The notes: generated by a model not told the origin, from the sequence alone. DNA of 64,000 bases from a virus (IMGVR_UViG_3300032135_000003:32001-96000), one strand, 5' to 3'. Numbered from the stretch's first letter, positions 1 to 64,000 are shown. Numbers and translations: made by a program.

Positions 1-115
1 CCTGATACCTTCCTCCAGCCACACAAAGGCAGTATATTATGCCGTCATATTCTTTGTACTGTTCAGGTACGTCTTCTATACTTTGTATTGTCTCACCATT
101 ATATTGCCAACTCAT
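1..115 (-). CDS. N-terminal part of a gene running off the window, possibly a GIY-YIG-like nuclease
   Basis: Hand translation from ATG at 115 gives MSWQYNGETIQSIEDVPEQYKEYDGIIYCLCVAGGRYQ, open to the window edge. The W-x-Y-N-G...G-I-I-Y start resembles small phage GIY-YIG-like proteins. Confidence 0.5.
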   Translation of the reverse strand, partial: MSWQYNGETIQSIEDVPEQYKEYDGIIYCLCVAGGRYQ

Positions 116-135
116 TATTGGGGGATGTTTTTGGG

Positions 136-489
136 TTACTTGTTGTATGTTCCTTCTACTTCTCTTTTTAAGCGGTCTATTTGCCTGTGTCTAAGCCAGT
201 GTAAGGCTTCTTCTAACTTGGTTATAACAATAGCGGTTTCTCTGCTTGGAACTAATTTGTTTTTAAGCTTCAAATCATAGATCATAACACTCATCAAATG
301 CTCGTGCAAAGTGCCCACCCTTTTTTCAACATCTACATCATTAATCTTAGAGCCCCTAACAAAGTGTAAAACCTGTGATTCCTCCTCTAACTCAACAATA
401 CCTTTACCGTCTACAACTTCATATACTGGAAGTTCATAAGTTGTACCTTCTTCTACTATGTAGAAATGCTCTTTTAAATCTATATTCAT
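136..489 (-). CDS. tad1: Tad1-like anti-defence nucleotide-sponge protein
   Basis: The C-terminus LHFVRG...GTLHEHL...PSRETAIVITKLEEALHWLRHRQIDRLKREVEGTYNK matches the Tad1 pattern (F-x-x-G, SRE-x-A-x-x-IT-x-LEEAL-x-W-L-x-x-R-x-x-DR-x-x-R-x-V-x-GT). Start set to ATG 489 (MNIDL) to avoid overlap with the upstream gene. Confidence 0.75.
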   Translation of the reverse strand: MNIDLKEHFYIVEEGTTYELPVYEVVDGKGIVELEEESQVLHFVRGSKINDVDVEKRVGTLHEHLMSVMIYDLKLKNKLVPSRETAIVITKLEEALHWLRHRQIDRLKREVEGTYNK

Positions 490-499
490 AATTTTTGTT

Positions 500-727
500 T
501 TATTTAATAGCTTCTGTGAAATCCATATAGTATTCCTTTCCAATTTTAAAGAAGCTGGCGGCAGGTACTTCCCCGTGAATTGCTACTTCTAAATTTCCAG
601 ATGGTGTAGCGGTATTGAAGTCTTTATTTTCATCACTTCCATCCATAACTGGCGTCATCCTTACTTTTTTATCCCACTCATTTTCTTCAATGGAATTACA
701 TCTAAACTTTGCTCTTACTGTTTTCAT
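500..727 (-). CDS. Conserved small phage protein of unknown function
   Basis: 75 aa with the VRAKF...ENK.F...TPSG...F..GKEYY.DF pattern of a widespread small phage protein family. In operon with its neighbours. Confidence 0.8.
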   Translation of the reverse strand: MKTVRAKFRCNSIEENEWDKKVRMTPVMDGSDENKDFNTATPSGNLEVAIHGEVPAASFFKIGKEYYMDFTEAIK

Positions 728-748
728 AATTTTTGTTTTAATTGTTTA

Positions 749-994
749 TTATTCTTTTACACAAGACTTTGCTTGCTCGTTATTATTTTCACCATTAATT
801 TTTCTTAAAGCGTCCCATATTTGGAATTGCATATATGCTAACTGACTACAAAGTTTTTCGTGTCCAAAACTTTTTATATAGTCTTTAAGTTCTTCCTCTT
901 GAAAAGACCCCTCTGCTTCTCCAATTTCATAATAAGATACATCGGTATCTGTAACATAACTTACTGTTGCTAATTTTTTTCTTTCTGCTCCCAT
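749..994 (-). CDS. Hypothetical protein
   Basis: 81-aa ORF, co-oriented and tightly packed with its neighbours. Confidence 0.7.
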   Translation of the reverse strand: MGAERKKLATVSYVTDTDVSYYEIGEAEGSFQEEELKDYIKSFGHEKLCSQLAYMQFQIWDALRKINGENNNEQAKSCVKE

Positions 995-1018
995 TGTATT
1001 TATGACTTAATTAGTAAA

Positions 1019-1193
1019 AAAGTTCTTTACCTACTTTCAGTTATAGGATATTATTACCGTCTATCAACTCACACCAAAATTGACGGCAGGATTGGTCACT
1101 TAATAACACATCTTAAATAAACAATAGCTTGTGGTGTACACTCATTTACTCCCCACACAGGGTACTACTATTTATATTAAATCAAAGAACTTT
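1019..1193 (-). ncRNA. Candidate structured intergenic RNA
   Basis: Non-coding gap closed by a 10-bp inverted repeat (AAAGTTCTTT...AAAGAACTTT) with internal hairpins (GTGG/CCAC, CCGTC/GACGG, CCTA/TAGG). Confidence 0.4.
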
Positions 1194-1196
1194 AGT

Positions 1197-1334
1197 CTAC
1201 TCTTCTATTACTTCTATTATAACTTTAATTTTCTTAAGCCCTATAATATAGGAATAATCTGTTCTCCCATTAACAACATCGTCTGATAACAGAAAGTCTA
1301 AATTATTTTTAAATATTTCTTCTATACTTCTCAT
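1197..1334 (-). CDS. Small hypothetical protein (45 aa, not in ORF track)
   Basis: MRSIEEIFKNNLDFLLSDDVVNGRTDYSYIIGLKKIKVIIEVIEE*. It starts just after the stop of 1336..1569. Confidence 0.55.
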   Translation of the reverse strand: MRSIEEIFKNNLDFLLSDDVVNGRTDYSYIIGLKKIKVIIEVIEE

Positions 1335-1335
1335 A

Positions 1336-1569
1336 TTATTTTTTTATTAGTAAGTCTAAAAAGTTCTTTGCCCCGTCATTACATATCTCATGAGTATCAA
1401 GATTGCCAAAATCTATATAAGACCGTGCTTCGGCTTTTCTCATAAATTCGTCATAAATAGACATAGCTATATTTGCTTGCCAAACATAGTAATAACTACC
1501 CTCAGACTTATCTTTTTCAAACTCCTTAGTTAATCTCTCAACCGCTTGTTTAACTGTTATTTCTTCCAT
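1336..1569 (-). CDS. Hypothetical protein
   Basis: 77-aa ORF coupled to the peptidase gene, with the motif YYYVWQANIAMSIYDEF. Confidence 0.8.
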   Translation of the reverse strand: MEEITVKQAVERLTKEFEKDKSEGSYYYVWQANIAMSIYDEFMRKAEARSYIDFGNLDTHEICNDGAKNFLDLLIKK

Positions 1570-1570
1570 G

Positions 1571-2257
1571 TTATTCTTTCTTTAATTCAACCGCAAGTGC
1601 CGCTTCCCCTTGCATGTCTAATAGCTTCTCCATGTCATCAAAACTTATGTAGGCGTATCCATTTCGACCCCAAGATTTGCTCCATGAATTCTTAATTCTA
1701 AACAGCTTCTTTTTAGTATTTATACCACAAAGCAAATATGCGTGTCCTCCCATAGGTTGTCCTGTAGCAGTTATAAGACCATCTTCATTTGGAAAGAACA
1801 TGTCATAAAACCAGTACGTTCCTACTACAACTGGGGCAACAGTCAAAACAGCTAATATAAGTTCATCTATATTTTGAGTCCACCTGTATTCTGATATATA
1901 CCCTTCTCTCTGTAGTATCTTAGCTCCTGCTCTAACTGAGGTTCCATCGTATTGCTCTCCAGGCCAAGAGTCATTCTTTTGACACTCATTATATAACCAA
2001 GTAGGGTTTAAAACAGGCGGTTCTTTGTGGTTCTGGGTAACTGACCCCCCTTCTAACCAGTGCAACCATGCATAAGATACGCATTGGCTTGTGGCTTTTT
2101 GATCTCCCCACCAATCTTGCCCCCAGTAGTATTTAAAATGTCTTTTGGGGGCTTTTACTGGAAGCATTGCTTTCATAGGAAAATTAGCATCCCTTTCATC
2201 TGGGATATAAATTCTTCCTAACTTCTCTTTTAATTTGTCTAAATCTTTTTCTGGCAT
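1571..2257 (-). CDS. Papain-like (C1 family) cysteine peptidase
   Basis: Catalytic motifs DQKATSQCVSYAW (Gln, Cys), GGHAY (His) and IKNSW..SWG.NGY (Asn). Confidence 0.9.
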   Translation of the reverse strand: MPEKDLDKLKEKLGRIYIPDERDANFPMKAMLPVKAPKRHFKYYWGQDWWGDQKATSQCVSYAWLHWLEGGSVTQNHKEPPVLNPTWLYNECQKNDSWPGEQYDGTSVRAGAKILQREGYISEYRWTQNIDELILAVLTVAPVVVGTYWFYDMFFPNEDGLITATGQPMGGHAYLLCGINTKKKLFRIKNSWSKSWGRNGYAYISFDDMEKLLDMQGEAALAVELKKE

Positions 2258-2258
2258 G

Positions 2259-3248
2259 TTATTCTATCATTTTTAAAACTAAACCTTTGATCTCTTCAAA
2301 TAGTTCTGGGTTATCTTTTAGCACTATTACTAGACTTTGTTTTCCTTGGGCAAGGTTAGAACCGTCATAAGCAAACCAAGAACCTTTCTTTTCTATAACA
2401 CCTGTTTCTACCGCTATATCTATAAGCTCTCCAATTTTATCTATACCTTCACCGAAGATTAAATCATAAGTCGCTGTCTTAAAGGGTGTTGCTGTTTTAT
2501 TTTTAATAATTTTTCCTTTTATTGCGGCTCCGATAATTTCTCCTGCTGCATTTTTGATGTTAGGGCTAGCATATAATCTTACTCTTGTAGAACAGGCAAA
2601 TGGAATTGCCTTACCTCCCAAAGTAATGTTTGGGTCCCCCATGAACTTGCCAATATCAATCCTCAACTGGTTAATTAAAATTATAGTGGTCTTGCTTTTA
2701 TTAGCAATAGGTACAATTTTTCTCATTGCTTTCGCACACATGCGAGCAACAAGTCCAATATTATTATCTCCCATTTCTCCTTCAACTTCTTTAGTGGCAA
2801 TTAACCCACCTACAGAATCAAGTATAATAAGATCAACTGCTCCAGTTTTTGATAAAGCCTCTACAATATCCCAAGCTTCCTCCCCGCCATTTGGTTGTGA
2901 AAAAATTAACTTAGAATTATTCACTCCTAAGCTTTCTGCGTACTCCCTGTTATAAGCCGCCTCTACATCTATAAAAGCACAAACTTTATTATCCTTCTGA
3001 GCCTCTGCAATGGTTTCTAATACAAGCGTAGTTTTACCTGTTCCATTTTCTCCCGCAATTTCGTTGATTCTTCCAACAGGCCATCCACCCCCTAGTTTTC
3101 TATCTAGGTCAAATGAGCCTGATTTTAATCTATCTATATCTATTTTGTGGTTTTCATCCATTAAAAATATAGACCCTTTACCAAATCTTTTGTCTATAAA
3201 AGCCAATGCTTCTTTTAATACGTCTTTTTCTTCTTCTTTCTTTGCCAT
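2259..3248 (-). CDS. recA: RecA recombinase
   Basis: IDKRFGKGSI, Walker A GENGTGKTT, AFIDVE, Walker B LIILDSV, INQLR, GGKAIPF and KKGSWFAY. Confidence 0.97.
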   Translation of the reverse strand: MAKKEEEKDVLKEALAFIDKRFGKGSIFLMDENHKIDIDRLKSGSFDLDRKLGGGWPVGRINEIAGENGTGKTTLVLETIAEAQKDNKVCAFIDVEAAYNREYAESLGVNNSKLIFSQPNGGEEAWDIVEALSKTGAVDLIILDSVGGLIATKEVEGEMGDNNIGLVARMCAKAMRKIVPIANKSKTTIILINQLRIDIGKFMGDPNITLGGKAIPFACSTRVRLYASPNIKNAAGEIIGAAIKGKIIKNKTATPFKTATYDLIFGEGIDKIGELIDIAVETGVIEKKGSWFAYDGSNLAQGKQSLVIVLKDNPELFEEIKGLVLKMIE

Positions 3249-3293
3249 AATTTTTTATAATGTAAAGTTAACTTATTAACAACCAAATGTTAA

Positions 3294-3593
3294 TTACTCT
3301 ATTGTAAATAAGGCGTCAGATTGTTTAATTAATCTATAAGTTACTTTATCCATAATATATTCTACACCTGTATGTATTCCTATAACAATAGACTGTCCTT
3401 TTGTTAAGAACATTTTTACATTTGTGCCATCATCTTTAACACCGTCTCCTACAGCAGCTACTTTTACTTCCATAAGTTTATTTCCTGTGTCAACTTCTTT
3501 AGTTAAAATAATACCACTATCGGTGATATCTTCTTTTTTAGCCTCAATGATGACTACTACTCTGTCCTCTAACGGTTTATAACTTTCTTTCAT
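3294..3593 (-). CDS. groES: Co-chaperonin GroES (Cpn10)
   Basis: KPLEDRVVV, mobile loop TDSGIIL and VAAVGDG, 99 aa. Confidence 0.9.
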   Translation of the reverse strand: MKESYKPLEDRVVVIIEAKKEDITDSGIILTKEVDTGNKLMEVKVAAVGDGVKDDGTNVKMFLTKGQSIVIGIHTGVEYIMDKVTYRLIKQSDALFTIE

Positions 3594-3670
3594 ATTTTAT
3601 GGTAATTTTAACATTGCATAGTTAAGACTTATTAGCCTTAATTCCTAATTTTTTCTTAATTATTTACTTC

Positions 3671-3880
3671 TTATTTAGTACTTTGAATTAGGCTATCCAT
3701 TACCCTCATTTTTTCATCATATTTGATATGCCCTTTTAGTTTATAAAGCCTTTCCAAATAATCTAATTCAGCTGTTTTCTTTTTTAATTCCCAAGACCTT
3801 GTGTTATAATCCTTTTCTGCATCCATAACATCACAAGAAGAAAGCAATATAACTGTTACAATCAATAATAATAATTTCAT
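3671..3880 (-). CDS. Small lipoprotein
   Basis: Signal peptide MKLLLLIVTVILLSSC with a lipobox Cys. Confidence 0.75.
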   Translation of the reverse strand: MKLLLLIVTVILLSSCDVMDAEKDYNTRSWELKKKTAELDYLERLYKLKGHIKYDEKMRVMDSLIQSTK

Positions 3881-3890
3881 ATTTTTTATT

Positions 3891-4022
3891 TTAATCTTTC
3901 ATAGAGGTTTTTACTAACTTAATTATCCCATTCACACCAAAAAACAGTGTTATGTATAAGATTGTTGTAAATCCTATAAACCTCCAAAAGCTTCCTAAAA
4001 CGTACTCTAATATTTCTAACAT
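3891..4022 (-). CDS. Small membrane protein (43 aa, not in ORF track)
   Basis: MLEILEYVLGSFWRFIGFTTILYITLFFGVNGIIKLVKTSMKD*. It fills the gap between neighbouring genes. Confidence 0.6.
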   Translation of the reverse strand: MLEILEYVLGSFWRFIGFTTILYITLFFGVNGIIKLVKTSMKD

Positions 4023-4030
4023 ACTTTTTC

Positions 4031-4297
4031 TTAGTTGCTTATAAATACATCTAATGCAATCTCTGTCATAACTAGCTCATAAGCCTGTTTAGTGTCGTCT
4101 AACTCCTGATTTTTTAATACTGTGGATTTTAATACTTCTCCCCGAAAAAGCTCATCATCTTTACCAAAAACAGTATCTCCAACTTCTTTAAACTGGTGTA
4201 GTTTTGCAACTCTATCAGCAATTAATTTATAATAATACTCTTCACTATTCTCAGCGATAATTATCTTTTTTAAATCTTGTTTTGCTTCTTCTAACAT
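4031..4297 (-). CDS. Hypothetical protein
   Basis: 88-aa ORF with an A-rich translation initiation region. Confidence 0.7.
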   Translation of the reverse strand: MLEEAKQDLKKIIIAENSEEYYYKLIADRVAKLHQFKEVGDTVFGKDDELFRGEVLKSTVLKNQELDDTKQAYELVMTEIALDVFISN

Positions 4298-4330
4298 AAT
4301 TAAATTATTTATTTAATAAAGTATAAGTAA

Positions 4331-4427
4331 TGTGAGTGGCTAAGAATCGAACTCAGCTTCCATTTAGCACAATGTGTTTTTCATCATCTCGCTATGCTAA
4401 TGCTATCACCAATCAGCCACACTCACA
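4331..4427 (-). ncRNA. tRNA-like RNA with an enlarged anticodon arm
   Basis: Acceptor stem GTGAGTG/CACTCAC, D arm GCT-GATTGGTGAT-AGC and T arm CTGAG-TTCGATT-CTTAG. The anticodon stem TTAGCA/TGCTAA encloses 25 nt rather than 7. Confidence 0.65.
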
Positions 4428-4431
4428 TTTC

Positions 4432-4773
4432 TTACAGCCCTACTGCTTTTAGTATTAATTTAAATTCTTCTAAACTTTCTGCCCAGCCTTGAAAGACTGT
4501 TTCTTGTGATTGATATCCCCACATATACATATCTATTTTAAATTCTATACCTAATTTATCATTTTCAGGGTAAAGGCTGTTTTCATACACCCTTATCTCA
4601 GCACTAATATTATCTTTATATCCGTGTGGTTTTAAAGCGGTAATCTGAAATTTTTCCTTTTCTTTAGTCCATGTTTTAAAAAAATGTGTACTCGTGCGCC
4701 CATGAGAATAAAATATTGGGTCTCGGTGTAAATATTCTACTATCTCTTTCTGTAATTTATTATAGTATTTCAT
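4432..4773 (-). CDS. Hypothetical protein
   Basis: 113-aa ORF overlapping the upstream gene by 14 nt. Confidence 0.75.
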   Translation of the reverse strand: MKYYNKLQKEIVEYLHRDPIFYSHGRTSTHFFKTWTKEKEKFQITALKPHGYKDNISAEIRVYENSLYPENDKLGIEFKIDMYMWGYQSQETVFQGWAESLEEFKLILKAVGL

Positions 4774-5074
4774 TATTTATTTTTCTAAGGTGTGTGGCGA
4801 TTGCGATAGGCCATTCATCTAAATATTTACATATACTTCCGTCATCAAACTTAACTTCTATATTATTATAATTATAAGGGGGCTCTCCGAAAACAAAGCT
4901 TGTACTATCAATCCATCCCCCACTATCTATATACTCTATTTTATAGTCTTCTGCTAATACTGTGTTAATTGATTCTTCCACTATTTTATTTAGCTCTTCT
5001 GCTAATTTAGAATTACTGCAATCTGGAAACTTTCTATATATCTCTGCTATGTGTGCTGTTTTAATCACTTTCAT
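4760..5074 (-). CDS. Hypothetical protein
   Basis: 104-aa ORF with an ATGA overlap to the upstream gene. Confidence 0.75.
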   Translation of the reverse strand: MKVIKTAHIAEIYRKFPDCSNSKLAEELNKIVEESINTVLAEDYKIEYIDSGGWIDSTSFVFGEPPYNYNNIEVKFDDGSICKYLDEWPIAIATHLRKINNEIL

Positions 5075-5277
5075 TTCTTTAAGATTTGTATTGTTGGTTC
5101 ACTTTCTGTGTCTGATATTGGGTATAACAGTCTATATGTATCGCCATTAATTTTATATTGCTCTTCAAAGATGTGGAGCGAGCTGCTTGTACTACTTGGC
5201 TCTTCTTTAGTAAAATCAATATTGGTTTCTGCATCAATCCACAAAGTCTTAAAATTCTTTTCTATCCAACCTTTCAT
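5071..5277 (-). CDS. Hypothetical protein
   Basis: 68-aa ORF in the same operon. Confidence 0.7.
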   Translation of the reverse strand: MKGWIEKNFKTLWIDAETNIDFTKEEPSSTSSSLHIFEEQYKINGDTYRLLYPISDTESEPTIQILKK

Positions 5278-5416
5278 AATTTGTTCTTGTTAATAACAAT
5301 AAATGCTTCTTTTTGCTCTTTGTAATGCACAATTTTCTAAATTAATGCTTAGTGCGTTGTGCAATTAATCTTATTATATAAACTATTAGTTTATTTATTT
5401 GAATTTATTTAAACTT

Positions 5417-6886
5417 TTAACTTACAGTCCTTGGCAGTTGTAGTTCTATTTCAATATGTTTTTTTAAATTGAGGGTTTTTTGGCTATCAAATCCAAAATT
5501 TTCCAGCATCCAAATAATGTAGTTTTTATCTTCTTTTATAACTTGTTTAACAGACTTTCCATTGTGTTTTCCAAACCAAAAGGTAGGGGTTTTATCAGTT
5601 GCATCATTATTAGGGTTTGCTGCAAGTTCTTCCATTTCCCTAAAAGAGTTCATTAGAGAGTCTTTAGTGGGCTTTATATCGGTCATAATAGGATAGTCAG
5701 AAAGTAACTGCCCAGAGCCATTAAACATACCCCAACCATAGTAAGGTATATCTTCAAAAGTAAGTTCCTCTATTCTACCAAATCTTTGCACATTACCACT
5801 GAAGTCTACTATTATGCAATCCTGACCCTCTGGATGGATTCTTACACCTCTTCCTAACTGTTGGTAAGCTAAGGCTACAGAAGATGTAGGACGACCCGTT
5901 ATAATAGCATCTATCTCTGGGTTATCATATCCAACTCCGAGTACATTTACATTTATTGCAACAGGGATATCTCCATTTGAAAAAGAGTCTACCATAAAGT
6001 CCCTTTCAGATACGGTTAGTTTACTATGGACAATTGCACTGTTAGGAATAGAGCCATATAGAAGTTCTGCCTCAGCAATAGAAGGAACAAAAATCAGTAT
6101 TCTTTTTCTACCTTCTGATTTAAGTCTTTTTACTTCTTCGACAATCTGATCGTTTAGACCATTAGATTTGTAATACTCTTTTTGAGAGTGTTCTGTATAA
6201 TCAGAACCTGCGGTATTTAATTTTAGTTCAGAAGTATCATTGGCAATAACTTTATATCTTAAAGGAGCCCAGTACTTATTATCTACCAGTTCTTTAATCT
6301 GAGTTACATGTGCTATTTCTCTAAATAAAGTTCCAAAAGTCCTGTTAATCATAACAAGTCTTGAACCACTCATTCCTCCTGTTAAAAAAATTGGAGTAGC
6401 AGTTAATCCTAAAACATTAGTTACTTTTAAACTCTTGATAAACTTTCTTATCTGGGAACCTATCTTAGTCTGTAAATGTACCTCATCTATAATAATATGC
6501 TTAAGCCCCATCTTACGAAGAGCTTCAATTTCTTTCTTTATAGAACCGATAGTTGCAAAGGTAACTTTAGAAACCTCATCACACCTTTTGAACTCACCAT
6601 CAATTTTAGTATAGTTATTACCATTTAGAGTTTTGGTTTTTAAAGAGGCGCAATAAATAGATGCTTCTCCCCCACAAGAAATGTATTTATGGTAATTTTG
6701 TTTAAGAAGCTCTTTAGAGGGTTGTAGTACAAGAACAGGTACAGTTAGTTGTTCTACTATCTTGGCTATGTATATACTCTTGCCTCCGCCTGTTGGAGCC
6801 ACTACAATAGCCTTTTTCTTAGGGGCTAGTAGCACCTTTAATCCAGCATCTACTCCTAACTTCTGATAATCTCTAAGTACAAACAT
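5417..6886 (-). CDS. Superfamily 2 (DExH) DNA helicase, RadD/YejH-like
   Basis: LRDYQ, Walker A APTGGGKS, IIIDEVH, GLTATP, motif VI QQLGRGVR and a C-terminal FWFGKHNGK module. Confidence 0.92.
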   Translation of the reverse strand: MFVLRDYQKLGVDAGLKVLLAPKKKAIVVAPTGGGKSIYIAKIVEQLTVPVLVLQPSKELLKQNYHKYISCGGEASIYCASLKTKTLNGNNYTKIDGEFKRCDEVSKVTFATIGSIKKEIEALRKMGLKHIIIDEVHLQTKIGSQIRKFIKSLKVTNVLGLTATPIFLTGGMSGSRLVMINRTFGTLFREIAHVTQIKELVDNKYWAPLRYKVIANDTSELKLNTAGSDYTEHSQKEYYKSNGLNDQIVEEVKRLKSEGRKRILIFVPSIAEAELLYGSIPNSAIVHSKLTVSERDFMVDSFSNGDIPVAINVNVLGVGYDNPEIDAIITGRPTSSVALAYQQLGRGVRIHPEGQDCIIVDFSGNVQRFGRIEELTFEDIPYYGWGMFNGSGQLLSDYPIMTDIKPTKDSLMNSFREMEELAANPNNDATDKTPTFWFGKHNGKSVKQVIKEDKNYIIWMLENFGFDSQKTLNLKKHIEIELQLPRTVS

Positions 6887-6901
6887 ATATTCTAGTTAGC
6901 T

Positions 6902-6933
6902 GTAAAGATACAACTTTAATCTCTAACTACCAA
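6902..6933 (-). promoter_or_regulatory. Bacteroidota-type promoter of the helicase operon
   Basis: Minus strand reads GTTG-N20-TATCTTTA, close to the TTTG-N19-21-TAnnTTTG consensus. Confidence 0.5.
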
Positions 6934-7000
6934 CTAAATATAGAATTATCTTCTATAAAAACAGGCTTTTAAATACTGAAATAGTCCTCAGTGTATAAAG

Positions 7001-7975
7001 TTAAGACCTACTAGTACAAGGTGTAGCGTTTCTTGTGCCTTTTACATCTTCATTAATACACCAAGCTATGAAATCAAAGTCTAAATAAGGCAATGGCTTT
7101 ACTTTATCCTCGGTAGAAGCTGGGATAGGAGTAATAGTTTTCTCCATGGTATAGATTTTATTAATAGGAATCATTAGGGCGGCAGTTTCTTTTACAAGAT
7201 AACCTCGAATATAGGTGTACTTTCCTTGTACAAGTTCATCATTATGTAACTTGAACTGTTTGTATTCAACATAAGACATTTTCTTGATACGATCAAACTG
7301 TCTTTTTGTTTTTAACAACCCTTTTTCTTTAAGCTTGCGCTTCCAATAATCCCCTTTAGATTTGGCATTGGTGGTTGCCCCCCCTTTAAGAATTGCATAA
7401 CCACTATTAGATAAGATAACTTTATCGGTAATTTCAATCTTTTCACCAAATCTCTTAATATAAGACTTACTTGCCTTAAGTTGTTTTAGAGTTTTTGGGT
7501 CTTTTCCTTGTACTAATACTTCTCTCCGATGCCTCTTTTTTCTAATCATGGCTTCTTGCTTTCTTTTAGAAGAATGCAGCCTAACAGATAAACTATTATA
7601 TTGAGTATCTATTATGTTTTTCCCTATTTGTATAGGCACTAATTTATTATGATTATATTTTTCTTTTAATTTATTATTACCTAGTAATACAACATCACCG
7701 TTATTAAACGTGACAAGCCCCTCTTCTATTAAGAAGGGGACATATTTATGTATTGAATTTAAAGAAAGGTTGGTTTTAGCCCGTAACAAAGAGAATCCAC
7801 TAACAGTTTTGTTGTTTTTGGCTTTGTAGGCGTAGTATTTTACATCCTTATTACTGCGGGAAGATTTAATTATGGAGTAGGCGGCAATAAGTTTATCACT
7901 AGAAATACCCTCAGTATTTTCACCTATCTCATAGAGACGGTAATAAAGTTTAGATGGTATCTTTGCTACGTTCAT
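7001..7975 (-). CDS. Basic DNA-binding protein, possibly replication-initiator-like
   Basis: Very Lys/Arg-rich, with a wHTH-like segment (SLLRAKTNLSLNSIHKYVPFLIEEGLV). ATG 7975 (MNVAK) is preferred because ATG 8002 lies inside a terminator stem. Confidence 0.6.
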   Translation of the reverse strand: MNVAKIPSKLYYRLYEIGENTEGISSDKLIAAYSIIKSSRSNKDVKYYAYKAKNNKTVSGFSLLRAKTNLSLNSIHKYVPFLIEEGLVTFNNGDVVLLGNNKLKEKYNHNKLVPIQIGKNIIDTQYNSLSVRLHSSKRKQEAMIRKKRHRREVLVQGKDPKTLKQLKASKSYIKRFGEKIEITDKVILSNSGYAILKGGATTNAKSKGDYWKRKLKEKGLLKTKRQFDRIKKMSYVEYKQFKLHNDELVQGKYTYIRGYLVKETAALMIPINKIYTMEKTITPIPASTEDKVKPLPYLDFDFIAWCINEDVKGTRNATPCTSRS

Positions 7976-7980
7976 AATTA

Positions 7981-8093
7981 AAAATAAAAAACCCTTAGAC
8001 ATTAACGGTAGGATCTAAACTCTACGCTCCGTTGTCTAAGGGTTTACCGTTTTTACACGGTTAGTTTCTTAATTTGATTTAAGAGTTTAGATC
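7981..8093 (-). promoter_or_regulatory. Structured 5' leader (terminator plus competing pairing) upstream of 7001..7975
   Basis: The stem AAACCCTTAGACA/TGTCTAAGGGTTT (8045-7989) is followed by a U-run. The 12-mer at 8082-8093 is the exact complement of 8012-8023 in the loop. Confidence 0.6.
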
Positions 8094-8098
8094 AAGTG

Positions 8099-8129
8099 CA
8101 AATATACAACACTTTGTTAAACTGACAAA
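8099..8129 (-). promoter_or_regulatory. Bacteroidota sigma-A promoter
   Basis: Minus strand TTTG-N19-TATATTTG, a perfect consensus match. Confidence 0.75.
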
Positions 8130-8167
8130 ACAAATAAGTTAAAAATTTATATTTTTATTAACGTTAG

Positions 8168-8238
8168 AGAGCAGAGAGAGAATTGAACTCTCACATTTGG
8201 TTTTGCAGACCGCACCCCTCACCGTCAGGTTTCTGCTC
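8168..8238 (-). tRNA. tRNA-Cys(GCA)
   Basis: Acceptor GAGCAGA/TCTGCTC, anticodon loop CT-GCA-AA, T loop TTCAATT. Confidence 0.85.
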
Positions 8239-8243
8239 ATAAG

Positions 8244-8315
8244 TGGAATGAGTTAGATTTGAACTAACGACCATCTACGCTTCAAGCAGACACTCTACCC
8301 CTGAGTTACCATTCC
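8244..8315 (-). tRNA. tRNA-Phe(GAA)
   Basis: Anticodon stem TCTGC/GTAGA, loop TT-GAA-GC, T loop TTCAAAT, short variable region. Confidence 0.85.
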
Positions 8316-8348
8316 ATTAAAAGTAAACAAATCTGTTTACTAAATTAG

Positions 8349-8419
8349 CACTCCCCTAGAGACATGAACTCTAACTATACAGTTTTGGAGACCGATAGGC
8401 ACAACCTACGCTGAGGAGC
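8349..8419 (-). tRNA. tRNA-Trp(CCA)
   Basis: Anticodon loop CT-CCA-AA and acceptor GCTCCTC/GGGGAGT. The D arm and T loop (TTCATGT) are atypical. Confidence 0.75.
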
Positions 8420-8425
8420 AATTTG

Positions 8426-8497
8426 AGGGCAAGGAGGGAGTCGAACCCTCATAAACCAAATTAACAGTTTGGAGCTTTACCATTAAGCTACCTGCCC
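8426..8497 (-). tRNA. tRNA-Asn(GTT)
   Basis: Anticodon arm CCAAA-CTGTTAA-TTTGG and T arm GAGGG-TTCGACT-CCCTC. Confidence 0.92.
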
Positions 8498-8511
8498 ATA
8501 TATAAAAATTG

Positions 8512-8597
8512 TAGAAGAAAAGGGATTCGAACCCTTGGAGGCTACTAACCCCACACCCTTAGCAGGGGTGCACAATAAACCACTCTGTCACTCTTCT
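8512..8597 (-). tRNA. tRNA-Ser(GCT)
   Basis: Anticodon arm CACCC-CTGCTAA-GGGTG, long variable arm, T loop TTCGAAT. Confidence 0.92.
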
Positions 8598-8602
8598 AGT
8601 TG

Positions 8603-8692
8603 CGGAAGAAGTGAGACTCGAACTCACACGAGACACAATGCTCCTACAGTTTTCAAGACTGCTGCCCTTAGACCAACTTGGCTTATCCTTCC
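8603..8692 (-). tRNA. tRNA-Ser(TGA)
   Basis: Anticodon arm GCAGT-CTTGAAA-ACTGT, long variable arm, T loop TTCGAGT. Confidence 0.92.
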
Positions 8693-8703
8693 ATTAATAT
8701 TTG

Positions 8704-8788
8704 TGGGATAAGGAGGACTCGAACCTCCATTCCATAGCGGATTACCAGATTTACAGTCTAGCGCCTCTTCCAGCCGAGCAACCACCCC
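8704..8788 (-). tRNA. tRNA-Tyr(GTA)
   Basis: Anticodon arm CTAGA-CTGTAAA-TCTGG, long variable arm, T arm GGAGG-TTCGAGT-CCTCC. Confidence 0.92.
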
Positions 8789-8820
8789 AAATAAAAAAGC
8801 CCCACATTTCTGTGAGGCTT
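8789..8820 (-). terminator. Intrinsic terminator (attenuator) directly upstream of the first tRNA
   Basis: Minus strand AAGCCTCACA-GAAA-TGTGGGGCTT followed by TTTTATTT. Confidence 0.85.
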
Positions 8821-8843
8821 ATTGCTTTTATATATTCAGGGTT

Positions 8844-8927
8844 TTACCCCATCGTCATATCGCATACAGCCTCACCCGATCTATTAGACCAGAAACTAAA
8901 ACAGCTATTATACGAATTATTTTTCAT
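8844..8927 (-). CDS. Putative leader peptide of the tRNA array (27 aa, not in ORF track)
   Basis: MKNNSYNSCFSFWSNRSGEAVCDMTMG*, with A-rich start context AAAATAAATAAA-ATG. Codons 3-15 are all cognate to the downstream tRNAs. It contains GTGAGGCT, complementary to the terminator 5' arm. Confidence 0.85.
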   Translation of the reverse strand: MKNNSYNSCFSFWSNRSGEAVCDMTMG

Positions 8928-8991
8928 TTTATTTATTTTAAAGTCCACCACCAATGCTAATGAATAGCAGGAGACTGTTGTATTAAAGGTG

Positions 8992-9023
8992 CAATGATAC
9001 AACAAGTATTTCAATTACACAAG
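8992..9023 (-). promoter_or_regulatory. Promoter of the leader-tRNA operon
   Basis: Minus strand CTTG-N20-TATCATTG, with one mismatch per box to the Bacteroidota consensus. Confidence 0.6.
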
Positions 9024-9090
9024 TTAATGAGCTAAAAATTTATAATTTCAAAAGTTTACCACTTTTTATATTTAGTGGCAATTATTGGAT

Positions 9091-9117
9091 AAAAATAACC
9101 CCCTAACTAAAGGGGGT
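9091..9117 (-). terminator. Intrinsic terminator after 9158..9421
   Basis: Stem ACCCCCT/AGGGGGT followed by TATTTTT on the minus strand. Confidence 0.7.
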
Positions 9118-9157
9118 CTAATAATCAATTTAACAATCAAACTAACAGGCAATATTT

Positions 9158-9421
9158 TTAATAGTTCTCTGAAACTATATCTTCTTGGTCTGGCTTATAA
9201 CGAAAAGAGTTTAATAAAAAGGATTCTAACGTTCTAGCTGCTACTTGAATGGAAAGAGCTCCATTGGTTTTTTGGTGCATGCGAAAAAGGTCGAAGGTTA
9301 CTTCGGATATAAATTCACTGTTTTTTTCTATATAAGAATTTGAAATTAAGTTCTCACTAATATAGTCATCCCATATTAGCTCTTTAAATTCTTCTAATCT
9401 GTGGTAAATTTCATTTTGCAT
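9158..9421 (-). CDS. Hypothetical protein
   Basis: 87-aa ORF with its own promoter and terminator. Confidence 0.75.
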   Translation of the reverse strand: MQNEIYHRLEEFKELIWDDYISENLISNSYIEKNSEFISEVTFDLFRMHQKTNGALSIQVAARTLESFLLNSFRYKPDQEDIVSENY

Positions 9422-9442
9422 CTTAACTTGGTTTTAACACTG

Positions 9443-9473
9443 CAAATATACCACCTTAGTCTTGAATTTCAAA
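9443..9473 (-). promoter_or_regulatory. Bacteroidota sigma-A promoter (leftward)
   Basis: Minus strand TTTG-N19-TATATTTG. Confidence 0.75.
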
Positions 9474-9540
9474 AAGTCTGAATTAGAAATTTATATTGAA
9501 AATAAGTGCCTAAAAATTAGGATTATAATAAAAGAAGTTG

Positions 9541-9600
9541 TATCTATGCAAAATAATCCTAATTAACAAACTTTTAACACACTTTAACAAGACTTTAACA
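9541..9600 (+). promoter_or_regulatory. Rightward promoter-like box followed by four phased TTAACA repeats
   Basis: TATCTATG at 9541, and TTAACA at 9563, 9574, 9584 and 9595 (spacing 11, 10, 11). Confidence 0.55.
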
Positions 9601-9602
9601 TT

Positions 9603-9968
9603 ATGGCGAACGAAATATATTTTAATCCGTTGAAGTATAAGAATGAAATGCAGTTGTTAGAATACATTATTAGGATATACTCTGTAGTAATGTTAAATGA
9701 CAATTTGGAAAATCACGAAGAAAAGGTACTGATGTTTTATTTCAAGTATGGATATTCCCCAGATACCAAAGAGAAGATTAAAAAAGCTTTAGATATCTCA
9801 GCCCACTATTTAAATACTATTAATTACCACTTAGATAAGAAAGGATATTTGAGAAAAGATGACAGAAACAAACAGAAGAAACATTTGTCTGATGGGCTAT
9901 TAAAACTGAAAGAAGCTTTTGTAGACAAAGGTATCAAAACGTATGTTATTAAAGCGGTTAGAGATTGA
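9603..9968 (+). CDS. Putative winged-helix DNA-binding regulator
   Basis: IKKALDISAHYLNTINYHLDKKGYL fits a wHTH recognition helix. It is the first gene of the rightward arm. Confidence 0.6.
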   Translation: MANEIYFNPLKYKNEMQLLEYIIRIYSVVMLNDNLENHEEKVLMFYFKYGYSPDTKEKIKKALDISAHYLNTINYHLDKKGYLRKDDRNKQKKHLSDGLLKLKEAFVDKGIKTYVIKAVRD

Positions 9969-10414
9969 GAACAGAAACAAATATAAGCTTCATAGAAGAT
10001 GTTGCAAAAGAGGTTGCCAAAGAGTTTGAGGGGATCACAGAAGAAGATGTAATGCAAGTCTATATAAACACTGTAAGGTGGATAAAACATTTAATGGTAC
10101 AAGACAATGTATTTTCAATAATAATCCCTTACATAGGAATTATGCACATAAATAAAGGGTTTTTAAAGCGTGTAATACAACAACAGGAAGCAGCCTTATC
10201 AAGAGGACAGGACGTAGACAGGGATAAATATGATAGGAGCAAAAAGAAGTTAGCTACTATTGTGGACTTTCAAAAGAAAAGAAAAGAGTCTACAGCAAAA
10301 GGAGGCACAACACATAATAAGAAAAGTATACTGGGAATGCTTTATACAAAGACTAAGATAAATTTAGAGGGTATAGAAAAAATTCAAAAAGATTATACAA
10401 ATGGCAAGCATTAA
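9965..10414 (+). CDS. HU/IHF-like DNA-binding protein (tentative)
   Basis: Two N-terminal helices followed by SIIIPYIGIMHI, resembling the HU fold, then a basic tail. TTG start overlapping the upstream stop. Confidence 0.5.
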   Translation: MRTETNISFIEDVAKEVAKEFEGITEEDVMQVYINTVRWIKHLMVQDNVFSIIIPYIGIMHINKGFLKRVIQQQEAALSRGQDVDRDKYDRSKKKLATIVDFQKKRKESTAKGGTTHNKKSILGMLYTKTKINLEGIEKIQKDYTNGKH

Positions 10415-11045
10415 AAAAATAATAGAAGCAAACTTATCAGACAAATCTAAATTAGGTAAGTGGTACACAGATAGATTAGAAATTTGTAAAAAATGTAATT
10501 TACATTCATCTAACTTCAAACCTGAGACTATCCCAGAAAAAATAAATTTTGCTAAGGGACTCAGCCTTAATTTAGGGAGAGAATTCTGTACAGTCTGCCT
10601 CTGTAATACCGAAGCAAAAGCCTCTATGCCAGAGCTATCTTGCCCAACACAACCTCCAAAATGGGACGCAATAGAAACCGTTAAAACTTCTGAAATACTA
10701 GATTATGAGATAGAGAATTTATCTACAAATAAAATAATGGTAAGCCATGAAAAAGGAGAATTTATATTACAGTATGGAACAATAGGATATAAAGCAGACA
10801 CAGTAATAAATATACTTATAAAACCTAAAGACAATCAAGAGTTTGTAAACCTAAAGGTGAGCTCTGAATGTGGCTGTACCACTCCTATTATTTCCCGCAT
10901 AAAAAACAATATCAATGTAAGGATATCTTATGATTCAAAACGGGTAGGAGAATTTAACAAACTTGTAACATTAGATTATAGTTTGAATAACAAAACAAAT
11001 AAAGTAAGATTAAGAATTAAAGGAAAAGTTAAACCAACAAGATAA
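10401..11045 (+). CDS. Cys-rich Zn-finger fused to a DUF1573-like Ig domain
   Basis: RLEICKKC...FCTVCLC...AK...CP...KW, followed by VSSECGCTTP...ISYDSKRVGEFNKLVT...LRIKGKV. Confidence 0.7.
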   Translation: MASIKKIIEANLSDKSKLGKWYTDRLEICKKCNLHSSNFKPETIPEKINFAKGLSLNLGREFCTVCLCNTEAKASMPELSCPTQPPKWDAIETVKTSEILDYEIENLSTNKIMVSHEKGEFILQYGTIGYKADTVINILIKPKDNQEFVNLKVSSECGCTTPIISRIKNNINVRISYDSKRVGEFNKLVTLDYSLNNKTNKVRLRIKGKVKPTR

Positions 11046-11049
11046 CCAA

Positions 11050-11256
11050 ATGAATTATAAATCAATTGCTCTACAAGAGCTTGTAAATTACGCCAATTCC
11101 TACCCTGAATACACACTCTCAGAAATTTTATACAGTTTTCTAAGAGAAAAAGTATCTGGAATAAAAGAAACCAAAGATATCCATAAACTTACTGATGAGG
11201 ATATCTACAGTATTATAGAACAAGTAAGAGATCAAGAAACCGCAGAATTAACATAA
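11050..11256 (+). CDS. Hypothetical protein
   Basis: 68-aa ORF in the operon. Confidence 0.75.
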   Translation: MNYKSIALQELVNYANSYPEYTLSEILYSFLREKVSGIKETKDIHKLTDEDIYSIIEQVRDQETAELT

Positions 11257-11262
11257 GACACT

Positions 11263-11712
11263 ATGAAAGACAGTTTATTAATTGCAAAGCTTAAATCTCT
11301 TTTTAAAGAACACACTGCATACACAGAGTACTTTGAAGAGTTTATGATAGAATTAGAGGAAAAGAAAAAAGACCTTGCTTCAAAAGTGGGGGATAAAAAC
11401 TTTGGGCAGATTGTAGAAGACATGGCCTTGGAGTTTTATGTATTAAAATTCAATTATCAAACAGATATAGATATCCTTGTTGATAAGATGATAACCTATG
11501 TAAATGCCGCCAAATTAGAATCCTTAGAAGACTTTATTCCAGAGGATGTAATTAACCTTTTAAAGAAAAATACAGACAAAGCTATACAGCCAAGATTCTT
11601 TATGCTAAAAGGAAAGCCTACAGAGGTTCAAGAAGGGTATGTAGAAGCTCTTAGAGAGAGTTTAAAGGAACAGGGTAACTTACCTAAACTAATAGAGAAT
11701 TTAAAGAAGTAG
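11263..11712 (+). CDS. Hypothetical protein
   Basis: 149-aa helical ORF directly before the terminase. Confidence 0.8.
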   Translation: MKDSLLIAKLKSLFKEHTAYTEYFEEFMIELEEKKKDLASKVGDKNFGQIVEDMALEFYVLKFNYQTDIDILVDKMITYVNAAKLESLEDFIPEDVINLLKKNTDKAIQPRFFMLKGKPTEVQEGYVEALRESLKEQGNLPKLIENLKK

Positions 11713-11713
11713 A

Positions 11714-14440
11714 ATGTCTGTATACGTAGATAGGTTTATCAAGCAACACAAAGAGTATTTTAGGAGAAATCAGTCATTCATAGAAAATAATTCTTGGGAT
11801 GATTCAACTGAGTATTCAGATAGGTTGGAAGACTTAACTAATCAACTTGTACAAATTTCCGAAATAAAAACTAAAAAAGCAAGAGATAAAAAACAGGGGG
11901 AGTTAAAGAAAGAAATCACAAGTTTAGGAGACTCCCACCAAAAGAATAAAAAAGAACTGTTCACTCAAGAAAGTACATTGACATCTTCTATTTTAGGGAG
12001 ACTTTCGGCTTTTATAAAAGAGACGGAGAAAACTAATGATAGACAATTAAATAAAGTACAAAAATTTGTAGACTTCACTGTAGATATAATCAATCTGCAT
12101 ATTGAAAAATGTAATACTTATTTAAACTATAACTTAGATTTAGTTGAAGGAGATAATGATGAAGATTATGAAATAGAATATAGAGGTAAGGAAATAACTT
12201 TTCAAGATGATATATTTAAAAAGAAAATAGGAATAGAGGACACCCTAAACTCTTTAAATATAACAAACAGTATTGAAAACTTACAGATAGAATTCTTTAG
12301 GGATCAAAAGGCATCTATACCAATGATGGAAGTTTTGATAGAAAGGTTTCCAGATATAAAAGAGCTTACAGATAAATTAGAGATACCTACTGAGATAATC
12401 GACAAAGAATTTTTCATTTATAAAAACCCTAAAAAAATTCCTAGGTGGAATGAAGGAAAACATTACTGGGAACAAGACAAGGAAGTTTTTAAATTTTGGT
12501 ACAATGAATGGCTTAAGATAAGGTATGGATTTGAGGTAGATGGGTATTTCTTTCATCCATGGCTGTACTTCCACTTAAATTTTTTCAAAACCCCCATGCC
12601 TAGTAAGGGGGGAGGAGATAAAATAGGGAACCCGTTATTAAGAGACAATGAGTGGTATATAGCAGAAGCATTAAAATCAGTTACAAAAGAGGACGGGTAT
12701 TATACTAAAGCAGGGGTCATGCTTTATGGATCGAGAAGAATTGCAAAATCTACCTCGATGGCTTCAATATGTGAATGGAAAGCTACCATAGTAGCAAACG
12801 TCTCTACTGCAATCACTTCGGGATCAGAAGGTGACTTAGGAGAACTGACGCATAAGATCAGAACTTCTATGAATTATCAGCAACCCGCTTTCAAATTAAA
12901 TACACAAAAACAAGAGTGGTCAGGAGGTATTGTGGAACTAGGGTTAAAAGCTGATTCCCAAACACCAATAGAGCACTCTAGGCATACCATAAAAAATCTT
13001 GTTTCGGGGGCTAAAAAAGCTACACAGAAGACAGCAGGGGGAGCCCCAAGTGTTTACTTAATTGAAGAGATAGGAAAGTTCAATTGGGAGAAATCTTACT
13101 TAGCTGCACTACCCTCTTTTCAATCAGATTTTGGTCTTAAAACCACCATCATTGCTGTTGGAACTGGCGGGGAGTCTAGTTTATCAAACGATGCTATGAA
13201 GGCTTTATCCAACCCCTCTACCTTAAAATTTCAAGAAATGGATTGGGACATGTTAGAAAGCAAAATCCCAAAAGCTGCTATAACTTGGAAAAGAAGAAAA
13301 TTTGCACATTTTGTTCCTGGTCAGATGGGAATGAAAGATGGTTTTAAAAGAATAGAAAAAGGTTTTGGAGATTTTTTAGGCATTGATTCTAAAGAGTTAA
13401 ATAAAATTAGAATATTTCAAACAGATTGGATAAATAATACTGGGGTACTTTTAGCAGATAGAAAACTGGTTAGAAATGATAACTTAAAGTTACAACAAGA
13501 GAAAGTACAATATCCAATTGACCCTGAGGAGTGTTTCTTATCCGCTGAAGAAAACCCATTCCCTTCAATGGTTGCAAAAAAACATAGCGACCATTTAATT
13601 TCTATAGGAGAAGTGGGTAAGCCAGTAGACCTCTATAGAGATAACGATGGTAAGGTATGTTTTGAAAATAGTCACAAAGAGTATCCAATATTTCCTTTTC
13701 CAGGGGGACACCATGATTCGCCTGTGACTTTATATGAGTTACCCCCTGAATTTCCTGATGTTAACAATAATTTATATATCGCAGGTTATGACGGGTATAA
13801 GCATGAGCAGTCTGACGGGGACTCTTTAGGCTCTATTGTTATTTATAAAAGGATATTTACAATGGGTGAGTGGGACGATAGAATAGTTGCTTCGTTACAC
13901 ACTCGTCCAGACCCCCATAGTGATTTTCATAAAACTTGTTTAATGCTTTTAGAGTTATATGGTGCTAAATGCTTTCCTGAAAATGAAGACATGGATTTCA
14001 AAGTATATTTAGATAAGAAGTTTTTAACTGATAAATACTTAGTAAAAGGTTTCAATTTATTAGCAGATTTTGATTTAAATACAAATGGTAATAGGGAGTT
14101 TGGATGGCAACCAACTGCTAAGAATAAAAGAGCTTTATTAGGGCAAGCTATCAGGTACACTAAAGAAGAAACAGATACAAGAAATGAAGAGGGGGAAATA
14201 ATAAAAACAACTCTAGGTATACAAAGAATACCAGATTTGAAGATATTAGAGGAGATGATAAATTATAAAGAAGGTGGAAATTTTGATGGGATAACATCTT
14301 TTATGTCTGCACTAGCTTATGCTCACTGGTTAGATCAAAACTATATTTCTCCCGATGTGAGGAAAAAACAAGAAGAGTATATAAAGCCAAGAACTACAGC
14401 GTCAAGACCTTTTGGAGGCAAGAGATATAAACCCTTCTAA
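11714..14440 (+). CDS. terL: Terminase large subunit with a long N-terminal helical extension
   Basis: Walker A-like GSRRIAKST, Walker B VYLIEEIG, VGTGG, QYP..PEECF, and nuclease motifs YIAGYDGY and NFDGI. It lies before the portal gene. Confidence 0.88.
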   Translation: MSVYVDRFIKQHKEYFRRNQSFIENNSWDDSTEYSDRLEDLTNQLVQISEIKTKKARDKKQGELKKEITSLGDSHQKNKKELFTQESTLTSSILGRLSAFIKETEKTNDRQLNKVQKFVDFTVDIINLHIEKCNTYLNYNLDLVEGDNDEDYEIEYRGKEITFQDDIFKKKIGIEDTLNSLNITNSIENLQIEFFRDQKASIPMMEVLIERFPDIKELTDKLEIPTEIIDKEFFIYKNPKKIPRWNEGKHYWEQDKEVFKFWYNEWLKIRYGFEVDGYFFHPWLYFHLNFFKTPMPSKGGGDKIGNPLLRDNEWYIAEALKSVTKEDGYYTKAGVMLYGSRRIAKSTSMASICEWKATIVANVSTAITSGSEGDLGELTHKIRTSMNYQQPAFKLNTQKQEWSGGIVELGLKADSQTPIEHSRHTIKNLVSGAKKATQKTAGGAPSVYLIEEIGKFNWEKSYLAALPSFQSDFGLKTTIIAVGTGGESSLSNDAMKALSNPSTLKFQEMDWDMLESKIPKAAITWKRRKFAHFVPGQMGMKDGFKRIEKGFGDFLGIDSKELNKIRIFQTDWINNTGVLLADRKLVRNDNLKLQQEKVQYPIDPEECFLSAEENPFPSMVAKKHSDHLISIGEVGKPVDLYRDNDGKVCFENSHKEYPIFPFPGGHHDSPVTLYELPPEFPDVNNNLYIAGYDGYKHEQSDGDSLGSIVIYKRIFTMGEWDDRIVASLHTRPDPHSDFHKTCLMLLELYGAKCFPENEDMDFKVYLDKKFLTDKYLVKGFNLLADFDLNTNGNREFGWQPTAKNKRALLGQAIRYTKEETDTRNEEGEIIKTTLGIQRIPDLKILEEMINYKEGGNFDGITSFMSALAYAHWLDQNYISPDVRKKQEEYIKPRTTASRPFGGKRYKPF

Positions 14441-14450
14441 ATCAACAGTA

Positions 14451-14493
14451 AATTAATGTATTTTCTATTTAACATTCTTTTAACTATTTTTGC
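14451..14493 (+). promoter_or_regulatory. Putative late promoter before the portal gene
   Basis: TAATGTATTT-N21-TATTTTTG, an arrangement repeated at 34380 and 46981. Confidence 0.6.
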
Positions 14494-14525
14494 AAGATAT
14501 TTTATTTTTAATATAAACTACCTTC

Positions 14526-17324
14526 ATGGGGCTCGATAATACTTTTTCACAATTTAAAGGACTAGCAGGAACACAAGGCATGTCCCAAAGTCTACTTCCA
14601 CAGGCCATACCTAATAGTAAGAAGTCAAAAGCCTGGAAAGAAGGTAATATGGACAGACTTGAAATGATAGGTCTGGAGCAATTTAAAGAGAACCTTGTCT
14701 TTAAAGACTTCTACGATATGATAGAAGGAAGATTAGTCTACTCTGATTATGAGTCAAACCCAGAACTTTTAAGGGACATAACAAAACTAAGAGAAGAAAT
14801 TGATCTCCCCACTTTTGTAAAGCATTACGACATATTAGGAATAATAGTCAACACGCTTGTAGGAGATTATATGGATCAGAAAGATAGATTCAGAGTACAC
14901 TCCACAGATGCTATTTCAGAGAATGAGTTTATACAGAATAAAACAGAAAGGGTTAAGAAGTTTGTATCAGAGAGCTTCAATATAAAATTACAGAAAAAAC
15001 TAATTGAAAGGGGTATAAACCCTAATGAGCAGGATTTCAAATCAGAAGAAGAAAAGCAAGCCTACCTACAACAAATTGAAGCTACAAGAGAAGAGATGAC
15101 ACCTCCTGACATTGAGCTTGATATGCAAAAGAACTGGAAGACCAAAGCTGCTGAATGGGCTGAGAATACTATTGAAGCCGATACAGAGAAATTCAGAATG
15201 GATGACCTCGATAGGCAGGAGATGACAGACTACCTCTTAACAGGTAGATTTTTTAGACATTTCAAAGTAGGCTATGACAGTTATAAGCCTGAGCGTTGGA
15301 GTCCTATAAATACATTCTTTTCCCAAGACTTAGAAATTAAGAACCCACAAGACGGGGAATACGTTGGTAGAGTGCATTATATCTCTGCATCCGATGTAAT
15401 AAATAGATACGGGCATTTAATAACCGCAATAGAACAACAACAGTTAACAGGTTATTATGATGAAGAATTAAGTGAAGGAACTACATCAGGTGGAAGAGAA
15501 CCTTCTTTTGATAAAGTATTAGACAACCATTTTGTAGAGAATCACATTGTACCAGATGCCAATTACTATGAAAGGGAAATGGCGTATGAGCTGGAAGATG
15601 TTTTAGGAGAACCAATGGGAGAGAGGTTTACCCTTGATGAAAATGGAAATGAACAAAGGTCAAAAACTTTCCTACCAAGAAAAAACAATTTAAATTATAT
15701 AGGGACTGGTTATGCTGCCCATATTAGAAGTGATATAAAAGTAAGAACAGATTTAATTCAAGTAACCGAAACGTATTGGAGAGGATTTGAAAGAATTGGG
15801 CTGCTTACTTATGAAACTGAGGAAGGTATTATTGACCAAGAAATAGTTACAGATGATATACTGTCTGATTTCCTAAAAGAGAATAATATTAAAAGGGTCA
15901 ATACAAAAACCCTTGAAGAGGTAGATAATGCCGCACGTAAAGGAGACTTAAAAGACTTTGTAAACACAATTGTATTTACTTATGTTCCACAGATATATGG
16001 AGGAGTAAAAGTAAACAAAGGAAATTCCTATTTAAAGAAGGATTTATATTTAAAAGTAGAACCGTTGCCTTATCAAATAAAAGGGGATAGTGATATTTAT
16101 GATATCAAATTACCTGTATCAGGACTTATTGGAAACTCCATGGCAATGAAAATTAGACCATACCAGATAGGTTATAATTATTGTATGAACCAGATATATA
16201 ATTTGCTGGAAAAAGAAATAGGAATGTTCTTTCTATTTGATGTAAATTATTTACCCTCTGAGTTTAAAGACCAAGGAACTTCTGAGGACTGGATGCTACA
16301 GTTAAGAGAAATGGCAAGAGATGTAGGGATTGTACCATTAGACACCTCAAAACAAAACACCAAGTCAGCACAACAGTTCAATACTTTTATGTCACAAAGT
16401 ATAACCTACGATGTACAGATTAAGAGTAGGATGGAATTGGCTGCAAGTTATAAAGCACAGGCATTAGAACAAATAGGTATAACCCCACAAAGATTAGGTA
16501 CACCTTCACAGTATTCTACAGCAGAAGGGATTAAAAAAGCAGACAGCGCAACTTTCTCACAAACAGAAGCTTATTTTGCAGATATGAGATCATCTAAGGT
16601 ACGAACTTTAGAGATGCATTTAGCAATAGCACAGTACGCTCAAAAGGAAGGGAAAGACATTTCTGTATTCTATACAAAAAGTACTGGAGATACAATCTTT
16701 CTAAACTTCACTGATCCAGATTTCCCACTGAGAAGACTGGGAGTTTTACCCACTACAAATTCTAAGACAAGAAAAGAACTTGAAAATATCAAAGCCTACC
16801 TTCTAAATGACAATACAATGGGTCATGATATCCTAGACTTTGCACAACTAATGACCAGTGATACAATGACTGAGATACTTTCAGTTGGTAGAAAAGCTAG
16901 GAAAGAAGCCCAAGAGAGAGAGCAGGAAGGCTTCCAGAGAGAGCAAGATCTTCTTAATCAAGAACTACAAGCAAACGCTGAAAAAGCCCAAGGGGATAGA
17001 GATATGGTTATTTCTGAGAACCAATTAGACAGGGAAAACAAGATTGAAACAGAGTACATACAAGCCTTAGGTAGAGCCGCAGATAAGAATTCTAACACAG
17101 ATGATATGGAATTTGTGAGGAAAGCAAAGGATGAATCTCTAAAGAATTCGCAAAGAGATAGGGAAATTGATATCAAAGAAGATCAAGTCACCAGTCAAAA
17201 GTCTAAAGATGTAGCTGACTTAGAAATCAAAAGAGATAAGAATATGCTAGAACTTTTGAAGCTTAGACAAAAAAGAGAAGAGGTCAAAGCCCAAGAGCGC
17301 ATTAGCATCAGGAACAAAAATTAA
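14526..17324 (+). CDS. Portal protein (crAss-like type)
   Basis: 932 aa after terL. Motifs HYDILG.IVN.L.G, PYQI.YN..MNQI and IGITPQRLG, with a C-terminal coiled coil. Confidence 0.85.
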   Translation: MGLDNTFSQFKGLAGTQGMSQSLLPQAIPNSKKSKAWKEGNMDRLEMIGLEQFKENLVFKDFYDMIEGRLVYSDYESNPELLRDITKLREEIDLPTFVKHYDILGIIVNTLVGDYMDQKDRFRVHSTDAISENEFIQNKTERVKKFVSESFNIKLQKKLIERGINPNEQDFKSEEEKQAYLQQIEATREEMTPPDIELDMQKNWKTKAAEWAENTIEADTEKFRMDDLDRQEMTDYLLTGRFFRHFKVGYDSYKPERWSPINTFFSQDLEIKNPQDGEYVGRVHYISASDVINRYGHLITAIEQQQLTGYYDEELSEGTTSGGREPSFDKVLDNHFVENHIVPDANYYEREMAYELEDVLGEPMGERFTLDENGNEQRSKTFLPRKNNLNYIGTGYAAHIRSDIKVRTDLIQVTETYWRGFERIGLLTYETEEGIIDQEIVTDDILSDFLKENNIKRVNTKTLEEVDNAARKGDLKDFVNTIVFTYVPQIYGGVKVNKGNSYLKKDLYLKVEPLPYQIKGDSDIYDIKLPVSGLIGNSMAMKIRPYQIGYNYCMNQIYNLLEKEIGMFFLFDVNYLPSEFKDQGTSEDWMLQLREMARDVGIVPLDTSKQNTKSAQQFNTFMSQSITYDVQIKSRMELAASYKAQALEQIGITPQRLGTPSQYSTAEGIKKADSATFSQTEAYFADMRSSKVRTLEMHLAIAQYAQKEGKDISVFYTKSTGDTIFLNFTDPDFPLRRLGVLPTTNSKTRKELENIKAYLLNDNTMGHDILDFAQLMTSDTMTEILSVGRKARKEAQEREQEGFQREQDLLNQELQANAEKAQGDRDMVISENQLDRENKIETEYIQALGRAADKNSNTDDMEFVRKAKDESLKNSQRDREIDIKEDQVTSQKSKDVADLEIKRDKNMLELLKLRQKREEVKAQERISIRNKN

Positions 17325-17446
17325 TTAATTATTTATATAATATAAATTTAGGATTCATAAAAAGTCCTTTATTTGGAAATTCTTAAAAATACAAGAGAAA
17401 ACTAAGAATTTTTGATAACCTAAACATTTAACATAAATTTGCATCA

Positions 17447-18553
17447 ATGATTGGAAAACCAAATTCTGAAGAAGGTATAATGTCTTGGGACGATCTAATG
17501 GATGAGAGTCCACTAGAAGTAACTAAGCCAAACGTAGAGGAAGAAATTACTACGCAGGAGATACCTTCAACTGAGGAAGAAGAAGAGGAAGTAGAAACTA
17601 CAGTAGAGACTGTAGAAGAACAAGAAGAGGAAGAAAAACCTGAACCAAAAAAAGCCAAGGAAAATACAAATTCTGGAAATAGTTCTTTTACAAACATCAC
17701 CAAAAAGTACATTGAAAATGGAAAATGGGACGATGTAGTACTTGAGATAGATGGGGAAGAAGTCCAACTTTCCGAATTAGAAGATTTAGACGAAGATACG
17801 TTCTTTCAAATACAGGATGCTCAGGAGAAACTAAAAGAAGAAGAGAGGTCAGAAAAGTTCATCAATAAAGAAGGACTTAACGAAACCTCACTTAAACTTA
17901 TAGAACTTCAAAAAAACGGGGGAGATATCTCTGAGGCTTTTAGAGTATATAATGAATACGTAAATCCGCTTGAAGGACTTGACCTCAACAACGAGAGAAT
18001 ACAAGAACACCTTGTAAGAAAAAGTTTAGAGAGAAAGGTAGATGACCCAGATGTAATCAACTACACTATTGAAAAGTATAAAAAAGATTTGGTTCTCGAT
18101 AAAAAGGCTAAAGAGGTAGTAGACTTCACCAACCAAGCCTTTGACACCTACATACAACAAAAGAATACAGAGGCTAAAGATAAGAAGACTGAAGAAGTAG
18201 AAGCTCACAAGACGTATTTAAACACTCTAAAGGAGCAGTATAAAGATGTAGACTTGAAGCCAGCCCTCAAAAATAAGTTTTTACAACTTGCCAACAGGGA
18301 TGATAAAGGAGAGATAGAAGCAATTAATTTAGTTAGAGAGCAACTAAAAGACCCAGCACAAGCAAAAGAACTTTTGTACTTCATAGCCGAGAGGGAAGCA
18401 TACAAAAAGAGTATTGGAATAGAATCTAAGAAAACAACAAACTTAGACACTTTCAAAAAAATAAATATAATTAAAGACAGACAGAAAAAACAATCTGGTA
18501 CAACTAAAAAAGTTGAAAAAGATGTTGCTGATTTTAACTTTTTTGAAATTTAA
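17447..18553 (+). CDS. Acidic scaffolding-like protein
   Basis: Glu-rich disordered N-terminus and helical remainder, between portal and capsid genes. Confidence 0.7.
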   Translation: MIGKPNSEEGIMSWDDLMDESPLEVTKPNVEEEITTQEIPSTEEEEEEVETTVETVEEQEEEEKPEPKKAKENTNSGNSSFTNITKKYIENGKWDDVVLEIDGEEVQLSELEDLDEDTFFQIQDAQEKLKEEERSEKFINKEGLNETSLKLIELQKNGGDISEAFRVYNEYVNPLEGLDLNNERIQEHLVRKSLERKVDDPDVINYTIEKYKKDLVLDKKAKEVVDFTNQAFDTYIQQKNTEAKDKKTEEVEAHKTYLNTLKEQYKDVDLKPALKNKFLQLANRDDKGEIEAINLVREQLKDPAQAKELLYFIAEREAYKKSIGIESKKTTNLDTFKKINIIKDRQKKQSGTTKKVEKDVADFNFFEI

Positions 18554-18590
18554 GTATAATCAATTAACAACTAAATAAAAACTATTAACA

Positions 18591-20291
18591 ATGGCAGTAA
18601 CACAAAAAGGTGTACCAATGCAGAGACAAGGAGACCAAGTAATTGGATTTCTTAACTCTACACAGGTAAAATCTATTCAAGGATACCAAGACATGGCATC
18701 CCTAAACTCTTGGTATCACCAAGACCCTTTAAACAACCACTTAGGTTTAATGCAGTTCTGGGGAAACCAAGATAGAACTACTGTGCCTATTTACGGAGAA
18801 CTAATGAAAAACAAATCTATTATTGAAGTAGATGGTTTTGAAGGTTCTTTCTCGTATGATATTCCAATTGAAGAAGCTAAAGGCTGTATAACTGAGGTAG
18901 ATTTATCTGCGCAACAGTTTCCAGGTGTGGATGGTTCTCCTTTTGAAATAGGACTTGACCGTGAATACACTAAAGGAGATATCCTTACTTATGACCCTGA
19001 ATTTGGAGAACAAGTAATAGTAACTGATGACGCAAATGTAAGAATGGAAGGTACTGCCTTTATTCACACTGTTGCCCTTATTACTAATGATAAACTTCGT
19101 TATTTCCCATCTCACCAATTAGCTAAAGGTATTTCTTACTACAAGCTTTCTCATGCAGGTGGAGAATATACAACTGAGTTCTCTCACGTTGAATTCCCTG
19201 ACACTGTAGGACACATGACTTGTGAATTTAAGTTAGGTGGAATCAGAGGGGCACAAGCTTATGTAACTGGTTTTGCAGATAAGAAAACTAAAAACTTCTC
19301 TGGAGCAGCCGCATCAAGCCAACAATTCTTAGATAAAATTTCTCAGGAAGCAGACGCTAAAGGTGAATTTGTATTTGTAACAAATATAGACAAGTCAACT
19401 GGGAAACCTAATATGAAAAATGCTTCTATTGGAACTACTATGGAGTATCTAGTAATGAAAGAGCTTGAGAAAATGACAGCTCAATCCTTACTTTTCCAAA
19501 AGGCAGGTACAGTAAATGATGGTAATGGTTCTTTCCGTATCAACGAAGGTCTATGGCATCAACTACGTAGAGGTAAGCGTATTCTTTATGGTCGTCCAGG
19601 TGGTATCACCCGTTCTAAAATTAAAGAAGCCGCAGAATATGTATTCCGTTCTAACCCTACTTTAGACTACCGTGAAAGGAGAATCAAATTCAAATGTGGA
19701 ACTAGAGCGTATGACAACGTATTAGAGATTTTCTCTGAAGAAGTAAACGCACAACTAGATAGACTATCTGCATTCTTAGGAACAGACAGACAACTTCCAA
19801 AATCTCCTATTTCAGGAACAAGCTTAACCGAGCTTAAATTAGAGGAAGTAAGATTTACTGAAGTGTTCCTTCCAGGAATCGGAACAGTAGAACTTGAAAA
19901 AGATGAGTCTCTTGACTACTCTGTAATGTCTGATAGGTTCTCTACAGGATCACACGGAGATGGTATGGCACACACAACTTACTCTATGGTAATTTGGGAT
20001 GCTTCAAACCAAGGATACTCTAACAACAAAAATCTTCCAAAAGGAACTAAACTTGTTGAAGGTGGAAATTCTAACTCTAACATCTTTATCGTTAAACCAA
20101 AAGGTGAAATGACTTACTGGGGTAGAGAAAATGGACGTTATGATATAGACAAAGCTGGTGGAATTGTTTCATCTAGTAAGTATATAGGGACTGAATTCTG
20201 GGCATTTAATAGCTCTAGTATTTGGGTAAAAGACCTAACCAAATTTGTTATGATTGAGTTAAACCCTGCCGCTAGGTTAGGTTTCAACTAG
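18591..20291 (+). CDS. Major capsid protein
   Basis: Position after portal and scaffold, highly expressed codon style (CGT, TTC, AAC), NEGLWHQLRRG motif, followed by a terminator. Confidence 0.85.
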   Translation: MAVTQKGVPMQRQGDQVIGFLNSTQVKSIQGYQDMASLNSWYHQDPLNNHLGLMQFWGNQDRTTVPIYGELMKNKSIIEVDGFEGSFSYDIPIEEAKGCITEVDLSAQQFPGVDGSPFEIGLDREYTKGDILTYDPEFGEQVIVTDDANVRMEGTAFIHTVALITNDKLRYFPSHQLAKGISYYKLSHAGGEYTTEFSHVEFPDTVGHMTCEFKLGGIRGAQAYVTGFADKKTKNFSGAAASSQQFLDKISQEADAKGEFVFVTNIDKSTGKPNMKNASIGTTMEYLVMKELEKMTAQSLLFQKAGTVNDGNGSFRINEGLWHQLRRGKRILYGRPGGITRSKIKEAAEYVFRSNPTLDYRERRIKFKCGTRAYDNVLEIFSEEVNAQLDRLSAFLGTDRQLPKSPISGTSLTELKLEEVRFTEVFLPGIGTVELEKDESLDYSVMSDRFSTGSHGDGMAHTTYSMVIWDASNQGYSNNKNLPKGTKLVEGGNSNSNIFIVKPKGEMTYWGRENGRYDIDKAGGIVSSSKYIGTEFWAFNSSSIWVKDLTKFVMIELNPAARLGFN

Positions 20292-20310
20292 AGAATAAAT
20301 ATTTAAGAAG

Positions 20311-20350
20311 TTTTCCTCTGTACTATTAGGTGCGGAGGAAAATCTTTCTT
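20311..20350 (+). terminator. Terminator after the major capsid gene
   Basis: Stem TTTTCCTCTGTAC/GTGCGGAGGAAAA followed by TCTTTCTT. Confidence 0.65.
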
Positions 20351-20376
20351 ATCTTTGTTAAAATTTTAACAATTAG

Positions 20377-22059
20377 ATGAGAGGAAAAACAACCCCGCAG
20401 TTCATTGAAGAAGGGAATTTAACACATAATAATTTTTATTCTTATCCCAATGCAATATATGTTGCTGCTAAGAATAGGTTAAAAATTCAATGTCCTATAC
20501 ATGGGGAGTTTCAACAATCTCCAGACAATCATATAAATAGTAAAAGAGGTTGTAAAAAATGTGGATATATTAAAGGACACAATAAATTAAAATATGGAGT
20601 AGAGAAGTTTATTAAGCAAGCTAAGAAAGCTCATAATAACAACCCTTTACTTAATTATGACAAGGTAGAACTTGATGTCCTTAGTGACACAGTGACTATA
20701 ACTTGTAAGATACACGGAGACTTTCCGCAAAAAGCATCTGACCACTTAAAACCTTCAGGTTGTCCTAAGTGTTCAAGAGAAAAAGCTGTTGATAAAATTA
20801 GAATACCATTAGAAGAGGCGATCAGAAGATCAAAAGAAGCACACGGAGATAAATATGATTATTCTTTACTTAAGTACGATAAAGTAACTGATATAGTACA
20901 AATAGGTTGTCCAAAGCATGGATTTTTTCCCGTAGCTTTAAATTCACACTATTCTGGAGTAGAATGCAAGGATTGTAGTATAGAAAGACAAACTACAAAT
21001 AAATTTGATGATGTAGAAGATTTTGTTAGAAAGGCTAACTTAGCACATAACAACTTCTTTGATTATTCAAAAGTGGTGTATACAGATTCTACAACTAATG
21101 TAGTTATCACTTGTCCAGATCACGGGGACTTTCCTCAAATGCCATACAACCATATACAAGAACAGGGTTGTAGTAAATGTTACTCAAACGTATCTAAAAA
21201 AGAAACTGCTGTATTAGACTTCATATCTTCTCACATAGAAGCGGAAGGAACAAACAGACAGTTTATAAATAATAAGGAAATAGACATAGTTGTCCCCTCT
21301 AAAAAATTAGCTATAGAGTTTGACGGACTCTACTACCATAGCGAAAAGTTCATTGATAAAAAATACCATTTAGAAAAAACCCAAGAGTGCAATAAAATTG
21401 GGTATTCTTTAGTCCACATATTTGAGGATGAATGGGATAAAAAACCAGAGATTGTAAAATCCAGATTGCTGAACCTAATAGGAAAAACCCCTAATAGAAT
21501 CTTCGCAAGAAAGACAGTTATAAAAGAGGTTAGCAGCAAAGACTCAAGGGAGTTTTTACAAAGATGTCACATACAAGGTAATGTGAATGGAACAATAAGA
21601 CTGGGACTTTACTATGAAGATAAATTAGTATCCCTAATGACATTTGGAGCCCTTAGAGCAACTTTAAGACAGGAGAAGAAAGAAGGATCGTTTGAACTAC
21701 TAAGGTTCTGTAACGAACTTAATACAACTGTTGTTGGAGGGGCAAGTAAATTGTTTAAACACTTCCTTAACAATTATAAGACCAAAGAGATTATTTCTTA
21801 TGCTGATAGAAGATGGAGTGAAGGAAACCTTTACGAACAACTAGGTTTTGATTTTATAGCAGATACAGACCCCAACTTTTTCTACACAAAAGGAACTGTC
21901 AGAGAAAGTAGATATAAGTTTCAAAAACATAAACTGGAAGATCAGGGAGAAGATAAATCTAAAACTGCTACTGAAATAATGAAAGATAAAGGGTATAGTA
22001 GGATATTTGATTGCGGTTCTAAGAAGTATAAATTTACAGTTCAGAGTTCAGAACTATAA
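20377..22059 (+). mobile_element. Free-standing homing endonuclease (Hef/Vsr-like) with four Zn-ribbon repeats and a GNAT-like C-terminal domain
   Basis: Four C-x-x-HG-x-F...H...C-x-x-C repeats, nuclease motifs EIDIVVPSKKLAIEFDGLYYHS and HIFEDEW, and C-terminal ELLRFC...GGASKL...SYADRRWS...YEQLGF. It interrupts the head gene cluster. Confidence 0.8.
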
Positions 22060-22140
22060 AGAATTTACTTATAAATTTTTCAATTAGCGTTATATTGCTT
22101 ATTTTTGCATTGTTAAAGTAATGTTAATAAAACCAATATA

Positions 22141-23097
22141 ATGATTACATCAATTAAACCCGCAGAAAATTTTAAAGTTGTAGTAAACGGCTTTGAGATA
22201 GAATCTGGAAAAATATATCAAGTTACCCCTAAGCCAGATGAGGATGCACCCGATGGTTTTAGAAAAGAAAGAACAACCAAAGTACTTTCACCAAGAATTA
22301 CTGAAAGTATAGGTTGTGTTAAAAATGCCCAAACAAATACTTGGGATACTGGGTTCTATGAGTACTCTCCTTGCTATAAGCACTTGCCTATGGATCAACG
22401 AGAAGAAATAGTAAAGAACATAGTAAAAAATATTAAAGAGCCTATTGAAAACCTCTACGGTGGAACTAATAAGCTAGACCAAAACAACGATGCGTTTTGG
22501 GACGAATACTCTTTTGAACTTAGAAACGGTGAGATTTTCAACACTGCCGAACCTAAGGAACTATTAAACCTTTATATGGCAATTCTACACAGAAGTTTAG
22601 CTCCTGTAAAAGATGCAAGCCACACTTCATATAGAGAAGCAAAGTATTGTGTTATTAACAAAGACGAAGTTATTAATAGAAAACTTTCCAAAGACCTTAA
22701 TTACAACAAAGCTATTGGGAACTTCTGGACACTATATGAAAATGATAAACCAAAACTTATTGATGTACTAGGTTACTTAGGATTGCATGCTACAGAAAGT
22801 ACAAATGAAGCTACTCTAAACAATATTGTAAGTAATTACCTAAAGAATAAACAATCTGGAGACCAAAATGTTGAAATCTTCTTAGACACTTTCAAAAAAG
22901 CAAAAACAGAAGAAGGAAAGGCAGAAATTAAACTCTACGGAAACTTAAAAGATTTGGCTAAAAAAGGAGTCATTATTAAAGAAGGAACAGATTATATGTT
23001 AGCTGGTAAACCTATTGGTTCCACTTTCAAAATCGCTGCTTCGGTTGTAGCAAAAGACCAAGAACTTCAAGAGGCAGTAATCACTGCACTAGACTAA
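22141..23097 (+). CDS. Conserved virion-module protein
   Basis: 318 aa between the capsid and ring genes, with TATTTTTG at 22100 upstream. Confidence 0.7.
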   Translation: MITSIKPAENFKVVVNGFEIESGKIYQVTPKPDEDAPDGFRKERTTKVLSPRITESIGCVKNAQTNTWDTGFYEYSPCYKHLPMDQREEIVKNIVKNIKEPIENLYGGTNKLDQNNDAFWDEYSFELRNGEIFNTAEPKELLNLYMAILHRSLAPVKDASHTSYREAKYCVINKDEVINRKLSKDLNYNKAIGNFWTLYENDKPKLIDVLGYLGLHATESTNEATLNNIVSNYLKNKQSGDQNVEIFLDTFKKAKTEEGKAEIKLYGNLKDLAKKGVIIKEGTDYMLAGKPIGSTFKIAASVVAKDQELQEAVITALD

Positions 23098-23103
23098 AAA
23101 AGA

Positions 23104-23769
23104 ATGACAGCAAGCAGAGCTTACGAGAAGTATTTACTGAAAACACAGGAGAACGGTACGAATGATAACCTACCTGTATCAAAAGACTACTTTAAGGCTT
23201 TGTTCAACGAAGCACAAAACAAGTATGTTGAGTGGCATTTGGAGAAAAGAAATACTGATGACAGGCGAAATATTCAAGTGTTATTGGTTGCTGACAAACT
23301 GATAGAGGATTCAGTCGTAGTATTAAATCACTCAGACTTTACCCTACCAGCTGATTACTTTGACTTTTCAAATGCCTATTGCTTTGGCTCAAAAGGAACC
23401 TGTTTAAATAAAAGAATAGATTTATTTGAGATAAAAGATGAAAATCTAAATGAGTTAATTACAGACGAGTTTAATAAACCGTCTTTTGAATATAGAGAGA
23501 GTTTATACCAATTAATAGGAGATAAGCTTTTAGTTTACACAGACAACTTCACAGTGGATAAGCTCGCAATATCTTACTATAGATATCCACAACAACTTCA
23601 ATTAATAGATCCGTTAAATCCCGAAAGCAAATTAGATGATACAAAAAATCCTGAATTTGAGGATAGAGTAGTAGACAGAATAATATCTATAGCAGCAGGA
23701 GACTTCGATTTAAACGGAAATAATCCACGTACACAACTTCAAAAACAAAGAGTAATATCTAAAATTTAA
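23104..23769 (+). CDS. Head-tail ring/adaptor protein
   Basis: LFNEAQ...FTLPADY...FNKPSF...SYYRYP pattern typical of crAss-like ring proteins. Confidence 0.7.
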   Translation: MTASRAYEKYLLKTQENGTNDNLPVSKDYFKALFNEAQNKYVEWHLEKRNTDDRRNIQVLLVADKLIEDSVVVLNHSDFTLPADYFDFSNAYCFGSKGTCLNKRIDLFEIKDENLNELITDEFNKPSFEYRESLYQLIGDKLLVYTDNFTVDKLAISYYRYPQQLQLIDPLNPESKLDDTKNPEFEDRVVDRIISIAAGDFDLNGNNPRTQLQKQRVISKI

Positions 23770-23813
23770 TCAATTCAATTTTTAATAATCAACAACAATT
23801 AAATTAAACACTT

Positions 23814-25619
23814 ATGGCATCAAACAAACCGTGGGATAGACATTTAGTTACCAATGAGGGTTTAGTAATGACTGATAGTCATTCTACCCGTCTTGCAAAA
23901 GGACAAATTGGTATCTTTGACATGTCCCAAGAGAATCAAACAAGACTGGGAAACCCAGCAGTATCTACTTTTGCGGGAGCCCCTGCAAACAGGAAATTCG
24001 AGATTAAGTTAGGTATCCATGATATCTCTCCAAGTAGGTCTCAATCTAACAAGTCAATGGCTACTATTCCTTTCACTCTTGGTGGAGTAAAGAGAGTGGC
24101 TGTATCTGCACCTACTCAAATGACAAACATTACTGACGAGTGGTTGGTAGGTTTCGATGGTAGAGCTGGTACTGAATTAGTATTCAATGCAGGAGAAACT
24201 ACTGAGTTAAGTGTTCTTCTTAAAGGAGAAGCAATGGGTATCTTAGGGTACACTAATGCAGAAGCTCTTTTTCACTTGCAATTCACTGCACCGCAAGCTA
24301 TAGCTGATGTAAACAATGAAAAAATTGTTACCGAGGCTGTTAAGGCTTTCAAACGTGAAGAGTTTATAGGACAATATCCTGTAACTGAACTTCTTGATAT
24401 CACCACTATCAACAGTGAGAATGTAGCCCTTGTAGGAACAAATCATGATTTACAAGAACTTTCTATTCAAGATGAAGGTGGAAGTTCCGACTTAGCTTTA
24501 GTTCAAGCTCAATATCCTGCTTATGATGTTAAGAAAACTAATAGAGAAGGTAATATCTCAACTTACACCGCACTTGCAAAATCAGGTTTAGTAGGTGTAG
24601 TAGGTGGTAGCTTTGTAATAGGTCAAGAGTATGAGATTGTTACTATTGGAACTACAGATTTTACTGCTATTGGTGCATCTGAAAATACAATAGGAGTTAA
24701 ATTTGTTGCAACTGGCATTGGAGCAGGGACAGGAACTGCCGATGAAGTGGAACTAGGAGATTTTTCTCAGGATGTTAATGGAACAATTATCTTAACTGAC
24801 TGGACTGTTATAGCAACTGGTAAAGCCTCAACTGAAGCTTATACTATTAGACTAGCAGATGACGCTGGAAACACTTCAAGACTTGCTGAATTGCAAGCTG
24901 CGTATCCTGATCTTACTATTGCTGAGGTAGCTGACACTTGGTCTCCTGCACTTTGCCAAAGAGATTATTCAACTACTGTTGTTACTAATGTAGTATTTGA
25001 AGAATGTTCTCCAGAGTTCAATGACTTGTTTGAGTCAGAAGCACCAGCACCTTATGATTTCATAGAGTGGGAAACTGCTGAACCAGTTTATAGTGCAACA
25101 GCTAAAATGGGTATTAGGTTTAAAGTAAAAGAAACAGTTCTTGCTGCAAACAGTGAAGCTTTAAGACACCAATTTCCTTTCTACAATACTTCTGCTAGAT
25201 TAGAAGTATCAGGTGGATATCCAATTGATGTAAATGAGAGTTTCGCACGTTACACTGGTGGAATCTTTAATATCAAACTTATTTCCAGAGCCCAAGAGCG
25301 TTCTAACTTAGGTGGGAACCTTCAAGACTGGGAAACAAGGGGAGATTACTACTTTACTAGGGAAAATGCACATAAAGACAACCTTTATGCTCGTCACATC
25401 TACGGTAGAGAAAGCGACTTGGATGAACTTGTTCAATATGTAGATTACATAATTGAAGTAAGCAGAACCAAATTTGCTCAAGGTTTCAATGACACTCAGT
25501 CAGAAACTATCATCTATCACATCCTTGCACCAGTAGGGAAGAACGATGCAGTGGAATCTATTGTAAATGTTCTTGCTGTTGCAGCAGGTTTGGATGCAGT
25601 AGAGGCATACCCAGCATAA
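23814..25619 (+). CDS. Abundant structural protein (auxiliary capsid-like)
   Basis: 601 aa with highly expressed codon style, followed by a strong terminator. Confidence 0.65.
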   Translation: MASNKPWDRHLVTNEGLVMTDSHSTRLAKGQIGIFDMSQENQTRLGNPAVSTFAGAPANRKFEIKLGIHDISPSRSQSNKSMATIPFTLGGVKRVAVSAPTQMTNITDEWLVGFDGRAGTELVFNAGETTELSVLLKGEAMGILGYTNAEALFHLQFTAPQAIADVNNEKIVTEAVKAFKREEFIGQYPVTELLDITTINSENVALVGTNHDLQELSIQDEGGSSDLALVQAQYPAYDVKKTNREGNISTYTALAKSGLVGVVGGSFVIGQEYEIVTIGTTDFTAIGASENTIGVKFVATGIGAGTGTADEVELGDFSQDVNGTIILTDWTVIATGKASTEAYTIRLADDAGNTSRLAELQAAYPDLTIAEVADTWSPALCQRDYSTTVVTNVVFEECSPEFNDLFESEAPAPYDFIEWETAEPVYSATAKMGIRFKVKETVLAANSEALRHQFPFYNTSARLEVSGGYPIDVNESFARYTGGIFNIKLISRAQERSNLGGNLQDWETRGDYYFTRENAHKDNLYARHIYGRESDLDELVQYVDYIIEVSRTKFAQGFNDTQSETIIYHILAPVGKNDAVESIVNVLAVAAGLDAVEAYPA

Positions 25620-25645
25620 TTTAATCAATCAATTAACTAAAAGAG

Positions 25646-25680
25646 AAGGGGAGTATTTTTAATAACTCCCCTTTATTTTT
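25646..25680 (+). terminator. Intrinsic terminator
   Basis: Stem AAGGGGAGT/ACTCCCCTT followed by TATTTTT. Confidence 0.8.
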
Positions 25681-25691
25681 AAGGAGGCAAA

Positions 25692-26303
25692 ATGAAAGAA
25701 ATTTTTACTACGTTTCTACACAGTTTTACGTACAAAAAAGGTTCTATAGTTGCTCTCAGTATCCCTACCAGTTTTGGAATAGAAGTATTTGTTAGGGGAG
25801 AAAGTTTTTTTGGTATTAGTTTAGGGTTAGTCTTAGTTCTTTCCGTACTTATTACTATTGATTTTGTTACAGGCTTAGCAGCCGCCAAAATCAAAAATAT
25901 ACCAGTAGAGTCAAAGCTTTTAGCCAAGACTTTTTATAAGTGCCTTGTTATCTTTTTGTTTTTTTGGGTATTATTCGAGGTAAATCTTGAAGTAGCCGAT
26001 AACATAAAAGAAGATAACAAACCAATATCAAATTTTGTTTATCAGAATGCAGGAGCTTTTATAGCTTTTATACGAACATTTATGTTCATCTTAATCACTT
26101 TTAGGGAGTGGATAAGTATAGGAGAAAACTCTGAAAAAATTGTTGGGCAAAAGTATTACATTTTCTCAGTTACTGAAAAACTATTTGGAGTTATAGAAAG
26201 AAAATTTATGACTAAGATAGAGAGAGAACTTGATGACTTTGGAGTAATAAATAGAACTGAAGAAGAAGAGGAAACACCAACACCCAGGAGAAGAAGGAGA
26301 TGA
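25692..26303 (+). CDS. Holin
   Basis: Several transmembrane segments, IDFVTG and E..SIGEN motifs of holin family 4, and a charged C-terminus. It precedes the endolysin. Confidence 0.8.
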   Translation: MKEIFTTFLHSFTYKKGSIVALSIPTSFGIEVFVRGESFFGISLGLVLVLSVLITIDFVTGLAAAKIKNIPVESKLLAKTFYKCLVIFLFFWVLFEVNLEVADNIKEDNKPISNFVYQNAGAFIAFIRTFMFILITFREWISIGENSEKIVGQKYYIFSVTEKLFGVIERKFMTKIERELDDFGVINRTEEEEETPTPRRRRR

Positions 26304-26893
26304 AAAAAAGATTAACAGATGAGGATTTTCAATGGGCTGCAAAAGAAATAGGTTGCAGTATAGCAGCTATTAGAGCAGTTGATGAAGTTGAAAGTAGAGG
26401 AGAAGGTTTTAATAAAGACGGCTCCCCTAAGATTTTATTTGAAGGTCATAAATTTCATAAATACACAGAAGGGAAGTTTACAGGAATAGAAGAATATAAA
26501 GATATTAGTTATACAAGGTGGACTAGAAAATGGTATGCAACAGGAGCTAATTCTGAAATAAGACAACAAAAAGAATACTTAAGGTTTGAAAGAGCTGCTA
26601 ATTTAGATGAAGCCGCAGCTATAAAATCTACAAGCTGGGGGAGGTATCAAATCATGGGCTTTAACTACAAGTTAGTTGGGTTTGATGATATATTTACTTT
26701 TTACTATACCATGGGTGATAATGAGTTAGAACACCTGATATCTTTTGTGGAATATATATTCAGCACAAATTTACAAAAAAGTCTTATTAACGAAGACTGG
26801 GAGACCTTCGCTAGACTTTATAACGGAAAAGCAAATGTAAGAATTTACGCTCCTAAAATGGAGAGAGCATTTAAAAAGCACAGCAATGTTTAG
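26300..26893 (+). CDS. Endolysin, N-acetylmuramidase (DUF3380 family)
   Basis: AVDEVESRG.GF, KILFEGHKF, STSWGRYQIMGFN and FARLYNG. Confidence 0.92.
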   Translation: MKKRLTDEDFQWAAKEIGCSIAAIRAVDEVESRGEGFNKDGSPKILFEGHKFHKYTEGKFTGIEEYKDISYTRWTRKWYATGANSEIRQQKEYLRFERAANLDEAAAIKSTSWGRYQIMGFNYKLVGFDDIFTFYYTMGDNELEHLISFVEYIFSTNLQKSLINEDWETFARLYNGKANVRIYAPKMERAFKKHSNV

Positions 26894-27611
26894 AACAATG
26901 AAACATGTACTGATAGCCGTAGGAACATTATTGATCCTACTGGCTTTTTTTAAATTAACTCAAAATTACTACAGAGAAGAGATAAGAGCTGAAAAACAAA
27001 AAACAAAAGTCCAATTATTAAGAAACAGCAAACTGGTCAAAGTTGCAGAAGGGCAATATGAAAAGTTGGTTGCAGATACACTTACAAAAAATCAACTCAA
27101 AAGGATAGTAGACAGTTTAAAAATAAAAGTAGATAATCCAGTAATAGTAGAAAGGGTTATCATAAAGTATAAAAATACTCAGACAGCTATTGAGGATGTG
27201 ACTGTGGAAGATAGTCTAGTACAAGTAGTAGATTATTATCCAAATAAAAGTAATCCTTATATAACTTACAGGTCTACAATAAACACACTTACAAAAAAAG
27301 GAAAAGGGGATTTTTCTTTTGGAAAACTTCCAATATCAGTAGTAGTAAGTGAAGAAGATGGTATTTATAAAGCAAGCTTAAAAGCCCCAGATTTTGTAGA
27401 GTTAGAGAACTTTGATTTTCAAGCTACGCCATTAGAGCCTGTAGAAAAAGATAATTGGGGTACACTTTTAGGAGCAGGGTATATTCAAAACTTCACTGAG
27501 AAAACACATGGCGTAGGAATAAGTGGTGGAATACGCTTTAAGAGAGTTTACGTTTTGGGAACAGTTCAAACAAATAGCACAGCAGGATTAACCTTATTAA
27601 TAGAATTTTAA
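26886..27611 (+). CDS. Spanin-like membrane-anchored protein
   Basis: N-terminal transmembrane helix, coiled coil and C-terminal beta strands ending in Phe. It follows the endolysin. Confidence 0.6.
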   Translation: MFRTMKHVLIAVGTLLILLAFFKLTQNYYREEIRAEKQKTKVQLLRNSKLVKVAEGQYEKLVADTLTKNQLKRIVDSLKIKVDNPVIVERVIIKYKNTQTAIEDVTVEDSLVQVVDYYPNKSNPYITYRSTINTLTKKGKGDFSFGKLPISVVVSEEDGIYKASLKAPDFVELENFDFQATPLEPVEKDNWGTLLGAGYIQNFTEKTHGVGISGGIRFKRVYVLGTVQTNSTAGLTLLIEF

Positions 27612-27613
27612 CT

Positions 27614-28108
27614 ATGGCTTTAGATTTTGAGATTATAAAAACAGACGACCCCAAAAAACTTATCATAAGTGACTCCTCAGATTGGACAGGTTTAGGCGTA
27701 GCACAAATAGAAATTCTACTCCCTGACTGCTTAACACCAGAGGTTTTAACCTTTAATAAAAACATAATTAATACTTTTTACTTTGCAGACTTAGCTTTAA
27801 CCGTTGAAGAACTGCCTGATGGTATGTACACTATTAATCTAAAAGACTTTGAAACCACTGTAAATTTGAGTAAAGATTACCTAAGGACAGCTAACCTAAG
27901 GTTGGAAATAGATAAACTGTATTTAAAGTGTTTTAATAAATATGATTTTATATCAGAATATTTTGTAGAGAGTATATCAAATATAAACCTTTATCTGGAA
28001 TCGGCTTATGCCAATGTAAGAAATGGAGACACAAAAAGAGCAGTTTCTTTTTACTTAAAAATAAGAGATAAAGTAGACAGTTTTTTAAGATGTAACACCT
28101 GTGTATAA
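27614..28108 (+). CDS. Tail hub/structural protein
   Basis: 164 aa with an LPDGMYTI motif, before the tail fibre genes. Confidence 0.6.
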   Translation: MALDFEIIKTDDPKKLIISDSSDWTGLGVAQIEILLPDCLTPEVLTFNKNIINTFYFADLALTVEELPDGMYTINLKDFETTVNLSKDYLRTANLRLEIDKLYLKCFNKYDFISEYFVESISNINLYLESAYANVRNGDTKRAVSFYLKIRDKVDSFLRCNTCV

Positions 28109-28356
28109 TGAGTGCACAAACTATAAACCCATTAGAAACAGAAAAACTACTTACAAAGATAGACACTACTTTAGTATCAATGGCAAATAGCCTTTATGTA
28201 AAAGAAAGATTTGACATAGGAGAAACTTATTGTCAATTTGATTTTGCAAAACTACTGCAATTAAGAAGATTAATTGAAAGTGAGGATACAATTATTCAGG
28301 AAGATGTCAAAGCTATTCAAGCCCTTTTAACCCGACTTCAAAACAACTACTTATAA
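28108..28356 (+). CDS. Small structural/hypothetical protein
   Basis: 82 aa with a TAATG overlap. Confidence 0.7.
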   Translation: MSAQTINPLETEKLLTKIDTTLVSMANSLYVKERFDIGETYCQFDFAKLLQLRRLIESEDTIIQEDVKAIQALLTRLQNNYL

Positions 28357-28357
28357 G

Positions 28358-29470
28358 ATGGCCTATAATGCAATAATAAACGATGAGGGAGCTTGTATCA
28401 CCCCTTCCTTAACAAAGGTAGAAGTTATAGGGAACACTATAAGAATAACTTTTACAGATGGTACTATAAAAGAAGATATTTTACCTATTGTAGACTACTC
28501 AGTAGCTATCTCTGGAAAAGCTCCTTTAGTGCATACACATTTATTAGCAAACATTACTGATTTTAATGGGGCTTTATATGCAACAGCAGCACAAGGAGCT
28601 AAAGCTGATTCTGCAATTCAAACTGGGGCTAATATTTCTGCATTTGTAAATGATGCTGGATATCTTATAAGTACAGACATAGCAAGTTTTTCTTCACACC
28701 TTATAGACTATGTTAACCCACATCGAGTAACAGCTACACAAGTAGGTTTAGGAAGCGTAAATAATACTGCGGATACAGCTAAGCCCGTATCTACATTACA
28801 ACAAACTGCCATAACAGGTGCTATCAATACAGCGAAGTCTTATACAAATTTAGTTGGTGCTACAAAAGTAGATAAAGTAACTGGGAGTAGGCTTATTACC
28901 ATTTTAGAGGGGGATAAACTGGCAAAATTTGATGAAGAGCACTATAGAGTACCAGTAGCAACTTTAGTAGCACTAACAGCTTTATTAGAGGTCAATCTTT
29001 TTGATAAAGAAAGAAGATATGTGGCTGCTGAGGGCAAGGATTATTTTTACGATGCACTAGCAACATCAGGAGATGCAGCACCAAACGATCAAACAGTAGG
29101 AATAGGATTTTGGAAAACTTCGGTAGCTACTGGAACCAGCAGTTATGAGTGGATACTCAGAACTGGGGGAGTTTTTAGAAAGACTGTTATTACTGGAACT
29201 ATAATAGATTTTAAAGCATCGGGACTTTTAAGTGTAACTTACACAGCAGAGGGAATAATTACCTATTCAACCACAGCTACTCAAAACTCTACAGATGCTA
29301 ATTTAAGAGATCGTACAACACACACTGGTACACAATCAATAAGTACAATCACAAATTTACAACAAACATTAGACACTCTTATTATACCTGTAGCAAACCA
29401 AACAGCGTATGATAATTTAGCATCAGCAGGAACTAACGTAGCAGGAGCTCTTTATTTAATCCCTTGTTAA
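28358..29470 (+). CDS. Tail fibre protein
   Basis: HTHLLANITDF, NPHRVTATQVGLGSVNNTADTAKPVST and LRDRTTHTGTQSISTITNLQ are typical trimeric fibre motifs. Confidence 0.85.
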   Translation: MAYNAIINDEGACITPSLTKVEVIGNTIRITFTDGTIKEDILPIVDYSVAISGKAPLVHTHLLANITDFNGALYATAAQGAKADSAIQTGANISAFVNDAGYLISTDIASFSSHLIDYVNPHRVTATQVGLGSVNNTADTAKPVSTLQQTAITGAINTAKSYTNLVGATKVDKVTGSRLITILEGDKLAKFDEEHYRVPVATLVALTALLEVNLFDKERRYVAAEGKDYFYDALATSGDAAPNDQTVGIGFWKTSVATGTSSYEWILRTGGVFRKTVITGTIIDFKASGLLSVTYTAEGIITYSTTATQNSTDANLRDRTTHTGTQSISTITNLQQTLDTLIIPVANQTAYDNLASAGTNVAGALYLIPC

Positions 29471-29471
29471 T

Positions 29472-30428
29472 ATGGCCTTTATAATAGACAATACTGAATA
29501 TTGCAAAGCTTATATAGATGGAATAGAATATTGTGCTGGCTATATAGATGGAGTAAAAGTTTTTGGATGTGTAGTTGATACACCACCTACGGTTGTCGAC
29601 TCAGTAGCAAATTTAACAAGTAATATTTTCACGTTTTCAACTGCATCCTTTACCAATGGATTCGCAGATGCGGGTGGGGATAGTTTTGAGAGAGTATATA
29701 TTGAGGCTTTGCCTATTGTAGGAACTTTAAAATTATTTGGAAATCCTGTAACTGTAGGAACTAATTTCTTAGCAATAAACGCATCAGGACTAAAATTTCA
29801 TTTGGACGATAAATACTCAGTCTATAATTTTATAATATATGAGTATGAGAAAAGTGTAACCTTAATTGTAGCAGAAAAAAAAGACCTTGGGTATAATTTA
29901 ACTACTAATATTGATGGGCTTCTTACTTTCACTAATTCAACTAATTCATCAGATATTATATCTATCCAAGGAGTAACAAAGAACAGTTCTTTTATGACCA
30001 CCTCTTTTAGAATCACAGATGACAGTGTATTTAAAAGCCAAAGTAATTTAGCAGATCACAATTTAAATACTACAGCTACCAATATAAATATAAAAACGCA
30101 AAATCAATTACCTACTACTGGAGATAACACTATAGAACTATATTCAGTTAGTGATGCCAGAATATTAGAGACAGAGTTTTTTACCAATACTAATCCTGCA
30201 TACAATGACCCAGAAGGAGATCTACCTTATATATTAATAGTAAAAACAATACCTGATCCTATAACGGAAGGGACTCTATTTTTGAGAGGATATATAATTA
30301 AGCCAGAGGACAGGATTTATTTTGTAGAAGATATAGATACTCAAGAATTTAAATTTATTCCATCAGAAACATTAAATCAAGTCAATATTAGTTTTGATTT
30401 TGAAATAATAGACATAGCACACAAATGA
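29472..30428 (+). CDS. Tail-associated protein with cadherin/Ig-like domains
   Basis: Two related modules (F.DAGGD...I..LP..GTL.L and YNDPEGD...I..IP....GTL.L). Confidence 0.65.
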   Translation: MAFIIDNTEYCKAYIDGIEYCAGYIDGVKVFGCVVDTPPTVVDSVANLTSNIFTFSTASFTNGFADAGGDSFERVYIEALPIVGTLKLFGNPVTVGTNFLAINASGLKFHLDDKYSVYNFIIYEYEKSVTLIVAEKKDLGYNLTTNIDGLLTFTNSTNSSDIISIQGVTKNSSFMTTSFRITDDSVFKSQSNLADHNLNTTATNINIKTQNQLPTTGDNTIELYSVSDARILETEFFTNTNPAYNDPEGDLPYILIVKTIPDPITEGTLFLRGYIIKPEDRIYFVEDIDTQEFKFIPSETLNQVNISFDFEIIDIAHK

Positions 30429-30429
30429 T

Positions 30430-33054
30430 ATGGGAACATTAACAATGCAATTAGTGTCTCTTGCAGACAAAGTTGATAAAGGAGGAAATCTGATAGACAC
30501 TGGACAAACCTTACGTGATAGTATTGATTTAAAAGCAAACGATGCAGAGGTGGTAAAGATAGACGGAAGTGCAGCTATGACAGCTCCTTTGCGTTTTACT
30601 CCATTAACAGACCCTACAGCTCCTGTAATCACCAATATTGGAACGGCAGGAACTGGAGCAGTTGCGGAAGTAGATAGTTTAAATATAACAGCAGCCCCAA
30701 CAGCAGATGGAAATGTAGCTGTAGGATTAAACGGAGTTTCTGTTAATGTAGCTGTAACCATAGGTGCTGCGGAAGTTTCTTCATTAGTTATTACAGGAAC
30801 AGTTACTACCGCAGGAAGTGTAGATATTTCTTTAAATGGGGTAATAACTTCGGTAGCTGTAGCTTTAAATGATACCAATGTACAGGTTGCGGACAAAATA
30901 AGAGCAGCAGCTTTCACAGGCTGGACTACAGGAGGAACAGCCGCTACCGATACGGTTACTTTTACTTCAAATACAGTAGGAGTTAAAACAGACACAACGT
31001 ATGCTATAGGTACATCAGCAGGAGCTACGGGAGTAGTAACCACTACCACACAAGGAGTAGATGCTGATACAACTACTACTGTAGCTACTAAAATAAGAGG
31101 AACGGCATTTACTGGATGGACTACTTCGGGAACTGCTACAAATGTAATCTTTACATCGGATACGACAGGAGATAAAACAGATGCAACGTATTCGGCAGGA
31201 ACTACAGGAGCAACTGGAACAATAACTACCACCACACAAGGCAAGGCTGACACTACTGCAACTTATAATTACTATATAGTAGCGGAGGATTCTTTAGGAC
31301 GTAAAACCTTAGTATCTCCCGTAGGAAGTACCGCCACAGGAAATGCAACTTTAAGTGCTACTAATTATAATAAAATAGATTGGACGGCAGTAGTTGGAGC
31401 AGTTAAATATTACGTCTTAAAAGGTACTACAGGCACTTTATTAGGGATATCTACTACGAATACTTTAAATGACATAGGGCAAACCACTTCAATATTTACG
31501 CCACCTACTAGAAATACTACTGTATATGCTATAAATAATAACGAAGCAGTTGTTAAGGGGCAATTAGATTTAAAACAAGACTTAATAACCTACACCCCAG
31601 CCAATGATGCAGAGGTGGTGAAGAGCGTGACAGGTTCAGCAGTTGATAATACCGATTCACAGAATCCTATAGTTAATATTTCTATTGCCCCAGAACCAAC
31701 AGCAGGCCAAACAGTTGTATATAAAGATACTTATGCTGATTTCCCTACTACAGGATCGATAGATACGCTTTATGTAGATAATGAGAAAGGAGTTATATAT
31801 ACTTGGAACGTAGATCTTGCTGATTACCTAAAAGAAGGAGGAACACAAATACAAACTGATTGGAATGAAGGGGATAATACAAGTCCTGCTTATATAAGGA
31901 ATAAACCAAACATAAATGCAAGTTTTAAACCCTTAATAATAAGAGTTACTGTAGCTGCAAATACTACTATAGTACTTCCACTTGAAGAAGGCTTTGTATA
32001 TGATTTTACAGTAGATTGGGGTGATGGTACTCCTTTGTATTCTATAAACGAATGGCCACAAGATCATCTTTTTATAAACGCAGGCACATATGATATTAAA
32101 ATAAAAGGAAAACTTGGTTGTTTTCGTTTCAGTCCACTTACTGATATAACAACAAGAAATAGTGTAGTTGAAGTAGTAAGTTGGGGAGATATCGTATGGA
32201 ACGTAGTGCGATTTGGGGATTGTGCAAATTTAACAACACTTCCAGCAGCTGAGAGTCCAAATTTAATAAACGTAACTGACCTTACTTATTTTATAGAATA
32301 TACAGGTGTGACAGTTTTACCACCTGATTTACTTAGACACGCAATAAATGTAACTTCATTTAGGGGGTTTGCTTTTGGAAGTCCTATTGCTACTATCCCT
32401 GCTGATTTTCTTAGTTATTGTTATTCTGCAATAAACTTTACAAATGCTTTTTGGAGATGTAGTTTAACTGCTATCCCTTCTGGATTATTTAGAAATTGTC
32501 TTAATGCAAGAACTTTTATACAAACATTCAAAGAAAATGCACTCCAAAGTGTACCTACTGATTTATTTGATTATTGTGAATTTGCAGAAGATTTTACTAG
32601 TTGTTTTTCAGATAATGATATACTAACTTTTCCAAATGGAATCCATAAATTCAATTTACGAACGGTTGCTCACGTATATGAATTTAGATTTAGTGATAAT
32701 ATGGCAGGCGCTGTTGACCCGTTATGGTTAAGAAATCCTGAACTTTCTGGAAGTAACTTTATTACTTCTACACTTGTAACAAATTTAGCTGAAATACCAA
32801 CAGCTTGGGGAGGTACTTTTGTAGGTACTTATACTAAATATACACTAAAGGAGGAAGGATATTGGGATACTGCAACAGATCAACCAGTGTGGCTAATAAA
32901 TGGGGTTTGGAAAACAGCAGCAGGAGGCCAAGATTTAAGTGGAAAATTAGATAAGCAAACTAATATACAAGGATTCTGGACTGGTACAGCAGCAGAACAT
33001 ACAGCTCAGAACATTGAAGCTCAGACCAATATAATTGCATTTATAGAAGGATAA
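30430..33054 (+). CDS. Tail fibre/receptor-binding protein with nested Thr-rich domains, a PKD-like domain and BspA-like LRRs
   Basis: Duplicated KIR..AFTGWTT.GT units, FTVDWGDG, and repeats L..IP..LF..C..A..F...F. Confidence 0.8.
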   Translation: MGTLTMQLVSLADKVDKGGNLIDTGQTLRDSIDLKANDAEVVKIDGSAAMTAPLRFTPLTDPTAPVITNIGTAGTGAVAEVDSLNITAAPTADGNVAVGLNGVSVNVAVTIGAAEVSSLVITGTVTTAGSVDISLNGVITSVAVALNDTNVQVADKIRAAAFTGWTTGGTAATDTVTFTSNTVGVKTDTTYAIGTSAGATGVVTTTTQGVDADTTTTVATKIRGTAFTGWTTSGTATNVIFTSDTTGDKTDATYSAGTTGATGTITTTTQGKADTTATYNYYIVAEDSLGRKTLVSPVGSTATGNATLSATNYNKIDWTAVVGAVKYYVLKGTTGTLLGISTTNTLNDIGQTTSIFTPPTRNTTVYAINNNEAVVKGQLDLKQDLITYTPANDAEVVKSVTGSAVDNTDSQNPIVNISIAPEPTAGQTVVYKDTYADFPTTGSIDTLYVDNEKGVIYTWNVDLADYLKEGGTQIQTDWNEGDNTSPAYIRNKPNINASFKPLIIRVTVAANTTIVLPLEEGFVYDFTVDWGDGTPLYSINEWPQDHLFINAGTYDIKIKGKLGCFRFSPLTDITTRNSVVEVVSWGDIVWNVVRFGDCANLTTLPAAESPNLINVTDLTYFIEYTGVTVLPPDLLRHAINVTSFRGFAFGSPIATIPADFLSYCYSAINFTNAFWRCSLTAIPSGLFRNCLNARTFIQTFKENALQSVPTDLFDYCEFAEDFTSCFSDNDILTFPNGIHKFNLRTVAHVYEFRFSDNMAGAVDPLWLRNPELSGSNFITSTLVTNLAEIPTAWGGTFVGTYTKYTLKEEGYWDTATDQPVWLINGVWKTAAGGQDLSGKLDKQTNIQGFWTGTAAEHTAQNIEAQTNIIAFIEG

Positions 33055-33893
33055 TGAAAAGAGGACTAACAGATATTATAAACGTAATGAGAGGTAGTAC
33101 CCAAGTAACTAAGGTTATGAGGGGTACTGTCTTGATATGGGAAAAGGCAGTAGGAGGGTATGATGCAGATTACCAAGCAGTATTAGATTATGCAACTGCA
33201 AACGCAATAGTATTACCAACAGGTGTACAGCAAGATATAGATAATCAGTTAATGATAGATTATAAAGCAACAGGAGCGTGGAATAAAAATGATTCTGTGT
33301 TTAAGTTTGAAGGCACAGCTGACCCCGCATTTAAGTTAATTGATTGGAAAAGGTTAATTTTAGGAGCTACTTTTGGTAGTGTAACGTGGGATGTTGACGG
33401 CATAAAAGGGAATGGTACAAATGCTTATTTCAATCCACATTTTAACCCTTCACTTCACGGGGTTAATTACACAACGACAAACGCTTCAATTATGTTTACG
33501 CAAACAGCTCTTGGATTGGGCGATAGAGCTATTTTCGGGATGTATGAAGGAGATTCTAATACTTATTGTTTATCATTCCCTAACGATGGTGTTGGTTCAT
33601 ATATTATTGTTAACGGAATTGTTAATGATTCACAAAGTGTAAGACACGATTATTTAGGACTTACATCTATAAATAGATTAACCGCTACTTCTGCGAATGT
33701 AAATACAAATACACCTGCAACTACAACACAAGAAACAAGTTCTTATAATGGGCTTCCTCAATCTGAAATCTATATAATGGCTCGTAATTATAATGGTACA
33801 CCTGACCTTTTTTGGGATGGTAAATTAGGGTTTGTGTCTTTCGGAAGCGATAAAACAGAAATCCACAACAGCATAAAAACAGTTTTAGAATAA
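33054..33893 (+). CDS. Tail fibre-associated protein (lectin-like C-terminus)
   Basis: N-terminal VMRG..VTKVMRG..LIW adaptor motif, YQAVLDYAT and GNGTNAY. Confidence 0.65.
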   Translation: MKRGLTDIINVMRGSTQVTKVMRGTVLIWEKAVGGYDADYQAVLDYATANAIVLPTGVQQDIDNQLMIDYKATGAWNKNDSVFKFEGTADPAFKLIDWKRLILGATFGSVTWDVDGIKGNGTNAYFNPHFNPSLHGVNYTTTNASIMFTQTALGLGDRAIFGMYEGDSNTYCLSFPNDGVGSYIIVNGIVNDSQSVRHDYLGLTSINRLTATSANVNTNTPATTTQETSSYNGLPQSEIYIMARNYNGTPDLFWDGKLGFVSFGSDKTEIHNSIKTVLE

Positions 33894-34081
33894 TGAACGC
33901 ATATAGAATAACGTTAGAACAGAAGAACGCTATAGAAAATCAACTCTTTGCACCCTCTCAATTTTTTAACCCCGTGCAGGACATCAACGGTGATTGGTTC
34001 ATTTTTAAACAGGAATTTAAGCAATGTGGATTAGGTGTCTTAACCGATTTTATACCACCACCAAGTGAACCAATAATTTAA
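33893..34081 (+). CDS. Small tail-associated protein
   Basis: 62 aa, FFNPVQDINGDWFI motif, TAATG overlap. Confidence 0.7.
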   Translation: MNAYRITLEQKNAIENQLFAPSQFFNPVQDINGDWFIFKQEFKQCGLGVLTDFIPPPSEPII

Positions 34082-34092
34082 TATAATTTAAA

Positions 34093-34197
34093 ATGAAAAA
34101 CTGGTTTGACAAAGAACAACCAACGTGGAAAATATTCCTTTGGGTATTTAGCATATTATTAGGAATCATTATCACCTCATTTTTAATATTCGAATAA
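34093..34197 (+). CDS. Small membrane peptide (34 aa, not in ORF track)
   Basis: MKNWFDKEQPTWKIFLWVFSILLGIIITSFLIFE*. Confidence 0.55.
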   Translation: MKNWFDKEQPTWKIFLWVFSILLGIIITSFLIFE

Positions 34198-34292
34198 TGA
34201 AAAAACTACTTATTTTATTGCTGTTCATTGGGCTGAATGTATCGGCACAAACACAGGCGAAAATCCCCGTCCTAATTAGTGTAAACATTTAA
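34197..34292 (+). pseudogene. Signal-peptide-only ORF (31 aa), probable truncated gene
   Basis: MKKLLILLLFIGLNVSAQTQAKIPVLISVNI* is a typical Bacteroidota signal peptide with almost no mature part. Confidence 0.45.
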
Positions 34293-34332
34293 AATATTAA
34301 GTAGGGTTTTTGGTCATCCTTACTTTAACAAG

Positions 34333-34360
34333 AGGAGGAAGCATATTGTTTCCTCCTTTC
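34333..34360 (+). terminator. Terminator ending the lysis/tail fibre operon
   Basis: Stem AGGAGGAAGCA/TGTTTCCTCCT followed by TTC. Confidence 0.7.
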
Positions 34361-34376
34361 GTTGTTATAAACCACT

Positions 34377-34419
34377 AATTAATGTATTTTATATAACATT
34401 AATAAATAAGTATCTTTGC
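34377..34419 (+). promoter_or_regulatory. Putative late promoter
   Basis: AATTAATGTATTTT-N20-TATCTTTG, with the same 14-mer and spacing as at 14451. Confidence 0.65.
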
Positions 34420-34447
34420 AGATATTTCCCTATTTCCCCATTTTACT

Positions 34448-35131
34448 ATGAAAAATTCAGAAGCCACATCTAAAGTTATAAACGCTCTTAAGTATTTAAA
34501 CAAAGATCAGCATATAAGTAGAAGGTTTGTTCTTAACAAACTAAGGGAGAATGCAAAAAATTTAATAGCACAAAAATTAAAAGATAGAAGTCTATATAGG
34601 GAAGACAGCTTAGAAAGTTGGATTAACTGTTTGGAGATGGAAAAGATTGATTTAGTAAAATGTGATATCATAGAGTTCAAGACCTGTAAGGATTTAATGG
34701 TTTCCAAAAAAGAGCTTCCAGATATAATTTACAGTAGATTTGGGGCAGGATTAACAAAGGTGTACACAATTGATGGAGAAAAAGAGTACGAGTATGTGAC
34801 ACTTATGCAATACAATTTAAATAAAAGAAGGAACAACAAAAGTAAGAAATTCTTTTATATCAAAGATAATCACCTTTACTTACCAGACAGCACTACAGAG
34901 AGGGTTAATTTTCCAATACTTACTTTAGAAACAGAAAAAATCCCCGCATTAAATAGTTGTGATAATTCAACAAACTGTAATTCAGTGTGGGACTATGAAT
35001 TTGTGATAAGCGATAAACTTTTACAAACAGTTATAGGTATTACAGTTCAAGAACTTGCACAATTTAGAAATCTTGTAGTGGATGAAAACCCAAATTTATC
35101 TTCGAACATTAAAAGTAGTACAATACAGTAA
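34448..35131 (+). CDS. Tail ring protein
   Basis: INCLEM...C....SKKELP...FFYIKDNHLYLP pattern of crAss-like ring proteins. Confidence 0.7.
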   Translation: MKNSEATSKVINALKYLNKDQHISRRFVLNKLRENAKNLIAQKLKDRSLYREDSLESWINCLEMEKIDLVKCDIIEFKTCKDLMVSKKELPDIIYSRFGAGLTKVYTIDGEKEYEYVTLMQYNLNKRRNNKSKKFFYIKDNHLYLPDSTTERVNFPILTLETEKIPALNSCDNSTNCNSVWDYEFVISDKLLQTVIGITVQELAQFRNLVVDENPNLSSNIKSSTIQ

Positions 35132-35605
35132 ATGGATAAGATATTACCACAAACAAGGATATTAGGGAGAGAGGGTTTTAAGTTTTATAAGCAGAACTGT
35201 AATAAAGCTTTAAGAAATAAAAAGATTCACAGGGACAACCATTCTCAAATAGTAAGTGCAATTTTTAGAAATGTTGCACAAAAGCTTCTTCACAATACAA
35301 GCGGGGTATTTTTAACTGGGATTGGATATTTTTGTATTATGATGTACCCTAAGAGAATGATGCTCAGGAATAAATATAGTAAGACAGGAGCTAAGCATTT
35401 AAATGTAGATACTGATTACAGAAACTACAGCCCTCAATGGATTTCAAAGATGTACCCAAGTTTCTTTTATACTTGGACATTAGATAGAACTTTTTCCGAC
35501 ACAAATATCAGAAGACCTTTAGCACAGTTACTAAGAGCAGGGAAAAAATACATAATGGAATATACTCTTGTAAGATCACTTAAAGAGTCCAAATATAATA
35601 AGTAA
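35132..35605 (+). CDS. IHF/HU-like protein of the tail module
   Basis: Basic 157-aa protein with GVFLTGIGYFCI, sited between ring genes as in crAss-like phages. Confidence 0.55.
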   Translation: MDKILPQTRILGREGFKFYKQNCNKALRNKKIHRDNHSQIVSAIFRNVAQKLLHNTSGVFLTGIGYFCIMMYPKRMMLRNKYSKTGAKHLNVDTDYRNYSPQWISKMYPSFFYTWTLDRTFSDTNIRRPLAQLLRAGKKYIMEYTLVRSLKESKYNK

Positions 35606-36474
35606 TGGAATTATCAGAGTTTATTGCAGAGATTAAAACCAGCATGAAGTCTTATGATGCTGCAAACCTTATAGATGAGATATCTATCCAAAATTGGGTA
35701 ATAGACGAATTAAAGAGATTTGGTGCAAATATCATGGATTTACAAGATTTTGTACTTCATATTAAAAACGGACAAGCAAGACTGCCAGATAATTACTGGC
35801 ATTTAAGAATAGCTGCAAGGGTATATGCAGATAGATATAAAAATTTAGATGGTAATGATGAGGATGTAAGATATTCAAGGGCTTTATATGATACAGTTGA
35901 AAGAGGAGCTACATGGACACCAGAGGGAGTGTGTAAAGAAATAACAGAAAAAACCGTTACAGAGAGAATCTACATCAATAAGGATAGGGTGGAATTACAT
36001 TATAGTAACCCAATTTTGTTACAAGTATCTAAAGGAGTTATTCAAAAGAAAGGCGATTTTAATTGTATAAACCTTAGTAACTCAATGGCTGTTAAAAGCC
36101 CTTTTACAGTAGTTATTAATAACAGGACAATACAGGCTAATTTCTCTGAGGGAGTAATTTACTTACAGTATTATGGATTACTTGCAGATGATGATGGAAA
36201 CATTATTATACCTGAGACTCAACACAACAGGCTTAAAACATATTTAGAATACTATGTAAAGTATAAAATACTAGAAGATTTAATGCTGAATGGAGATGAC
36301 AGGAATGTAGGAAGTCTAATGCAGTTGTTTGACCAAAAAGCAAAACTACATTTTGAAAATGCTATGACAGAAGCAAAATGGGAGTCCCTTAATTGGAAAG
36401 AAACCAGCAGAAAGTTAAAGAACCAGAGTAAAAGAAAAATGCGAGTTTTTGAAAATATGTTCCCAAGTATATAA
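35605..36474 (+). CDS. Tail tubular/ring protein (P22 gp4-like position)
   Basis: GQARLPDNY...IQANFSEGVIYLQYYG...DDGNIIIP, directly before the muzzle gene. Confidence 0.7.
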   Translation: MELSEFIAEIKTSMKSYDAANLIDEISIQNWVIDELKRFGANIMDLQDFVLHIKNGQARLPDNYWHLRIAARVYADRYKNLDGNDEDVRYSRALYDTVERGATWTPEGVCKEITEKTVTERIYINKDRVELHYSNPILLQVSKGVIQKKGDFNCINLSNSMAVKSPFTVVINNRTIQANFSEGVIYLQYYGLLADDDGNIIIPETQHNRLKTYLEYYVKYKILEDLMLNGDDRNVGSLMQLFDQKAKLHFENAMTEAKWESLNWKETSRKLKNQSKRKMRVFENMFPSI

Positions 36475-36477
36475 TAT

Positions 36478-39400
36478 ATGAAAGATAACAGGACACTATC
36501 TTTAGGGAAACAAATGAACAGAGACTCATCTCCTTTTAATTTAAAGGAGACAGAGTATTCATTTGCACTTAACACAATGTTTGAGAGTGAGTCAGGAGAC
36601 TCTTATAACCCCAAGAATGAGTATAGTAATATACTTGCTGTAAAGTTCTCTGAGGGTTTCAAGGTTGTAGGGCATAAAAATGATATTAATGAAGACAGAA
36701 CCTTTTTCTTTTTAGCCAATCCTCTTACAAATGTTTCTGAAATTGGGTATATTAAAAACTCTACTAGGAATGTAGTAGTAGACGATTCTATACCTTTAGA
36801 GGAACAAACACAAGAACCTTATTCCCAATTTGTAATTTTATTAAATGACAGTTTATCAAAATGTTTAAACCTTGACGTAGACTTTCCAGTTAAGAAAATA
36901 GAGATAAAAAAAGAAAAACTTGGAACTACTTTATACTGGGCAGATAATAAAAACCCTGACAGGTCTTTTGTAGTAGAAAAAGTAAAAGGTTATATAAACA
37001 CTGGTATTGTTAACTGTGACAAACTAAGAATAGATAAAAAACACATTTTACCTACTATTACCCCTGTATCTATTGAGGCAGGAGGACAGTTAGAAAAAGG
37101 GGTATATGAATTCCTTATTACCTACTGTGATAAATTAGGTAATGAGATTGCTGAGTATGTATCTATCACAAATCCTGTTCATATTTTTAATAATAATGAC
37201 AGGGTTATTGCAACTACAGAACTTAATGACAAAACAAATCAAGCAATTAAATTATTAATTGAAGGTTTAGACACTCAGTACAAGTATTACAAAGTTGCAA
37301 TCATTCAGAAGCTCTCAGACAACACTTCTTACTTTTCTGAGGGGATACACCCAATTAACGACAAAGAAATCATAATATCCTCTGTACAGGATAAAAAACG
37401 CATAGATTTAAACAAGATACTTGCATCAAAAACCACGTATGTAAAATCAGAGGGGGTTACTTCTTCTAATGGGTATTTATTTAGATATGGGTTAACGGCA
37501 GAAAAAGAATGGAACCTTCAGCCCATAACAAATCTACTTGGGGCTTTTGTAAGATGGCAAACAGTTGAGGCAAAAGAAGATTTATATGAAAGAGGTGAAG
37601 CCAGCTCTTTATTTAAAGGATATTACAGGGATGAAGTATATCCATTATCCTGGAGAATAAAGACGAATACTGGTTATGTATCAGCCAACTTTCCCTTTAT
37701 ATCAAGACCAGCAACAGAGTTTATAGGTGAAGATCAAAAAGTAGTTAATGAAAACGCTGTTATAGAAAACCTTGACACTAAATCTGTAAATACCTTAAAC
37801 CCTAATTGTTCTCAGGAAGAACGAAATAAATACTGGCAATTTTATAACACAGCACACGATGTAGAAAGGTGTACTGATTTCCAAGGAAATACTACTATAG
37901 TAACCCAACCCGTAAATAAGTTTTGTATTAGTGAAAATTTTAGTTCTTTAGAAGATGTATCTATTTATTTAGATATTTCTGAGGTTCCAAATTTTACTAC
38001 TTTTACAGCGTACTTGGAAGAATTTGGGAATAATCTTACTGCAAATTTGCCCAATGATTATAATGAGGAAATATATAATAATGCAGAATTACAAAGCATA
38101 CTCACAGATGAAAGAAAAGATGAAAATTGTAGTATTAATTATAGGGATAATTGCATTGACCCAACCCTTATACAAAGTAATATATTTTTAGGAGATATAG
38201 AGAATGAAAAAATAAATCCTTCAGCCAAAGATAAAAAAGATTATGAACTTTCCAAAGTTGTTCAGTTTTCCTATATTCACGATGTAAACACAGAAGGAAG
38301 AGGAAAAGTGGACGAGGAGTTTAAAGCAGAATTCTCAACTAACGAACCCTACCCTTTTTCAAGAGCATCAACAACTAACGCAGAAAGATGTGTATCTTCA
38401 ATCAACTCTGCACAGGTAAGCGAAGCTAATGAGAATAGCAGTGGACTTGTAATGCAATATTACGCTGATTTACAACAATCAAATCTACAAGAGTCCACAG
38501 TCTCAGAAATTGTAGGAGCAGGTTTTACAAATAAAATACATAAAGGAGCTATTTGGATCAAAAGTTCTATAAAAGATACAGGGAAAGCTATCATTGAAGT
38601 AACTAAATGGAAAAAGGCAAACTTTAACGATTTATTCAGTAGCGCAAAAGGAGATTTTTTTAACACAATAGGGAACCACAATGTAAGGGTTTCCGTTTAC
38701 AAAGGAAGATGTACTAACTTAGAATTTGTAAAAGCTTTTATAGTAGATGTTAGGGAAGGAGCTTTACTTACAGGAGAGGGAGAACCTATATTAGAGTCTG
38801 AGGTAGGAAGCGAAGATTTTTATATAGTCATAGACCCCCCAATAGTTCAAACTCCTGCTGTTAAGGGCTATGTAACAGCAGTTATAAACGGTGTATTTGG
38901 ACTAGAGGTTCGGGCAGAAGAGTATAAATCTGCAACTATACATTTTGATAAGATAAGTGTAAGCAAACAACAAAAATATGAATTAAGTTGTGACTTTGAA
39001 GTACCTATTTTTGACGAGTGTGAGCCACAACCTTATAAAAGTGGTAAATTTTCTTACTGGGAGTCAATAGAAAAATACCCAGATAATAAAGAATTATTTG
39101 ACAGCAGTACCTTAGAAATAGATACTATTGATATAGATGACAGTATAAAAGTAGAGTTTGAGAAGTTTTTTGTAGCTAGTAAAATAAACAATAAGTATCT
39201 ATTAAAGCAGGACACAAACTTTGCGAATAAACCTATAAGGCATTTTAAGTTTCCAGATTTTAATGTGGCTCCATTTATGTCCACAAACTTAATAGTACCT
39301 TTTAGCCAATCTTATATATACCCATTAGGTGTAACCATATCTAAAAAAGCGGTAAATTCTTTCTTGGATATAGCGGTCAAAAATAAATTAATATCTCAAG

Positions 39401-42400
39401 AACAAAGAGACTCTATTACCAGTTTTGAAATGTTCAGGGGTGACAGGAGAGTTAATAAGAGTATATTAGGAAAAGGTATTGCCTATGATATGTATGATTA
39501 TGAGGAGAAAGTAACAGGAGATAAAGTACTTTTTTCAAACTTTCCATTTAATGATTTAGGGGACAACAAACTATCTTACGCAGATGAGAAAAGAACATCT
39601 TTTATAAAACACCCTTATAAAGGAAACAGGAACAACAAATTTACATTTCATTCCCCAGAGTATGACTACTATGATTTAAACATAGGGGCAGAAACTAAAA
39701 TAGAAGCCTTCCAATATGGAACTTCAAGAGGTAATTTTGTAGATGTTGAAGATCACCCAACTTGGGTAATATTAGGAGAACGAGCGTATAAAAAGGCTAA
39801 GGATTTAGCAATTTTAGAGTTTGCGTTAGAAACTGCAATACGTTTAGCCGAAAACTTAATACAAGCTTCTCAAAACTATTGGTTTATTGGAGGATTAGGT
39901 TCAACAGGAGGTAATCCTTGGGGAGCTATAGGGGCTACAGGGTTTGCCCTTGGGCTCTCAGGCTTTGAAGCATTGGTAAATGTAGTCCCTGTTGTAGGAA
40001 GATACAGGTATGAATGGTTAAAAATATTCAGAGATTTAGGACAACCAGAAAACTTTGCAACTCAGTATGTAGCAGAGGGATTTTATAACTATGCAGAACC
40101 TAACTATTGGTATGAAGGTGGAAGTAAAAGCTCCTTAGGAAACAGTCTTAGAGCAATTTCAACTGGAAAAGAATTAAAAGAAGGACGTTACACTTTTACG
40201 GAAAAAACAGGAGAACAACTTAAAGTTAACAACTTAGACAGGGAAAAAAGCTTACTCCTAACCTTTGGAAATGACTATTTATTAGAGTACCCCGCAGGGT
40301 ATAAAACCTATGACAATGGAAATGAAGATTCTTATGGAAGCAGTAGGTCTATACAATCGGACAGTGGTGTTTGCATGGCTGGGAAAAGCCCTGAGATAAA
40401 GAAAAACATTGCTTCTCCATATATGAGCTTAAAGAACTACGTACCATTTCAATATGGCTCTATCAGCTCTATTAAGTGGTTACAGGCTTCTAAAAGTGTT
40501 AATCTTGATGGGGACAATACTTGTTACAGTATTTTTGGAGGAGATATATTTATTTCAAGGTACACTTTAAAAAGGAAAGTACCTTTATTTACAGATACAG
40601 CCTTTGGACTTGCACCATTAACACCATATAACTATTATAGAAACAGTAATTTAGGATATACAAGATTTTACTGTAATTACGAGTTAGGAAATGAAAAAAC
40701 TCTTGGAGATATCTTATTTCCTGATTTTGAAAGTGAGTATGTTTTTGATTGTCAAACTGCATCTTCTGGGTCTTATGTGAAGCCGCCATCAAAAATGTAC
40801 TTGAATTATTACGGGATTCCTAATTTCCTTGTAGAATCAGAACTTAATTTAAATTTAAGGTATGGTAAGAAAGAACCAAGAAATAATTTTTATCCAGAAG
40901 TGGGAGACTTTGTTGACTGGACACAAGAAACTAATGTACCCATAAGAGAACCAAACAGACTCTATTACAATAATGTTTATTCTTCTACTGTATCAGAGGT
41001 TTCTTACAGGACTTTACCTGATTACTACTCTAAAGAAGAGTTTGACATCTTATATGACTCACCTAATGGAGTGATATATTCCATGCAGGACACTTCTGAG
41101 AATGATTTAACTGATCCTTGGGCAATATTTAGACCGTTAGATTATTACCAATTTCCATCTTCTTATGGAAAACTTTTGGACTTGAAAGGAATAGAGAGCG
41201 CACAGGTACTTGGAAGATTTGAAAACACTTCTGTTATCTTTAATGCTGTTAACCAATATAAAGATGCTCAGGACGCAGCTACAAGGGAGCTTGGAACAGG
41301 TGGTATATTTGCAGCCAGACCTATGGAGTTTAGTAATACCGAACTTGGGTATGGGGGAACAGGCACTTATCAAATTGTGAGTAATGAGTATGGGCATTTT
41401 TATCCCGATACAGACAGGGGACAGGTATTTCAAGCAGGAGCAAAAAGCCTGCAAGAGATATCTTCGATAGTTGGAGGTAAGGCAGTTGGAATGAAAGCTT
41501 GGTTTAAAGAGCATTTGCCTTTTAAAATTAAAAATTCTTTAGTTGAGAACTATGAATTTATAGATACAGATAATGCCTTGAATGGTATTGGTATAACAAT
41601 GGGGTGGGACGCTAAATTTGATAGGGTTTTACTTACTAAAATTGATTACATACCTTTACAGGAAATGTACTACTGTGGAAGTAAGTTCTTAGACTTTAGC
41701 TGCAACTCAATATCTTATTGTGAATACGTTAATAAAGAATTAACTATTCAAAATTATTTAGATCAAGGGTATAGGTATTTAGAACAAGACTGCCAATTAA
41801 TATTCCAAAAAGTAACAGAGAGTTGTACATACAGTTTTAATTTTTGCACATTCCCTGATAAAGAAACAAAAGAACAAGTATTAATAAGTACAGGATTTAA
41901 TTTTAGTAAACAAGTAGATTGTGTTTTAGAATATGAAAAAGTTGAGGAGATTTGTGATGAAAATTCAAAACAATCTGAGATACAAGCACTTTTAACCGCA
42001 GGGTATGTAGAAAGTAGTAGGGTTGAATGCGAAATAACTTACTCAAAAAGCACTGATACTTGTACTTTTGTAAATCAACAAACGCAAATAAATGCTTTGT
42101 TAGCAGATGGATACACTTATAAAGAGGACACAGACTGTAGAAAAGTCTTTGAAAAAGCAGATGTAATACCTGCACCACCAAGTAATATAGCCAATGACGA
42201 CTTTGTAGAGGTAGCTCAGGGGCAATTAGTTTCTTTCAACGTTATTACAAATGACGTAAGTGGAACAAGTCAAGCTCTTTCCATACATTCATTTACACAG
42301 CCTCTTTATGGAACACTAACTAAAGTAAATAGCACTACTTTCAGATATACCCATAATGGGACAGATAATTTTGCAGACACTTTTAACTATACAGCCACAA

Positions 42401-43497
42401 ATGACAATGGAGAAACAAACATAGCAACTGTATCTATCTCAATAAGTTTTGAACTGGCTTGGAGACCAACACAACCTTATTGTTTAGCTTATGAGCCTCC
42501 TTATTATCAACTTACCGCCCATTTTGAGGGTATTAGAAGCGATAAACCTAATGATAGGTATGCAGTAAGCACAGTTTCAGGATATACACCACCAGACGGT
42601 ATTTTACTACAGAGAACTAAGGAAGATGATACAGTAAGAGAAACTAATATTGATAATAACACTAAGTTAACACCTTCTTTTCAAAACAATGATAAGGCAT
42701 GGTCTACTATCCCTTTAGATAAATTAAGATCTTTAAAAGCGAGGTTCCACATGATAAAAGGACTTTTATTTAATCCAAGTCAAAATACACCTAACTTAGA
42801 AGTCTTAGACCTACGTGGAAACAGGACGGAGTTATTAGACTTAGATATGACAAATTGTATTAAGTTAAAAGAGCTTGTTATTAGTGAGTGCTATATTGAT
42901 TCTATATCCTTACCGCCTACTGATATAAATGATACTAATAATTATTTTACTTGGGCTTATTTAGGGGATTACAATGTAGCTGATAGGAGACAAATGCCGC
43001 CTGTACAAGTAGTAGACTCAGTTACCGAGAGAGCATACTACTCTAAAGTAGCCACGGGACAAGTTTCTACTGGTAGTACTAAAAGGTTGGCTACGGATAC
43101 AGGAAATGGCACTTTAGTTATTAATGGAATCAATATGCACTATGATTTAGTGAACAGCAAAAATTGGAATGTAAACCATTTATCGGTAGAAGGGTTTTCT
43201 AAAAGTTTTGGCTCAAGTGCAGCAGGGAGCCTATCTTTAGATTTTATGACTTCACACCATAATTATAATATAGTGATTGAAAACGCCACTTGGCTAACTT
43301 GTACAAACCCTACTGGTAATTATTCGTTAGAAGTACAAACGCTTAACTTTACAGCGACTGATAACAATACAGGATCACCGAGAAGTACAGTAATTAAATT
43401 TAGAAAAATAAAAGAGTATCCAAGAACAACCAGTCAAATTAATGAAGATGGGGACGAGTACCATCATGCAGCTTGGATAACAATAACACAACCTTAA
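36478..43497 (+). CDS. Tail muzzle/stabilisation protein, N-terminal part with appended Ig-like, LRR and BACON-like domains
   Basis: MNRDSS...YSFALN, YWADNKNP, GYYRDEVY, IRHFKFP, FGGDIFISR. The C-terminus adds ANDDF...FNVITND (Ig-like), LEVLDLRGN (LRR) and WL...NNTGSPRS (BACON-like). Confidence 0.8.
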   Translation: MKDNRTLSLGKQMNRDSSPFNLKETEYSFALNTMFESESGDSYNPKNEYSNILAVKFSEGFKVVGHKNDINEDRTFFFLANPLTNVSEIGYIKNSTRNVVVDDSIPLEEQTQEPYSQFVILLNDSLSKCLNLDVDFPVKKIEIKKEKLGTTLYWADNKNPDRSFVVEKVKGYINTGIVNCDKLRIDKKHILPTITPVSIEAGGQLEKGVYEFLITYCDKLGNEIAEYVSITNPVHIFNNNDRVIATTELNDKTNQAIKLLIEGLDTQYKYYKVAIIQKLSDNTSYFSEGIHPINDKEIIISSVQDKKRIDLNKILASKTTYVKSEGVTSSNGYLFRYGLTAEKEWNLQPITNLLGAFVRWQTVEAKEDLYERGEASSLFKGYYRDEVYPLSWRIKTNTGYVSANFPFISRPATEFIGEDQKVVNENAVIENLDTKSVNTLNPNCSQEERNKYWQFYNTAHDVERCTDFQGNTTIVTQPVNKFCISENFSSLEDVSIYLDISEVPNFTTFTAYLEEFGNNLTANLPNDYNEEIYNNAELQSILTDERKDENCSINYRDNCIDPTLIQSNIFLGDIENEKINPSAKDKKDYELSKVVQFSYIHDVNTEGRGKVDEEFKAEFSTNEPYPFSRASTTNAERCVSSINSAQVSEANENSSGLVMQYYADLQQSNLQESTVSEIVGAGFTNKIHKGAIWIKSSIKDTGKAIIEVTKWKKANFNDLFSSAKGDFFNTIGNHNVRVSVYKGRCTNLEFVKAFIVDVREGALLTGEGEPILESEVGSEDFYIVIDPPIVQTPAVKGYVTAVINGVFGLEVRAEEYKSATIHFDKISVSKQQKYELSCDFEVPIFDECEPQPYKSGKFSYWESIEKYPDNKELFDSSTLEIDTIDIDDSIKVEFEKFFVASKINNKYLLKQDTNFANKPIRHFKFPDFNVAPFMSTNLIVPFSQSYIYPLGVTISKKAVNSFLDIAVKNKLISQEQRDSITSFEMFRGDRRVNKSILGKGIAYDMYDYEEKVTGDKVLFSNFPFNDLGDNKLSYADEKRTSFIKHPYKGNRNNKFTFHSPEYDYYDLNIGAETKIEAFQYGTSRGNFVDVEDHPTWVILGERAYKKAKDLAILEFALETAIRLAENLIQASQNYWFIGGLGSTGGNPWGAIGATGFALGLSGFEALVNVVPVVGRYRYEWLKIFRDLGQPENFATQYVAEGFYNYAEPNYWYEGGSKSSLGNSLRAISTGKELKEGRYTFTEKTGEQLKVNNLDREKSLLLTFGNDYLLEYPAGYKTYDNGNEDSYGSSRSIQSDSGVCMAGKSPEIKKNIASPYMSLKNYVPFQYGSISSIKWLQASKSVNLDGDNTCYSIFGGDIFISRYTLKRKVPLFTDTAFGLAPLTPYNYYRNSNLGYTRFYCNYELGNEKTLGDILFPDFESEYVFDCQTASSGSYVKPPSKMYLNYYGIPNFLVESELNLNLRYGKKEPRNNFYPEVGDFVDWTQETNVPIREPNRLYYNNVYSSTVSEVSYRTLPDYYSKEEFDILYDSPNGVIYSMQDTSENDLTDPWAIFRPLDYYQFPSSYGKLLDLKGIESAQVLGRFENTSVIFNAVNQYKDAQDAATRELGTGGIFAARPMEFSNTELGYGGTGTYQIVSNEYGHFYPDTDRGQVFQAGAKSLQEISSIVGGKAVGMKAWFKEHLPFKIKNSLVENYEFIDTDNALNGIGITMGWDAKFDRVLLTKIDYIPLQEMYYCGSKFLDFSCNSISYCEYVNKELTIQNYLDQGYRYLEQDCQLIFQKVTESCTYSFNFCTFPDKETKEQVLISTGFNFSKQVDCVLEYEKVEEICDENSKQSEIQALLTAGYVESSRVECEITYSKSTDTCTFVNQQTQINALLADGYTYKEDTDCRKVFEKADVIPAPPSNIANDDFVEVAQGQLVSFNVITNDVSGTSQALSIHSFTQPLYGTLTKVNSTTFRYTHNGTDNFADTFNYTATNDNGETNIATVSISISFELAWRPTQPYCLAYEPPYYQLTAHFEGIRSDKPNDRYAVSTVSGYTPPDGILLQRTKEDDTVRETNIDNNTKLTPSFQNNDKAWSTIPLDKLRSLKARFHMIKGLLFNPSQNTPNLEVLDLRGNRTELLDLDMTNCIKLKELVISECYIDSISLPPTDINDTNNYFTWAYLGDYNVADRRQMPPVQVVDSVTERAYYSKVATGQVSTGSTKRLATDTGNGTLVINGINMHYDLVNSKNWNVNHLSVEGFSKSFGSSAAGSLSLDFMTSHHNYNIVIENATWLTCTNPTGNYSLEVQTLNFTATDNNTGSPRSTVIKFRKIKEYPRTTSQINEDGDEYHHAAWITITQP

Positions 43498-43498
43498 C

Positions 43499-44590
43499 AT
43501 GACAAACACAGGATATAAAGCCTATACCACATTAGAACAATACAATGTTTACTCTGGAAACGCAACTGGGGTGACAAAACCTAACACTGTAGGTGATGCA
43601 GATTATGTAGCCCCAGTTTTGGATGAAGTATATTGCCCTATAGAAAGTACAATTAATTGGATTGCAGGGGGTTTTTATAATAGTAGTGAGGAGAACGTAT
43701 TAAAATCTACAGACGGTATAAACTGGGATTATAGTAGAATACCAACTTTGTTTGATATTTATGACATCTCTTTTGTCAATGGGGAGTGGTTTGCTGTTGG
43801 GGCTTCTCAGGATAATGTTGGAGGAGGTTTTAATAATAAAGTAATGAGGTCTTTTGACACGATTACTTGGGCTGAGGCAGTAATACCACAAATAAGTAGT
43901 GTGCAAAGTATAAATTATGCCAATGGCATTTATGTAGCCACAGGAAGAGCTGACTCTAGTGGATTAAACACAATTGCTACCTCTGTAGATGGAGTTAACT
44001 GGACAGGAAGAGGGATAGGAGGACTAGATATAAATTCAATGGGGGTTACTTTTGCAAATGGAATATGGGTTGCCTATGGAGAAAGTGATGCCCCAGACAG
44101 AGGGTCATTAGCATACTCTACAGATGCAATAAATTGGACACCAACGTTTAACTACTACTACGACAAAGGATTTACCTTTGGGTATGACGCTTTTTACAAT
44201 GGAAGTTACTGGATATCAACTGGACTTAAAGGAGGCAGTAATACAAATGTTGTTGGAAAATCTTCTGATGGAATAAACTGGACACCCTATAGCACAGGGG
44301 CTACAGTAGATAATACAGGTAGAAGATTAGGATATTTTAATAATTTATGGGTGTTAGGAGGAAAAGGAAGTTTTGAAATTGCAACTTCTACTAATGGGCA
44401 AAGTTGGACTGGAAGATTAAATCAAGACTTAATTGATATTAGAGATTTCGAGTATAATGACAACAAAATAATTTCAGTAGGGGGAAAATCAGAATCAGTT
44501 GGTAAAATATATTCAAGCACAAATGCAACAACTTGGACAGAGTTAGCCCAAACCAGATTAGGACTTTACACAATAGCTATTAGAAAATAA
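43499..44590 (+). CDS. Beta-propeller protein with BNR/Asp-box-like repeats
   Basis: Seven S-x-D/N-G-x-N-W-T type repeats (STDGINWD, SFDTITWA, SVDGVNWT, STDAINWT, SSDGINWT, STNGQSWT, STNATTWT). Confidence 0.8.
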   Translation: MTNTGYKAYTTLEQYNVYSGNATGVTKPNTVGDADYVAPVLDEVYCPIESTINWIAGGFYNSSEENVLKSTDGINWDYSRIPTLFDIYDISFVNGEWFAVGASQDNVGGGFNNKVMRSFDTITWAEAVIPQISSVQSINYANGIYVATGRADSSGLNTIATSVDGVNWTGRGIGGLDINSMGVTFANGIWVAYGESDAPDRGSLAYSTDAINWTPTFNYYYDKGFTFGYDAFYNGSYWISTGLKGGSNTNVVGKSSDGINWTPYSTGATVDNTGRRLGYFNNLWVLGGKGSFEIATSTNGQSWTGRLNQDLIDIRDFEYNDNKIISVGGKSESVGKIYSSTNATTWTELAQTRLGLYTIAIRK

Positions 44591-44594
44591 AAAT

Positions 44595-46979
44595 ATGGCA
44601 ATAGTTACAATAAATGCAGAGGTAGTTACTACCATTGAAACTGCAACCATCACTTTAGACAAGAAAACAACTACTGAGAAAGCCTATATAACAGGTATTT
44701 CGGTAGCCTCCCCTGTAGGAGTAGATGCCAAGAACGATATTATTGCTGAATATCAAGGAAGAAATTATACTTATGATGGAGAAATAGACTGCTCTTTATA
44801 CTTTTCAAAAGACAGTAATACTTGTGACTATGACGCTAAAGACCAAGAAATTCAAACTTTATTAAGTAACGGTTTTGAGATAGCATCTACGGTGGACTGT
44901 ACGCTTACTTTCACTAAGACAGGAGAAATAGACCAAATCTTAGTATTAGACCCGGTTGTTACTACTGTTTATGAAGTAATTGCAGGAGTTTCAGATTATG
45001 CAGAGGAGCCACAGGTAATTGTAAATGGAACAACAGTTGTAGCTACGGAAGGAAGTATGCTTACAGATGGTTACATTTATGAGGGAGTTATAGACTGTAG
45101 AAAAGTATGGAGTAAAGAAATATCATTGTGCGAATTTGACAATAAAGTAAAAACCATTGCAGAGTATGTAGGAAAAGGGTATGAATTAGTATTAGATGCA
45201 AATTGTGAATTAAGCTTTACAGGTACTTTTAGTAAGTGCGACTATTTAGAAAAAGAGCTTTTAATTAAAAATTATGAGGTTGATGGATATACTTTATTAG
45301 AAGAACAAAACTGTAAACTACACTTTCAAAAAAATATAGAAAGTATTACAAATCAAACAGACGTGTACGCCTTTTTTGATACAACCTCTATGAGGTTTCA
45401 AGATGGAATAGATGCAGCAGCAACTTTACAGATTTGGTTTTCTAAATATCAACAAGATAATCCAGACTATGAGGGTAATTTATACATAATCCCTATTTAC
45501 TATGAAAGGTATGTAGACTATTTAGATATAATTAAAAAAGGAACTGGGGTAGGTAAAGTTATTCCAAGCAGACCTACTGTAGGTAATGCTGCGTTTAATG
45601 TTTATGGTAACGCTGATTGGATAAAAGAAGTAGGGGTATACCCACCTAACTTTGATTATATTACAACTCAAAGTACTAACACAAGTTGGACACCACCTAC
45701 GGATGTTTTAATGTTAGCTTTTATGGACGAAGCAAACCCAGACTATCATAAAAATAAATCAAATAGTTTAGAGAACCCTACCGCAGCTTATAATGAGGAT
45801 TTAATAAGATTTAAAACTATTTTGGGGGAATTTAACTTCTTTAAGGCAGTCCTTTATCCTATTGTACAGCAACTAGAAGGTAATGGAGGAGCCCTTATCC
45901 TACAGTCTATGGCTGCAATAAAAGGGAAAGTACTAACTCAAAGTGAGATAGATAGTACAGACACTCTCGTAGACGTAAACCCCTTACTTACGAGTAACCC
46001 TTATACAGACGGGTTAAATAAATATGGGTGGATAGGTGTATATGACAAAACTTCCCCAGCCGCAAATGTTTTTAACTCAACAGGTTTTGGGGAAGAGTTA
46101 AACAAGATAATCCTCTCAGGGGTAGAAACAGACTCTCAGAAGGAGGATATTTATATTGATGGCACTTTCACTGAATATACTGATGATGTGGTTGTAAAAG
46201 GCGTAAATAAGGTTAAGAAAGAATATGTATATTTAGAGGGCTGTGAAATACCCCTTGAAGAAGGAGATTATTTTAAAGATGCCTCATTTACTGTAGGATA
46301 CTCACCTATTACAGGGTCTTGGATATCGTACTATTCTTTTATTCCTAATTATTACATAAACCAAACTGACCATTTTAAGACAGGAAAAAACAGTGAGGGA
46401 ACACTTTGGTCACATTTACTCACAAACAAAAGTTTCCAAGTATTCTACGGGAAAAAAGAACCATGGATTATTGACCTTCCAGTAAAAGAACAGTATGTAA
46501 ATAAGACTTTAAAAGATATTTCCTATTATTTAGATGCTAAAAAGAATTCAGGACAGTATGATTATTCTGAATTGAGAAATGAAGGGTTTAATAAAGCTTG
46601 GGTCTACAACAACAGGACAAATTCTGGGGAACTAAACCTAATACCTAGTACAGGACTGCTATCTTTATTATCACAGTATCCAAATATGCTTAGCCCAACA
46701 CAACAGGAAATATTATATTCTGATACAAGAGGAAAACACAGGTTCAACTATTTCTTTGACCGTGTTAAAAATGATATGTCTAACGAGCCAATATGGAAGT
46801 GGGATTTAAATCAAATTCACAAAGAGTTAAACCCAGACGCATTGAGTTTTACAAGTAAGCCCACTTTAGAGTATATAAGAGGAGACTGGTTCTCAATTAG
46901 GTTACAACAAGATATTAGAACTGACCTTAGATATGAGTTCAAGTGGTTAGAATCCGCAGAAACCATAATCAACCCGTAA
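44595..46979 (+). CDS. Tail muzzle protein, C-terminal part with a vWA-like insert
   Basis: Ends with FTVGYSP....WISYYSFIPNYY...FNKAWVYNN..NSG.L.L...IRGDWF, the usual muzzle C-terminus. VYAFFDTTSM is a vWA-like strand. Confidence 0.7.
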   Translation: MAIVTINAEVVTTIETATITLDKKTTTEKAYITGISVASPVGVDAKNDIIAEYQGRNYTYDGEIDCSLYFSKDSNTCDYDAKDQEIQTLLSNGFEIASTVDCTLTFTKTGEIDQILVLDPVVTTVYEVIAGVSDYAEEPQVIVNGTTVVATEGSMLTDGYIYEGVIDCRKVWSKEISLCEFDNKVKTIAEYVGKGYELVLDANCELSFTGTFSKCDYLEKELLIKNYEVDGYTLLEEQNCKLHFQKNIESITNQTDVYAFFDTTSMRFQDGIDAAATLQIWFSKYQQDNPDYEGNLYIIPIYYERYVDYLDIIKKGTGVGKVIPSRPTVGNAAFNVYGNADWIKEVGVYPPNFDYITTQSTNTSWTPPTDVLMLAFMDEANPDYHKNKSNSLENPTAAYNEDLIRFKTILGEFNFFKAVLYPIVQQLEGNGGALILQSMAAIKGKVLTQSEIDSTDTLVDVNPLLTSNPYTDGLNKYGWIGVYDKTSPAANVFNSTGFGEELNKIILSGVETDSQKEDIYIDGTFTEYTDDVVVKGVNKVKKEYVYLEGCEIPLEEGDYFKDASFTVGYSPITGSWISYYSFIPNYYINQTDHFKTGKNSEGTLWSHLLTNKSFQVFYGKKEPWIIDLPVKEQYVNKTLKDISYYLDAKKNSGQYDYSELRNEGFNKAWVYNNRTNSGELNLIPSTGLLSLLSQYPNMLSPTQQEILYSDTRGKHRFNYFFDRVKNDMSNEPIWKWDLNQIHKELNPDALSFTSKPTLEYIRGDWFSIRLQQDIRTDLRYEFKWLESAETIINP

Positions 46980-47046
46980 CTAATGTATTTGTCAATAGAC
47001 AGGTAATATTGTATATTCGTAGAAATTTTGAGTAATAAATTTTTCA

Positions 47047-47955
47047 ATGGCATCAACGTATAAAGAAGCATCTAAAAAGAATAAAGCAGCAGGATTAGGA
47101 GAAAAACCTGATAATGTCAGTGTTGAAAGCTGGAATAAAGCTTTAGACCTTTATAAAATGGCTGAGAGTAAGGGAGATGCCTACCCCGAGTTAACAGTTG
47201 CTCAGGCCATATTAGAAACTGGCTGGTTTAAAAGTCCATCTGGAAACCATAATTATTTTGGTCAAAAGGCTACGAATAGTCAAGCTGGGACTTCATACAA
47301 TACTAAAGAAGTTTCTAACGGTTCTTCGTATAATACTTCAAGTAGATTTAGGGATTACTCTAATTTAGGTGAGGCAGTAGACGACAGGATGAAAAAGTGG
47401 GGCTCTAAATATAAAGATGCGGCTAATGTAGAGGAAGCTTTATATAGTATATGGAGTTATGACGAGGAGAAAGGACAAGGAGTAGGATATGCCACTGATG
47501 ACAAGTATGATGAAAAAATAATTAATATACTTGGACAAATAGGCACACCAGTAGAAAAGGCTTATAAAGATAAATTTGGCTCATTAACTTATGCAGGAGC
47601 TACCCCACCAACACAAACTGAGGTAGTAGATGAGAAAGCTTTTCAAGAAAAAGAAGTTGACAAAACCGCAGTAGCTTCAAACCAAGACAGATTAAATCTT
47701 CAACTCCTAGAACAAAATCAGGAAATACTTACAAAACTCAACACACAAGAAGCTGAGAAAGAAGCAAGCAACAAAGCTGCAATAGCACAACAGAATTTAG
47801 ACAGGAAAGTAAGTGAGAAAAACTTCTTAAAAGAACTTATTATGAGCAGTGGTGTTAAAACCATGGAAGCTCCTAAAAGGAACAGTCAAGACTATCCTGA
47901 ACCTAATTCTCCTGGATACCCTAATTACTTTCAAGATGGGGGAAAATATAAATAA
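47047..47955 (+). CDS. Virion-associated glucosaminidase (GH73/FlgJ-like) peptidoglycan hydrolase
   Basis: AQAILETGW, HNYFGQK, FRDY and GYATD..Y..KII. Confidence 0.88.
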   Translation: MASTYKEASKKNKAAGLGEKPDNVSVESWNKALDLYKMAESKGDAYPELTVAQAILETGWFKSPSGNHNYFGQKATNSQAGTSYNTKEVSNGSSYNTSSRFRDYSNLGEAVDDRMKKWGSKYKDAANVEEALYSIWSYDEEKGQGVGYATDDKYDEKIINILGQIGTPVEKAYKDKFGSLTYAGATPPTQTEVVDEKAFQEKEVDKTAVASNQDRLNLQLLEQNQEILTKLNTQEAEKEASNKAAIAQQNLDRKVSEKNFLKELIMSSGVKTMEAPKRNSQDYPEPNSPGYPNYFQDGGKYK

Positions 47956-47997
47956 TAGAGCTGACAATTCAACTATACCAAATAACACAATATCATA

Positions 47998-50913
47998 ATG
48001 GATAACAAATCAAAATTAGGATATTCTAAAGACTCACCTTACAGGGATGAACCTTTTATCAACATACAATCGAACAACATTACCATGAAAGATACAGATC
48101 AAGACTTATTAGGGTTAGGAATTAAAAACGGAAAGATAGTAAAGGTTATTCCTATGAAAGCAGGAGAGTCTTCTAACTATGATTTTGGTGATGTTGATTC
48201 TGTATTAGAGATGCCTAAATTTCAGTTTGGGGGAATGTTTCAAAACACTGATATGGAGCAATTGGGTATTCAGACTATGTTGCCTACAAATGAAACAGGG
48301 TATAACATACCAACAAATAACTCTGTTGCAGATATAGGGGCAAGACCACAAGTACAATCTATATTTTCACCACAAACTTTCGGCACAACACAAAAAGAAA
48401 TTGATGGGCGTTCCACAGGAATTATTCAAAACAACCAAAAACCACAAGGAGAATTACTAAATCAAAAGATTGTAGACAGACATAATAAAATTAAAGAGGT
48501 AGATGACTCTCCAATAAATGATTACAACTCTCAAAATCCACAATCTAACCAAATGTACAACCCTTATGGAGGGGTAGACTTAGCTTCTGCTGCAAGTCTA
48601 TTTGGCAGAAGTATGAAAGAAGGTGATGCAGGTATGGGAATACTATCTGGGGCTAAATTAGGCTTAGGATTAGGAAGAAACATTATGGGGGGATATTCAA
48701 CCCAGAACAGAAATGAGTATGTAGACCAGTGGTCACAAGATCAGGATACCAAAGCACGTAATGGGAATTATGAGCAGTTCCAAGATGGAGGTTCTTATTT
48801 GACCAGAGAAGATATAGACTCTATAAAAAGAGACACGCAAATTGACTTTACAGATGAGGGGGCAAATAATTTATTTCAAAGAACTCCTACACAACAACAA
48901 AGTGCTCCACAATCAGATGTAAACTTAGGAAAATACAAAGATGTAGGATATTTTGATGTACTTCAAAACAAAGAAGATTCAATTAGTCTTACAAATACTT
49001 CAAAAAATCCACACAATCAAGATACAGTTAAAACTGTTTTAGACGAAATAAGAGGGTTAAATCCAGGAAAAGATTTAAACTTTGATTATACCCCTAATTT
49101 AGAAGATGGTGGTATGGCGAGAAAGCTTACAGGTGAATATGCAGAAGGGCTTGCAAATGAAAATCCAGACAAAGCTGTTGCAGAATTAGAAAAAGGAGAG
49201 TATATGCAGTCACCAGATGGAGAAATTGCCGAAGTTGAAGGAAAAACCCACGAAGAAGGGGGAGAGAAAATGACAGCAGAACAAATGGAAGCAGGTACTA
49301 AAGTTATTTCTGATAATCTTAAAATAGGTGCTGAGAATGCAAAAGCCTTTAAAGATAAATATGATATCAAAATAAGTGCAAAAGACACTTATGCCACTGT
49401 TATAGATAAAGCCTCAAAGAAAATAGGACTAAAGTCTGTTGTAGAGGAACAGGAAGAAGTGATAAAAACCATTGAGAAAAATCAAGATACAACTCAGACA
49501 AATACCCAAAAATTAAATTTGCAATTTCTATCAAAGAAACTTCAAGAACTAGAGCAAAAGAAAGCTCCATTAGAAGAAGCTAGAAAAGCAATTACTGATG
49601 ATGTATATGAAAGACAAGAAGCTTCTAAACCAAAAGAAAAGCAATCCACAGTTATGGAAGATGGAGGAAGTATAGATAGTGCATTTGTCAAAAGCCTTGC
49701 AGAGAAGCACGGAGTAAATTATGACTCTGCATATCAAATGGTTCAAGAGTTTAAAAATGGTGGTGGTTATGTACCTAAGTACCAAGATGGTAAAAATGAG
49801 CAAGAAGTAACAACACAAACAGGAAAAAATCCATTTATTTTTACAAACCCTGAGTCTCAACCTATGACGGATGAGAATAGATTTGCCGCAGGTACAGTAA
49901 ACACGGAGAATTACTCTGAAAGGATGATGGCTTTATGGAGAGAGTTCCCTAACTTAATGGCAGAAAATTTTGAGATCATTCAAGATGAAAAAGGTATACA
50001 AGATGTAAAACCTCGTTTTGGGCAAGAGTCTGTTAAAAATCTTCAGGAGGGGATTAATAGAGTATATGAAGAAAACTTACAGAAAACAGAGCAGATTAAA
50101 GACCCCAATAAAAGAAAAGAGCTTCAAGATGCTATCAAAGCAGAAATGTTTACAGGAGAAGGCTATAAATCTTTTGATGCTTTAATAGGAGATTTTACCA
50201 GCTCTAGGAGAAATATAGATTTTGGCTTAAAAGAAGCAATGGGCGAGGAAATAAAGTCTCCTGAGACACCAGAAGTTCCAGCAGCAGACCAAGGACAGAA
50301 TAAAACAGATTCACAAGGTAGAGCTGCATTACCATTACTACCCGATCAGAGTATAATGCCGCCCTCAGCTCAGGATGCACATTTAAAGAATAACTATAGA
50401 TTTAACAGGATTGAAGCAAATAAAGTTAATCCTGAACAAGCTTTAGCTAACTTAAGCTCTCAGTTTGAAACAGGAGTAAACTCAGCTAATCAAAGACCTG
50501 ACTCACAAAGAAGCGCACTTTTAGCTCAAATGTTGGCGGGAACTGGAAATAATTCTAATCAAATTATAAATCAAACTAATTCTCAAAATCAAGTTGAGCA
50601 AAACCGTGTAGATTCCTATAACGCACAAATAGGAGACAGAGAAATGGGGGCTAATGCTAATGAAAGAACTCGTTTTGAAAAGCTTCAAATGATGGCTAAG
50701 AATAATACAGACCAAGATTATAGAGACTGGATGAAGTATAATTCTGACTTGAATGTGGAAAAGTACAATACTATAAATAGGATGAATTTGATGAATGAGT
50801 TATTTGATAATTATTCTTATGAAAATGGGCAGGTAAAACAAAAGGCAGGGAGTATACTTAACTCTCCAGGACGTACACCGCAGCCTAAAGTAGTACAAAC
50901 CAAAAAGAAATAA
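47998..50913 (+). CDS. Internal virion/ejection protein
   Basis: Gln/Asn-rich 971 aa with AELEKGE...G.THEEGG...VISDNLK and repeated hydrophobic-x-x-GG motifs. Confidence 0.7.
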   Translation: MDNKSKLGYSKDSPYRDEPFINIQSNNITMKDTDQDLLGLGIKNGKIVKVIPMKAGESSNYDFGDVDSVLEMPKFQFGGMFQNTDMEQLGIQTMLPTNETGYNIPTNNSVADIGARPQVQSIFSPQTFGTTQKEIDGRSTGIIQNNQKPQGELLNQKIVDRHNKIKEVDDSPINDYNSQNPQSNQMYNPYGGVDLASAASLFGRSMKEGDAGMGILSGAKLGLGLGRNIMGGYSTQNRNEYVDQWSQDQDTKARNGNYEQFQDGGSYLTREDIDSIKRDTQIDFTDEGANNLFQRTPTQQQSAPQSDVNLGKYKDVGYFDVLQNKEDSISLTNTSKNPHNQDTVKTVLDEIRGLNPGKDLNFDYTPNLEDGGMARKLTGEYAEGLANENPDKAVAELEKGEYMQSPDGEIAEVEGKTHEEGGEKMTAEQMEAGTKVISDNLKIGAENAKAFKDKYDIKISAKDTYATVIDKASKKIGLKSVVEEQEEVIKTIEKNQDTTQTNTQKLNLQFLSKKLQELEQKKAPLEEARKAITDDVYERQEASKPKEKQSTVMEDGGSIDSAFVKSLAEKHGVNYDSAYQMVQEFKNGGGYVPKYQDGKNEQEVTTQTGKNPFIFTNPESQPMTDENRFAAGTVNTENYSERMMALWREFPNLMAENFEIIQDEKGIQDVKPRFGQESVKNLQEGINRVYEENLQKTEQIKDPNKRKELQDAIKAEMFTGEGYKSFDALIGDFTSSRRNIDFGLKEAMGEEIKSPETPEVPAADQGQNKTDSQGRAALPLLPDQSIMPPSAQDAHLKNNYRFNRIEANKVNPEQALANLSSQFETGVNSANQRPDSQRSALLAQMLAGTGNNSNQIINQTNSQNQVEQNRVDSYNAQIGDREMGANANERTRFEKLQMMAKNNTDQDYRDWMKYNSDLNVEKYNTINRMNLMNELFDNYSYENGQVKQKAGSILNSPGRTPQPKVVQTKKK

Positions 50914-50987
50914 TTATCAACCCTACACTAAGAAACTTTAACATTCCAATAACATTTCTTACATTTGCACTAAATACAATATAAAAC

Positions 50988-53900
50988 ATGGCTAACGCAT
51001 TTTCACAACCAGGTCAGTTCAAAAACCTAAAAATTCAATCAACTTTTGATACTCAGTTGGTAGCCACTGTATTAGGCGCAAAACAGGCTAGATATGATTC
51101 CAACTTACAGGAAATAGATAACGCTTTAGCTGAGTATGGAAACATAGACTTAGCTAGACCAGAGGATAAAGCATACCTTAAAGAGCGTTTAGACGAGTTA
51201 ACATCCCAAGTTAACGGTGCTGGAATGCAAGATTTATCCTCTTCCGCAGTTACCAGAAACATAGAAAAACATTTAGACCAAGCTTTAGATGAGAAAGTTT
51301 TAGCTCAGGCTGGAATTACGCAACAAATAAGACAATTTCAATCAAAAGTAAAACAAGTACAAGAAAAAAGCCCAGAACTATATACCGAGCAGAATGCCGC
51401 TTTTGCCATGGATCAAGCAGGACTACAAGATTATTATAATGGCGCTGATGCTCAAGGTAATAAAGTAGATAGTTTAAGAGGAAGACTAGAGTACACACCT
51501 TATAGCAATCTTTCTGATAAGTACAGGGAAATTTTAGATAAAGATTTAAAGGTTAAAGAGGGAATTACCAGAAAAGTACCCGACCCCAAAAACCCAGGAC
51601 AATACGTTGAAACCACAGTAAAAGGGCTTGACAGAATAGACATCAGAAATAAAGTTTTATTAGGATTAACACCCCAAGATTTAAAACAGGCAGAAATAGA
51701 CGCTTGGGCTAAATACGGGGACAACGCAAAAGAGATTTATTCAAATTATGTGCAACCTAAAATTGATGAGTATCAGGCAGAAATAGACGGGTTAAATTTA
51801 AACAGGGAGGGTAAAACAGAAGCTGAAAAAGCTATTGCAGACAACAATATTGAAAAAAGACAAAAATCAATTGATGATTTAACTTCTAACAAAAAGAGTC
51901 TTTCAGAAATTCACAGATTTTTAGGGAAAGAAGAGTTGGGGGAAAGTCTAGCAGCTATCTATGCACCTGTAAACACCTCTTTAAAATATAGCACTGATGA
52001 CGGTTATTACAAAGAGTTAGAAATGATTTCTAAAAGAGCACAATCGGCTATAGGATATGACGATGCTAATAAAAATACCCAACCAGACGTACGTTCTCGT
52101 AAAATAGAGACAGAACATGAAGATAATTACATTCCTACTCAAAAGGCAGAAACAGAAATAGAGTCTTATAAACAAGGATTAGATACTCTTTTTAATGTTG
52201 CTTACAATAGGCTTCCAGAAGAAGAAAAAAATAAATTTGATACAGCTTACAAACAGTTTATAGAAGATGGGGAATTAGAAGATAATGCTTCAAACAAGTC
52301 TTCTTTTATGGTACAAAATAGTGGTGGTGGTAAAGGAAATTATTACAACGTTTTGGAAGTAGCAGAAGCTAAAGACCTAAATTGGAGGTACAAGCAAAAA
52401 CTCGAAATACAAGTAGGTAATTATAATGAGGCTTTAGATGAAAAGGAAGCTGTAAACTTTACAGAAATATTTAGAGTTCTAAAAGACAGAGGTGAAAATG
52501 AGAATATTAAAATGCTCGATGAAAAAGGAAATGTGGTTTCCATGACTAAATACCTTTCTAGTGTAGAGAATATAGAGGACTTGACAGCTATTCAGAAGAA
52601 AACGCTTTTAAAATCTGTTTATGCTGATATAACTTTGTCTCAGACCAAAGATTTTGATATAAAAGGGGGAGTAAATGCTAAAAACACTTATAATATAAGC
52701 AGATCAGCAAAACTTAATGGAGAGTCAGGGAAAAGCCTTCCTATGTTGTTGAACCCAAGAGACATTATATATTCTGCATACTCAGATGAGGAGTTTACGT
52801 ATGATTTTGAAAAGTTAAAAAAGGATATGCAGTTACCTCCTCAAATAACTAAAAAACAGTTTAAGGAGAGTATACAACCTTTAATGGAAAAAAGTATACA
52901 AAGTCTACAAGGCAATGTCCCAGGTGTACTTCAACAGTCATTAAATGTTATGAGTAAGATACCACTCGTAGGGGGCATAATCTCATGGGGAAAGGAAGTG
53001 GGGGAAACTGTAAAAACTAACATGGCAAGAGAATTTGGTTTTAGAAACCCAGCTAATAATATAATAATTGGTGGAGAAGGGACTAAAACAAGAAAAGACT
53101 TAGAAGATGCTTTACAGAATAAACTATATGATGATAGCTGGGGAACACGAGATGACTCAGTAGAAGATGATACAGACCTTAGAAGAGTTTTAGATGATAG
53201 AGATAGTTTTAGAAGTATTTATGAAGCTAAGATGGCAGAAGATGGTGCAAATTTTGCTCAAAATAACGAGGTTATAGTTGAAGCATCCACTGGAAGACAG
53301 GGAGAATATGTACCAGCTTTTGAAGAACTAAAAGACCTTGGTGGAGTAAAGTTCGAGTATAACCAGCCAGTTTATGTTAGAGATGAGGGAGACCACTATT
53401 TTGCATACCAGACAGATGTAGAGGTAACTAAAAAGGATGATGAAGATAGCATAACCAAAAATAGCACTAGGAGTGCCAGTATCGATAAAACAAATTTTAA
53501 ACAAAACAGCCCTCTTTTGAAATGGCTTGACCAACAATCAGATCGTCAAAGAGTCACTTCTGACAACACAAAGGAGTTAGTATCAGAATCAGCGGGATTT
53601 GCAGATGCAGAGAGTCAAAGAAGCTACATAGTAGGTATGGGGCAATTAACTGGTATTAAGTCAGAAAAGGAATTAGCTAAGTTTACGGCAGAAGGGGCTA
53701 AAAACCACTTACTTGATACACATAAAAAGATATTTGATGGTTCTGTAGAAGGTATAAAAGCTGAGGCACTGATTAATAAAATAGTAGACAACGGACACCT
53801 TTTTAGAATTAAAATGCAAGCTAATGATAGGGGATTGTATGAAATGGCTATTCAGTATCAGGCTAAAGAAGATGGAAAAGTTAAGTGGGATAATTTAAAA

Positions 53901-54071
53901 GTAATACCTACAGATACAAATGACATAACAGGTTCAGTGTCTTTAATAGACACAGCACCCCAAATTTTCTTATTAGACTATATGGATAAGCTACTTACAG
54001 ATATAGAATTTAGAGGTACAAAAAGCGTTAAAGGACAGTTAGAAAAATTAAGCAATATATTCCCTGAATAA
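50988..54071 (+). CDS. Internal virion/ejection protein
   Basis: 1027 aa with helical N-terminus (KQARYD) and YTPY motif. TACATTTG at 50960 lies upstream. Confidence 0.65.
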   Translation: MANAFSQPGQFKNLKIQSTFDTQLVATVLGAKQARYDSNLQEIDNALAEYGNIDLARPEDKAYLKERLDELTSQVNGAGMQDLSSSAVTRNIEKHLDQALDEKVLAQAGITQQIRQFQSKVKQVQEKSPELYTEQNAAFAMDQAGLQDYYNGADAQGNKVDSLRGRLEYTPYSNLSDKYREILDKDLKVKEGITRKVPDPKNPGQYVETTVKGLDRIDIRNKVLLGLTPQDLKQAEIDAWAKYGDNAKEIYSNYVQPKIDEYQAEIDGLNLNREGKTEAEKAIADNNIEKRQKSIDDLTSNKKSLSEIHRFLGKEELGESLAAIYAPVNTSLKYSTDDGYYKELEMISKRAQSAIGYDDANKNTQPDVRSRKIETEHEDNYIPTQKAETEIESYKQGLDTLFNVAYNRLPEEEKNKFDTAYKQFIEDGELEDNASNKSSFMVQNSGGGKGNYYNVLEVAEAKDLNWRYKQKLEIQVGNYNEALDEKEAVNFTEIFRVLKDRGENENIKMLDEKGNVVSMTKYLSSVENIEDLTAIQKKTLLKSVYADITLSQTKDFDIKGGVNAKNTYNISRSAKLNGESGKSLPMLLNPRDIIYSAYSDEEFTYDFEKLKKDMQLPPQITKKQFKESIQPLMEKSIQSLQGNVPGVLQQSLNVMSKIPLVGGIISWGKEVGETVKTNMAREFGFRNPANNIIIGGEGTKTRKDLEDALQNKLYDDSWGTRDDSVEDDTDLRRVLDDRDSFRSIYEAKMAEDGANFAQNNEVIVEASTGRQGEYVPAFEELKDLGGVKFEYNQPVYVRDEGDHYFAYQTDVEVTKKDDEDSITKNSTRSASIDKTNFKQNSPLLKWLDQQSDRQRVTSDNTKELVSESAGFADAESQRSYIVGMGQLTGIKSEKELAKFTAEGAKNHLLDTHKKIFDGSVEGIKAEALINKIVDNGHLFRIKMQANDRGLYEMAIQYQAKEDGKVKWDNLKVIPTDTNDITGSVSLIDTAPQIFLLDYMDKLLTDIEFRGTKSVKGQLEKLSNIFPE

Positions 54072-57000
54072 ATGGAAGAAAAAGAACCTATATTTAGTTA
54101 TACACCAAAAGCGCAAACAAATCAAGACCAAGTATCCTCTATTGCAGAGGATATTAAGGCTAAATACCCTGCCCCGAACTCTACAAATCAGATTCAGAGT
54201 CAGGGCTCTGCCTTTGATACCCCCAGCTCTTTATTTTCTCAACCAAAAAATGACTACAAAGTTTCTTTTAAGGACTACAGTGTAAAAGCGGATGAGATAT
54301 ACACGCAATTATCCGACGGGTCTTATCAGTCAAAGTATAAAAACTATATTCAAGGAACAGATAATAACGAAAGACTTGCACAAAGTCAAACCTCAGGAGA
54401 ACAGTGGAGTAATGGACTTGTAAAACTTGTAGGTAAAACCAGTACTGCTGTTTTAGGAGGTACTATAGGGAGTGTAGTAGGATTAGGAGAACTAATTTCA
54501 ACAGGCTCTTTGAGTGCTATGTACAACAATGATTTTAACAAATATCTTGACACTCTAAATGAGAAGATGGATTATAAATTACCTAACTACTACACAGAAC
54601 AAGAGAGAAATGAAAATTTTGGACAAAGTTTAGACAATACAAATTTCTGGGCAAATGATGTTTTAGGGGGACTGTCTTTTACATTAGGTACAATAGTATC
54701 AGAGGGTATATGGGCAGCAGCTACAGGTGGAGCAGGATTAGCAGTTTCAGGAGCAAGAGTAGCAGCAAGAGCAGGATTAGGAGGATTTAAAACCGCAGCA
54801 CAATTAGCAAGAGCAAATGCCAAAGCAGCCAAACTTGGAAAAGCCTTTTTAAGAGGCGCAGAATACTCAGGAGAAGCTGTTAACAAAGTAGGAAGGGGAT
54901 TAGAATTATTTAATACTGCAAGGTTCACTTACACCTCAGCAGGTTATGAAGCAGGGGTAGAGGCTAGAACCTTTATGAAAGAAGCGGAAGAAAACTACCG
55001 TTATACTTTTGAACAACAAAATGGAAGACCACCATCACCAGAGGAATACGCAGCTTTTAATGTAGATATGGTGAACACAGCAAATACCGTTTTTACAATA
55101 AATACTGCACTTGTAGGCTCGTCTAATTTAGCGGTATTTGGTAGAATGTATGGATTAAGAAACCCTTTTAAATCTACAACAAGTGGAGTCAATAAAAGTC
55201 TTTTTGGCTTAGGAACAAAACAGGGTATGGCTGAAGGTAGAAAAGTACTTGAAGTCTTAAAACCAACCAAATTACAAAAATTTGCAGGAAAAACCTATGG
55301 AATTCTAAAAGCTCCAGCAGTAGAAGGAGTATGGGAAGAAGGGATGCAAGCTGTTACCTCTAATGGGGCTCAGGCTTGGCTTAATTCTACTTATGATGCC
55401 AATGCAACTAAAGAGAATATAAGTCTTTCTGAGGCAGCTTATGAAGGACTGTCCCATACTTATGGAACCAAAGAAGGTTGGAAGGAAGTAGGAATAGGAA
55501 TGATTATAGGTTTAGTTGGCGGGGGGATTGCCACAGGGGGAAAATTTAATGAAGTAAGTAAATCCCGTAAAGACTTAGCAACTAAGGTAGGGGAAATAAA
55601 CACTTTTTCAGCCGAAAACACTTTAGAAAATTTTAAAATACAAAATCAGGTATCCCAAGCAGTTAAGGACATTGAGAAAGCCGAAGCAAGTAATGATCTT
55701 TTAGGAAAAGACTTAGCTACCAGAAGATTACTGTACACCAATGCCAGAGCAAATGCAAGGTTTGGTAGAGATGAAGCATCAGAAGATTTTAAAGCTTCAC
55801 TTCAAGGTTTAGATAATGATTACTTTGCCAGTATTGGTATTGATGTATCTACTGAGGAAGGTGCAAAAGAAGCTCAGGATTTAAAAGACAGTTTATATAC
55901 TCAATATAAAGACGTACAAAAACAGTATAAAACAAATAGAACTACAGCCGAGTACTTAGTAGGTAGAAGCCAGTTAGAAGGTGTTGATAATACAGAGGAA
56001 TTGATAGAATCAGTTGCTTACAATATCACCATGGGAGAACAGTCTGATAAGTTTGCAAGCCAAGCTTTTGAGGCTATCGAGGAAAATATGACCGATGAGC
56101 TTGGGGTGAAGATTGTAGGCGGGATAAAAATAAGAACAACTTTAGATAAAGCTCACAAAAATACCAGAGAACGTTTTTACTACCACAGAAATAAACTCAA
56201 AGCTGCCACAGAAGAATTATCAAAAGCAGAACTGGAATTAAGAGATGCCCAAGCTGCACTTGCGGCTGCACCGAGAGAAAATAATATAACTGTTACCAAA
56301 AGACTAGCTAAAGCTCAGGAAAACTTACTTAAGATAACTGAGAGAAAGACCAGCGAAGAGAACTTGATGAATCAGACCTATGCAATGGCACAGGCTGAGA
56401 ATCCATATTCAGGCACAGCAAATGTTTTGGAAAGTGATTTAGAAGCAGCAGACACAAATCTAAATGAAGGGGAAAAATATCTTGACAATTTAAAAGAGAC
56501 CAACCCACAAAAGTTTAGAACACTTGAAAAGCTGTTTAAGGAATATCATAAAGCTAACTATGCTTTCAGACAGTTTAATGAAACTGTTCAAGGTTTGACA
56601 AATGATAATTTAAAAATGCAAGAAGCTTCAAACGCTTTAAGCAAAAAAATATTTGGTCAGAAAACACCTAATGAGTTTACAAAAGAGTTTTTCATTAAAA
56701 ACCTAGAAGCATACAGAGGTGATTTTGCAGAAACCCAAGGGGAATTTTTAGGAAATCAATTTAAAAATCAGACAGACAAGAAAAACAATATTGAGGATAA
56801 ACTCTTTAAAGATGAAAAGCTATCCCCAGAAGAGCAAGAGGTTTATAACAGTTTCAAAGAAGAAATAGATACCAATGTAAAATCCAAACAACTTGCAGAG
56901 AGAATTTTGGATGAAGGACAGGATTTCTTAACAGGAGATGATCTAACTTTCTTTAATGAAAATAAAGATAAGATAAACCAGATTATAAGTGAAAAGGAAA

Positions 57001-59333
57001 AAGGAGACAGGGTAAAATCAAAATCTACAGAAGAGGAAAAGAAAAATAGTCTTGAAGATAGAATTGAAAATGCAATAAAGAATAACTCTGTAGTTTTAAA
57101 TTATGTGGGTGATAGTATAGATGATGTTATGTCCAAGAAACCTACAACTAAAGAGAGAGACGAGTTTGAAAGCCTTTATAACAATGAGAGTAGAACTGAT
57201 GAAGAAGAAAGCAGATACCAAGAACTTTTAGAAAAATTAACTAATTGGAGAGTAGTAGATGGTTCTATTGATCCTAATGGTTATTCCCTTGCAGATTTAA
57301 TAAGAGCAAAAGAGCAACAGGACGCTAAACCTACAACAGACAATGTCAAGCAGGAACTTACACATCAGGAAACTATAGAGATAGGAACTGTAAGTGAGAA
57401 AGATGCCTCTGCAACAAGGTCAAATGTTAATTTTATACAGACTTATGAAAATGTTAAGGTAAAAGTTTCGTCAAGTAAAAAAGATTTTGTATTTTCACAT
57501 CTGAATATAGAAAGCATCCTTAATTTATTTCCAGTTGATTTAATTAAAGTGCAACTTGCGGGAGATAAGGGAAAGAAAGATTTTACACCTAAGCTACTGG
57601 CAGACAATAGAAAAGAGCCAGGAACCAAGTTTGAAATTACTTTAGGAGATCAGAAAATTGTACTACTTATAGAAGAGCGTGGTAGAATTTCTATTCCAAT
57701 TGAAGAGTTTAGATTAATTGAGGATAAATTAGGATTTAAACTAATTAACCCTAAGTTAACAAAAACATCTTATTTTGATGTTTATAACAAGATTGCTGAT
57801 ATTTTCAGACCAAAGGGCTCTGATTTTAAAGTAGAAACAAGTGAAGGGGGAGAAGTAATTCTTCTGGAAGTACAGGAAATAGAAAATTTAGAAGCTGGAG
57901 ATAAAGTTGGATTTAGAGTTAACCCAAACAGTGTATTTAACACAGCATTAAAAGAAGAATATAATAACGCTAAGACAAAAGAAGCTAAAAAAGAGGTCAA
58001 AGATAAAATCATTAAGTCTTTAGAGATATACACGCAGACCGAAGATGGAAAAGTTATTGGGGTAACAAAAATCACAAATAAAAAAACCAATAAAAAAGAT
58101 AAGGCACAGGATAACCATTTAGCATTAAGACAGTTTGCAGCACAACAGTTTATAAAGAATATAAAATCAAACAGCTCTTTCATTTTAAAGTCAGTTGTAC
58201 CTGTTCAAATGGTTCTTTTGGGATCACCTGACTTAGTATTAGAGGAAACAGAAGACGGCTTAGTTCCAAAGAACATAAGTATTACAGATGCAGCTTTAGA
58301 GCAAATAGTAGATTTTGGTTTTATTGAAAATGGGAAGATAGTTACTAATGAAAAGGCAGAGGATTCAGATATAGTCAAGGATTTTATAAAAAGTGTAGGT
58401 AAAAATGAGCGAGTACCTTTTATAGTATTTAAACATGGGAATAAGAAAGTAGCTTATCCTGTAAGTTTGGTAACTACGGCTAACCCCGCTTCAAATGCGA
58501 TTGTAGATATTAATAATACCGAGACTTTAACCGCAGGGGAAAAGATAGTGAAAATTAATGATATCCTTTTAGAGAACGGTATTTCTCCTCAGGAGTATGA
58601 TTTAATGAACACAGATGCAGAGATTATAGATAAAAAGATAGATGAGATAATTGAAAGGTTGGTTAGCAAAGAGATCAAACCAGATTTAAACAACTGGTTA
58701 GAGAGCAATAAATCTATTTTAAAGACCGAAGCAATTATAAGTATTGATTTAGAAAACAGACCTTTAAAATCACCTAAAGTAATGTTGGATTTTGCTGCTG
58801 CTGAATTAAGTGAAGAGATAGAGCAAGTTGCAAATGAAGCTGCAACTATTGAGACAGAAGTAGAGGAAAGTTTATTTACCCCAGTGGAGATAGATTTTGG
58901 TCAGGCAGAAGAAGTAATTTTAGGGGCAGGATTTCCTAAGGTTACTGAAGAACAGTTATCAAAAATGTCAAAAGAGCAGATAGGAGTAAAAATAGGGGAG
59001 CTTCAAAAAGAGAGGGATAAAAAACTTATTGAGTTAAGGGACAAAGATGCCAAAAGAGCTTTATCTGAACTAAAGGCTAAGTTCCCAAAACAGTTTGAGA
59101 ATTTGACCAATGAAGTACAAGTTATAGATGTAGTAGACAGATTACAATTATTTGCAAATCAAAATAATGATGATGTACTTTATAACCAGACAGTAAATGC
59201 TATTAAGGGAGATACCAAAACAGAAGTAAATTCTATAATTGATGGATTTGATTTCTTGATAAGTAAAGTACAGAACTACAGAGTAAAAACAATAAAGTCA
59301 GCAGTAACAGAATTAGAAAACCAAGATTGTTAA
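54072..59333 (+). CDS. Large ejection (cargo) protein with membrane-inserting segments
   Basis: 1753 aa with NNERLAQSQ...W.NG, Gly/Ala-rich hydrophobic helices, EG.WEEG.Q and long coiled coils. Confidence 0.7.
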   Translation: MEEKEPIFSYTPKAQTNQDQVSSIAEDIKAKYPAPNSTNQIQSQGSAFDTPSSLFSQPKNDYKVSFKDYSVKADEIYTQLSDGSYQSKYKNYIQGTDNNERLAQSQTSGEQWSNGLVKLVGKTSTAVLGGTIGSVVGLGELISTGSLSAMYNNDFNKYLDTLNEKMDYKLPNYYTEQERNENFGQSLDNTNFWANDVLGGLSFTLGTIVSEGIWAAATGGAGLAVSGARVAARAGLGGFKTAAQLARANAKAAKLGKAFLRGAEYSGEAVNKVGRGLELFNTARFTYTSAGYEAGVEARTFMKEAEENYRYTFEQQNGRPPSPEEYAAFNVDMVNTANTVFTINTALVGSSNLAVFGRMYGLRNPFKSTTSGVNKSLFGLGTKQGMAEGRKVLEVLKPTKLQKFAGKTYGILKAPAVEGVWEEGMQAVTSNGAQAWLNSTYDANATKENISLSEAAYEGLSHTYGTKEGWKEVGIGMIIGLVGGGIATGGKFNEVSKSRKDLATKVGEINTFSAENTLENFKIQNQVSQAVKDIEKAEASNDLLGKDLATRRLLYTNARANARFGRDEASEDFKASLQGLDNDYFASIGIDVSTEEGAKEAQDLKDSLYTQYKDVQKQYKTNRTTAEYLVGRSQLEGVDNTEELIESVAYNITMGEQSDKFASQAFEAIEENMTDELGVKIVGGIKIRTTLDKAHKNTRERFYYHRNKLKAATEELSKAELELRDAQAALAAAPRENNITVTKRLAKAQENLLKITERKTSEENLMNQTYAMAQAENPYSGTANVLESDLEAADTNLNEGEKYLDNLKETNPQKFRTLEKLFKEYHKANYAFRQFNETVQGLTNDNLKMQEASNALSKKIFGQKTPNEFTKEFFIKNLEAYRGDFAETQGEFLGNQFKNQTDKKNNIEDKLFKDEKLSPEEQEVYNSFKEEIDTNVKSKQLAERILDEGQDFLTGDDLTFFNENKDKINQIISEKEKGDRVKSKSTEEEKKNSLEDRIENAIKNNSVVLNYVGDSIDDVMSKKPTTKERDEFESLYNNESRTDEEESRYQELLEKLTNWRVVDGSIDPNGYSLADLIRAKEQQDAKPTTDNVKQELTHQETIEIGTVSEKDASATRSNVNFIQTYENVKVKVSSSKKDFVFSHLNIESILNLFPVDLIKVQLAGDKGKKDFTPKLLADNRKEPGTKFEITLGDQKIVLLIEERGRISIPIEEFRLIEDKLGFKLINPKLTKTSYFDVYNKIADIFRPKGSDFKVETSEGGEVILLEVQEIENLEAGDKVGFRVNPNSVFNTALKEEYNNAKTKEAKKEVKDKIIKSLEIYTQTEDGKVIGVTKITNKKTNKKDKAQDNHLALRQFAAQQFIKNIKSNSSFILKSVVPVQMVLLGSPDLVLEETEDGLVPKNISITDAALEQIVDFGFIENGKIVTNEKAEDSDIVKDFIKSVGKNERVPFIVFKHGNKKVAYPVSLVTTANPASNAIVDINNTETLTAGEKIVKINDILLENGISPQEYDLMNTDAEIIDKKIDEIIERLVSKEIKPDLNNWLESNKSILKTEAIISIDLENRPLKSPKVMLDFAAAELSEEIEQVANEAATIETEVEESLFTPVEIDFGQAEEVILGAGFPKVTEEQLSKMSKEQIGVKIGELQKERDKKLIELRDKDAKRALSELKAKFPKQFENLTNEVQVIDVVDRLQLFANQNNDDVLYNQTVNAIKGDTKTEVNSIIDGFDFLISKVQNYRVKTIKSAVTELENQDC

Positions 59334-59336
59334 TAA

Positions 59337-62300
59337 ATGGGAATAGCTTGTAAGATTAATAGAGATAGTAAAGGAACACCAATTAGTGTCACCACAGAAA
59401 AAGGTGCAGACTCAATACTTTTTAAAGAAGCCTTAAAATTGGTGAAAGACCCGTTTAAAGCCTTGAACTTATACACAGTGAGCCATCTTCCCGTCTTTAA
59501 GGAAAAGGTATCAAACCCACTTGTACAAAAACACAAAAGGGAAACTTTAGATGCACTAAACAGACTTACCTCAAATAAGGAAATTACTATTGTTTCTGAG
59601 GGTAATGAGTACACTATCAATACAGCAAATATAAAAACTGCCCCAGCAAGAATAGAAGGTTCAGAGACAGAAACCATCATGAACTATTCCCACGATCTTC
59701 CTAATGGGGAGAGTGTAGATATGGGATTTATACAGTTAAAAGAGTCCCCAGAAGGATATCAGGTAATTTTCTCAAATCTCAATGAATCTTTAAGTGCTTA
59801 CAATAATGGGCAATTAGAGACGTTACAGGGGAAAGGAATTGGCACTGAAATGTATAAGCAATTAGGAATTGAGTTGATTGGAGCAGGAGAAACTTTGTAT
59901 TCTGACTTTAGTTACACACCACAGGCAGAAGGAGTTTGGAAGAAAATGGAAAAAGCTGGGCTTGCCAGTCAGACTACCATAGTTGATAATAATGGGAAGG
60001 CAAAGACTGTGTATCAGATTACACCCAACCCATCTCAATTTGATAAAAATGGGGAGCCAAAATTATCTGAAATAACAAAATATATTGGGGAGCAAAGTAG
60101 GGCTGATAAAAAACTTACTTTCAAACAAACCCAAGATATAAAAAACGCTTTAAGAGACAATCCTAATTTAAAACAGGATATTGTAAATGCGTATATTACT
60201 GATGGACTGTTTTATATCAACAGACAGAAACTGTTAGAATCAGGTCTATACAGTCTCCCAGAGGTTAACGAGATTATTTCCAACGCAGAGCTCCAGAATG
60301 AGATTAAAGCCTCTGTAAAAGCTTATTTGAACCATTCAACAGACATTGCAGCGCAAGTAGATAACAGTCCTTCATTGCCCGTAGTTTCTAAAAGCTTAAT
60401 TACCCCTATTATAAACAGGTTAAAGAAAACTGGACTAGCTTTAAATACCTTTGTACTTTCAAATGAGGGGATTAAAAACAAACTAAAATCCATTGGAGTA
60501 AATGAGAATGTTTTAAACCAAATCATAGGTAAAAAAGGCGCACAGAATTTAGACAACGTAGAAGAGGTAACTTTTAGACTTGACAACTTAAGTATTGCAA
60601 GGGAGATGGAGTTTGAAAATAAAACCCCCAAGGAAATTAAACTTTTAACAAACTGGGAAAGAGGTGCAGACAAATTATGGAAATATGAGATAGATGATTC
60701 AAAGTTTTCAACAAAAGATATAACTGTAAATTTATCTACCAGTAATAAAGAGTTTGAAGGAAAGTCGCAAGAGTTAAAACTTTCTGATATTTTAGACGCA
60801 AAAGAATTATACAAAGCCTATCCTCAAATGAAGGATACCAGAGTAGTCTTGTATTCAACAAAAGGGATTTTTAACCAAAACTCACAATTTCATAGTAATA
60901 AGAATTTTTACATAAACATAGACCAATATGGAGGAGAAACTAACTTTAGAAAACATTACATATCAGAGGGCGGACAGAGCGGACTGCTACACGAAATACA
61001 GCACTATATTCAACAAACTGAAGGATTTGCAAGAGGAGGCTCGCCAGAAGGACTCAAGCGGAGAATTAGCAAACTCTTTACTTCTATTCGGGTGCCAAAT
61101 AAAGAGGGAGTTAGTATCGAAGATAATTACATTAGAAGGGCGGTTAGAACTGTTGCAGATATTAATGAAGAAACCTTAGAAGACTTTGCAAAAAAAGAAA
61201 AGCGAGAATTAGTTGCAGCAGCTTTAGGAAGGTTAATTTATTCAAAACTTGCAGGAGAGGTAGAGGCTATAAATGTACAGAAAAGAGCCAACTTAACTCA
61301 GGAAGAAAGAAAACAGTTATTAGAAGATACAGAAGAAGTTTCAAGAGAAGACCAAATCTTTTTAACCAATCCTGATATTGAAGCTCAAATTGTAGGAGAA
61401 AAAGGAGCACAGAATTTAGATAATTCAGAAGAAGTAACTTTTAGATTAGAAAGTCTTTCCATAGCAAGAGAAATGGAAGATACTAAAACTCCTAAAGAAA
61501 TAAGAATAGCTACAAACTGGGAACGTGGCGCAGATAATAAATGGAGATACGAGGTACAAGATATAGAACTCTCAGTAGACGAAGTTGAGGTTGGAAAAGA
61601 ATACAAATACACAGACCTTGTAAAAAACAACGAGCTTACAAAAGCATACCCAGAGTTAAAAAATATAAAAGTAATTTTTAAAGAAGATGGAAAAAACAGT
61701 TTTAGACCAGATACAGGGTACATTGAATTCGATACCAAAAATGCACCTGAGTACGTTGATAAATCAGCAACGGGGGGATTACAGGCTACCAATAGTGGTA
61801 GACAAGGAGAAGTGGAGAAATATATGTATAGACTACGCCCCGTGGATAGAAAAAATTTGCTCCACGAATCAGCTCACTTTGTCCAATGGCAAGAAAATTT
61901 CTATAGAGGAGGCTCTCCATATCTTATTAGAGAAGAGGCCGAAAGAATATCAGGAATTACTGGAGAGGATCAGCTTGGAGTTCAGGTTAGTAAAACACTC
62001 AAAGCTTTAGGAAAAGAAAATCTTACTCCAAGTGAGGATAAAATGTTAAGGGCTTATTTAAAGGCAATAGATGGTGAAGCAGATGCAGTATCGGTAGCAT
62101 ATAAAAATATTTCAGGGGAAGTAGAAGCAAGAAATATAGAGATGAGGGCTAATACACCTTTTGAGGAAAGAAGGGACTCACTTTTGCAGGAAACAGAAGA
62201 TGTAAGAAGGGAAGACCAAATATTTCTAAGACAAGACAATGTCCAATTTCAAGTAGTAGGAGAAAAAGGGGCTCAAACTTTAGATAAAGCTGAGGAGGTT

Positions 62301-64000
62301 AATTTTAGAATAAACAGCCTCAATATTGCTAAGAAAATAGAGACTTCTGGGAAAAACCCAAAAGAAATTAAAATAATAACAAACTGGGAAAGAGGCTCTG
62401 ACAACAAATGGAGATATGAGGTTCCCGATGTAGAATTTTCTATAGATGAAGTTGAATTAGGTAAAGAATACAAATATACGGATATTGTAAAAGCAAATAA
62501 ATTTACAAAAGCTTATCCAGAACTTAATAATATAAAAGTAATATTTAATGACCGAGGAAGAAATCAGTTTAGAGTACATAGAAATAGTATTGAATTGTCT
62601 ACCAGGATTTTTTCTTTTTCCGCTTATTTATGGGAACAAGGAACCGCACCTGTGGGAGGAAGAGAAGGATATATGCATAGACTATCAGCCGATAGTTTAC
62701 GAAATCTTATCCACGAATCAGCTCACTTTGTTCAGGGACGAGAAGGTTTCAGTGGAGGAGGCTCTACAGTTGCTATTGAAGAAGAGGCCAGAAGATTATC
62801 AGAAACTGAAGGAGAAAGTTCAAAAGAGGTACAACTAGAAAAAGTAAATAAAAGCCTTTTAAGAACCGATATTACTCAGAGTGATAGGAATGTATTAGAA
62901 GCATATAAACTATCTTTACAAAGAGACTACGTAGGTTTTTCAAACAGAGGGTATAGAAGTATTGCAGGAGAAGTAGAAGCACGTAATATGGAGAAGCGTT
63001 CCTCTATGTCTATGGAAGACAGAAGAAGCTCTTTATTAGAAGATACCGCAGATGTTTCCCCACAAGACCAAATATTTTTAAAACAAAATGGTACACAATT
63101 AAAGCAGGAGTTAGGGGGAATAGGGCTCTTAACAATACCCAATGGATTTGTTTTTCAAAATGAAGTCTATTTGAATAAGGATAAAATGTCATTGAGTACG
63201 CCAATTCACGAATTTAGTCATATCTTTTTGAACAATTTAAAAGAGACCAACCCTGAAATTTATCAAAAAGGACTGGCATTAATAGAAAAAGACGGGCAAC
63301 AGTATATCGATTTTGTCAAGAAAAATCAACCTAATTTAAAAGGGGCTGCATTGTATGACGAGGCTTTGGCTCAAGCCATTGGAGATAGGGGTGCGAGAAT
63401 AATAAATAAGTCTAAAAAGAACTCCTTTACAAAGTGGTTAGCTGACTTATGGGAAGTTATTAAAAACAGTTTAGGCTTATCCGAGTACACAGCAGACCAA
63501 GTTCAAAATATGAATTTAGGGGAATTTGCAGATGCAGTAGCAATAGACCTCTTAAAAGGAAAAAACATAGGTAAGTTTATACAGCCTGAGAAAGACACAA
63601 GTAAGGTAAATTCTCTTGGTCTATATGAGAGCACTAACCCATTTTTACAAGAAAAGGAAGTCGTACAATTACTGGGGGGAATTAAAGACAGGTCTTTGTT
63701 TGAAGAGAAACTGGAAGACAGTGAACTTGAAAACTTAAAATCCAATTACTTTGAAGACCCGACTTTCGCAAACGAATTTTTTGAGGAAATGTCAGTTTTA
63801 AATAGAATTAGAGAGTTTAAAATAACTGATGGGAAATTAAGTAGAAAAAACAATTCTGAGACAAAAGCCTTACTGGAAGAAACTCTTATAGTTGGAGTAG
63901 AAAACGGTTTAAATGAGAGCATTACATATTTAGAGACCTTACCAGAAGATATATGGCAGAATAACTCTGAGGATATTGTTACTTTATTAGAAGATATTAG
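59337..64000 (+). CDS. Large polyvalent virion protein (partial): GNAT domain, three LPD23-zincin repeats and a fourth zincin
   Basis: Hand translation from ATG 59337 found no stop to about 63480. Its absence from the ORF track indicates it runs off the window. Motifs: LQGKGIGTEMY (GNAT), three IGxKGAQxLD...TNWERGxDxxWxYE (LPD23), HEIQH 60990, HESAH 61863, HESAH 62712, three GEVEA and TPIHEFSH 63207. Confidence 0.9.
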   Translation, partial: MGIACKINRDSKGTPISVTTEKGADSILFKEALKLVKDPFKALNLYTVSHLPVFKEKVSNPLVQKHKRETLDALNRLTSNKEITIVSEGNEYTINTANIKTAPARIEGSETETIMNYSHDLPNGESVDMGFIQLKESPEGYQVIFSNLNESLSAYNNGQLETLQGKGIGTEMYKQLGIELIGAGETLYSDFSYTPQAEGVWKKMEKAGLASQTTIVDNNGKAKTVYQITPNPSQFDKNGEPKLSEITKYIGEQSRADKKLTFKQTQDIKNALRDNPNLKQDIVNAYITDGLFYINRQKLLESGLYSLPEVNEIISNAELQNEIKASVKAYLNHSTDIAAQVDNSPSLPVVSKSLITPIINRLKKTGLALNTFVLSNEGIKNKLKSIGVNENVLNQIIGKKGAQNLDNVEEVTFRLDNLSIAREMEFENKTPKEIKLLTNWERGADKLWKYEIDDSKFSTKDITVNLSTSNKEFEGKSQELKLSDILDAKELYKAYPQMKDTRVVLYSTKGIFNQNSQFHSNKNFYINIDQYGGETNFRKHYISEGGQSGLLHEIQHYIQQTEGFARGGSPEGLKRRISKLFTSIRVPNKEGVSIEDNYIRRAVRTVADINEETLEDFAKKEKRELVAAALGRLIYSKLAGEVEAINVQKRANLTQEERKQLLEDTEEVSREDQIFLTNPDIEAQIVGEKGAQNLDNSEEVTFRLESLSIAREMEDTKTPKEIRIATNWERGADNKWRYEVQDIELSVDEVEVGKEYKYTDLVKNNELTKAYPELKNIKVIFKEDGKNSFRPDTGYIEFDTKNAPEYVDKSATGGLQATNSGRQGEVEKYMYRLRPVDRKNLLHESAHFVQWQENFYRGGSPYLIREEAERISGITGEDQLGVQVSKTLKALGKENLTPSEDKMLRAYLKAIDGEADAVSVAYKNISGEVEARNIEMRANTPFEERRDSLLQETEDVRREDQIFLRQDNVQFQVVGEKGAQTLDKAEEVNFRINSLNIAKKIETSGKNPKEIKIITNWERGSDNKWRYEVPDVEFSIDEVELGKEYKYTDIVKANKFTKAYPELNNIKVIFNDRGRNQFRVHRNSIELSTRIFSFSAYLWEQGTAPVGGREGYMHRLSADSLRNLIHESAHFVQGREGFSGGGSTVAIEEEARRLSETEGESSKEVQLEKVNKSLLRTDITQSDRNVLEAYKLSLQRDYVGFSNRGYRSIAGEVEARNMEKRSSMSMEDRRSSLLEDTADVSPQDQIFLKQNGTQLKQELGGIGLLTIPNGFVFQNEVYLNKDKMSLSTPIHEFSHIFLNNLKETNPEIYQKGLALIEKDGQQYIDFVKKNQPNLKGAALYDEALAQAIGDRGARIINKSKKNSFTKWLADLWEVIKNSLGLSEYTADQVQNMNLGEFADAVAIDLLKGKNIGKFIQPEKDTSKVNSLGLYESTNPFLQEKEVVQLLGGIKDRSLFEEKLEDSELENLKSNYFEDPTFANEFFEEMSVLNRIREFKITDGKLSRKNNSETKALLEETLIVGVENGLNESITYLETLPEDIWQNNSEDIVTLLEDI
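60928..61179 (+). CDS. Nested +1-frame ORF over zincin repeat 1 (83 aa)
   Basis: ATG start, A-rich upstream region, spans HEIQH, with stop-avoiding codon use in the host frame. Confidence 0.6.
   Translation: MEEKLTLENITYQRADRADCYTKYSTIFNKLKDLQEEARQKDSSGELANSLLLFGCQIKRELVSKIITLEGRLELLQILMKKP
61687..62010 (+). CDS. Nested +1-frame ORF over zincin repeat 2 (107 aa)
   Basis: ATG start after AAATATAAAAGTAATTTTTAAAGAAG, spans HESAH, clearly similar to 62548..62838. Confidence 0.65.
   Translation: MEKTVLDQIQGTLNSIPKMHLSTLINQQRGDYRLPIVVDKEKWRNICIDYAPWIEKICSTNQLTLSNGKKISIEEALHILLEKRPKEYQELLERISLEFRLVKHSKL
62548..62838 (+). CDS. Nested +1-frame ORF over zincin repeat 3 (96 aa)
   Basis: ATG start after AATATAAAAGTAATATTTA, spans HESAH, shares ICIDY.P....I.STNQLTL....K.S.EEAL..LL.KRP..YQ.L.E with the repeat-2 ORF. 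Confidence 0.65.
   Translation: MTEEEISLEYIEIVLNCLPGFFLFPLIYGNKEPHLWEEEKDICIDYQPIVYEILSTNQLTLFRDEKVSVEEALQLLLKKRPEDYQKLKEKVQKRYN

Follow-up and report, generated by a model that had tools for sequence, protein, structure and literature searches.

We found on the minus strand of a viral genome what is most probably a ribosome-mediated (leader-peptide) transcription attenuator controlling a phage tRNA operon, and we put the probability of this reading at about 0.85. The window, i.e. the whole stretch of DNA analysed, has 64,000 nucleotides and covers bases 32001-96000 of a virus record of 130,947 bases (IMGVR_UViG_3300032135_000003). Four of the parts by which such attenuators are recognised are present: a leader ORF with start and stop, regulatory codons matching the operon, an intervening terminator and a competing antiterminator. 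This marine phage probably makes its seven tRNAs only when ribosomes decode the leader codons slowly. A preliminary description of the window had proposed an attenuator of the trp/his/ilv type matched to the tRNA array, and homologous cassettes in relatives agree with what this proposal predicts at the sequence level.

Reading the minus strand, we recovered the promoter-like box, the 27-codon ORF, the intrinsic terminator and the seven tRNA genes directly behind it, in this order and with all the coordinates of the preliminary description correct. The features are the following:

9087..9118, minus strand: intrinsic terminator of the upstream ORF (hairpin 9118-9097, 8 pairs, then a T-rich tail)
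8992..9022, minus strand: promoter-like region of Bacteroidota type (TTG 9022-9020, 20-nt spacer, -7-like box TATCATTG at 8999-8992)
8928..8991, minus strand: putative 5' UTR, an A-rich stretch ahead of the ATG (from sequence reading and comparison with the relative L015)
8844..8927, minus strand: leader ORF, 27 codons plus TAA (ATG at 8927; homologous ORFs at the same position in relatives)
8883..8921, minus strand: putative sensor run, codons 3-15 (13 consecutive), every codon read by the seven downstream tRNAs and all seven covered
8867..8876, minus strand: putative antiterminator strand (segment 2), complementary to the terminator 5' arm
8789..8820, minus strand: intrinsic terminator (hairpin 8820-8797, 10 pairs; 5' arm, segment 3, 8819-8812; T-run to 8789)
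8703..8788, minus strand: tRNA-Tyr (GTA), by ARAGORN (default and relaxed) and Rfam; 85-89% identical to tRNA-Tyr of phi10:1 and phi4:1
8602..8692, minus strand: tRNA-Ser (TGA), by ARAGORN (default and relaxed) and Rfam
8511..8597, minus strand: tRNA-Ser (GCT), by ARAGORN (default and relaxed) and Rfam
8425..8497, minus strand: tRNA-Asn (GTT), by ARAGORN (default and relaxed) and Rfam
8348..8419, minus strand: tRNA-Trp (CCA), divergent, by ARAGORN at the relaxed threshold only; cloverleaf backed by covariation among phage homologues
8243..8315, minus strand: tRNA-Phe (GAA), by ARAGORN (default and relaxed) and Rfam
8167..8238, minus strand: tRNA-Cys (GCA), by Rfam (tRNA model, 37.5 bits) and ARAGORN at the relaxed threshold

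The first terminator closes an upstream ORF of 87 aa (9421-9158), and its hairpin and T-run are predicted to insulate the cassette against transcription from upstream, as had been proposed. The stretch that would serve as promoter is nearly identical in L015, the nearest relative, while its flanks have diverged. A small hairpin in the 5' UTR was dropped from the model, not being conserved in L015. Translation could conceivably begin at an in-frame TTG or GTG farther upstream of the leader ATG. The claim that leader codons 3-15 (8921-8883, NNSYNSCFSFWSN) use only codons of the array and cover all its isoacceptors holds for 13 codons out of 13. In the second terminator, the 5' arm AGCCTCAC (8819-8812) pairs with the 3' arm GTGGGGCT, one G-U pair included, the hairpin having an energy of -14.8 kcal/mol, and the T-run abuts tRNA-Tyr. 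The same 5' arm is the exact complement of GTGAGGCT (8875-8868), confirming the pairing noted earlier. Behind tRNA-Cys, no recognisable terminator was found in the window, so read-through may run on into the next gene, ahead of which lies a consensus promoter-like site (8128-8101). The cassette sits between a minus-strand replication module (helicase, 5417-6886) and a plus-strand packaging module (large terminase, 11714-14440).

The tRNA calls depend on the threshold. Five genes are called by ARAGORN at default settings, Rfam adds Cys and not Trp, and ARAGORN at a 90% threshold (the relaxed setting) returns all seven in the order given. The D arm of the tRNA-Trp is unusual and its T-loop reads TTCATGT; we accepted this gene only after the relaxed call was joined by covariation in the phage Trp-CCA family to which it belongs, with compensatory changes in 11 of 15 stem pairs. 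Searching the whole record with the Rfam tRNA model, which misses this Trp gene, gave no tRNA genes outside the array, and the phage, of about 131 kb, has a single cassette.

It could be asked whether an AT-rich pseudo-ORF simply came to lie next to a terminator, since AT-rich frames abound in Asn, Tyr, Phe and Ser codons and shorter runs, of 8 to 11 codons, are present elsewhere in the window. However, no other run of this codon set in all six frames of the 64 kb is as long as the 13-codon run, and no other includes all seven codon boxes. The expectation is about 0.01-0.03 runs of this length per window, and 60 simulated windows gave none in which all seven boxes were represented. Together with the block permutation and the frame test given below, these run statistics refute chance juxtaposition, whose probability we regard as negligible.

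DNA searches revealed that the tRNA block is common to Cellulophaga phages of unrelated families, being carried by phi10:1 (Assiduviridae), phi4:1 (Lightbulbvirus), and Calle and phi38:1 (Pervagoviridae). All four have this cassette ahead of this block, as do metagenomic contigs. Upstream of tRNA-Tyr, each of the phages has a short ORF that opens with ATG and contains many Asn, Ser, Tyr, Cys, Phe and Trp codons, and behind it a strong terminator abuts the first tRNA; the residue order differs in each of these leaders and the composition is kept. Further loci were gathered by a tRNA-Cys pattern search of IMG/VR and metagenomes. An exact 23-mer of tRNA-Tyr matched only phi10:1 and phi4:1 in IMG/VR and had no match in bacterial genomes, and the tRNA-Cys pattern was found in three contigs of bacterial MAGs, all of them lacking tRNA arrays. 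In the larger arrays of the relatives there are three blocks, each with its own cassette. A Bacteroidota -7 box (TAnnTTTG) stands 4-30 nt ahead of the ATG in most homologous leaders, and several cassettes would give leaderless mRNAs. In L008 and L009 there is no promoter ahead of the Tyr-block leader, which in these contigs would act as an internal attenuator behind tRNA-Met.

Covariation between leader codons and downstream anticodons had been named in the preliminary description as a check to be made among related phages, and the leaders track their arrays down to synonymous codon boxes. The tally comprises 30 non-identical leaders collected by an ATG-only search, in which 179 of the 182 block tRNAs have codons in the leader of their own block. 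Over codons 2-17, the match of a leader to its own block is 0.62, compared to 0.27 +/- 0.04 after permutation of the blocks, and 0 of 20,000 permutations reached 0.62; because the sequences are related, such p-values overstate independence, and the argument is carried by independent events, namely blocks of three types, two cases in which a tRNA gene was relocated, the loss of one gene, and several groupings unrelated to one another. The match is also specific to the reading frame, with 0.62 in the ATG frame and 0.16 and 0.18 in the other two, the ATG frame being the best in 29 of the 30 leaders. Where a codon box is split, own-box codons outnumber other-box codons by 29 to 11, and part of the exceptions are mis-called tRNAs.

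Gene relocations and losses are mirrored in the leaders. In both L008 and L009, the leader is followed by a block of Tyr, Leu-TAA, Ser, Ser, Trp, Phe and Cys genes and has the Asn gene upstream, and its run contains two or three TTA/TTG codons and no Asn codon. The Ala-block leader of L008, whose Ala block includes the Asn gene, has three Asn codons. In phi10:1, both the Asn gene and Asn in the leader run are absent. Leaders of the Pro-Glu-Gln-His-Leu-Arg(ACG) block contain Leu, His, Gln, Arg (CGN), Glu and Pro codons, and those of the Ala-Lys-Ile-Gly-Met-Asp-Thr-Val-Arg(TCT) block contain the same residues as their own genes, with Arg as AGA. When Leu-TAA belongs to the Pro block (phi4:1, phi38:1 and L007), the Pro-block leader uses TTA as well as CTN; when it belongs to the Tyr block (L008 and L009), the Pro-block leader keeps CTN only. 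Unrelated groupings, in more distant contigs, behave alike. In L014, one leader reads QLQQLLSLL before Leu/Gln/Met genes and the other VNMNCNNDMD before Asp/Asn/Cys/Met genes; L031 has QNFWQPCF before Pro/Phe/Trp/Gln/Cys genes, and L024 has FLSYLYLSFSCLS before Tyr/Leu/Phe/Cys/Ser genes, Trp and Asn genes being absent. Mismatches are seen in phi10:1, where one AGT codon persists although there is no Ser-GCT gene, and in the block C leaders, where a Thr codon is conserved. This tracking of codon boxes argues, at the sequence level, for sensing of isoacceptors and not of amino acids as such.

The leader might instead encode a functional micropeptide, the hairpin being a constitutive leaky terminator or a processing signal and the codon match a by-product. 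The position of the ORF is conserved, and many small ORFs of phages are real genes. However, homologues shuffle the order of the residues, while their codon composition follows the tRNA set, synonymous boxes included, and the 3' half stays conserved as RNA between L008 and L009 although the frame has shifted. On these three grounds we rejected the micropeptide, which we hold to be extremely improbable.

In the first 16 cassettes, the terminators have energies of -10 to -19 kcal/mol and all 16 end at most 12 nt before the first tRNA. The window duplex between 8876-8867 and 8820-8811 has -15.5 kcal/mol and a z-score of -4.1 against dinucleotide shuffles, and the corresponding z-scores in the first 16 cassettes range from -0.7 to -4.4. 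The best partner of the terminator 5' arm lies at codons ~16-22, right after the run, in 14 of these 16 and in 11 of another 13. It lies elsewhere in L008_A (codons 13-16), phi38_B (23-26), the Pro-block leader of L015 (14-16) and the long ORF of L014 (37-41), and in all of these but L008_A it is still behind the leader's own run. Arm sequences are wholly different between lineages, and the partner strand differs along with them. The comparison with L015 illustrates this within a short distance: promoter, UTR and run are almost identical to those of the window, and antiterminator, 5' arm and 3' arm have all changed together, from GTGAGGCT / AGCCTCAC / GTGGGGCT in the window to ATAAGGCT / AGCCTTAT / GTAGGGCT in L015. 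We interpret this difference as a compensatory change of the antiterminator with respect to the terminator arm.

Folding with and without a ribosome footprint had been suggested as a check on the proposal, and the result depends on how the transcript is folded. At equilibrium, the complete leader favours the terminator in many cassettes at any ribosome position, and the plot of terminator probability against ribosome position was mixed, so we replaced it by a co-transcriptional model, in which the transcript before the 3' arm is folded while the ribosome is masked codon by codon. The trp attenuator also favours its terminator at equilibrium, and its decision is kinetic. With the equilibrium favouring the terminator, the switch described here must likewise be kinetic. 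In the co-transcriptional folds, the 5' arm is sequestered (0.6-1.0) when the ribosome A site is anywhere in the run, and is freed once the front of the ribosome is beyond the run end. This pattern was found in all of the first 16 cassettes and in the 13 further ones, 29 in total. In the long ORF of L014, both the run and the switch point are near codon 35. When the ribosome footprint alone is masked in the window, termination occurs only while the ribosome covers codons ~15-25, which indicates that the twelve codons behind the run set the time window for termination. A 1:2 (anti-antiterminator) pairing, which would bring about termination in an untranslated leader, is seen in the full-length MFE structure of the window; when the transcript is truncated and carries no ribosome, the antiterminator is formed already, and a separate anti-antiterminator is not evident in the co-transcriptional folds of the window. 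Clear 1:2 behaviour is found in some relatives (phi4:1 C, L008 A and C, and L011 C).

A terminator/antiterminator pair at the end of a leader, in this position before its genes, is also what T-box leaders have, and the element could be an untranslated RNA binding tRNAs directly through codon-like triplets, as a multi-specifier T-box-like riboswitch with an incidental ORF. Against this, an Rfam T-box search of window positions 7900-9400 gave no match at E ≤ 1, and the only other family at that level was Phe_leader (RF01859), weakly matched with 26 bits against a cut-off of 55 (E = 0.11), a likeness in layout only, with no homology. Furthermore, 29 of the 30 tallied leaders open with ATG, in a set that comes from an ATG-only search and has outside it the block A leader of L007, which opens with GTG, and the Ala-block cassette of phi4:1, which has no ATG ORF. 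The triplets match in the ATG frame only, and the fixed distance between run and antiterminator fits a ribosome footprint. The reader thus appears to be a frame-specific ORF, and we rejected the T-box riboswitch as very unlikely.

What the analysis shows is the architecture of the sequence and the way it covaries among relatives; in the leader-peptide mechanism that we propose, the translation of the leader, the stalling, the read-through and the physiological trigger are predictions from sequence. Host RNA polymerase would start at the promoter-like box and transcribe the short leader, and a ribosome would translate the 27-codon ORF, whose codons 3-15 are those of the seven downstream tRNAs. 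With fast decoding, the ribosome would be on codons ~15-25 and cover 8876-8867 at the time when the terminator is being transcribed; the hairpin 8820-8797 would then form, and transcription would end one base before tRNA-Tyr. With charged tRNA scarce, any codon of the run could become slow and the ribosome would lag within the run, leaving 8876-8867 to pair with 8819-8812; no terminator would form and the seven tRNA genes would be transcribed. The accumulating tRNAs would speed decoding and restore termination. As the products relieve the stall, this would be a negative feedback loop by which the tRNA set is supplied on demand.

By analogy, the mechanism would be of the trp/his/ilv type, closest to the multivalent leaders of enterobacteria, i.e. 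ilvGMEDA (Ile/Leu/Val) and thr (Thr/Ile). These, as well as trpL, hisL, pheL and leuL, share with the phage leader a short ORF rich in regulatory codons and an intrinsic terminator with an overlapping antiterminator, decided by ribosome position, and in ilv and thr one leader senses several amino acids. However, the enterobacterial leaders regulate biosynthetic enzymes, whereas the phage cassette would regulate tRNA genes, is phage-borne and has a Bacteroidota-type promoter context. Its codon roster is the gene roster of its operon, and the product itself would relieve the stall. The enterobacterial leaders also have long tandem runs, while the phage leader samples seven isoacceptors with one to four codons each, and its sensitivity to the loss of a single tRNA is uncertain. 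In purpose, the cassette seems closest to the pheST attenuator and to T-boxes. In E. coli, the pheST attenuator (pheM leader) controls phenylalanyl-tRNA synthetase. It resembles the phage cassette in subjecting the decoding machinery to leader-peptide attenuation by the supply of charged tRNA, and differs in sensing one amino acid and in regulating a synthetase instead of tRNAs. In T-box riboswitches, a leader terminator/antiterminator also reads tRNA status and controls translation-related genes, but one uncharged tRNA is bound directly, via the specifier codon and the T-box sequence and without a ribosome, whereas in the phage an ORF would be the reader.

Candidates for the natural cause of a tRNA shortfall are host shut-off, high late demand and tRNA-cleaving defences. 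Phage tRNAs can neutralise tRNA-cleaving defences (PMC11464382, PMC11555353). The same architecture could respond to general amino-acid or translation status (tRNA charging, late ribosome availability) and not to tRNA loss to host anticodon nucleases, in which case it would tune supply to demand and be no counter-defence sensor. A stalled ribosome reports slow decoding only, whatever its cause; the leaders on all three blocks in relatives represent together nearly all amino acids, which looks like general homeostasis, and no tRNA-nuclease gene or target was identified here. On the other hand, codon-box tracking (Leu TTR versus CTN, Arg CGN versus AGR) points to sensing at the level of isoacceptors, and an RNA ligase (PF09414, 48 bits) is encoded near a metallophosphoesterase (PF00149, 46 bits) in the same genome. 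The pairing of these two enzymes is known from T4 tRNA repair. Here it is compatible with tRNA damage being relevant, as circumstantial evidence only. We consider a general-status signal a real possibility, although not the one we would favour.

A broader view is that unrelated phage families share exchangeable, self-regulating tRNA modules, each made of promoter, test ORF, switch and block, and split roughly by the first codon letter into readers of U, C and A/G. Each module would raise the alarm, isoacceptor by isoacceptor, when host defences that target tRNAs deplete them, the phage would replace exactly the attacked class, and the phage studied here would have kept only the module that its hosts attack most. 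We offer this as speculation, rather unlikely to be right as a whole.

The regulation of phage tRNA genes, and the reasons why phages carry particular sets of tRNAs, are open questions. A leader listing the tRNAs of its operon would sense decoding capacity directly, through several inputs and with feedback built in, and would extend attenuation beyond the supply of amino acids to the pool of tRNAs. The preliminary description knew of no such control of phage tRNA genes, and our full-text literature search, which combined leader peptides or attenuation with phage tRNA genes and their arrays or clusters, likewise found no description of tRNA genes under the control of a leader peptide. In practice, the codon roster of a leader could predict which tRNAs share one transcription unit and could reveal divergent tRNA genes which escape the standard tools, like those for Trp and Cys here.

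Experiments are possible because some of the relatives with cassettes are cultured Cellulophaga phages. For phi38:1, an RNA-seq series of the infection has been published, in a paper that does not discuss the regulation of phage tRNA genes (PMC5335546), and with this series and the cultured relatives the idea is testable now. The same phage was reported to depend on host RNA polymerase (PMC5335546), which fits control through an intrinsic terminator.

In the related loci, from Cellulophaga phages and metagenomic contigs, the three conserved tRNA blocks, each with its own leader, are roughly sorted by the first letter of the codons that they read (L005, L006, L007, L008, L009 and L012). In the Tyr block are the tRNAs for codons with U in first place (Phe, Ser-UCN, Tyr, Cys and Trp, with the Leu-UUR reader also within it in L008 and L009), together with Asn and Ser-AGY. 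Readers of C-starting codons and Glu make up the Pro block, and those of A- and G-starting codons the Ala block. This sorting may result from shared position-37 modification classes or from the origin of the modules. In L011, another related locus, Ser-TGA directly follows tRNA-Ile (L011:3328-3340). This contig lacks the Tyr-block leader, terminator, Tyr gene and Leu gene, and also the Ala-block genes downstream of Ile (Gly to Met). The arrangement looks like a deletion joining two blocks under the Ala-block leader.

Many relatives have a -7 box of the TAnnTTTG type ending only 4-5 nt ahead of the leader ATG, as in these examples:

L006:4290-4310, -7 box near the leader ATG
L008:3545-3566, -7 box near the leader ATG
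L009:7745-7766, -7 box near the leader ATG
L011:2282-2303, -7 box near the leader ATG

Because of this short distance, the leader mRNAs of those relatives are predicted to be leaderless or nearly so, whereas in the window the leader has a 5' UTR of ~60 nt. Most leaders open with Met-Lys-Thr. The leaders ahead of the Pro block (block C) in L007, L008, L009 and L025 keep a Thr codon inside the run of tRNA-matching codons (Leu-His-Thr-Gln), despite the absence of a Thr gene from that block. The leaders may require the Thr codon for initiation of translation or for pausing.

The Trp (window 8348-8419) and Cys (8167-8238) tRNA genes are divergent in this phage group: default ARAGORN misses both and Rfam misses Trp. 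In phi10:1, 2 of the 5 tRNAs are in the GenBank annotation. Missing tRNA genes were correctly predicted from the codon roster of the leader. With a relaxed threshold, ARAGORN also reports a candidate 3.7 kb away from the array, and a strong promoter-like site is found directly 3' of tRNA-Cys, ahead of a 333-aa ORF (8002-7001):

window 4331-4426, minus strand, tRNA-like gene of 96 nt with an abnormal anticodon loop
window 8101-8128, minus strand, promoter-like site (TTGTCA, 16 nt, TATATT), including TATATTTG

No terminator was found in the window sequence between the array and this ORF.

A gene embedded in the tRNA region of L012 and L007 encodes a highly basic Lys/Arg-rich protein, which is 111 aa long in L007 and 113 aa long in Calle, whose annotation calls it a 'structural protein':

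L012:4722-5280, Lys/Arg-rich protein gene with the Tyr block on one side and the Pro-block cassette on the other
L007:6636-7270, the same gene in the same position

The phage genome carrying the array also contains two genes on the same strand, 463 bases apart, that form a possible RNA-repair pair:

G000:C1:115724-117877 of the whole virus record (L035:724-2877 in an excerpt), minus strand, metallophosphoesterase (PF00149) and RNA ligase (PF09414)
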